The notes beneath the pieces were generated by a model. That model searched no databases, had not been told where the DNA came from, and saw nothing but the letters and a program-made list of their open reading frames with translations. A program made the translations under genes and the position numbers. A DNA stretch of 64,000 nt from Paragordius varius (Eukaryota > Animalia > Nematomorpha). How positions within the stretch are numbered: the stretch's first letter is position 1; each line of letters begins with the position of its first letter. Positions 1-64,000 of this stretch are shown piece after piece. The stretch is taken from NCBI GenBank assembly GCA_964247055.1, contig OZ176051.1:8122001-8186000 (forward strand), given 5' to 3'.

Positions 1-265
1 TATATCGAATCAAATATATATAAATTATTTTTGAAAAATAGATTTTGCTTCATAAATACTTTCTCGCAATGAATATATAATGGGTTAATTAAAATATTCA
101 ATTATTCAATATGATATTTTAATATCCCAAAAACTGCATATCTAAAGCTCAAATTTTGACACTAATTATCATAAATATTTTAATGGTAAGGGAGGAGAAA
201 ACGAGACAATTTCTATATTGTCTATTCTAAATATAGAATTTTATACCGTATTGTCGTTCTCGTCG

Positions 266-267
<2 letters not shown>

Positions 268-296
<29 letters not shown>
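268..296. repeat. (TA)n microsatellite
   Basis: Perfect TA run. Confidence 0.95.
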
Positions 297-298
<2 letters not shown>

Positions 299-1055
299 AA
301 AAAATATGACAAAATAAATTTAAATCACCCTATTTATGAGTGTGATATGTAATATTTTTAGCGCGCTTGTTGTTGTTTTTTGAAACCCAAAAATTTTACA
401 CCAATATGTCAATTAAGGATAGATAGATAGATGCCCTGGGCTAAAACAGAAATTAATATATTAGTAATATATGGATTAATTATTTCAATCAGTATAGGCA
501 TGTACATGATAAGTGTGAAATTTTGTACAAAGTATTTATAAAACATTTTATAATTATTTAAAAATTAAACTATAAATTTTTGCAATATTTTAGGCAAAAA
601 AAATTAGATTGTAAAATAAATCAGCAGCATTTTCGATAGGATTTTCAGGCCTTAAATAATAAAAATTAGAAGTAAGAAGCGATTAATTTAAAACTGATGA
701 ATATTCTAAACTTTTGAGCGTAAGATTAAGTTTTGACCGGTAAAAATAACCGATCGAGTCTGACTGATTACAAAACAAATTATTCAAACAAATAATATTC
801 GGTAATTATAAATATTTATATAAGAGTGACTTTAAATTATAAAATTATTGCTTTAAACTGTACCTGAGCGTACAATGAAATAATTATAAATGCGCTAAAT
901 TTAATTTTGAACCCATTTTTCAATATATTATTATGACATGATTCACAACCGGTTAGACCCAAATTGTGTAAATAAAATTTTCTAATCAAATATATGAGTT
1001 CTAAACGACAATATTTGCGCTATTAGTTATCTGATATTTACAAAAACAAAAATCT

Positions 1056-1080
1056 TATATATATATATATATATATATAT
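1056..1080. repeat. (TA)n microsatellite
   Basis: Perfect TA run. Confidence 0.95.
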
Positions 1081-2103
1081 GAATTTAGCTGATGACACAA
1101 TAATATATTTTCAATATTGATATTTTGTTAAAATCCCTAATAAAATTTATGTTAATTAGTTGTACTCTAAATAAATAAATGCGTTTTAGCCACTTTGTTT
1201 CAACTATACAAAATATTTGTTGTATGACTAAAATATGATTACTATTCTTACATAGCCGACTCAAAAGAGCCATCAATTTTTTTATCTAAACAAATTTTAA
1301 AGTTTACTGTTGTAATTTAAGATATGATAATTATTTAAAAAGAAAACGGTTAGAAGCTTAAATTATTAATAAATTCATTAATTAGGTGAATGTCTAATTG
1401 ATGAATTGGAATAATTTTTATTAATAATCAACAACTTGAGCTTTTTCACAAAGTCCATAGATTGCCAACCATATAACCTTTATGGCAGACTAAAAGGCGG
1501 CGCAAAATATAAAACAGTGTATTATGGAAAAAAAATTACGTGACCAATTTAAGTAGTATGGCTAATTTTAACAGCACTTATAACAAGGTACATGACGACA
1601 TTTATAAATTAATAGTCTTACTACGGAAAAAAATTCCTAACCATATATTTAATTTGTGACAATTCAAATGACTAATGTAACTAACTCCTCATGATATGCC
1701 TGTTTATAGTAGATAACAGTCGCCACAATTCTTGAGGCGGGCATTTATATATATAAAAAAATGCTAATACAAAAATCGATATTCAAATTTAACTATAACT
1801 GAGAACTGTTAATATAACAGAGGAGAAGTATTCTTATCTTAGTTTTACAAGATAATTGGTTAAAATGAGTTCAAAAGTTCACAAGTTAAATTTTTACCAA
1901 TTAAGCTTCAAAATTGGTCGGTAACACACACAAAGTTTAAAACCGTAAAAAAGATAGGTCATCATCTGATTTGTACAAAAGATTAAAATATACTGAAAAC
2001 TAAAAACATACATTATTTCCAGTATAATGCCAAATATAATTTTTTCGTTAAAAATGTTATCATTAATCCAAACATAGTAAAAATGTAAATACTATAATCA
2101 TAC

Positions 2104-2977
2104 TTTTATTTAGCGTCCTTAAAACATTGATGAAATCTGTAATTGTCAACATGCCCACAAAACTTTGTGTCGTGCTGTCCCATAGGGGTGCGGCCCTTAC
2201 CCCGTTATAAACAAGGGCAAAAAACGCTTTTTTGACCGGGAGATTTGTGTCAAATATTATGAGTTTGCCGCTGGTGGGAATGAGATCATAACATGAATGC
2301 AGGCGCATAAAGTTTTGAATGATGGAATCGTCACGGGGGATCGCAAAAATTTCTTGAACCCCGGGGAGACCTGTTAAAAATTGTGGATCAGCAAAGGGAT
2401 CATCGGAGGCCCCTGTAGTTTGATGTCCACTCGAATATGGGGAATTTGGTTCCTCCAAACTGAATGGATCAAACGTTTTTAACAGTAACTCAGACGTGTC
2501 TAAATTAAACGGAGTTTCTGAGAAATGCGAAACACCCCCGGGGCTTTTGTAGGGTCTTTGTTCATTTTGAGGATGTTTTCGATCACTGGACGAATATATG
2601 GAATAATCGTCGGAAGTTGTTGAATGTTGATGTTTAAATCTGTCCTGTAATCGTGTTTTGATAGGCTGAGCAGCTCGTGAAAAATAGCTTTTGTGTTGAC
2701 TAGATGAGCCATGTATGGTTGCACTATTATTATAATACATGTGTTGACTATCAATGGAAACGGGTTTAACAGGAGTATTTTGCCGTTCAACGTGATGAAA
2801 GTGGGGAGATTTTTGTCTTTGAGCTGATGATGTTGTGGATAAATTCTGTTTTACAGGAGTATGACCGCTAGAGAGATGCGGTGATTGTTGTTGGGAAGAT
2901 GACACGGATTTGGCTGCTGGAGCTTTTTTCTTGTGTCCAATCTTCGGTGATAAATTTTTTGTAATGGAATAATCCAT
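2104..2977 (-). CDS. PRKAG: AMP-activated protein kinase gamma subunit (SNF4A-gamma/PRKAG-like), first visible coding exon; gene continues beyond the left edge
   Basis: ORF contains the CBS1 signature [65 protein letters not shown]. It is preceded by a ~215-aa S/Q/H/P-rich extension. A phase-1 donor (AAA A|gtatga) at 2103 ends the exon. No downstream exon was recognised in 1-2100. Confidence 0.93.
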
Positions 2978-3217
2978 TTTTCATATATTAAAAAAATATT
3001 AAATAGCGTAAACAATTGGATCTTTAAAATTTGGTAGTCAAGGTCATTAATGCACGCGACTGAAATTTTTATAAAACATAGGGATCGATGATGGCATAAA
3101 AACAATATGTTAATATATCTCCACATATTTTCAGGTGTTTTTATAATAAATTTAAATTATATAGTACACTACAGCATAAATAATATTTAATACTTAAATT
3201 TAAAATAATTAATTTAA

Positions 3218-4366
3218 CACTTCGATTCAAATTGGGATATCTAAATAACTCCACTACTAAATTTAAGTTAAGATTTTTAAAAAATCACTGAAGGAAACGG
3301 TCCCAATTTAAATATATGCTTCTATCCTAATAAAAATTATATAAATATGCTAAAAAATCTAAATAAAATTTAGTTTTGAAAAAAAAGTTTTATGTCAAAC
3401 TACTTCGACGCCATTTTTATTTTAAAAATTTTTTGCAAAATATCGTCTTCATTTAATTTTATGGGTAAAATAAAAGCTAATTTTTTATTTAAATTACATC
3501 TAACATTGATGGAAATAGAAAAAGCGGTTTATTTTGTATTTTTTAATTTAACCATTGTACACATGTAACGTTGACTAAATTTTTACCCTTCTGTTTTAGC
3601 TTAACACTTTGATTCGAATTGGGGTAACTAAATACCCCATACTAAATTTAAATTAAAATTTTTAAAAAACTACTAAAGGAAACGGTCCCCATTTAAATTT
3701 TTGCTTCTATCCTGATAAATATTATATAAATATGCCAAATTGTCTTGATAAAATTTTGTTTTGAGAAAAAAGTTCCATCTCAAACTACTTCGACGCCATT
3801 TTTATTTTACAAAAATTTTGCGAAATTGTCTTCATTTAATTTTAAGGGTAAAACTAAAGCTTATTTCTTATATAAATTACATCTAACATTGATATAAATA
3901 GAAAAAGCGGTTTATTTTGTATTATTTTTTAATTTTACAATTTGACACATGTCATGTTGACTAAATTTTTACCTTTCAGTTTTAGCTCAAAATAAGTAAT
4001 ATCAAGTATTTTTGAATAAAATTTTTCATGTATTTCGGTTTATTAATGTTATAGCAAAATTTTGCCATGGTTTCGATTGTTTTCATACTTTTTAAAGTAA
4101 TTGATTTTAAACAGGCCTGGGGTATCCAACTACCCCAATTTGAATCGAAGGACTAAAAAAATGTGTTGTATCCAAGTGTTAAAATAAGTAATATCAAGCA
4201 TTTTTGAATAAATTTTATATATTTCGGTTTATTAATGTTATATAAGTGCAAAATTTTGCCATGATTTCGATCCCTTCCATATTTTTAAAAGAATTTAATT
4301 TTAAACAGGCCTGGGGTATTTAACTGCCCCAAGAAAGGAATAAAATGAATGTGTTGTATCCAAGTG
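3218..4366 (+). mobile_element. TTAA MITE family 1 (piggyBac-like), outer copy interrupted by a second copy
   Basis: Starts TTAA|CACTTCGATTCAAATTGG and ends GTGTTGTATCCAAGTG at 4366 (right TSD decayed). Segments 3218-3600 and 4183-4366 are collinear with the intact copies. Confidence 0.85.
3605..4178 (+). mobile_element. TTAA MITE family 1, inner (nested) copy, 574 bp
   Basis: Flanked by TTAA at 3601-3604 and 4179-4182; ends CACTT...AAGTG; inserted at a TTAA inside the outer copy. Confidence 0.9.
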
Positions 4367-4559
4367 CTATAATCAAAAACGATTGATTTAACCTGGTGTA
4401 GTTTATATATCTAATATTCTAAGTTATTTTCATATCGACTCAGGTGGAAAAATTCCCATATAATTTTGGAAGGTAGAAATTAAAATTTACACAGTCTGAA
4501 TAAAGTTAGTATTATCCTGACGAAGAATATATCTGAAATCTCGTGGGTTGGTATGTTAA

Positions 4560-5010
4560 CACTTCATTACTCATTACCCTTTTTCTTTTTGGGGTAGTTT
4601 TATATCCCACACCTATTTGGACATTGTTATCTTGAATTAAATAAAAAAAGCTTATTTTACATTTTTGTGCCTTTTCTATTATAAAGACAGTTCAAAAACA
4701 CGATTGAAACAAACAGCTGATATTATAATCAAATATCAAGTTTTTGCTGGTAAATTTAGGAAGTTGTCTACATTTTCTACCCTAATATACATTCATTTGT
4801 CTGTTGCATTGGCGATTTAAAAAAAATAGAAGAAATGACGATAAAAAAGTTTGATCAAGATTTTTTTGAAATTTTACATTTTTTTAACACATTTATTGTA
4901 TAATGCGCTTAAAAGAGGAAAGCATTTTTAAATTCGGCTTAATACCTTAAATTATTTAAGATATTCATATTTCAAATGGCTCTTGTTAAAACTACAAAGA
5001 GGTAATGGTG
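4560..5010 (+). mobile_element. TTAA MITE family 2 copy
   Basis: TTAA|CACTTCATTAC...GGGGTAGTTTTATATCCCA at the left, ...TAAAACTAC...GGTAATGGTG at the right; body (CGATTGAAACAAACAGCTGA...TGTTGCATT...TTGTATAATGCGC) shared with other copies. Confidence 0.75.
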
Positions 5011-5194
5011 TTTTAAAAACAAAGGCAAAAACTTTGATCGACATTTCATGGGGTAACTATATTCCAAGTATATTAAAAATTTCATATATTAGAAAAATAT
5101 TGGAGTTGGGCCAAATTTAAAAATAATTATTGTAAAATTGTAAAAAAATCCTCATTTCAAACTTCTTGGCCATTTTTTTTCTTATTTTTCTCGG

Positions 5195-5615
5195 CACTTC
5201 ATTACCTTTTTTTGTCGTAGTTGGCATATTGGTGTAGTTTTATATCCCAGAGCTCAATCTTAATATAATTATTGTTTTGAAATTTACAAACATTGTTCTC
5301 ACGTATCAGATAAAATTAAAAATTGGACCCACGATTGAAACCAACAGCTAATATAAAAATCAAAATGTATCACATTTTGCTGGTAAAATGTGGCCTTAAA
5401 GCTTTTAAGGTTAATTATTAACATTATCCAACCATTTATACATTTATTTTCCTGTTGCATTAGTGATTTATAAAGGAAAACATGGCGGCGAAAAAGTTTT
5501 AGATAACAATTTATAAACAATACTACATTTTATGTAAAATTCTCCTAAAAGGTTAAAGAAACCATATTTTTAAATTTAGCCATTTTCGATTTTCAAATGG
5601 TTCTGGGATATAATA
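5195..5615 (+). mobile_element. TTAA MITE family 2 copy, right end eroded
   Basis: CACTTCATTACC...GTAGTTTTATATCCCA start and shared body; ends near CTGGGATATAA. Confidence 0.65.
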
Positions 5616-6488
5616 TTTTTCTGAAAAACACATTTTATCCGAGTTCTACCTTAATCATTATGATCCAAAATGATTCAAGGCACCAGAAAACATATCAAAA
5701 GCTAAATTTAATTTTCAATAAGTCAATTTTTTAGAGATGACCTTTTATATGTTATAATTGAGAAATTAATCCCGCAATCTTGAAATTTTTAAGGTTATAC
5801 GAAAACTAGACCATATTTGATAGCCTTATAAAAATTAAAATTTTATCAAAAAAAATTTTAACTTTTTAAGCATAGCTTTTGTATTTTAATAATATTTTTG
5901 TGAAGCATTTGGCATTCACGACCTAATTAAAATCAGTATATATATATATAATCAGTTTTTGGAGGAACATTGTCAAATAAAACGTGCAAAAATTACTGAA
6001 CTTACGATAAATATAATATATTTTATATTTCACGCGCAAAATAACTGATTGATTACTTGATTTTCGTAAAATCCCTTTGCCAAACATAAAAGTTGTCCGA
6101 TTATTAATTCTAAAATATAATAATGATGTTGGATATCAAATTATATTCTGTAATATCTTACTCCTCGTCGTTAAAGTCGCTTTCAAATATTACTACACAC
6201 TGAATTTTTTCTTTGTGATCAGCGCCCGAAATCAGGTATGGAGCCATTTATGAATTGATCAATAATGAATATATCTTATTGTAAATGAAATGACCAACTG
6301 ACAAACATTGCGATTAAATAATAAAAGAATTTAGACATAGATTAAATAAAAAATATTCCAAATTACTAGCAGTCATAGATTCTTAATATTAAATATTTCC
6401 CCCATCCTGTGTGACTTATTGAAAAGATTATAATTTCATAGTGGCCAATGTTTACACTTAATTGAACGGGAATTTTCAATATCGGCTT

Positions 6489-7560
6489 CTGGATGTAGTC
6501 ATGGTCTAGTTTAATAAAGACGTTAGCGAATGGGCAGGTTATTAATTTGGCACAGATGTCATTTTGTACAACCAAGTTGAGTCCGCCAAACTCTACATTT
6601 TATCAAGTAATTATGTCAAATTATATGCTTCGAAAGAATGGTATAGCTTTTCTTATTTCATCCGAAATGCTAGTGAAAGTCATCATTGGTTGGTAGAAAC
6701 ATATTAACATGGAACGATCAAAACCATGTAATATATGGTTTCAAATTTAGAGTTGTATTTTTGATGTGACAAAGAATGGGCGCTCTGGTAAAACAAAAAC
6801 TGCGAATACGATTAACTGCATGATGATTGCCCGAAATCAACGACAATTGTCAGATTACTAAATTAAAAAATCAATAAAGGTGTGTGAGCAATGGGAGAGA
6901 CTAATAACCTCTGTAAATGGATCCCACACAATTTGAATAACCAAAACAAAATATCTTGTGGGACTCTATTTCAATGTCACGAAAAAAAAACATTTTTGCA
7001 TCGAATCGTGATAGAAGCGGCTTTATTTTTTAAAATAAAAGCGGAAACCGTGGTTTTCACCTTGACAAGCGGTACATCAACACCAAATTAGTTGCTTTGC
7101 AAGAAAATCAATCTCTACGTCTGGTTGAACTATATATTGTGTATTATGAACCTTTGAAACCCCTTGAAGTCGTTAATACACAATCGCCAAAACATTCAAT
7201 TAAAACCTTGTATTTATCAAAAAATGACGGGAATGAGCTGAAAAACAAAGTGATTTTGCATTATGACAATACTTTGTCTCCCATAAACAAACGAGTGAAA
7301 GATAATTCTGAATCATTTCGATAAATATTTCTGCATCAGGCGCATTCTCATGACCTGAACTGATAGATTATTACCTCTTCATATGGATGGGGCCCATGTT
7401 CTCAAAGCATCCTTTCTATATCTTCGAAGACGTTGAAAAATGGCTTGACGAATGGTTTGCCGAAAGGATAATTAAGTTTTCTGGAATGTTTAAAAGCCAT
7501 TGAACAATATTTCGAATAAAATAATTGGTCAATTTTTCCGAAGACTATGATTGCACCTGG
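6489..7560 (+). mobile_element. Mos1-like mariner transposon relic (transposase pseudogene about 6613-7519)
   Basis: Frameshifted fragments: MSNY...ESHHWLVETY, KWIPHNL, FLHRIV, VYYEPLKP, KVILHYDN, FEDVEKWLDEWFA, YFE*. Right end ...GATTGCACCTGG|TA; degenerate left TIR at 6489 (13/19 match). Confidence 0.8.
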
Positions 7561-8847
7561 TATATATGATCAGTGTGGCATCGAATTATATTAAAAAAAT
7601 GTTTTGATAATATTCAGATGATATACAACCTCCGATATGATGCAATAGATCATGTTTATGTTGTTAATTTCAAGTCTAATATCCACTCAGACATTTTTAA
7701 GAAAAATTTGCAACTTAATATATACACATATATATAATTCTTATCGATTTTGAGGAAAACCTATTTCGATCCTAAAAGTTAAATTTTTTTCTGGCTCCTT
7801 CGAATATCTTCAGTATAAATATGCTTTACCCCAAAAGATCACGGTTAATGTAGCATGAAAATATGGCAATGATTTTAACATTTACCCATTTGACCCAATG
7901 TCGAATATAAATATATGGCGAATAGCGCTCAGTTTTTGGGTTCTCAAATCTTTAATATAAGTCCTGCTGGGCCAAAACGATGTTTGATATTTTTAAGCAT
8001 ATTCTTCATATATTTAATCAATGACTTTTTTGACATAAAATCAAGACTGTTAAATTCAACAATTATTACGAGGTTTTATTTTTCAATATATTTTTGTCAA
8101 AAAGACGATATAAATCCCCACTTAATGTATGCCATGTTTAAATTTATTTAATTTATTGAATATAGCATATAATTGGTTTTTGGTTGAAATATTTTCAAAT
8201 ATGAGAATTTATACACAGTGTGTACATATATCTAATTATGAAATATATATATATATATATGTATATACGGATTACATATATCATTGGTTACAAAAAATAT
8301 TAATATTGGGAGATAATACCCTTTTCTTACTTTACCGATGGTGGCGGATGACATAAAAATTAGATAATAATAAATTATTATAAAACGAATTTAGTAAAAA
8401 CAATTTAAAATGAGATTCTACTCAATAAAATTCATAAAATTTGATTTTGATCAAACGAAAGGCACAAAAATAATAAACGTAGTAGTAATGTATAATTATT
8501 TAGCAGAAGAATAAAAATAATGATCCCACATAAAAACAAAAATCATGAGTTAAAAACTATGAGATTTTACCTATATTTATATGTATCATTTACCAATCTA
8601 AATTGCACTAATTATAAAATAAACTGGGGTATACAACCAAAAAATTGTACAGGGTTTTTATTGTAGCCTCTTGCTGCGTGCAAGTATTATTTTTGGGTGA
8701 AAATACATCAATTTTTTTTAACGTGGGCATAATCTGGCATACGAACTTTAGAAATTATATGATTCATACATATATGTGTCACCATTAACCGTAATAATCG
8801 ACAAAATCGGTACATGTAATTTGTAAATTTTGCAAAATAGAGATATT

Positions 8848-30822
<21,975 letters not shown>

Positions 30823-32139
30823 CAAAGAGAATAAACATTTTGGATTCTACCAACAATTCCATGGATAATAAATGTATAATGGTACCGTAAATCGATCTTT
30901 TCAAAATATTATAATTGAATCATACATTTTGAATATTAATTTCCATAAATTAGTCTCAAAGTATGGTAATGTCGCCATAAAAATATGTACATGTGTGAAA
31001 TCGTATAGCACCGTTTAATGTAAATATAAAGTCAGGTAAATATCATTTATAACATGACTTGATCAGATTAAAGTTAATCAAAAGAAGGGGTTTACTAATA
31101 TTAATTATTACTATAATGTCGAAGTCTATCTAACTTCTCCAGTATATAAAACAAATAAAAACGATACACTTGATGATGAATAAAAAACACAAAAAACTAT
31201 AAATTACTGAATGAAAATGAAGTATGGTTAAAAATAAATGTGTATATAGGAAAGAGTATTGATGGTATTATAAAAATGATTAAGATAAATGATGATATAG
31301 GGAGACGTAAAAATTAAATGACATCAAACGAAAGACACGTACTTAATTAAAAAATTTTGTTGGAAAAACCGATTTTTCTTATTGAGTTGCATGGCGCACC
31401 GCACACTTTCGCATAATAGATGAAATATAATTTAATTAGCGATAATAAATACAAAAACTAAAATTAATTTGCTTCTAACAAAATAAATAATTTTCTGACA
31501 ACAATTTTTTTGCAGAGAGAAGGAGAGACTAGAGAGTAAGAGTATAATGGATTTCAAAAATTTTGTAAAACGCTTTGAAAATAAAAAATTATTATTATTT
31601 ATTGTACAATTTTTTTATATCTACAGTCCAAAAAAACAAAACATTATATGGATATTTTTGTGATAGGAAAGTGTGTGTTTGAAAGAAAAACAGTATGTGT
31701 GTATTGTATAATCATATCTACGCAATGTACATATCTCATAAAATAAACAGCCTAGTTGTAAAAAAATGCAAAAAAAAGGAAAAAGGCGAAAATTTATGTC
31801 TATAAAATTATGTGTTTGAAAAAAATATAAAATAAATAATAAAAAAAGTGAAAATGTGTTAAGCGTTTCATAGTCCAGTCCAGAGTAATAAAGGCGATCA
31901 TGGAGCTCTAAAAACGTGCAAATGATGTAAGTTTTAAACGAAAGACCCTCTTAATTTTGGCTGCAATTTTCTTCATTCTTACTTTGGTCTGAATAAAATA
32001 AATATTTTTGATATCGTATGCTATAATGAGGGTGAGACATGCTACAACTATTGGTTATATGGATGTTTTGATTGGTTATATATGAACAAATACAAATATC
32101 TAGTAAATGGCACAAATCGAAAAAACTCAAAAGTATTAA

Positions 32140-32328
32140 ATGGTTTCCTTTATTTTATCAAAATTTTTTTTAAATGGGTATAAATATTTGGTAAAATATG
32201 GAAAAAACAAGAGCTTAAATTTTATTTTTTGATGAATGTGCTATTGTTAATATCATAAAGCTCTCGTTTTTTCCATTCTTAAATATTTATACCCATTTAA
32301 AAAAAATAAAATAAAGGATACATGACTG
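32140..32328. mobile_element. Eroded copy of the CAGTCATGTATC palindromic MITE
   Basis: TTTATTTTATCAAAA...AAATGGGTATAAATATTTGG...ATACCCATTTAA...GGATACATGACTG, collinear with 43346-43561. Confidence 0.65.
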
Positions 32329-33132
32329 TGATGCAATCAAAATTTTCTTCAACTAATTGAACATTATAAAATTATGGTATCATATTTAAATTGTGGAAAA
32401 TTGATACAGTATGAGTAAGTAATTGCTAGAAAGTTATTAATTATTGCCAATAGGATATGTATACAACAAAGGGCAGTATTATTGGCTTATAGTTATTTTT
32501 TCCACTTTTTACTATTAACCAATAATCTTTGCTGGATATGCTATTTGGCAATAATTAATAACTCTCTAGCAATATATACTTACCCATACTGTAATATTAA
32601 ATCTAAATTAAAGGTTAATATCATCTAATTTTGTTTAGCTACATTAGATTGTGGCAATGATAAATGACCATTATTAATGAGTTCATAAGAGATCAAACCA
32701 CCGTTATTTTTGACCGGTCAATTAACATAAACGTACCTCTTTATCTCGATATACAATTTGCAATCAACCAAAAAAATAAGGAATGCAGTATAGGTAATCA
32801 TCGCTAATTTTTCATATTAGAGTATGAGTAAGTATACATTGCTTGGTTAATTATTGCCAGAAGCAAAGTGATAAAAAATTTGCCTATATTTTTTCGTTTT
32901 TTACTAATATTTTAATTATGATCTTTGCTGCATAAAAGTAGGAATGTATTTTTACTCATCTGTAAAATGGCTGTTTAATGTATAAGTTTTATGGGGTGAT
33001 AAAAAAATTTTTTCAATCCAACATAATTACCACCTTTTTTCGTATATTTTATTGACTACTGAGAAGGAATTTTATTCAGAAAAGAATCAGCTGTTAATTT
33101 TATCTTTATGTCATTCACTTTATAGTGTTTAA

Positions 33133-33704
33133 CACTTGGATACAACACATTCATTTTAGTCCTTCGATTCAAATTGGGGTAGTTAAATACCCCAGGCCTG
33201 TTTAAAATAAAATTCTCTAAAAATATGGAAGGAATCGAAACCATGGCAAAATTTTGCACTTATATAACATCAATAAACCGAAATATATAAATAATTTTAT
33301 TCAAAAATACTTGATATTACTTATTTTAAGCTAAAACCGAAAGGTAAAAATTTAGTCAACTTGACATATGTGCAATGGTAAAATTAAGAAATAATACAAA
33401 ATAAACTACTTTTTCTATTTCTATCAAAAGATGTAATTTGAATAAAAAATTAGCTTTAAGTTTACCCTTAAAATTAATTGTAAACGATATTTTTCAAAAA
33501 TTTTGTAAAAAATGGCGTCGAAGTAGTTTGACATGGAACTTTTTTTTTCAAAACAAAATTTTAATTAAATATTTTGGCATATTTATATAATTTTAATTAG
33601 GATAGAAGCATAAATTTAAATTAAGACCGTTTCCTTCAGTAGTTTTTTAAAAATCCAAAAAATTTAGTCTGGGGTATTTAGATACCCCAATTTGAATCGA
33701 AGTG
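33133..33704 (-). mobile_element. TTAA MITE family 1, intact copy, 572 bp
   Basis: TTAA at 33129-33132 and 33705-33708; reverse complement is collinear with 3605-4178. Confidence 0.9.
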
Positions 33705-34190
33705 TTAATTAAATATAACAAGCATTATTTTTTCAATTGTACTCCGAAATAATTCTGTCTTTTTATTTCTATAATATAGTTAGTTATCTTAAACATATAA
33801 CGTTCATATTGTTGGTAAAAGGTTTGTACGTTTTCATTATACTGTTAATTATATACTGTAATGGAAAGTTTGTTCGCTTTATGGAAGTTTTATTGGTGGA
33901 CAGCTTATTAAATTAAAATTTTTATTAATTCATTCAATTTTCTATCGCATAGGCCCAATTAAAATACCCATAAATCCAGTGTATTTATAGAATTTATAAT
34001 TTTAGATAATTATGTTGTTATTAATAGCTTCTTATACCCACATATTCCCACTTTGCGCAATTATTTTTTGGACGATTAAGTTAGCACAGGGGCTTTTCAA
34101 AACTCAAAACATATATATATATGTAGTACACATACGGTGGTATGATGTAAGTTAAAGAAAGGAAATAATTTGGATTATGTGTAATTAGTA

Positions 34191-34194
<4 letters not shown>

Positions 34195-34222
<28 letters not shown>
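34195..34222. repeat. (TA)n microsatellite
   Basis: Perfect TA run. Confidence 0.95.
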
Positions 34223-34226
<4 letters not shown>

Positions 34227-34635
34227 AATGTAAAATTGTTGCCTCTGTACCAACCTCATGAAAAGATAATGTTTTTATAAATTTTATATATATTTATTGA
34301 CCAAATCGAGCATTTGACGAAAATTATAAAATTTCAACACAAACATTTAACTTAATTTACTTTTACCAAAATACACGGAACTAAGCATAAATTAGTTGGC
34401 AATACCGGCAATTAATACCATCTATTTAATGTTGAAAATTTAAACCGAACTTTTTTGTGAAATGATGTTTTTCTATTCTGTACCATTAAAAATTTACAGA
34501 GCCGTTTCTAATATTTATGGACCTATCTGCGAATATTAAAACATAAATTTATAATGAGTTTATTTTAGCGGCTTACACTAACAAAACATTAGCTCAAAGT
34601 ATTTTTGGGTAATAATCTTTGGTGCCGGATTGTGA

Positions 34636-34892
34636 CAGGGGCGTCTAACACAAATGACTTCGCGGGCCACATTCGATAATATACGGGCTTTAAAAAATAT
34701 CCTATTAGATTATAAACATAAGAGTGTAAAATACAAACACAATATAACATGTTCTTGTTCCTTGCAAATTGCATGGACTTATTCGATATTTTGTCCAATA
34801 AATAATAATTTTGCTAAGATTTTGAGCATATTTTGCAAATTATGGATTAACCACCGCACATGATATATAGGAGAACCGTGTGTTGACTCCTG
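34636..34892. mobile_element. Buster-type hAT MITE
   Basis: CAGGGGCGTCTAACACAAATGACTTCGCGGGCCAC ... GTGTTGACTCCTG; no clean TSD. Confidence 0.55.
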
Positions 34893-35557
34893 GTTTAGAG
34901 ATCTAAAAATGGGAAGTGCTTCTATTTAGTACTAAATTTTTATTTATATGAAATTTAGCAACAATCTTTTCATTTTTGTGGAAAAATAAATTAAAATTAC
35001 TTTTTAAAGGCTTTAGAAATATTAAATTTAAATACTCTGTTAAAATCAAAAGGTATTTGAGTTTGTCAAGAAATTTTTCACACGACAACAGATTCTACAC
35101 TACTTGAAGATAACTAAGGTGGGGTTATATTTCTTTTATACTGATTAGAATTAAAACTTTGTATTGATTAATGAATGACCAGATCATATTAATTAGATTT
35201 GAAATAACTCACAGGTGACCGGACCAAGCCGAACCTAGACGCGGTGTGATTTAACCGTAAAATTAAAGTTCTTTAAGAGGAAATCGGAAACTATGCTACG
35301 GAAACCAGTGCACAAACAAAATTTGATTTAGAACTAAGAACCAAATAATTTTGATTATAACACATATGATATCATAACATAATTTATTCAATGCAGTCGT
35401 TTACGTTTTATGGGCACATACAGTGTTTGATTTCTTAGAAAATATGACACTCAAGCATTTCAGGTCTATATCAAAAACGGCCTATACACTTGGTCTTCAT
35501 ACCTTCCCAAATACTCAACCTAATCATCTTGATAACAGATCCCTATATTACGAAACG

Positions 35558-35832
35558 AAAAGGCGTAGCTAGGGGAAGGAAAGGGGGGTTAACATCGGGG
35601 GCCATAGATAGGGGAGCGCTGGATTTTTTAAATTTAATTTAATTTAATTTCACAAAAATAGGTAATCAAAAGTTATTATCTCAAATAATACACAAAAAAT
35701 CACCCATTTATGAGCGGTCATGCCCACGGTCCTAATTTGATTATTTTTTGAAATGCAAGGTGTTGCATGGAGGGGGAGGGGGCCGCACACGGATTCCTAC
35801 ACCCGGCGTCAGAAATGCAATCTACGGCCCTG
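35558..35832. mobile_element. GC-rich-ended MITE (CAGGGCCGTAG-type ends, probably hAT-derived)
   Basis: Left AAAAGGCGTAGCTAGGGG, right CTACGGCCCTG; flanks ACGAAACG / AAGAAATG (6/8, possibly a decayed TSD); related sequence at 59775-59960. Confidence 0.5.
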
Positions 35833-38800
35833 AAGAAATGGCAAAGGAAACTCAAATATATCGGAATAAACCGCTGATGATATTTTTTGAAATATTTTAA
35901 ATTCAAGTTATTTAACATATTTTTCTGATATCTATTATTCGATGACATAAAAACTATATAGCCGCATATTAGAATGATAAGATTTAAATTTTTTGTTGTT
36001 AAATACCTATATGTTGTGTTTAATAGGTAGGAGTTATAGGCCCTGCCATTCGGTACTATAAGGTCTTGAACGCGCAAATTATTAGACCAGAAATAATCAA
36101 TGCTAAACAAATACAGTTATAAAATTTTTAAAAAACGTGTAAGGAAAACAAATGCAAAAGAAAGGCTTCACATTTAATAATAAATAATAATTGCGTCAAA
36201 ACACCCTGAATATAATGCCCTGTTAAATGGCAGCCATAACTAATTGAGCATTCGATTGGATGTGTGAAACTTAGAATAACCTACATATATCGGTTTTTAA
36301 ATGATAAAAATGTAAACTACTCAGATTTTTATAAATTATTCGATATCCGATATATGTTAATCACTCCTCACTTAAATTTCGACTAAAGTTCGCAAATTCA
36401 GCAAGTAAAAATTAGAAAATCCTAACATATTTTATTAGCCAATGAAAAAACCCATTAACCAAAAATAGTTCTGCTTGATGTAAAACAATTTATTGCATAT
36501 ATTTTATCCTACAAACTATATTATAAATTCTGATATAAAACCACACACAGTAACAAAGATTTTGGGATAGATGTGATAAATAATTTATTGTTTTATATCG
36601 ATAAGTGGATATATTTCTTAGTTTCAAGTTACAAATTTGAACATATATATATATATCGTTTTTTGCAATTATAATATAATTTTTGATTGAGGCAAAAATA
36701 TTAATTCATATTAATTAAATATTCTCTTTGATGCTTTTTGAATATTATTATAGTTATTGTCCGTTGTTTATTATTTATTCATCATACCTAACGAATGTTT
36801 TTTGACCTTTGTCATCCAAAAAATAGGCAGCCATGTTTTCTGGCCAATTTGCATAAATTTGAAACAAAACTAACTACATTGCCAAAAACTTTTATCCTAT
36901 ATTTATATTAAAAAATTTCTTAATATGCAGTACCTTGAATTTCGTATAAGAATTTGTTTTTACAAAATAATTAAAATAATGAATATATTACAAAAATATA
37001 CATACTTAATTCTTAAATATATATGTATATTTTTTCGAGTTTAATTTATAGAAAAACAAAAAATTGTATAAAAAAAAATAAAATAATCTTGAAAATGATT
37101 GATGAGATCGTAACCATTTCCTTTTCAACTCTATCATTAAAAAATAAAAACTGGTGTAACATCATAGCTTGTGGTTTAGTAAGTTAGTTATATAAGAATA
37201 TTAAAAAAATTTATCATTTTAAAATTCATACATATAATAATATAATTTATTATATTATAAGGGTAGACTATTAAAAATTAAATAATTATTATATCACTCA
37301 GAACATTAGGTAGTTTTTATGAGATTTTATGAAATAATACTAAGTACAGTGTTTGAGGAATAGAATTAGCAAGCGATATTAATGACAAAAAATATGCCTA
37401 AAAATGTGTTGTCAACATAATGCGACAATATATACTTTTTAAACTTGTAGCTTTCGATTGCCCCCAAAACAGAGACATATTTGATAATTTTCGATTTTGT
37501 GGCATTTATCAAAAGACTTTTGGCCAACATCAATAACCTAAATCAAGGGCAATTACGAAAATAAAAATATCTTTTTGTGGAATTAGAGGCAAAATTACCA
37601 AATAAGATTTAATTAAAATAATCATCTAATAAAAGATGTCATAAAAAGCTAACTTTGATATATTTCAGTTTATAATATATAATATATATACCTAAGATTT
37701 ATAAATTATAAACATATAAAATATGACACTATTTTAAATAAATGAAAGAAAAAAAATAATATATTCTTTCAATATTTTCATCTTTTTAAATTTTGGTTCT
37801 AAGCAATAAGGTGTCCTTAAGTCCCTTGAAGCGGTTTGTTTTACATTCTTCCCTCATTATCTTACATAAATTATTTTTTTGCAAGAAAATATCATTAAGC
37901 CTACCATCAGATAATCTTCAGTCACTTTTCAAATTATTAAATTTTTACATTTACCTGTTATTTTTTCTACCTCGAAAAATTCAATGTTTTGTAGTAATCA
38001 TATTTGGTTCAAAAAACTTGTTGAAAAAAACACCAAACACCATTTTTAAATTATACAACATACATAAATTAATTTTTATGTAAAAAATTATAATCTTATA
38101 TAATTTAACAATATGTTTTAATATAAAAATCATTTTTATTTATTTGTAAAAAAAAAGCTTTTTGATATTTTTATGTAAATGAACAACCGTTTTCCCTTCC
38201 ACGCGCTTTTCTAATTTGGTTTTTTGTGTTGATGACCACACCACCATTTAAACAGAAAACACGCATAATTTTGTATATACAATACAATACCATACACATT
38301 GTGTTAATATCAAATTATTTTTTAGAATAACTTAAAAAGACATATTTTATGGATGGAAAAAGGTTGACTGGCTACATATATATAGATTACAAAAAATTTA
38401 TTTATACGCATTGTCTAAGTCGTAGATATTAAAATAAAATTAACAGATGTCTCCTTGTTCGACAAGTATAAATGCTTAATTATCCCACTTTTTTAAGACA
38501 GCTATTTTGTATAAATGTAATGAGAGCTATTATTGGTCATTTTAGAACTTCATTGGGCTTAAAAGGTCTTAAATTTATACATCTATCAACCTGATAGCGA
38601 ATTTTTATTTTATATCAATTAAAATCCATCTAGTTAAAATGTTCAATATGGCGAAAATTTATAAACAAGTTTTAAATTTACAGCGATCTTAACATCATTT
38701 ATTTGCTTAAATAATTTCTATAAATGTTAAAAAATTTATGTACAATCATTGTGTGGGTCATTTCTGTGTTTTAATTGGCTAGTCGATGTAACTTATATGT

Positions 38801-38839
38801 CTGTTGCAATGTATGAGATTTTACTTGACACTTAGTCTA

Positions 38840-39250
38840 CATTTTGGGGTAGTTTTATATCCCAATGCTCAATTTTGTATAGTTTCGAGAGTTATTTTAG
38901 TTAATTTAATTATAAAATATTGTTATCATGATTAGATAAAAGGCTTCTATTTTTTATTTGTGACTTCTATACTCTAAAAATCAGACAACACGATTGAAAC
39001 GAACAGCCGATAATAAATTTTAAGTTTTTTCTGGTAAAATATAGCCCTCTGAGCTTTTTTAAATTAATTATTTACATTTTTTAACCATACTATACACTAA
39101 TTTGTTTGTTGCATTAGCAATTTGAAAAATTTATAGAAAAATGGCGGCAAAAAAGTTTAAGATCAGGATTTTTTTTATAATTTTACATTTTTTAAAAAAT
39201 TTTTTTGTATAATGGGCCTAAAAGACTAAAGAAAGAAATTTTAATTCCGT
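38840..39250 (+). mobile_element. TTAA MITE family 2, internal fragment
   Basis: GGGGTAGTTTTATATCCCA and shared body (CACGATTGAAACGAACAGCCGA...TGTTGCATTAGC...TTGTATAATGGGCC); termini not recognisable. Confidence 0.65.
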
Positions 39251-41342
39251 TCAACAAATCGCTCCGTGATATAAAACATTAAAATGTAACGGAGAAGTTA
39301 CGTAATTAATTAATTTTTTTTCCACAATTGTAAATGTATAAAGTTTCAAAATAACCAAATATATATAATGTATTGAACTAATATTGGAAAAACGTATGGT
39401 TAATTTGCATTTTAAACTTTCTATGAGAAATATAATTATTGATTTAGTAGTAATTGATATTTAATATTTTTGCCAATACTAGAATTTGATATTGCTTTAG
39501 GATCCTTAACAGGACCATAACCAAAAACTTGTACTTTGTGGTATAGTTGACTACACTATTAAAATATTAAATAACAAACTAGGACCTACATAAGGAAAAG
39601 TGCATGATGCGGCTAATTTTATGGAAACTGTTATTTAAAAAGGTGGATTCTAAGTTTGAGGTCTAGTTTAAATGAAAAGTCATAAGTAATTGCAGACTTG
39701 TTAACCCTGGTCGCAATCAACTTAAAGTTTTTAGTTAAATAGGTTTTCAGTTTTGATTCTGGTCAGTAGATATGGACACAATAACTATTATACGATATTT
39801 CAGTATTTAATATTAACTTTTTAGCAATTTATATACGAAAATGACTTATAAATTATATTAAATTAAATTATACCTTAATGAATGTCAAAACTAAAAATTA
39901 TTTAATTAATTATACTTTGTTGCGCAAATCCATTTAATAAACTATTTAATTTAAATTTTAGAATATGGTCATTCATGCTTTTTAAAAGGAGAGATTATTT
40001 AATTTATTGATGTTAAATTTTAAATTTCGGATTTTGATTGTTACAGCAAACAAATATAAATTAAATGTGTTGTTATAAATTTATAGCTAATAATTTATGC
40101 ACATCTTTTGTTGAAGGAGGCTATTAAATATGCAAATTTAGTCATTTTTGTTGGTAAATATAACAAGGTTTTCAACCACCACCAAATTATATTACCTAGT
40201 TTATTTTGCTTTTTGTATTAATGTATGTCCCTTTTTAGAAGACAGACAAACAAATATATTTAATAAAAATCATAATAATGACAAAATAATATAATAATAC
40301 AGTAAAAACTACTTTGCTTATATCCATTATATTATTCCAGACAAACTATAGCATTAATAAATAAATACATTTTTACTATGACCATACTAAGCAAATACTT
40401 ATTATTACCATATTAATTTTATTTAATGTTACCACCACAGAACATCCTTAGTGCGTTGGTCAACCTATTTAAAATTTATTAATCTTCAAAGTAGTCTGGT
40501 TTTATCTCATAAATTAAAAGAAAGCATATTAAATCGTCTCACCTTTGATTTAAACTCATTTTGAGCGTTGAAATTAACAAATGACTTAATAAGTTAAATG
40601 GACTTTAAAGACTATTAATGTGTGTGACTTTACTATTCGGTTACGAATGTTGAACAAGACTAGACTGTTTAAATGTACAACAAAATTTTTTTGAACATAG
40701 AAATATAAAAATGTTTGCAAGAAATTTAGTTAAATTACTTTTTTAATTATTAGAATAAAAGATTTATTTCCGCAGAAATTTTCATGGAACTTTAATTATT
40801 TATTGCATTTAAATAAAATATTTTGATAATCTTGTTGGGAAAAACTGTGAAACACTTATACTAAAGATGCAAAATCTCACTCTTTGCATAACTAAGAGTT
40901 GGATAGGAGTTAATATAAACGGGTTTATCCTGCGTCTCAAAGGTTCTAAAAATATATTTTCGCTTTTGTCATCGTCCGTGTCTTTGGGCATATAAATTTA
41001 AATATCCCACTACACTTAATACATGCATTGTTGCGAATGTTTTAAATAATATATTTAGAGCGCTGATTTGGAATTTAGTTATAAATAATATATTCATAAG
41101 ATAAAAACTCGGAATAAATAATTACCCAAAAGAAATTAATCGTCTAAATAAAAAATGCACAGCTATTTACAGACCCAATGAGTCTTAAAGATGCGAAATT
41201 AAATAAAGAACATAGCATCATAACATTACACTAAATAATTGTCTATGGCTTATAGCTCCTAGAAAGTATCTTTTAAACCAACGAAATATGGTACTAATCA
41301 TGGCCGTAGTTACTATGCATGGGACTTTTGCATAAAAAGTTT

Positions 41343-42392
41343 CTGGTGTCTATTCATATAATTTTGGTTGTATAATACAAGGTTCAGCCTTAAATTTTAA
41401 CCGGTTTTTTTGTAAAAAAACACATAATTTTGAAATGAAAAACTTATTTTATTCAAAATATCGTCTATCGGGTTCGACCTCAAATAATATCAAAGGCCAT
41501 TGATTTGCGGCAATCCATTCGAAGAGCATATTCCCACGCCTTCGAAATTATTGAAGTAACTGCACGCGTGTGCCCCATTTATGCAAGGATTAATAAGATA
41601 GCTTGAGGTCTGGATGGTACAGCGGATGCGGAATCGAAGAGATGCTTTGGCTGGTTTGTCTGTATAAGACGGATTGTCATGTGTCATTTATACCATGTAT
41701 TCTAGTCCATATAGGTTGTTTTTAGTAAATGCATGGCTTAAATAATTATTTGTTGGCGATAACGTTGGCTATTAACGGTTTCATAGGGCAAAAGTTTATA
41801 AAGAATACCGCTATGATCCCACCATTCATCATGGTTCTCGCAGTTTTGGCCTTGGCGTTGATAGACTGCCTTGACAAGTAAGCCACGATTTTATCGGCGG
41901 AATTACAAAATAAACTGGATTATCAAGATTTAATAAGTCTTATTGATATTTTCGATTGGTCCATGAAATTAGGTTGGACCCCATTTACAAGTTTATTGGT
42001 GCTCCCATTGGAGTCTACTTAATATATGTAATGCTTTCCGAGTTTGTGAGTCAACATCCAATAACTCTTGCACTTCATTTTTGCAGTTTAATCTACCAAA
42101 GCGCCCAATCTCGTTCACATTTAAGTGACAACTTTAAATTTTAGTAACCATGGTAATGCAATCGTGGGAACATGTGCCTTTTCTAACAGCAGACGAGTTT
42201 TGTAACCACTTTTCTTTCTGATAGAACAGTGCGTGCGGCGAACGTTCTTTTTCATGTACAAAATTCGACACGATTTCTGAATGATAAAACAGGACGCTAC
42301 CTTTTAGCGGACATTAGTGTGTGGCGTTTATTGTATAACCTTTTCTACCAAAAAATGAAGCTGCAAAAGATCTATCCATAAATGTGCACAAG
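41343..42392 (-). mobile_element. Second Mos1-like mariner relic (transposase pseudogene about 41449-42271)
   Basis: Minus-strand fragments: (V)SNFVHEKE, WWDHSGILYKLLPYETVNSQRYRQQI, THDNPS, IPHPLY, YFNNFEGVG, YFE*. Element ends are approximate. Confidence 0.7.
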
Positions 42393-42968
42393 GGCAGTAT
42401 AATATTATTTTGAGGGTCTGTACTTAATATGTAATTTCATAATATTTCGCCAGCGAAAACTGGTTGAACATAAAAATAAGATGGTCCAAGGCTTCTTTAA
42501 ATGTTTGTGAATCCATAATAGAGTAAGAAAATCAGTAATGATGTAATTTCTTTTGGTGATAAAGTTGCGGTTAATTTTTGGGGATAAATCAATTTCTATT
42601 ATATGATAAATTGTTTCATTGACACTTTGATCGAATATTATTAATTTTAATTTACATCGGCTATTTCCTAAATATAAGATTTATTTCGATTTTGACACAG
42701 TTATATATCACATAAATAAAATTATATCATTAAAAACATCTAATATTCATTCATGGTGTTCCATAAAATTATAATATTTATGTGTTTTGCATCACAACAT
42801 CTGTGCAGGAAAATATTTAAAAACTATAGTTACTCTCTATTAAATTGTTAACAAACTATTCACATTTTATTACTTAAATGAAAAAAACACTAATCACACA
42901 TTTATATTGGTATTAAATAATTTAGATCGTTCCCTCATAATTCTATTGAATTGTGTGAAGACAAAAAG

Positions 42969-45900
42969 TTATACAGGTGTATAGGCCCTAAAAGCCAAAA
43001 AAATAGTATCTTGATCTGCAACATGAGAATTATTTGAATTTCCTTCGATATGGGAGGACGAATCGCTGATAGAATCAAATTCCCGGGCTTCTTGACCAGT
43101 CGTAGGCGAGACGAGAATTCTTAAACTGACATATTCACCCGCATTCAAAAATACCACGGCCCCTGTGCGTAATTGATGCATGGGTGCTAAGGTTGCATGT
43201 CCATTCCTAATTGCATAAAACAATCAATATACAATATGTATTGAAATTATAAAGACAGACGGTTTATTTTATGAGGGGACCCAAATTTTTTGATGCTTTT
43301 GTAGTATTTACAAGATTTACAGTTGACAAAAATTTGAGTGTATTACAGTCATGTATCTTTTATTTTATCAAAAATTTATTTTTTTCGTTAAATGGGTATA
43401 AATATTTGGTAAAGAATGGAAAACACAAGAGATTTTTGCTAATTCTTATATTTTTTGATGAATATGTATTGTTAATACCATAGAGCTCTTATTTTTCCAT
43501 TCTTTAATACCCATTTAACGAAAGAAAATAAATTTTTGATAAAATAAGGGATACATGACTGCACTAATTTATATCTCGATCATTTATTTCACGACCTTAA
43601 GAACAAGTTAATTCAACTTTGCCCTTTGTTTTATTGTACGGGCAGTCATAAAAAATATTTATAGGTCATCTGTCATACGACCGCAACAATAATACCGGTT
43701 AAAGTTGCAAGAAAAAAAAATCAAATCGCTTTTTATTTAGTCGATTACACTAGACAACAAATTTTAACTTTTTTTAACTGCCATTCTTGTAAATTTAAAA
43801 TTTATTTATTAAAGTACATAATTAGTATATCTGAAAAGAAAATTGGTCTTACATGGAATTTTTTCATATTAGAGTTTATCGATAATTTTTGGCCCCGATT
43901 TTACATTAAACTCAAAATTTCGAAAATTAAAAGTTTTAGATATGAAGCCATGTATTTTATATCATTCGAAAGAGCGCAAAAAACTGCATCTTTTAAATGG
44001 TAGTAAGTCATTAAATCCATCGGATGTAAAAGTTATTTGGATTTAAATGGTCAAAATTTTCAATCCTTAAATAAGTCAAGAATTTTCGCAGACAAACTAA
44101 TTTGAAAATCATATAAATTATTTTAATATAATTATTAGGGTTATATTAATATTTAATTTAAAAAAATGTTTGGAAAAGCTTTTGGTTTGCTTTTTTAATA
44201 AAAATTATTATTATCATAAATATTTTACCTAGTGGATACTAAAATGCATAGTTATAACTGTAAATTTATTACATAATGGCTATAGAAGATCAAAAATACC
44301 TTAAACTTTGTTTTTTTCTTTAAATTTTCGAAATTATCAGCCTTGTAAAGAAAATAAATTAATATTGATGAGATGGTAATTTTTAAAAAACAAAAAACTT
44401 AAAAATGGCTGTTTTGAGTGACATAAAAGAAATAAAAAATGTTTTAATCAAAAAAAACTTTCTTGTGTTATCTTTTTTGGACATTCATCTCCATTTAAAC
44501 AAAGTTTGAGCTATTTTCATCCATTAGTTTTAAAAATATAATAATTAAAAAAATGCTCTCGCTTCGCGCGTTTGTCACTCTTTGTGTCCAATTATAACTG
44601 TCGATGTAATACATATTAGTATACATTTTATAGAGTTTTTAATACTCTTTCGAATGATATATTACAAATGGGCATTACTTGTATATTTTTTAAGAAAAAG
44701 TAAAATTTTGATAAAGAGGGCGCATAATCAAAAAAATCAAATTATACGAAATTCTTCCAACGAATAATTTTTATTTCAGATTTACTGTTAAAATGATATT
44801 AAATATCAAATAATGCAAAAAACTCGAGTGGCAGAAAAATTTGTTGTCTAGTGTTATGATAGAGAGAAGGCGTCAGCTAAACATGCTTTGATATAAATAA
44901 AGGTAATTCTATACGCAAGACTAGGGTTGTGCATTTGACTGCTTTTTCAAAAAAATCCGGTCAGACCCAGTCAGACCATGGTCATGACCACTTTTTACAT
45001 AAGTTAATATCATGCAATATTGGATTGTCAAAATAATGTTCAAACGAGACTTCCCTTTTACTAATGTCGTGTTTTTTCTTAAAAGTCTGTATTATACATT
45101 TTTTTGATATTTATTATTTACAAATATTTTCAATAAAATTTATACAAGAATATTGTTTTCAAATAAATTTCCACATGTTTATGGCCTCTGAATCTCCAAA
45201 TACATAGCTTTTAATACTGGATATTTCAAATAAAATTTTACCTAGTTATACACTTTCTTTTATCACTGAAATATCTAATTATAAAATGTTTTTCATTTTA
45301 TTGGTTCACATATATGGAATAATTGCATATTTTGCAAAGTGCTTGATTGTTTTGTTTTTCGAAATAACTGGATATGCTTAAATGCTAATGTTATGAGGAT
45401 GCATGTTTAACAATTTTATATTGTTAAATAAGCATATTAAAAATTAATATTTTTTTAAATATATAAAAAAAACAATAAACTCTTACTATCTCTCTTTCAA
45501 AAAAATTCACCAGCAATTTTTTAAACAACAGCTGTTTTTTAAATGACCATGGTCAAAAAAAATAGTCACTGACCTGGTCATGACCCGGTCAATTGACCGG
45601 GTCATGACTTGGTCAGCACAACCCTACGCAAGACATATTCAAATATATTTTTTAAAGTCCTTAAAAACAAATTAAAAAAAATCGCAATTTCGCATAGATC
45701 AACCAAATAATTGCGATTACGCGGTAAAATAAATTTTAATTTTTATTTAATTTAACATATATTTATATGCATGATTGTTTCATCAAATGAAACCTTTTAT
45801 AAGCTCTATAATAAATGTTTTTTTATAGCGGAAGTCGAGTATAAAATAGTGAGAATAAATTAAATACCCATTTTTAAGATATTCCGGGGGCAGGTTATAA

Positions 45901-48900
45901 TTGGCTTCACCTTTGATAATGATGATGATACTTGCGCTCTGGATAGTTGGTAAAACTATATCCTTAAACAATTCCTTTCCCGCATCCCCGAGTTTTAGCT
46001 AACATATAAATTTGATTCAAGTTATAAAAAAATAAAAAGTAGTTTTTTTCGATTTCCTTGCAATATATTGATGAATTCGAAACTTACGATCAAAATTTAG
46101 TATGGAGATAAAAAGGATGATTATTACATACAATATATATATATATGTAAGTATTGTGCTTAGATTAAGGAAAAATAAAAATTAATTAGCATCCCGATCT
46201 TAAAATAAAATCAGGAAACAGTATATACCATTTACACTTCGGAATTCCCTCTAACAATTTAAATTTACCCTAAAATAAATTATGTTTTGTTTATGATTAA
46301 ATATTACCTATATTTTTTTTATATTTTTAATAAAATTCTGTTTGTAGTTAAAAGAATACTAAAAAATTGTAATAAAACTAAACAATAAAGATATAATTCT
46401 TATTATAATGAGTTATATTAGCCGATAACACATAATTTATTTTTAGAGTGAATTTGAATTGTAAATGGCATAAAATATTATATAAATAATACGTTAAAAG
46501 CAAATTGAAAGATCATCTGCATTAATATCTCAATAAAATTTGCCCACACTTTAAGAGTTATATACTAATAAACAATAGTTTTAGTCACACACAAAAAAAA
46601 CATGACAAAACTCAAGCAAATCAAATTGTACTCTTTCTTTTCACATAAAAATAATGCACATAACCAATTACACAAACACACCTCAATCCTTTGTACAGCG
46701 AATTCATCTACGGGCGGTTTGTATTCGTAGAAAAGATTAGACGTTACCAAAGAATTCGCCGAACCTATTATTGTGTTGTTGGTAATGATTGGACAAGGTT
46801 CCAAAATTTTTGCAGAAGCCGGTCCCATATCATACGTTAACATATCGCACAACACTGGAACATCTTTAAATTTTGGGGTTAGACCAGCACGGACAACATT
46901 ATCCGAACATGCCATACACTCCATACAATCTTTTATTACAATATTATTAAGGTTTTTAGAGAATAAATTTAATAAATATATAGATATAGACAAAAAATAA
47001 AAAGAAAGTGACAAAGATAACTAGTACCACAATATGTTTTAACTATATATTTTATCGATAAAGTTATTCTTATTAATTTTAGAGACTAATTTAAAACTGA
47101 AAATTTAATTAAAATATCTTCCATATGATCGATATAACATTAATGTGTTAAAAATGTGCTATAAAGACATTAGAGTAGCGCATGGGTAGAAAACAACAAA
47201 TGATTGAAATTACATTTTTTCCTATTTTTAAAACATTAATATAATTTAATTAGGACATGATTTCTTTCATATCATACGCTATTGTAATACCAATTTGCTA
47301 ACATTAATGTGAATTTATTAATATTAATGTGCATACCTCGTAAGAGTTAAACTATAATATGAAATATCCAATTTAGAAAATAACTTATGCTAATGATAAA
47401 AAATTAACCAACTTTATCTAAATCCTATTGATTAAAGATGAATATAATTTGTATTCATATAAGTCAATAAATTACTAATTGATGTATTTTATTAAAAATC
47501 CATATAAAATCTAATAAATTATTATTGATTTTGCTGTATAACCATATGCATGATCAAAATAATATTTAAATAGATACAGAGATATAATTAAAACATAAAC
47601 ATTTACAGACAATGTTAATTTTGCCCGAATACAGTTTTTAATTATCTTTTTATTAAAACTTTAATATAAAATATATAAACATATTTTTATTAAAAATATT
47701 ACCTCCTTGTAGATAGGCATGAGGTTCATCAGGACCCAAAAATATTGCCTCTCCCGGTTTCAAATTTATTACATTAAGGAATAAAATAGAAAGACAACCA
47801 ATATCGCCCGGGAAAAACTGGTTACATCGAACAATTATGTCAAACATCATTTTGTCACATGTTAAACTTCGACGCCTAATATCTGGAAAAAATATATTTC
47901 AAATTTGTAAATCGTCATAAAATGCAATGTTTATTAAGGGGGTATATTAAAATGGTTAAAGTAATAAAAGCATCTTTTAGGAACTGATTCATACAAGTGT
48001 TTTGTTTTTTTAATGCTATAGTAGGTCCTCGCATATTTACAACAGAGAAAATAAAATAAGGGCATAATATGTATTAAATCATTTAAAATTATTTATTAGC
48101 AAATTATGATACCATTTGTAAGTTTAATATAAAAAATTTCTAAATTAAAACATTAGCATATGTTATTAGTCCAAAAATCATAAGCAGAAAAAATTGGAAA
48201 TGATAACTTAAGAGACAAAGACTAGAAAATATAAATTAAATAAAACAATCAATAATGGTTTACAACACCATCATAATATAAGTTTTAAAAAGCATCCGTA
48301 TTTCTCCATTATATCACGTAACATTTTAAATTATCGACATATTTTCTATGTTATATCTATTGCATTTGCTAGAAACTAGGCCTTAAAACTCATTTAATTA
48401 ATTAAGAATGAAAAAACGAAGATACATACATAAAATTTCACACAATAAAATGATTTGTTTTGTGTCTCAAAATAAATGACACATTTTTTAGACAGAGTTT
48501 GTCATAATTTAAAACAAAGAAACCACAAGGTCAAATTATTTTAGTAAGAGTCATTTAAACATGTTTTTACTGTTACCAATCAATGTATAATATATTACGT
48601 CAATTGTTAAAAAAACCAAAAATTTGCAAAAATATATATTATCAATAAATTTGTATTATAGTTACCATTTTAAAAAGAACAAAAGCTAACCAAAAAACTT
48701 TTTATTATATTGTTTAAAACCAAAAAATTCTTTATTAGTAATGTCCTGTAACCTAAAAAGATTTTTTTTTCTGGAAAAGCAAAAAATACAAAACCTTTGT
48801 TTGAGATGATAGTTATAACGGCTTGAACACATTTAGCAACTTGATCGGTAGGGCTATTCATAAAAGCTGTAAAACATGTCTTGAGACTTTCCTTAATTTG

Positions 48901-50039
48901 GCTTGTGTTAGGGTTCGGATCTATCGAAGTTTCAAGTCCCGCTAATTTATCATAAAATGTTTGACAAAGTTCTGTTCCTATTAGAGTTTCCACATCTGGG
49001 AACGCTAAATTATATTTAAAAAAACAGATAAAAAATAAATATTCGCGTATATTTTGGTATTTGTAATAACAAATTTATAAAAAAATGTTTGATGCGTAAA
49101 ATTTATTAACCTATTTAAAATTGATTTCGTAAAGCTGATGGAACACAACATTTTAATTGTGTTCCTTTTATAAATATTATATAAAATGACAAATTTTTAT
49201 GGCAATTAAATGTAGCATTTTAATTTGTTTAGACCCGAAAAAAATAGACATTTTTAAATTTTTTGTTTTGCATAAAGAAGTAATTTAAAAATTAATCTGA
49301 AATTTTATAATCTTACTCAAATTTTATAAATATTATTGAGCTGTTCAAAAAAATCTTTATTTTATTTGGCTGTATAATTTTCGGTATAAATTGAATTAAT
49401 TACCTTTTAAATTATGCATAATTTCATGCGGTGGCCGAAATCCACACAAGGCTTGAAACGGTGTTAATGCGATTGCGGTTTCAGGCTTATGATTCGAGTC
49501 CGGATAATGAAAGGGATCCCGATTATGTAATATCTCAGCTAAAACCTAAAATATAATTTAGAGTGAATATTCAAAGAGTATAATAAAACGGATACAAGAT
49601 TTATATTTATATATTTTTAAATAATAAACCTTATTTGGATGTGCTTGAATTGATAAGGGTTTCGCTATGGACAAGACTTTAAACAAAAATGGTAAATTTC
49701 CATTCTCTTTTGTCAAAAATTTTGCCACAACTTTGTGTCCCAATATTTTAGCTGGACTCGACTCGATGTACTCAGATAATAAAATTTTAACTGGTGGTTG
49801 ATCTGGTTGCTTATGGCCCAATATTTCGGAAGGACCCTTGGAATGAGTTCCCATCCATAACTTTAATTAAAACTAAAAACTACTTCGGCATATGGCTTAT
49901 CCTTTTCTATAGAATACAAACTTTCATTAAAGTTATGGGCTAATTTTGCAACTTCACTATCAAATCCATGTTTACCCCATTCATAATGTTGAATGACGCA
50001 TTTAAGATAAAAAACTAAACATTAAAAAAACTTACCCAT
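42969..50039 (-). CDS. MPI: Mannose-6-phosphate isomerase (type I phosphomannose isomerase), 9 coding exons, about 504 aa
   Basis: Exons (minus): 50036-50039, 49884-50014, 49630-49860, 49404-49545, 48795-49004, 47703-47882, 46682-46929, 45868-45998, 42969-43206. All are GT-AG and in phase (1515 nt). Motifs: [112 protein letters not shown]. The 4-nt first exon is the least certain part. Confidence 0.95.
43346..43561. mobile_element. Near-palindromic 216-bp Tc1/mariner-type MITE (second, eroded copy at about 32140-32328)
   Basis: TA|CAGTCATGTATC...GATACATGACTG with inverted arms of about 60 bp (...CGTTAAATGGGTAT / ATACCCATTTAACG...). Confidence 0.7.
43870..44590. mobile_element. Possible DINE/Helentron-like non-autonomous element
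   Basis: Only motif-level resemblance (ATATCATTCGAAAG; GCTCTCGCTTCGCGCG near 44556); boundaries are guessed. Confidence 0.25.
44922..45626. mobile_element. Non-autonomous hAT (Ac-type TAGGG end) MITE with subterminal TGACC/GGTCA arrays, in MPI intron 8
   Basis: 11-bp TIR TAGGGTTGTGC / GCACAACCCTA; exact 8-bp TSD CGCAAGAC (44914-44921, 45627-45634). Confidence 0.9.
49861..49883 (-). other. 23-nt spliceosomal intron (MPI intron 2)
   Basis: GCC GAA|gtagtttttagttttaattaaag|TTA TGG ATG splits the conserved PYAE|LWMGTH motif. Length is not 3n, and the upstream and downstream coding frames both hit stops inside it. Confidence 0.9.
50015..50035 (-). other. Candidate 21-nt spliceosomal intron (MPI intron 1)
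   Basis: ATG G|gtaagtttttttaatgtttag|TT TTT TAT CTT AAA TGC gives [16 protein letters not shown]. Perfect GTAAGT donor, TTTAG acceptor and an in-frame TAA inside. Confidence 0.7.
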
Positions 50040-50121
50040 GCGAAAGATGCTAGGTCAAAAAATATGACTAAAGGCATCTATCTATATCACCTGGTTTTAT
50101 AAATTAGCATATATCCATTAA

Positions 50122-50653
50122 CACTTGGATACAACACACTCATTTTATCAAATTGGGGTAGTTGAATACCCCAGGCCTGTTTAAAATCAAATACTTTAAA
50201 AATTATGGAAGGAATCGAAACCATGACAAAATTTTGCACTTATCTAGCAATAATAAACCGAAATATATAAAAAATACTTGATATTACTTATTTTGAGCTA
50301 AAACTGAAAGGCAAAAATTTAGTCAATGTGACATGTGATACAAAATAAACCGCTTTTCCTATTTCTATCAATGTTAAATGTAATTTATATAATAAATAGG
50401 CTTTAGTTTTACCCTTAAAATTAAATGAAGACGATATTTTGCAAAATTTTTGCAAAGTAAAAATGGCGTCGAAGTAGGATGGAACTTTTTTTTTCAAATC
50501 AAAATTTTATCAAAATATTTTGGCATATTTATATAATATTTATCAGGATAGAAGCATGAATTTAAATTGGGACCGTTTCCTTCAGTAGTTTTTTAAAAAT
50601 TTTAATTTAAATTTAGTCTGGGGTACTTAGATACCCCAATTCGAATCAAAGTG
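50122..50653 (-). mobile_element. TTAA MITE family 1, copy 82 bp upstream of the MPI ATG, 532 bp
   Basis: TTAA at 50118-50121 and 50654-50657; same termini and body as the 33133-33704 copy, with small deletions. Confidence 0.9.
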
Positions 50654-51020
50654 TTAATTTAAAATAAAACTACAGTTTTATTTGTTTGAGTGCTTAAATT
50701 TATAAATAGTGATTATTCTTCAAACAGGATTTTGAATTTACCCTTGAATATTTATAAATAAGCAGAATATTATATTTAAAGCAACAAAACATATGTAATT
50801 AAATTCCAATTAGATTTTATCTAAATGTACCTAACCGTACATTTGCTAGTGTCTGGATAAAATTAAACCAAATATATCAGTGACACACTCCTCTAAATTG
50901 TATTTTTAGGCATGATGGAAACGGTATAAATCACTTTATCTATATGATTCGATAATGCTGAACTTTTCTATCGCGCCCGAATTTTAACTAATACGATTAA
51001 AATATTGGTTCGCCATAAAC

Positions 51021-53344
51021 CAGTGGTACTCACCAAAAAAAATTGACGGGCCAAATATAATATATTTTTTTTCGATGGCCATGAACCTTAAATTGACAAA
51101 TATTTCATGCTATTTGACACATATGTGCATGTTAATACTCTACACGATGATTTTTTTGGGGATCGCATGTAAATCCAAATAAAAACTCGTTTTGCACCGT
51201 TTACTTTAAAAAATTAAAATATTTTGATAACAATATTTATTTTGATATTAACCAATAATTTTTGAGAAAATTTGGTTTCGTCTGATGACAGGCCAATTTT
51301 AATGCGCCGTCCATATGATCATCGGTTAAACGATTTTTGTATGTATTCTTAATATACTTCATTTTTGAATGTGCACACGTGTAAATTGAGGGAAAAACAG
51401 TTAGGATAACTTGAGCAAATTTTTTTATATTTTCATATATTTGGCACATCTTGCCAAAACTCTACATATCTTTCTTCTCTTCTCCTTGATCATTGGAGTC
51501 ATTTCTAAAATATACGTATTCTTCAATGATATGCGCCTGTCATAACCGAAATGCTCAAGTTACTTAATATTGGATATATCCATATGCCGTGGATTTTCAA
51601 CGAGTTTAATGCAATTTTTAATATTTTTAATTCTTATCTGAATTTTACATAAGATAAAAATGTTAAATGATTGTCTATTGATTATCTCCGCGGTAAATTC
51701 GATATTTTTTTCATGAATCGTTTTAAGTGTTGGAAAATATAGGAGTGTTTTATTTATAAAATCTTGTTTAATTTTTCTTCAAAAGCAAATATTTGATTAA
51801 AAATTGGGTTATTATTTTGCCTCCTTGAAGACTTGTATTAAAAATACTTAGTTTATAAATAATGTCGCAAAGGTAGGCTCTCGTCAAACTTTCTGTTATC
51901 TTTTATATATAGAATTTAATGGCTTAAAATAAAATATCTATTTAATATTTTGCTAAGGCTTAGCCATCTTGTACAAAATAATATTATCAAACTCACGGTG
52001 GGTATCTTTCAGGTGGTTTTTGAATTTACAGCGGTTGAATTCTATGCCACGGATGTGGTGAACTATATCCAACCGTTTCATTACTGAATTGAGTGATTCA
52101 TCTTTTACACGCAAAACCAAGTTTTGCTGATGAATAAAGCAGTGAAAGGATAAATTATTTTGCAAATTATATTTGTTTTTCAAAAGAAAAATACCTTTGT
52201 TCTTTCCAATCATAGAGGGACATCCATGTCAGATCGAAACCAACTTTTTTATAGATTTACTATCGAAAAAAGTGCTAATTATTTCGAGAAAATCACTTTT
52301 TTTCTAGGTAATATTCATTAATACAAATTTTAAATATTGCTTGTTGATTATGTTGTCGTTGGTGTTGAACTAATATGGTGGAATCAATAGCAATCCTAAA
52401 ATATTTGCAGTTTTTCAAAGCCAATGCATTGTTAAAAATATATTTAGACATAGTTGAAGCTTTTCAATTTGCCTCATGATTTGATCTTTCTTATGAAATT
52501 TATCAAATTAAATATGCAACCATTTATTAGACATTCTTTTATTTGTTGGGGATCAGTAAACCGTTTCTTATTTTTTCCTAAAATATAGCAAACTTCATAC
52601 GAAGCTACAGTTTTCCTGAAAGAAAGCTATGGACATAATAGATTCTTTCTGGTATAATTCCTTAATGTTTTTTTTGTTACTTTCCTCATGATTTTCTGGT
52701 AATTTATAAGTAAATTGTAAAACGTCTTCCAATATTGTATTTATTTATAATTATATTGTCCTTATATATAAGGCTGCAAGTAACAACATTTTTATTTAAA
52801 ACGACAAAGAATTTTTCTTCCCATTCTTTTTTAAACGGTTTTCATAGGATAATTTACGTTTTTTAGCATTAGATGCCAACCTTTGAAACGAATTTTAAGT
52901 ATTATGTTTATTTTTTCAAAAAATAGGAATTATGTGAATTATGCTATAAAAAAAGAGGTCGAAATTTGATGATGTTGATTTGAAAAATATGTTATGGGAA
53001 TGAGTTGTAAAAAATGATGCAGCATATGTATATGCAAGTTTGGGTGAACTTGCTTAAATACAAAAAAGGAATACAATTCAAAATAGAAGAGAAAATAGAA
53101 TACAGAAACAGAAACAATGTGTGCCAAAATTTTGAAATCATTTTATAATGAAGGAAAATTTTTCTACATTTCTAATTGGGTAAAAAATAAAGGTTACCAA
53201 AATTACATCTAAAGAAAATAAATTAATATTAAAAATTCGTTTAAGTGTATTTTAAAAATTCATCAATAAACAAATAATATAAGTATCAATATAGTCATAG
53301 GGCCATTTTAAAGCACTCTTAGGGCCGCGGTTTGAATACCATTG
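51021..53344 (-). mobile_element. hAT transposon of the Buster/SPIN (GTF2IRD2-like) clade, full-length but with a decayed transposase
   Basis: TIRs CAGTGGTACTCA / TGAATACCATTG; exact 8-bp TSD CCATAAAC (51013-51020, 53345-53352), matching the nnnTAnnn Buster preference. Fragments: KKRKLSYENR..KEWEEKFF, FHCFIHQQNL, HIRGIEFN, SKMKYIKNTYKNRLTDDHM. Confidence 0.9.
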
Positions 53345-56129
53345 CCATAAACAATTCTTAAATATAAATTGAGTTATTTTATAAATATTCACAAAATTTA
53401 TGAGCAAACCAATCTTTAAAACAAAGTTGTAGATAATTTTCAGCCTCATAATATTATATAGAATAAGTAAACATCTTAAAGCGTTATGTTTCAATCATCC
53501 TTAAAAATAGTATGAAATATGCCTTGTAAAATTTCTGATGAAATAAGTATGCATTTTTAAGTTAGTTATCAAAATTTAATAAATATTTTAATTGTAAGAA
53601 GCGAAAAATTTGGAGCTCCACATTTAAAAATTAAGATTTTATGAAAATACTGTTTTGGTTTTTTATGTAGTTTATGATTGTTTTAATGGTATTTTTTGGA
53701 AAGCTTTTAGCTTTGGCAAAAAATTGACAGAACAAAATATGCGCAATTTTTGCCATTTTCTGATATGGGCCACTTTATACAAAGGCAAAGGTGTAAATAA
53801 CCTTTTATTACTCTTAAGGCCAAAAAACAAAAGCACCATGATGATCCTATGTTCTTAATAATATTTACCTAGGTTTTTAATCCACGATTTTGGAGGCAGT
53901 GTAATAGTTTATTTTGATCATAACATTTCATGGCCTTTTGGTGAAGTTTTATACCCGAGTGATCATTAAAATTTAAGTAGCTTAAAATATTTTTAAAATT
54001 AGTCATTAAATAATATACTTTTTGTAGCCTTTAAGGCGCAAGGATACTATGTATTAAAAAAATAAAATTCAAAAAATCCTCACAGTCAAATATATGTATA
54101 ATATGGTATAAATATTCACCTCTGGAAAGCTTTAAATATCGATTTACCAGAAATTTTTAATCAATACCAGCTGTTTGTTTCAATGTTTTTGAGTTGCGAA
54201 TTTGGGACTCTGGGCGCTAAAAAACTGTAAAAATTCTAAGGGTTTAATTAACACACGAAAAGAGAGTTAAACAGTTTATTTGGTGCTTTAAGTTGTGGAG
54301 TAGAAAGCTAGCCCTAAATGTCATCGTTTACAAAAAAATGAATTGACGTGTTAACTAATGGATCGAGGGTGACCCATTATATTCCTCAGTTCCACACGCG
54401 CCTTGGAAAATAAGGTTTAAAAAAATGCCATTGGATAAATTTTCCAAAAGTTCGGGCCACTACTATGATAGATTCATTTTTTAAATTAGCCCCCTGCGCC
54501 TTGATATCGAAAAATGTAAAGTTTTCTAAATTTATTAATATATTTTTATTTTCTTAAGAATGCTCAAGTTGAGGCATTCAAGTTTTATGCTATAATTAGC
54601 TATTACGCTGAAAAAAATGGTTGAAGTTTTGAAGCGATCCGAAGAACGAGTATGCTTCAAATTAAAAGTATTTATATATTTATAAATGCGAAAAGGGATT
54701 TTATGTATTTTCTTACAGTAACACCCAAGTCCATGACTTTATAAATCCGATTAATATAAAGAGCCAACGGTCAATAAATATATTTGAATTAGTATCGTAA
54801 ATATTTTTTAAATCAAAGTGTTTAATTATTTAACGTAGTCTCTGTGCACATCATGTGATTTTTTGCGAATACCTAAATTGGAAATATAAAATATAAAAAC
54901 AACGAAAATTATCTGGAATCTTACAAATGATTCGGTCTTTATTGTTGCTGTTATAGATTACGTTGATATGTCGCCAGTTTGTGCTGTGGGGAAAATATGC
55001 GGTTGTAATGTTAACATCTTTTTGTCAGATTATTGATCCGGCACGTTTTTCATTGTGTGTGTTTTCTTGGGACCCTTTGCTTTTCAGTACGAGCTTGTAT
55101 TTTCTCTGCTTATAAGACAAAGTATAAAAGATTTATTCTAAGTCATAAGTCTAACAGGGAATGTTGCGTTGATTTTGTCAAAAATTTTGAGTTTGATTTT
55201 TTCAATGAATGGACAGCAATCTTCTTTAAACCACTTTTTAAGTCATTAAATCTCTCCCCCTTCTTTGTCCAATTTGTTGGGCAAAGCATGGTTGAAAAAA
55301 ATATACATCTGATTTTTGTTGAGTGTCAGTGATAAATAATTTTCATATTCACTCTACATATGGCTATCTAATATCTGTGGCGCAATTGATAGTCGTGATT
55401 ATAAACTCATGTAAATTGTGGTACTACGTCAAAATAAAAATGGTAGGGTATTAAAATAATATCGTTCTGCATAATTTGTCCTGTAGTTAGTGGTTTTACC
55501 AAATTTTTACATTCGTTAATGAATGTATTAAGGTTTTCAAACAAGTTGACTACAAAATAAGGTTTCTTCCGCATAGTGGAGTGACAATATCATAGGTGCT
55601 TATGCCAATTCAGAGTTTCGGATTCTTTCAGCAGATATAGAAACTCATGGAGAGGACAATCTGTGTCGCAATCCGTTTGGTCATGTTTATGTGACTCCAT
55701 AGCACATACAACTATAAAAATAAAATTATTATTTATTAGATGCTTTGATAATCCGATTATATATGGTGTTTTCCAGAGAATGTCGTGCCTCACGCTTGAA
55801 AACTTATGAATAATCTATAAAACATTAGATTTTGTTTCAGAATAGGATTTATTTTTAGGAAATCGAACGTATGTTGGATTCTATGAACTTCCACCCATTT
55901 TTCCCTTTACCTGTTTGAGTGTTTAATAGTTGACGTAGCAAAATCATTTGAACAATCATAGCTGATTAGGTTTATAAAATCTATTAGTCTAATAGATGAT
56001 AAAGGAAGTATTTTTTTTAATTTTCTGCTTATATTTGTTGAAAATTTTGTGATGATGTCAATTAACAAAAATTGATTAACTCGTATAAAGTATATTTATG
56101 TACTTATGATTTGTTGTTTGAGTTTTTAA

Positions 56130-56738
56130 CACTTCATTACTTTAGTTTTTTGTCCTAGTACATTTTGAACTAGTTTCATATTCCAGAATTTTGTAAATAA
56201 ACAACAGTTTGCAAAGTTATTTTGGTTGAAATTTAATAACCATTATTCTCATGTTTAAACCATCAATTTATTGGACAATAAAATTTTTGATATTTGGCTG
56301 TATCTTTTTAATAACTAAAAACAAATAATATTGATAAAATAAAATTATTAGATAATAAAGCTTATATAATTTACAGTTTTGTGACTTTAGAGCCTAAAAT
56401 TGGGAGATCTCTAAAACACTACCGAAAGGAACAGCTGAGATTAGAATCAATATATCAAGTTGCTGGTAAAATGTTGCCTGAAACTTTTTCAAATTATTTA
56501 TTTACATTTTTCAACCATAATATAGATTTATTTGCATGTTGCTTTATTGTTTTAAAAAAGTTATAGGAAAAAAGGAGGCAAAAAAGTATGATATGAAGGA
56601 AATTTTTAAAAATTTTTGTATAATGTACCTAAAGGACTAAAGAAAGCATTAAATTCGGCTTTACATTAAATACTTTTTAACATATCCGAATTTAAAATGG
56701 CTTTGGGATATAAAACTTCGCCCAAATATAATGGAGTG
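56130..56738 (+). mobile_element. TTAA MITE family 2, full-length copy, 609 bp
   Basis: TTAA at 56126-56129 and 56739-56742; ends CACTTCATTAC / ATAATGGAGTG. Confidence 0.8.
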
Positions 56739-56894
56739 TTAAGAGCTATTAAACTTCTTCGAAATTTTTCAATAAGGAAAAACCAAAATATGTTTTTATA
56801 ATATGAAATCTTTTTTGGCGAATATTAATAAACAGCTTAATGCTTATACCTAAGTCACCAGCAGCACTCTCGCAATTGTGAACTAATTGGAAGT

Positions 56895-57135
56895 TGGACA
56901 AATATTATTGGGTGACATCATTTGGTTGTTATAATTGATTGTTGAAAAGATGTGGTTGAATGTTATAAATACTTTAATATAATTAAATAATATAATTTAA
57001 TTGTTGCAAAATAAATTTAATTGGAAATATATGGTTGATTGTTGTAAACACCAAAATATTAATGGGTAAGAAAATTTGATTTTTAAAAAATAATTTGATT
57101 GTTGGTATGGTTTGTTAAAATATTTTATTGGGTGA
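56895..57135. repeat. Degenerate minisatellite (TTGATTGTTG core)
   Basis: Repeated ATTTGATTGTTG(G/T)AAA and ATATTATTGGGT motifs; similar arrays at 59525-59710 and 61960-62045. Confidence 0.55.
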
Positions 57136-58599
57136 GATGTCATGCACGCTTAAATAAATTTTAAAAATTAAATTGAACAAAGTAAGCATTTTTTAAATAT
57201 AATTTTTTAGATGCTATAATCAAGTGTATGTATTAAGAAAAACTATCCCGGCATTGCGTTTATTTTTAGAGCTAACTGCTTTTAAAGGGGGTCAAAAAAT
57301 TGGGAATTGCGGGAACCACATGTAAATTTAAAATTTTTATAAAAATATTTTGCGTTAAAATATGGTGTATCATATATTTTAATGATATTTTTTGGAGCAT
57401 TTAGGTTAAAATTTTATTAGTATAATTTGCGCTAATTTTTCGATTAATGATAAAATTACCACAAATGTGATAATAACTTTCTTATATTAATCGTGTGGCC
57501 CAAAGCCATAAGCACCATTTATATATATATATATCTATATATATATTTCAAAGATTTTTTACGCCTCGGTTTTGTGCGCAGTTTCTATAATTGAGTGAAA
57601 CAGTTTGATTGGCAAAAATATTTGACTGTTGGAAATATAAGAATAATTATAGCGAACACTAAATATATTGAATGCTATAAATTGTTGTTTAACGTAATAT
57701 TATTGGGCATACCATTGCGCACATCGAAAAAAGAAAAAATAGCAATATAAAATATATAATTTTAATAGTATCCGGATTCTATGGTGCTTTTAGTTTCGGG
57801 CCTGAGAGCCAAGTAGAATATTCTATACTATATTTAAAAAGCAAAACAATATATAAAATTATATTTTATATATGGGCAAAAGTCCCGATTCGCCCTTTAA
57901 TAGGCTAGTTATTACAAAATGAACACAAAAATGGGAGATTTCGCGATAATTTTTTTTATTATCCTAGAATATAGCATTAAAAAACATATTTTGGAAAAAT
58001 CCATATTTTATTCAAAAATTTAGCAAAATTTTGTTGATGCCCAGTTTATGCTATTTTAAGGCATGATGAAAACAGTATGGAAATGCTTTAAGCTATTATA
58101 AATTTTTCTATATAAGTAAATGATGCAATACATATCTCATCAAAATTTGATTAAAATAGTTGGTACTCATATTTATGTTAAATATAAATTACAGAAATTT
58201 ACCCAAATTATAAAGCAAAAAACCTTCAAATTAGCATCATCTAATATCTAAATTTTTTAATACCGTTAACACCATGCTTCTAAATAAGAAACTCGCTTCA
58301 CCAAAATTTGTTAAATTAAATTCTTGGCAAAAATATTTATTTTTTCGGAAAATTTTTATTTGATGTCAAAAAAACACTATAATTGATTTTTATCGCACAA
58401 TATCGATCTTTTCGCTTGTTTTTAAAGAACTGGCCCATTTTAGACGGGTCCAAAAATCTGAGACTTTTGGCGCCGACATCTAAAATCTAAATATTATAAA
58501 ATATTATTGGTTAACATATTTGGATTAGTACAGAGCCGTTAAAATCTATTAGATATAACATGGTTTCATTTACTACTTTACTGGAATGTCCTTCATGAT

Positions 58600-59500
58600 T
58601 ACATTAGATTTAATTTATGATATACTCATAATTTTGGGTTAATTAGGATTTACTTTCAAAATCTTTTAATCTTGTCTTACCAACCTTATTTAATTAATTT
58701 ATCTCCATTATCTACGATTAGCGTCATGTCATCTGCCATCCTTATTGTTAATTCTTCTCCTATCCCTACGCTTTCAGCACCTCTATATATTTCAGGATCC
58801 TTTAACTACAAATGTTAAACAAGTATGGCGAGAGACAACGTCGTCTAATACTTTTCTACATTAATTCACCTGCAATCTGAGTATGCATTAAAACTTTTTG
58901 GTTTTCATACAAATTTTTAGGAAGTTTATAAGTCTGGCTGTAACCACCATTGCTTTCAAACTTTCCCATAAATAATCATGATTAAGGCAGTATTTATAAA
59001 AAGGCTAACACAAGAAATCACACCTCTAATGTGGGACGCATAATTATAACGTGTAGTGGATTTATTTTATGTCTAAACACAAGCGTTTGAAGAAGACTGT
59101 TAAAATTTCAATCATAAGGTCAGAAACTAAAATTTGATATGCCTATAACGTATAGGGAATTGGCAATAATTAAAAAGGTGCTTTGATATAATAAATTACA
59201 GATATCATGTCGTAAAGAATTTGATTTCCTGTTGTCTTTCTAACAATAAAGGTTGTTGTGATGCATTTCCCCTATAGAATATTTCGCCATTCTCACATTT
59301 ATTTACCGTATTTGAAAAAGTAAACTGATATCTATAAATAATTAAATAAAATCTTTTCTATGAGCGCGATGAATGGATCTCAAGCTGAAGCTTCTGCCAT
59401 AATCATTATAAATTTGCTGCCAAAAATAATCGCTTTAAAAATCTCATTCGTACTTTTGATACTCCATAATCCTACTCAATAATCCGAATTTGTGGCTTAT
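58600..59500 (-). pseudogene. Non-LTR retrotransposon (RTE-like) reverse-transcriptase relic
   Basis: Frameshifted minus-strand fragments in RT order: LWESLKAM...LINFLK, CLSPYLFNI, VGIGEELTIRMADDMTLIVDNGDKL (YADD-equivalent at about 58726-58740). Confidence 0.6.
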
Positions 59501-59524
59501 TCAGGCGGCCCTAAAATGTTTTTG

Positions 59525-59710
59525 GTAATATAAATTGATGTTGCCAACAATTATTTGATTTTAGAAATATGTTAGATGTTGGAAACGTTTGAATATTATT
59601 GGTAATATAATTTGATTGTTGTAACATTTATTTGTTGTTAGAAACACTAATTTTTATTCGGTATCATAATTTGATTGTTGGAAATATAGGTTAGATTGTT
59701 GAAAGGTTTT
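59525..59710. repeat. Degenerate minisatellite (TTGATTGTTG core)
   Basis: ATAATTTGATTGTTG recurs at about 60-bp spacing. Confidence 0.55.
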
Positions 59711-59735
59711 AATATTAACAGTTAATATTATTTAA

Positions 59736-60330
59736 CACTCCATTACCTTCTGGGGTAGTTTTATACAGAAATGTATCTAGAGGGGGAAAGGGGGCTGATG
59801 ATGCACCGGGCACCATATGAAGGGGCGCCGGATGTTTAAAAAAATATTAGGTATTTAAAAGTTATTAATTTATATAATTCATAATAAATCCCCATTTATG
59901 TGTGGTTAAGACCACAGTTTGAATTTAATTATTAAATGGGTCGTCTTGACCATGGAAGAGGAGAGCGATTTAAAACTCTAATATCTCAAAAAGTATTTAA
60001 GGAATTAACCGAATTCAATATGCTTACTTTCGCCTTTTAGGCGCATTATACAGTTTTTCAAAAAATGTAAAAGTGCCGCCATTTTTTTTGCAATAATTTT
60101 TTTAAATCGCTATGGCAACAGGCAAATAAATGTATCTAAGAAAATGTAACTAATTAACTTCAAAAAGCTTTCAGGCTACATACGAGCAAAAACTTTATAT
60201 TTTTATCTTAATATCAGCTGTTCGTTTCTCAGTTTTAGAAAAGTCGTAAAGCTGTATAAAAAAATAAATTTTTATATCTACATGAGAACAATGTTTGATG
60301 TTAAATATAACTAAAATAACTATAGCACTA
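59736..60330 (-). mobile_element. TTAA MITE family 2 copy (reverse), interrupted by a GC-rich insert at about 59775-59960
   Basis: TTAA|CACTCCATTACCTTCTGGGGTAGTTTTATA at 59732; 59980-60230 is the reverse complement of the family-2 body. The insert resembles 35600-35790 (CCCATTTATG..GGT.A.G.CCAC). Confidence 0.65.
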
Positions 60331-63300
60331 GTTGACAAATTTGGACATTTTAGATCACCGAATTATAAATTATGACTAATTTCAGTGTTTTTAAACCGAC
60401 CTAAATAAAAATTTTGATCCCCCCAATCATAATTTTGAGATATCGTAGTTTTTTCTTTTTCAAAAACAAGAAAAAATGGAGAGAAAGTTAAATATAACTT
60501 TATAATAAGTTATTATATTATAATATTTGTATCATTTAATAGCGCGTTTTCTCTATCTTATGAATATAAATATGTCACTTAATATCAGGGATAAAAAAAT
60601 AGTACGGATATAAACGTCAAAATTTAGTCTTTTTTTAATTTTAAACACGGATAAATTTAGATTAGAAAAATATTAAAAGAGGCATTCTATGGTTTAAACC
60701 TTTGGCGTTTAAATAAACTATATAAATTTTGTTAGTTTTCGTTATTTCTTGTGCTTGTTAGGGTTTTTCTCTTCCGTTGATAAAAAATCCTTTCACTTAT
60801 ACCTAGTGGATATAATTTGTATGATTGGCAGCGTTATTATATGAATTTCAGATAAATGTTGCGCAGCCACTTTTATTACCTGGATTATGGATAATATACT
60901 ACCTTAATTTTATGAAATGCAATAATATTTGAACTTACTATTCTTATCCGATTACATGGTAAAATCTGTCTAACTCTATTCTGTCAATTGGTTAATTTGA
61001 CATGTCAGTTTTAGATTTGCTTAAGTTAACTACTTTATATTGAAAGTCTCTCCTAACGGGCTTTAATCATTTCATTATTGTATACCTTTGCCAATCTGGC
61101 ATGATTTATAGGATTGCTTGGGGGATTTTTGCAGAGTTTATGCATAATCCCGGCGGGATATCATACCTTACACCATACATTAGCCCTTTTCTATAATATT
61201 TTTGATTTTAACTTTGGCTCTTAGAAATATATTTTAATTCTATATTAAAGTTTTGTATCCTCTTTTACTTCAACTTAACTCAATTTAGCCAAGACCACTG
61301 TCTCGATCGCAAGTTATTTCGCTCAAAAATATGGAACCTAGCAGATGGTGGAGAAACAACGACTTGATTTGATTTGATATTCAATAAATAGATATTTATT
61401 TATTGTATATTGTCCAATTCTTTGTCGAATAACAAGCCCGCTTGATAAGACGTTTCTCGTAAAAAGAGATAACAAACTTTGAGCAGCTAATTCGGGCAGT
61501 TTATATTTTAATATAAAGATCGATGACATTTGCATAAAGTTCTATTATATGGATCACAATAACATTTTCTGCAGAGTCTTCGTTAATAGAATCTTCTGTG
61601 TATCGTATACTGGGGCTGGTATATTTGGATCATTTTTGCATTTTTGTTAGAAAATTTAATGAAAAACCTTTGGAATACCACTTGTACTGACTTGCTCGTT
61701 TAAATATTTAATATGTACACGAGGAATTATTGTTTTAAAATTAGATACAAAATTTAAAAGTTAATTTCAAAATCCTGTTGGCGGCCTTAATTTTTTTTGT
61801 TTTGGCGTTTTCAAGCCATTAGGTAACAGGTAACAGAAAATGCAAAAAATGGAGTGGTGCAAAATCTTTTTGAGCAGTGATGTAAATATACAAAATTGAA
61901 CTCTAAGATATAAGACTCCAATATGTAAACTAATACAAAAAAGTGAAAAGGTGATAGTTTTTAATCGTTGTAAAAATTATTTGATTGTTAGACATTAAGG
62001 TTGATTGTTGAAACCTTAAAATAATATATAGTTGATTGGAAGTATTTCACGAAAATCGGTGCAAAAATGAAAAATACATGGTTGACCAAGAATGACTTAA
62101 TATTATTGAATGATATAATAATTATGAATTATTATTAAAAAGACTCCAATATTCAAAATAAGATATTTTGATTTTTTTTTATTGAAGCAAAGCTCCGCCA
62201 CCGCATGCACTCCGCGTATAGTGTGTTGTCCACCCCTCTGGTGAATTTACGTAGATATATATTCATATAAATTTTATAAAACAAATATGCGAAAAATACT
62301 ATATTTGATTACCGAAAATATATTTTGCTATAATTCAAGTTATTAAAAAAAGTGCGACTACATTAATGACTAATATTTCAGTTTTTTGGAAAAAATCTTT
62401 GAGATCACCGTCAATATTACATTTTAATTAGATGCTAAGTAGCAATTATTGTTGCGTTATATACACTATGCAGTTAATATATTTTTACTTAGCAAGTGGT
62501 TTAATTAATAAATCAAATTAATAATTGATTTTCAATTGTGAGGTCATAAGATTCTCAATATAAATGAAAAAAACTCATTCATGGCATCAAACATGTTGAT
62601 TTTAAAATTTTATTAATATAATAAAATGGGCAATAATAGATTACCGATGTGGCTAAATGCAAAAGATATGGAATTTAACCAAATTTTATTAATATTACAG
62701 TAATAATACATTACTACAATTACTTGATTAAAGTAAAAAATTTTAATTATTAATTCCTCGGCGCACTTTTGAATCTTATTCCTTTTTAGGCCTTTATCTC
62801 ATAAATAAATGGTACCAACCTTTTCTCGTTCTGGAAGAAATATGGCCCTTCTCCAAAGAACAATTTAAAAATGAGAAATTTATAATAATCAATGAGATCC
62901 CTGTATCTGCAATTGTTGATATATTAATATTACATTATTACAATTAATTAATTTAAGTACATAGTTCTAATTTTAATTCCCTCCTTGTGTCACTTTTGGA
63001 TACTTAAGCCCCTTATTCATCTTATAGATATATGCGTCCAACCCTTTCGTTTTATGTATAAAAAGTACACAACAAATAGTTATACTGTTGGTTATATGAT
63101 TTTAAATTGTTAATAAGGTATATTATGTTGTGTGGGATTAAATATGGTTTCTCGTTTTCTTATGCAAATTATATATATTAACAATTCGATAAATTCCAAA
63201 CCATAGGTGGTTACTAGATCGTAAATTAATGAACACTTGATATTAAATTGATATCTTTTTTTGCAAAAATAAATAATTTGTCTTTTTTATGAATGTTATA

Positions 63301-63707
63301 GTGCTCCTCTAAATTAGGGTCATGCAATTTGTTTTGTTCTGATAATTTAATTTTTTGTATAAAAAATTGGTTTTGCTCATGATGCCGAGATAGGACCATT
63401 AAAATATAATATATAGCACAGAAATATTAAGTCATTTTATCGTCAATAGAGTATTGTGATGATTTTAAGGAAAATAAAGGTGTTTTAATTAGAATTAATT
63501 GTTTTGGCTTTAGGATAAATTTTTAGATAATTAACAACCATTTTACTTACTAATAACAAAATCGATAAATGGGAGAGTAAAATTGGAACACATTACTAAT
63601 TAATTCGAAAATATCAAGATATATTTCACTAACTTGCCCTTTATATATTTACGTGATTTTTATATCCAATTTGGAACCTAAAAATTTTTCCATTCAAACA
63701 AGCACAC

Positions 63708-64000
63708 ATGGAACCCATAAACTCTGCAAGTACGACTCTTTTGTACCGGCATCATAATGAAACAAATAACAGTATTTTACCTTTTTGCGATGACGTAAGC
63801 ACTTACACTCCACTGTCACATTTCCTTTTCAATTACCTTATACCGCTGATAATTGTTTTGGGAATTTTTGGAAATCTTTTTGGTCTTTTTATCAATGTAA
63901 GAATTTATGGTGGGGGAACATACAGTTCTGGGTGCATGCGCCGCACATTAAACGCCATATTTGGGCTAAAACAACTGCCTACAACCCTAAGAAACAATCA
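63708..64000 (+). CDS. Class A (rhodopsin-like) GPCR, N-terminus and TM1; peptide-receptor-like; truncated by the window edge
   Basis: Open frame from ATG 63708 to the window end (missing from the ORF track because no stop is reached): MEPINSASTTLLYRHHNETNNSILPFCDDVSTYTPLSHFLFNYLIPLIIVLGIFGNLFGLFINVRIY... It has N-glycosylation sequons (NET, NNS) and a hydrophobic helix ending in the class-A TM1 'GN' motif. Confidence 0.7.
   Translation, partial: MEPINSASTTLLYRHHNETNNSILPFCDDVSTYTPLSHFLFNYLIPLIIVLGIFGNLFGLFINVRIYGGGTYSSGCMRRTLNAIFGLKQLPTTLRNN

What the first reader, a model, noticed from the sequence alone, without database searches (positions are those of the whole stretch)
49861..49883. 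An obligatory 23-nt GT-AG intron in an animal housekeeping gene
Seen: the conserved MPI motif PYAE-LWMGTH is split by exactly 23 nt (gtagtttttagttttaattaaag, minus strand). It starts GT, ends AG, contains no C and is not a multiple of 3. Retention gives TAA within 7 codons, so a functional MPI needs it removed. A TTAAT branch-like motif would place the branch A at about -7 from the 3' end. Known: as I recall, vertebrate MPI has a phase-0 intron at this same position. Introns this short are described mainly in ciliates, nucleomorphs, microsporidia and dicyemids, and lie below the usual metazoan minimum. Inference: this animal's spliceosome can remove ultra-short introns even though its genome is TE-rich and not compact.
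Basis: partly seen in the sequence, partly recalled or inferred. Interest (0 to 1): 0.88.

Follow-up and report, generated by a model that had tools for sequence, protein, structure and literature searches.

The report
23-base intron in hairworm MPI gene
A sugar-metabolism gene (mannose-6-phosphate isomerase) of a horsehair-worm-like animal is interrupted by a very probably genuine intron of only 23 bases, sitting exactly where a related hairworm, a sea lily and a fish have introns of 41, 294 and 1,176 bases; introns this short are published for only two other animal groups, but I could not show the cutting in RNA.

Summary
On the minus strand a 23-nt GT...AG segment (49883..49861) lies between the codons for PYAE and LWMGTH of an intact mannose-6-phosphate isomerase (MPI) gene.

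- **Seamless join:** removing it links Pfam PMI_typeI_cat positions 41 and 42. Keeping it gives TAA at the 7th codon.
- **Gene model:** I built a complete model of 9 exons and 504 codons, with all 8 introns GT-AG. It is 60.6% identical to the MPI of the hairworm Gordionus montsenyensis.
- **Conserved positions:** the window's first 7 introns lie at the same positions and phases as those of Gordionus, the crinoid Antedon and the fish Menidia. The YAE|LWMG intron is 23 / 41 / 294 / 1176 nt. The intron after ATG-G is 21 / 48 / 452 / 674 nt.
- **Reading:** the 23-mer is an ancient bilaterian intron shrunk to 23 nt, beside introns of 84-2661 nt in a repeat-bearing, gene-poor window.
- **Limits:** no RNA from this species could be reached, so excision is inferred, not shown.
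- **Earlier notes:** the scan has logged the same class of 20-31-nt introns on many other windows of this genome.
- **Literature:** papers I could search report introns under 30 nt only in myxobolid myxozoans and Dicyema, not in Nematomorpha.

The parts
49861..49883 (-). The finding: MPI intron 2, 23 nt, GT-AG, phase 0, between E45 and L46 (PYAE|LWMGTH)
   Evidence: Orthologous to introns of 41, 294 and 1176 nt in Gordionus, Antedon and Menidia.
49866..49870 (-). TTAAT, the only yUnAy match in intron 2. The candidate branch A at 49867 is intron position 17, at -7 from the 3' end. The first AG downstream of it is the 3' splice site.
   Evidence: Function inferred only.
50015..50035 (-). MPI intron 1, 21 nt, GTAAGT...AG, phase 1, directly after ATG-G. 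Retention gives TAA at codon 6.
   Evidence: Orthologous to introns of 48, 452 and 674 nt. Also noted as s1-252981.
50021..50025 (-). TTAAT in intron 1, with the candidate branch A at -8
50036..50039 (-). Coding part of exon 1 (ATG G), 4 nt, as in Gordionus
49884..50014 (-). Exon 2, 131 nt, the same length as in Gordionus
49630..49860 (-). Exon 3, 231 nt (LWMGTH...SIQAHPNK, with the zinc-ligand motif QAHP)
49546..49629 (-). Intron 3, 84 nt, phase 0
49404..49545 (-). Exon 4, 142 nt, the same length as in Gordionus
48795..49004 (-). Exon 5, preceded by intron 4 of 399 nt
47703..47882 (-). Exon 6, preceded by intron 5 of 912 nt
46682..46929 (-). Exon 7, preceded by intron 6 of 773 nt
45868..45998 (-). 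Exon 8, preceded by intron 7 of 683 nt
42969..43206 (-). Exon 9 with the stop codon, preceded by intron 8 of 2661 nt. That intron is absent from the four other species compared.

Best explanation
The 23 nt at 49883..49861 (minus strand) are a genuine U2-type GT-AG spliceosomal intron of the single MPI gene found in this window. The genome is a nematomorph (horsehair-worm) genome that is not Gordionus montsenyensis. The intron is ancient: a phase-0 intron at this codon boundary was already present in the bilaterian ancestor. In this lineage it has shrunk to 23 nt, and the neighbouring phase-1 intron after the start codon has shrunk to 21 nt. Likely mechanism (inferred, not shown): intron-definition splicing. 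U1/U6 would pair to GUAGUU (GUAAGU in intron 1). U2 would pair to the single UUAAU, placing the branch A 16 nt after the 5' G and 6-7 nt before the 3' end. The first AG after the branch would serve as acceptor. That implies a spliceosome tolerating a 5'ss-to-branch distance of about 13-16 nt, as in myxobolids, dicyemids and ciliates. Here, however, it operates in the same transcript as introns of 84-2661 nt.
For: - **Exact fit:** the sequence is exactly as described and retention gives a stop.
- **Seamless join:** the flanking exons match Pfam PF20511 positions 1-41 and 42-104.
- **Intact gene:** the model has 504 codons with no internal stop and all 8 introns are GT-AG. The chance of 504 open codons at this composition is about 6e-16. 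Differences from Gordionus by codon position are 166/93/282, with pN 0.275 against pS 0.82. The QAHP, HKPE and PHAY motifs are present.
- **Closest relative:** the nearest protein is MPI of Gordionus sp. m RMFG-2023.
- **Orthologous introns:** the annotated Gordionus gene has introns of 48 and 41 nt at the same two sites, with 4-nt and 131-nt exons of the same size. Antedon and Menidia have introns at the same columns and phases, 294 and 1176 nt at YAE|LWMG.
- **Branch-like motif:** both micro-introns contain exactly one yUnAy match, TTAAT, at -7/-8.
- **Composition:** the G+C content of the 23-mer (0.17) is that of introns, not exons.
Against: - No RNA or cDNA of this species covering the junction could be found, so excision is not shown.
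- Raw reads were not available, so the length of 23 nt rests on the assembly.
- The TTAAT argument is post hoc, with n=2, in very AT-rich sequence.
- A window-wide ORF-flank scan showed no excess of 20-30-nt GT..AG candidates over a reversed-sequence control. This window alone therefore does not establish a class.
Confidence: 0.88

Rival explanations
1. Assembly artefact: the true intron is longer (for example about 40 nt, as in Gordionus) and was collapsed in an AT-rich low-complexity stretch, or the 23 nt contain indel errors.
For: The intron is AT-rich with an internal near-repeat (tagttttt / tagtttta). No reads could be examined.
Against: Both ends keep GT and AG and the frame is exactly restored. 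A second intron 131 nt away is 21 nt. No tandem repeat is called there. Unchecked scan notes report the same narrow size class at many other loci of this genome.
Confidence: 0.05
2. This copy is a decaying pseudogene whose intron was partly deleted. It is not spliced, and a functional MPI lies elsewhere.
For: No protein or transcript of this species was found in the databases.
Against: The model has 504 open codons in a genome where stops are frequent. The substitution pattern against Gordionus is coding-like and the catalytic motifs are kept. All 8 introns keep GT-AG. No second MPI copy is in the window.
Confidence: 0.04
3. The 23 nt are removed by something other than the spliceosome. Candidates are IRE1-type cytoplasmic splicing (XBP1-like 23-26-nt introns), DNA elimination of an IES-like element, or translational bypass.
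For: The length resembles XBP1-type introns (my own knowledge).
Against: There are no twin hairpins and the fold is no better than shuffles (z = +1.1). There is no CNGNNG at the 3' junction. The boundaries are GT/AG, not TA/TA. The site is orthologous to ordinary spliceosomal introns in four species.
Confidence: 0.02
4. The 23 nt are retained, and a shorter protein starts at the ATG of LW-M-GTH (ORF 49854..49558 onward).
For: An ATG lies 2 codons after the intron.
Against: Exon 2 (131 nt) stays open and conserved with Gordionus, including the YEWGK motif, and matches Pfam positions 1-41. That is only expected if it is translated in frame with exon 3.
Confidence: 0.02

Closest known systems
MPI intron 2 of Gordionus montsenyensis (Gordionus sp. 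m RMFG-2023, GCA_954871325.2, OX940783.2; locus L001 3184-3224)
   Same: Same codon boundary (YAE|LWMG), phase 0, GT-AG. The flanking exon is 131 nt in both species, and the gene has the same 7 intron positions.
   Different: 41 nt against 23 nt, with no recognisable sequence similarity between the two introns. The proteins are 60.6% identical, so this is a different species.
Ultra-short introns of myxobolid Myxozoa and Dicyema japonicum (PMC13644364)
   Same: Animal GT-AG introns under 30 nt, sitting at conserved intron positions. They have weak splice-site motifs (GTa...AG), A residues a few bases before the AG, and essentially no polypyrimidine tract.
   Different: There the median intron is 22-27 nt in small, compacted parasite genomes. 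Here only the two 5'-most of 8 introns are tiny, the rest are 84-2661 nt, and the window is gene-poor with interspersed repeats. The lineage is Ecdysozoa/Nematomorpha, which that paper's main text does not mention.
Small 5'-end introns of Schistosoma mansoni genes (PMC3254664)
   Same: Small introns are concentrated at the 5' end of genes, with larger introns downstream, and transcript assemblers missed them.
   Different: The lineage is a flatworm. As I recall the small class there is about 30-40 nt, longer than here; I did not check this.
Ciliate and nucleomorph micro-introns (Paramecium about 25 nt, Stentor 15-16 nt, Bigelowiella nucleomorph 18-21 nt)
   Same: Spliceosomal GT-AG introns of 15-30 nt with the branch A close to the 3' end. 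Stentor is cited in PMC13644364; the others are my own knowledge.
   Different: These are unicellular lineages in which nearly all introns are tiny. Here tiny and kilobase introns share one transcript.

Membership tests
U2-type GT-AG spliceosomal intron | GT at the 5' end and AG at the 3' end | tested here: met
   gtag...aaag
U2-type GT-AG spliceosomal intron | Removal restores the reading frame and the conserved protein sequence without loss or gain of residues | tested here: met
   (Pfam positions 41|42)
U2-type GT-AG spliceosomal intron | Position and phase shared with introns of orthologous genes | tested here: met
   the same column and phase 0 in Gordionus, Antedon and Menidia
U2-type GT-AG spliceosomal intron | Branch-site motif (yUnAy) upstream of the 3' splice site, with the next AG used as acceptor | tested here: inconclusive
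   a single TTAAT at -7 (and at -8 in intron 1). Post hoc p is about 0.003 but n=2 in AT-rich DNA, and no lariat data exist.
U2-type GT-AG spliceosomal intron | Excision from pre-mRNA observed | not testable with these tools
   No RNA or protein of this species was found for MPI
Animal ultra-short (<30 nt) intron class as in myxobolids and Dicyema (PMC13644364) | Length under 30 nt at a conserved intron position | tested here: met
   23 and 21 nt
Animal ultra-short (<30 nt) intron class as in myxobolids and Dicyema (PMC13644364) | Short introns are the typical (median) intron of a compacted genome | tested here: not met
   6 of the 8 introns of this gene are 84-2661 nt, and the window has repeats and few genes. 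This is judged from one gene only.
IRE1/XBP1-type unconventional intron | Twin stem-loops with CNGNNG loops at both junctions | tested here: not met
   (MFE -11 kcal/mol, z +1.1). The 3' junction has no C.
U12-type intron | 5' splice site RTATCCTT and a TCCTTAAC-type branch site | tested here: not met
   the 5' end is GTAGTTTT and the intron contains no C
Type I phosphomannose isomerase (host gene) | PMI_typeI_cat domain with the conserved QAHP, HKPE and PHAY motifs (which I recall as the zinc ligands) | tested here: met

The most novel reading that the evidence does not exclude
Horsehair worms, or at least this species, would be a third independent animal lineage with routinely spliced introns under 30 nt. 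They would be the first case in a large, repeat-rich, non-compact genome. The tiny introns are confined to the 5' ends of genes and share transcripts with kilobase introns. Gordionus has 41-48 nt at the same sites, so the lower length limit of the spliceosome would have dropped by about half within Nematomorpha. That gives a close species pair in which to look for the spliceosomal change responsible.
Probability: 0.75. Interest if true: 0.8.

Novelty: new variant of a known kind. Interest (0 to 1): 0.72.

Why it matters
- **Minimum intron length:** the size an animal spliceosome can handle was long put at about 30 nt or more. A September 2026 paper (PMC13644364) extended this to two compact-genome parasite lineages and predicted that more would be found.
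- **Not tied to compaction:** a 21-23-nt class in an ecdysozoan with a repeat-rich genome and kilobase introns would show that extreme intron shortening does not need genome compaction.
- **A comparison pair:** this species and Gordionus (41-48 nt at the same sites) could be compared to find what sets the lower limit.
- **Annotation risk:** introns this short are at or below what I recall as the default minimum intron lengths of aligners and gene finders. Genes such as this MPI can then be mis-annotated as broken or missing. That could inflate reports of gene loss and low BUSCO scores in Nematomorpha. I did not test this.

Tried and rejected
- **Transcripts of the same species.** I used three searches of the 5.8-billion-protein set: full-length Gordionus MPI, its first 170 residues, and window exon 3, together covering lengths of 43-849 aa. 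Apart from Gordionus itself, they found nothing closer than 57% identity to the query used. Exact-product look-ups of two window ORFs were not on record. The genome and its RNA therefore seem absent from that index for this gene.
- **Junction pattern.** A pattern allowing a 0-30-nt gap between the exon ends gave no match in metagenome contigs.
- **Window-wide scan.** I scanned for GT..AG segments of 15-70 nt whose removal joins two open frames of at least 30 codons. Counts per length were the same as in the reversed-sequence control. The method is too noisy in 27% G+C DNA and cannot show a size class from 64 kb.
- **Synteny with Gordionus.** tblastx of L001 (3 kb of flank on each side of the gene) matched only the MPI exons, so this is uninformative.
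- **Meis/homothorax gene.** The introns I inspected in this gene, in the same window, are about 60-330 nt. I found no further micro-intron, and I did not locate its 5' end.
- **Other screens.** The Rfam scan of the window gave no hits. An RNA fold around the intron showed no structure.
- **Literature.** No paper on nematomorph intron length was found. The Cunha et al. 2023 nematomorph genome paper is not in the library, so I could not check it.

Full report
**Observation**

Read on the minus strand, the window shows ...GAT AAG CCA TAT GCC GAA (ending at 49884). This is followed by gtagtttttagttttaattaaag (49883..49861, 23 nt) and then TTA TGG ATG GGA ACT CAT (from 49860).
- The segment starts GT, ends AG, has no C and is not a multiple of three.
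- Reading through it gives EVVFSFN followed by TAA, so the stop is the 7th codon.
- The upstream piece (45 aa) matches Pfam PMI_typeI_cat (PF20511) at profile positions 1-41. The downstream piece (78 aa) matches positions 42-104. The join is seamless.
- The downstream piece also aligns to the solved Candida albicans phosphomannose isomerase 1PMI from residue 48.

**The gene**

A search of 1.84 billion representative proteins with exon 3 gave one outstanding hit, P0001 (78% identity over the exon; the next best hit is 59%).
- P0001 is the annotated MPI of Gordionus sp. m RMFG-2023, a nematomorph of the family Parachordodidae. This is the Montseny horsehair worm, whose genome has 26.9% G+C and 63.8% repeats. 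The window has 24-30% G+C.
- With P0001 as guide I built a full model on the minus strand:

| Exon | Coordinates |
|---|---|
| 1 (coding part) | 50039-50036 |
| 2 | 50014-49884 |
| 3 | 49860-49630 |
| 4 | 49545-49404 |
| 5 | 49004-48795 |
| 6 | 47882-47703 |
| 7 | 46929-46682 |
| 8 | 45998-45868 |
| 9 | 43206-42969 |

- The model has 504 codons from ATG to stop with no internal stop. All eight introns are GT-AG, with lengths 21, 23, 84, 399, 912, 773, 683 and 2661 nt.
- The protein is 60.6% identical to P0001, so the window comes from a different hairworm species.
- The gene looks functional. The chance of 504 open codons at this exon composition is about 6e-16. Differences from the Gordionus coding sequence fall 166/93/282 on codon positions 1/2/3. 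pN is 0.275 against a saturated pS of 0.82. The QAHP, HKPE and PHAY motifs are present.
- No second MPI copy is in the window.

**Orthology of the intron**

An exact spliced alignment of P0001 on its own genomic locus (L001) gives exons of 4, 131, 237, 142... nt and introns of 48, 41, 157, 207, 1517, 685 and 2650 nt. I did the same for annotated MPI genes of the crinoid Antedon mediterranea, the fish Menidia menidia and the sawfly Cephus cinctus, then aligned the five proteins.
- The window, Gordionus, Antedon and Menidia share seven intron positions with identical phases.

| Intron site | Phase | Window | Gordionus | Antedon | Menidia |
|---|---|---|---|---|---|
| YAE\|LWMG | 0 | 23 nt | 41 nt | 294 nt | 1176 nt |
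| One base after the start codon | 1 | 21 nt | 48 nt | 452 nt | 674 nt |

- Cephus has lost both introns.
- The 23-mer is best read as an ancient bilaterian intron that has become extremely short. The 21-nt segment at 50035..50015 (GTAAGT...AG, also noted as s1-252981) is a second example in the same gene.

**How it probably works (inferred)**

- Each of the two micro-introns contains exactly one match to the branch-site pattern yUnAy. In both it is TTAAT, with the candidate branch A at -7 (49867) and -8 (50022) from the 3' end. In both, the first AG after it is the acceptor.
- TTAAT occurs at 0.0074 per nt in the long introns of this gene. Two such placements have a post hoc probability of about 0.003. 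That is suggestive only, with n=2.
- The 5' sites are GTAGTT and GTAAGT.
- This fits ordinary U2-type chemistry with a 5'ss-to-branch distance of only about 13-16 nt. It resembles the A residues near the 3' end and the reduced GTa...AG motifs described for myxobolid and dicyemid introns.
- An XBP1/IRE1-type mechanism is not supported. The junction region folds no better than shuffled sequence (z = +1.1) and the 3' junction lacks the required motif.
- It is not U12-type, judging from its 5' end.

**Context**

- The window is not compact. It holds MPI (7 kb) and a Meis/homothorax gene spread over about 17 kb, and little else recognisable.
- A repeat of about 550 bp ends 80 bp upstream of the MPI start codon. 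It has two further copies in the window at 81-83% identity. A palindromic MITE-like element lies inside MPI intron 8, with another copy 11 kb away.
- The claim that tiny introns occur in a repeat-bearing, non-compact genome therefore holds at this locus.

**What is not shown**

- I could not obtain RNA evidence. No protein or fragment of this species' MPI exists in the searchable protein sets. Exact-product look-ups failed. A junction pattern found nothing in metagenome contigs.
- Raw reads were not available, so the exact length depends on the assembly.
- A window-wide scan for GT..AG segments flanked by open frames showed no excess over a control. This window alone does not demonstrate a genome-wide class.

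**Relation to earlier notes of this scan**

These notes are unchecked leads. Many notes on other windows of the same genome describe 20-31-nt GT-AG introns near the 5' ends of genes. Several sit where a related hairworm has introns of 40-50 nt. My result for MPI agrees with them independently. One note (s1-305267) states that RNA of the same species shows such introns removed from another gene. I could not verify that.

**Literature**

- PMC13644364 (Mol Biol Evol, September 2026) states that introns under about 30 bp were considered absent from animals. It finds them only in myxobolid Myxozoa and Dicyema japonicum among 51 genomes, and predicts more cases. Its main text does not mention Nematomorpha. 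Its supplementary files, which may list the 51 genomes, are not held as text and could not be checked.
- The Gordionus genome preprint does not discuss introns.
- No searchable paper links hairworms with intron length. The Cunha et al. 2023 nematomorph genome paper is not in the library and could not be checked.
- Small 5'-end introns that defeat transcript assemblers are known from Schistosoma mansoni (PMC3254664). That is the nearest parallel for the 5' polarity.

**Verdict**

This is a real, obligatory 23-nt spliceosomal intron (confidence about 0.88). It is an unusually short version of an ancient intron, in a lineage for which such introns appear to be unpublished. RNA confirmation is the one missing step.

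Noticed in passing
window 43207-45867 (minus strand): MPI has an eighth intron (2661 nt, phase 2) inside what is a single last exon in Gordionus, Antedon, Menidia and Cephus. This is a lineage-specific intron gain or an insertion that is now spliced out. It contains a MITE-like palindrome (43341-43566, with a copy at 32143-32354) and a 48-nt perfect-type palindrome at 45569-45616.
   Followed up: partly
window 50118-50667, 3594-4369, 33129-33718: An interspersed repeat family of about 550-600 bp, with copies 81-83% identical. One copy ends only about 80 bp upstream of the MPI start codon.
   Followed up: partly
window about 2066-18758 (minus strand): A Meis/homothorax TALE homeobox gene. It has the Meis_PKNOX_N domain (18480-18758 and 17366-17806) and homeodomain exons near 10755-11009, 10346-10423 and 10150. 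Long N/Q/S-rich low-complexity exons lie between them. The introns I inspected are about 60-330 nt, not micro-introns, and the 5' end was not located.
   Followed up: partly
window 42969-43206 (minus strand): The C-terminal domain of this MPI carries a 23-residue S/N-rich insertion (…[23 protein letters not shown]…) that is absent from Gordionus and the other animals compared.
   Followed up: no
L001 3005-3052 and 3184-3224 (Gordionus montsenyensis): In the related hairworm the same two introns are 48 and 41 nt, and intron length also rises from 5' to 3' (48, 41, 157, 207, 1517, 685, 2650). The 5'-short / 3'-long polarity therefore predates the extreme shortening.
   Followed up: yes
window 51956-52228 (minus strand): A 91-aa open frame (…FHCFIHQQNLVLRV…) that looks to me like a remnant of a hAT-type transposase. 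It has no Pfam match at E<=0.01.
   Followed up: partly

What the first reader, a model, noticed from the sequence alone, without database searches (positions are those of the whole stretch)
50015..50039. Second micro-intron (21 nt, 3n, stop-containing) immediately after the MPI start codon
Seen: ATG G|gtaagtttttttaatgtttag|TT TTT gives [16 protein letters not shown], matching the MPI N-terminus (V-F-x-L-x-C-x-x-Q-x-Y-x-W-G-K). The donor is a perfect GTAAGT and the acceptor is TTTAG; TTAAT puts a branch A at about -8. The intron is 3n but carries an in-frame TAA. No other in-frame ATG precedes the conserved motif, and the nearby CAG|gtgata donor gives the wrong phase. Known: in Paramecium, 3n tiny introns are enriched for in-frame stops so that retention is NMD-visible; as I recall, vertebrate MPI intron 1 also lies in this Val codon (phase 1). 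Inference: two consecutive micro-introns make a chance artefact unlikely.
Basis: partly seen in the sequence, partly recalled or inferred. Interest (0 to 1): 0.75.

Follow-up and report, generated by a model that had tools for sequence, protein, structure and literature searches.

The report
21-base intron after MPI start codon
A hairworm-type animal's sugar-metabolism gene (mannose-6-phosphate isomerase) very probably has an intron of only 21 bases right after its start codon, at the position where a related hairworm, a fish, a sea lily and a mite have introns of 48 to 855 bases, but I found no RNA to show the cutting.

Summary
On the minus strand the sequence reads ATG G | GTAAGTTTTTTTAATGTTTAG | TT TTT TAT... 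(ATG 50039-50037, G 50036, 21-nt intron 50035-50015). Removing the 21 nt gives [16 protein letters not shown]. Left unspliced, the frame stops at TAA 50024-50022, and no in-frame ATG lies between that stop and the conserved domain.

- The only close relative in the databases, Gordionus sp. m (Nematomorpha), has an MPI protein that starts MVFYLKCV. Its gene reads ATGG|gt..48 nt..ag|TTTTTTAC, the same phase-1 site.
- A pipefish, a crinoid and an oribatid mite have a phase-1 intron in the same codon (766, 452 and 855 nt).
- An ATG-N-GTAAG lying 18-35 nt upstream of a TTTAG occurs once in 1,462 such sites sampled, and that one is this site.
- A second 21-nt intron, supported by homology, sits in a VLCAD-like gene of the same genome.

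Two limits remain. The in-frame TAA proves nothing, because chance alone gives a stop about 40% of the time. I could find no RNA from this species, so splicing is inferred.

Earlier notes of this scan already describe 20-32-nt introns at gene 5' ends elsewhere in this genome, and the neighbouring 23-nt MPI intron. This is one more instance, unusual in leaving only four coding bases in exon 1.

The parts
50036..50039 (-). Coding part of MPI exon 1: ATG plus the first base (G) of the Val-2 codon. The 5'UTR extends an unknown distance upstream, at most 77 nt before the MITE unless transcription starts inside or beyond it.
   Evidence: Gordionus has the same ATGG before its intron 1.
50015..50035 (-). 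Intron 1, 21 nt, phase 1, GTAAGTTTTTTTAATGTTTAG. The donor is a perfect GTAAGT, TTAAT is a yUnAy-like branch site with A at -8, and the acceptor is TTTAG. In-frame TAA at 50024-50022.
   Evidence: Excision is inferred, not seen in RNA.
49884..50014 (-). MPI exon 2 (131 nt), encoding (V)[14 protein letters not shown]...KPYAE.
   Evidence: (Candida PMI 1pmi_A residues 6-47).
49861..49883 (-). Intron 2, 23 nt, phase 0, GTAGTTTTTAGTTTTAATTAAAG. It joins PYAE|LWMGTH.
   Evidence: Introns of 41, 294, 305 and 82 nt lie at the same site in Gordionus, Antedon, Syngnathus and Medioppia.
49630..49860 (-). MPI exon 3, LWMGTH...QAHPNK.
   Evidence: PMI_typeI_cat positions 42-104. 78% identical to Gordionus.
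49546..49629 (-). Intron 3, 84 nt, phase 0. This is the first intron of ordinary size.
   Evidence: Gordionus has 157 nt here, Antedon 457 nt and Syngnathus 110 nt.
42969..49545 (-). The rest of the MPI gene. Exon matches to the Gordionus protein lie at about 49545-49404, 49004-48800, 47853-47704, 46930-46679, 45992-45864 and 43190-42972. The introns between them run from about 400 nt to about 2.7 kb.
   Evidence: tblastn and tblastx against Gordionus. Pfam PMI_typeI_hel on 47653-47850. Exact splice sites of the later exons were not refined.
50117..50657 (.). MITE-like repeat with terminal inverted repeats, ending 78 nt upstream of the ATG.
   Evidence: inverted repeats; 3,293 first-look candidates in the genome; scored near-full-length copies are 79-87% identical.

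Best explanation
This is the true 5' end of a single-copy type I mannose-6-phosphate isomerase gene in a hairworm-type (Nematomorpha-like) animal. Translation starts at ATG 50039. The first coding exon contributes only ATG+G. A 21-nt U2-type GT-AG intron (50035-50015) is then removed, joining G to TT and making Val-2 of [16 protein letters not shown]. The intron is an ancient bilaterian MPI intron (phase 1, in the codon five residues before the conserved Cys) that has shrunk to 21 nt in this lineage. Its neighbour has shrunk to 23 nt. Both belong to a class of sub-30-nt introns found at the 5' ends of this genome's genes, while later introns stay at about 80 nt to kilobases. Shown here: the sequence anatomy, the need for splicing, the conserved position, the identical N-terminus in Gordionus, and the existence of another 21-nt intron in this genome. 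Inferred: recognition by intron definition, with GTAAGT pairing to U1/U6, the A of TTAAT at -8 acting as branch point, and TTTAG as acceptor. Also inferred: a retained intron would end translation after Met-Gly-Lys-Phe-Phe.
For: The sequence reads ATGG|GTAAGT..TTTAG|TT, with an in-frame TAA and no alternative in-frame ATG. Exon 2 matches PMI_typeI_cat from profile position 1. It also matches Candida PMI from residue 6, so only about 1-5 residues can be missing upstream. The Gordionus sp. m MPI (XP_065323860.1 and CAK9293979.1, the same 485-aa sequence) starts MVFYLKCV, and window exon 3 aligns from its residue 46, which is what M + 44 residues predicts. The Gordionus gene has ATGG|48-nt GT-AG intron|TTTTTTAC. 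A phase-1 intron lies in the aligned codon in Syngnathus (766 nt), Antedon (452 nt) and Medioppia (855 nt). The chance rate of ATG-N-GTAAG 18-35 nt before a TTTAG is 1 in 1,462, and that one is this site. MPI is single-copy in the 110.6-Mb assembly, so this gene must be expressed. A second 21-nt intron exists in a VLCAD-like gene: its flanking pieces align to PDB 3b96_A residues 1-46 and 47-117.
Against: I found no transcript of this species. Whether RNA-seq supports the Gordionus model at this particular junction could not be checked. The Gordionus paper says the annotation used BRAKER with RNA-seq (10.1101/2023.06.26.546503). A 21-nt intron leaves only 13 nt between the 5' splice site and the putative branch A, which is at the short end of anything known in animals. 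Exon 1 would be very short: the MITE ends 78 nt upstream, and an out-of-frame ATG at 50077 should lie outside the mRNA or be bypassed.
Confidence: 0.9

Rival explanations
1. The acceptor at 50015 is real, but the first coding exon lies further upstream, beyond or inside the MITE. The ATGG-GTAAGT 21 nt upstream would then be a chance or relic sequence inside a longer intron 1.
For: One search lists 52 other ATG...GT combinations in the right phase within 4 kb upstream. Three have strong donors, for example ATG 51082 with donor GTGAGT at 51033, which also gives a Val codon. The comparison species have intron 1 of 452-855 nt. No RNA is available.
Against: None of these upstream candidates encodes anything conserved. 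About this many are expected in random AT-rich sequence. The proximal ATG-N-GTAAGT has a chance rate of about 3e-4 to 7e-4 per acceptor-like site. The closest relative has exactly ATGG|GT at the same site and a protein starting MV. MPI N-termini are only 0-5 residues long before this point in animals, apart from a few longer annotated isoforms.
Confidence: 0.05
2. Both are used. The 21-nt intron is spliced in some transcripts, and an alternative upstream first exon or promoter, possibly MITE-derived, feeds the same acceptor in others.
For: The MITE 78 nt upstream leaves little room for a promoter. Alternative first exons are common in animals (general knowledge).
Against: There is no positive evidence. 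A TATAAAA (50101-50095) and an Inr-like TCATATT lie between the MITE and the ATG, although such motifs are frequent in a 26%-GC genome.
Confidence: 0.04
3. The gene has lost its start and is a pseudogene, or it initiates at a non-AUG codon, or the 21 nt is an assembly artefact.
For: Only that, unspliced, the ATG opens a 5-codon frame.
Against: MPI is single-copy. All exons matched to Gordionus are intact, at 30-64% identity per exon match (78% over exon 3), right to the C-terminus. The boundaries are a perfect GTAAGT...TTTAG at a conserved intron site, which an assembly error would not produce.
Confidence: 0.01

Closest known systems
Ultra-short (<30 nt) spliceosomal introns of myxobolid myxozoans and Dicyema japonicum (PMC13644364, Mol Biol Evol 2026)
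   Same: These are GT-AG introns of about 20-27 nt in animals. They sit at conserved intron positions between conserved exons and carry A residues a few bases before the AG as the presumed branch site. In that paper they were validated largely by positional conservation, as here.
   Different: In those parasites nearly all introns are tiny (medians 22-27 nt) and the splice-site motifs are reduced to GTa and AG. Here the tiny introns are only the first two of the gene, later introns are 84 nt to about 2.7 kb, and the donor is a full GTAAGT with a TTTAG acceptor. Hairworms are not mentioned in that paper.
MPI intron 1 of other animals (Gordionus 48 nt, Syngnathus 766 nt, Antedon 452 nt, Medioppia 855 nt)
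   Same: Same codon and same phase 1, immediately after a 1-5-residue N-terminal exon. In Gordionus the coding part of exon 1 is the same four bases, ATGG.
   Different: The length is 21 nt instead of 48-855 nt. The intron sequences cannot be aligned apart from the splice sites.
Paramecium tiny introns (20-33 nt), where 3n introns are enriched for in-frame stops
   Same: Similar length, and this is a 3n intron with an in-frame stop, so retention would truncate the protein.
   Different: Enrichment was not shown here. A stop is expected by chance in about 40% of such introns, and a stop-free 27-nt 3n stretch, very probably an intron, lies nearby. Paramecium has only tiny introns and reads TAA as Gln.
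5'-biased small introns of parasitic flatworms
   Same: The smallest introns sit at the 5' end of genes and larger ones further 3'.
   Different: The flatworm small introns are about 26-50 nt as I recall, and I did not check that literature here. The lineage is different.

Membership tests
U2-type GT-AG spliceosomal intron | GT at the 5' end and AG at the 3' end, with a donor matching the U1 consensus | tested here: met
   GTAAGT...TTTAG; the only AG is the terminal one.
U2-type GT-AG spliceosomal intron | Removal restores a continuous, conserved reading frame, and the unspliced frame is broken | tested here: met
   Splicing gives M + VFYLKC..., identical over the first 8 residues to the Gordionus N-terminus. 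Unspliced, the frame is ATG GGT AAG TTT TTT TAA.
U2-type GT-AG spliceosomal intron | Position and phase shared with introns of orthologous genes | tested here: met
   Phase 1 in the aligned codon in Gordionus, Syngnathus, Antedon and Medioppia.
U2-type GT-AG spliceosomal intron | Branch-point adenosine upstream of the acceptor | tested here: inconclusive
   TTAAT fits yUnAy with the A at -8. The same TTAAT occurs in the 23-nt MPI intron and in two proteasome-gene micro-intron candidates. Lariat formation cannot be tested here.
U2-type GT-AG spliceosomal intron | Excision seen in RNA | not testable with these tools
   No transcript of this species was reachable. The joined model was not searched, by instruction.
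Sub-30-nt micro-intron class of this genome | Length within the range of other homology-supported introns of the same genome | tested here: met
   A 21-nt intron in a VLCAD-like gene (L042 5977-5957): its flanks align to 3b96_A residues 1-46 and 47-117. The 23-nt MPI intron 2. A 27-nt intron in a proteasome subunit gene.
Sub-30-nt micro-intron class of this genome | Confined to the 5' end of the gene, with later introns of ordinary size | tested here: met
   MPI introns run 21, 23, 84, 399 nt and then about 0.7-2.7 kb. The VLCAD-like gene has 24 (putative), 27 and 21 nt at its 5' end.
Type I phosphomannose isomerase (MPI/PMI40) | PMI_typeI catalytic and helical domains | tested here: met
   PF20511 on exons 2 and 3 and PF20512 on 47653-47850. 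Matches to the Gordionus protein are 30-64% identical per exon match (78% over exon 3) along the whole protein.
NMD-visible 3n tiny introns (Paramecium model) | 3n introns carry in-frame stops more often than chance | tested here: inconclusive
   This intron has a TAA, but the chance expectation is 40-45%. Of four other 3n micro-introns seen, three have a stop forced by their own splice-site bases and one (27 nt) has none. The sample is far too small.

The most novel reading that the evidence does not exclude
Hairworms of this lineage are a third, independent animal group with spliceosomal introns under 30 nt. Unlike myxozoans and dicyemids they keep a two-class system: 21-27-nt introns with full-strength GTAAGT/TTTAG signals packed into the first few hundred bases of genes, sometimes leaving a coding first exon of only ATG+1 base, followed by ordinary introns up to kilobases. 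This would imply a position-dependent, perhaps cap- or promoter-proximal, mode of intron recognition. Standard aligners and gene finders would miss it.
Probability: 0.8. Interest if true: 0.75.

Novelty: new member of a known kind. Interest (0 to 1): 0.55.

Why it matters
A paper from September 2026 (PMC13644364) still lists only myxobolids and Dicyema as animals with introns under 30 nt. A hairworm with 21-23-nt introns at ancient, conserved intron positions, beside kilobase introns in the same gene, adds a new lineage. It also shows that extreme shortening does not require a globally compact genome or degenerate splice signals.

There is a practical side. An intron this short, placed after ATG+G, hides the start codon. 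From my own knowledge, AUGUSTUS-type gene finders use minimum intron lengths near 39 nt, and STAR calls gaps under 21 nt deletions. Such tools would truncate or mis-start genes like this one, which may contribute to low BUSCO scores in hairworm assemblies.

The Gordionus orthologue (48 and 41 nt) gives a ready comparison for asking when and how the shrinkage happened.

Tried and rejected
1. Word-index protein searches. Exon 2 (44 aa) found nothing. Exon 3 (77 aa) found only fragments 41-64% identical; the ten I read looked fungal or metagenomic. The full Gordionus protein as query found no second hairworm and no same-species transcript.

2. An ab initio scan for micro-introns in 315 kb of this genome, using pairs of open frames joined by GT..AG. 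It gave counts no higher than decoy dinucleotide pairs, even with GTA donors and an AT filter. It has no power at this sample size, so I could not derive a length distribution or test stop enrichment. It did point me to the VLCAD-like example.

3. Fetching more of the genome.

4. The three other ATG-N-GTAAGT sites in the window (32411, 32587, 32824) are terminal inverted repeats of a small transposon, not gene starts.

5. Synteny with Gordionus around MPI. None was detectable, so the neighbours do not help to place the promoter.

6. The MAFFT alignment of the two 5' regions misplaced the ATGG because the intron lengths differ. The exact spliced mapping replaces it.

7. By instruction, I did not build or search a joined (spliced) protein or mRNA model. 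All searches used single exons by reference. No human sequence was fetched or used.

Full report
**What is there**

The finding lies on the minus strand. Searches give 50039-50015 = ATGGGTAAGTTTTTTTAATGTTTAG. That is an ATG (50039-37), one G (50036) and a 21-nt segment (50035-50015) that begins GTAAGT and ends TTTAG. Its only AG is the last two bases.

Read from 50015, the following exon translates as [44 protein letters not shown]. This matches Pfam PMI_typeI_cat from profile position 1 (E 6e-8) and Candida albicans phosphomannose isomerase residues 6-47 (1pmi_A). In that frame the three codons upstream of 50015 are TTA, TGT and TAA. The conserved domain therefore has an in-frame stop 9 nt upstream and no in-frame ATG. 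Left unspliced, the ATG at 50039 reads Met-Gly-Lys-Phe-Phe-stop.

The next intron (49883-49861, 23 nt) and the exon LWMGTH...QAHPNK (49860-49630) are also as described.

**What organism and gene**

The window has 24-31% G+C. It belongs to a 110.6-Mb assembly of 44 contigs in which MPI is single-copy. An exhaustive HMMER search with exon 3 alone found one close relative at 78% identity: a 485-aa protein of Gordionus sp. m RMFG-2023 (Nematomorpha), recorded as XP_065323860.1 and CAK9293979.1. All other hits were 67% identical or less. The animal is therefore a hairworm or a close relative, as earlier notes of this scan also concluded.

tblastn of the Gordionus protein places the whole gene at 50039-42969. 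Its introns are 21, 23, 84 and 399 nt, then roughly 0.7 to 2.7 kb.

**The decisive comparison**

The Gordionus protein begins MVFYLKCVTQNYEWGK. Window exon 3 aligns from its residue 46, which is exactly what Met plus the 44 residues of exon 2 predicts.

I mapped four annotated proteins back onto their own genomic loci, requiring exact translation and GT/GC-AG introns.

| Species | Intron 1 length (nt) | Split of the N-terminus |
|---|---|---|
| Gordionus (hairworm) | 48 | M\|VFYLKC |
| Syngnathus acus (pipefish) | 766 | EEVR\|VFPLTC |
| Antedon mediterranea (crinoid) | 452 | MSE\|IFELRC |
| Medioppia subpectinata (oribatid mite) | 855 | MK\|LIPLRC |

Intron 1 is phase 1 in all four. The Gordionus gene reads ATGG | gtatca...48 nt...aatttag | TTTTTTACCTC, so the intron falls between M and VFYLKC. 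In an alignment of the N-termini the split codon falls in one column.

The second and third introns (PYAE|LWMGTH and HPNK|) are shared as well, except that the mite mapping returned no third intron within the first 130 residues. The acceptor at 50015 is therefore the acceptor of an ancient bilaterian MPI intron. No human sequence was used.

The only open question is where the donor lies. The closest relative has the same four coding bases, ATGG, directly before its donor.

**Chance**

I scanned 630 kb of strand sequence from this genome (the window, 200 kb from contig 2, and 16 short loci). It holds 1,462 TTTAG sites. Exactly one has ATG-N-GTAAG(T) 18-35 nt upstream, and it is the MPI site.

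For any YAG site the count is 4 of 12,055. That includes the MPI site and two transposon inverted-repeat copies. With any GTA donor the rate is 0.34%, and with any GT it is 1.5%.

By contrast, the 52 other ATG...GT combinations in the right phase within 4 kb upstream are what random AT-rich sequence yields, and none encodes anything conserved. Animal MPI N-termini before this codon are only 0-5 residues long in the species sampled, apart from a few longer annotated isoforms. So M-V is unremarkable.

**Can 21 nt be spliced in this animal?**

I looked for an independent case. A VLCAD-like acyl-CoA dehydrogenase gene lies about 130 kb from the window (locus L042, minus strand). It has GTATATTTTATTAGAATTTAG (21 nt, 5977-5957) between two coding pieces.

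The upstream piece aligns to human VLCAD chain 3b96_A residues 1-46, ending ...RFFE. The downstream exon aligns to residues 47-117, starting EVNDPAKND. The junction is exact.

The same alignment shows a 9-residue insertion that coincides with a GT...AG segment of 27 nt (6069-6043). This is very probably a 3n micro-intron with no in-frame stop. A proteasome subunit gene has a 27-nt segment with two in-frame TAAs inside an otherwise continuous Pfam match. So 21 nt is within the working range of this genome's splicing machinery, as far as homology can show.

**How it most likely works**

This section is inference, apart from the anatomy. The intron is an ordinary U2-type intron recognised across its own length:
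- a perfect GTAAGT donor, with the exon-final G also serving as the +4 G of the start context;
- TTAAT (yUnAy) offering a branch A at -8, that is 13 nt from the donor G;
- a T-run and a TTTAG acceptor.

The same TTAAT motif occurs in the 23-nt intron and in two proteasome-gene candidates.

Exon 1 must be short. A MITE-like repeat occupies 50117-50657. The search made 3,293 first-look candidates in the genome; the near-full-length copies it scored are 79-87% identical. It leaves 77 nt before the ATG. In that stretch lie a TATAAAA (50101-50095), an Inr-like TCATATT, and an out-of-frame ATG at 50077 that a start site near 50065-50070 would exclude. These motifs are weak evidence in a 26%-GC genome.

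**The in-frame TAA**

I simulated 21-nt phase-1 introns with the base composition of this gene's own longer introns. An in-frame stop appears in 40-45% of them.

In phase 2 a GTAAGT donor forces a stop. In phase 0 a TAG acceptor forces one. Counting stops therefore says little without a large, unbiased intron set. The stop-free 27-nt case above is a counter-example. I could not assemble such a set.

**Literature**

PMC13644364 (Mol Biol Evol, September 2026) states that introns under 30 bp were thought absent from animals. It surveyed 51 metazoan genomes and found them only in myxobolid myxozoans and Dicyema japonicum. It does not mention hairworms.

The Gordionus montsenyensis genome paper (10.1101/2023.06.26.546503) reports 26.9% GC and a BRAKER annotation guided by RNA-seq, and it says nothing about introns. 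A comparative preprint on Mermithidae and Nematomorpha also has no mention of introns.

**What is missing**

There is no RNA evidence. Exon-wise searches found no RNA-derived product of this species. By instruction I did not build or search a joined model, so the spliced junction itself was never used as a query.

**Verdict**

The main rival is an upstream first exon feeding the same acceptor, at about 0.05.

Earlier notes of this scan already describe this intron class on other pieces of the genome, and the neighbouring 23-nt MPI intron. This finding adds three things:
- a clean 21-nt case at the start codon;
- proof that its position is ancient;
- the fact that the closest relative has 48 nt there, so the shrinkage is specific to this lineage.

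Noticed in passing
L042:5957-6166 (G000:C2:7995957-7996166), minus strand: The 5' end of a VLCAD-like acyl-CoA dehydrogenase gene has three consecutive micro-introns. One of 24 nt (6166-6143) is putative and lies in the presequence region. One of 27 nt (6069-6043) is 3n, phase 1, has no in-frame stop, and shows as a 9-residue insertion against PDB 3b96_A. One of 21 nt (5977-5957) is phase 0, and its flanks align to 3b96_A residues 1-46 and 47-117.
   Followed up: yes
window 50117-50657: A MITE-like element of about 540 bp with terminal and subterminal inverted repeats ends 78 nt upstream of the MPI start codon. The genome search made 3,293 first-look candidates; scored near-full-length copies are 79-87% identical. 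The MPI core promoter must fit in 77 nt or lie in or beyond the element.
   Followed up: partly
window 32407-32590 and 32820-32860: A small transposon-like element has terminal inverted repeats beginning CAGTATGAGTAAGTA... These mimic 'ATG-N-GTAAGT' and account for the three other such motifs in the window. They would be false positives in any motif scan for start-proximal introns.
   Followed up: partly
L013:1697-1724 (G000:C1, around 6948960): A proteasome subunit gene has a 27-nt GTAAGT...ATATAG segment with two in-frame TAAs inside an otherwise continuous Pfam Proteasome match (HMM positions 2-121). This looks like a phase-2, 3n micro-intron. Several other proteasome exon matches also carry single internal stops.
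   Followed up: partly
L005:10005-10052 and 10184-10224 (Gordionus sp. m, OX940783.2): The Gordionus orthologue has 48-nt and 41-nt introns where the window has 21 and 23 nt, and 157 nt where the window has 84 nt. The shrinkage below 30 nt seems specific to the window's lineage.
   Followed up: partly
window 50040-50101, minus strand: TATAAAA at 50101-50095 and an Inr-like TCATATT at about 50067-50061 lie between the MITE and the ATG. An out-of-frame ATG at 50077 would open an overlapping upstream ORF if it is transcribed.
   Followed up: no
window 43040-43104, minus strand: In the last coding part of MPI, the tblastn alignment shows a 23-residue insertion relative to the Gordionus protein ([25 protein letters not shown]...). 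It could be a real insertion or an unrecognised short intron.
   Followed up: no
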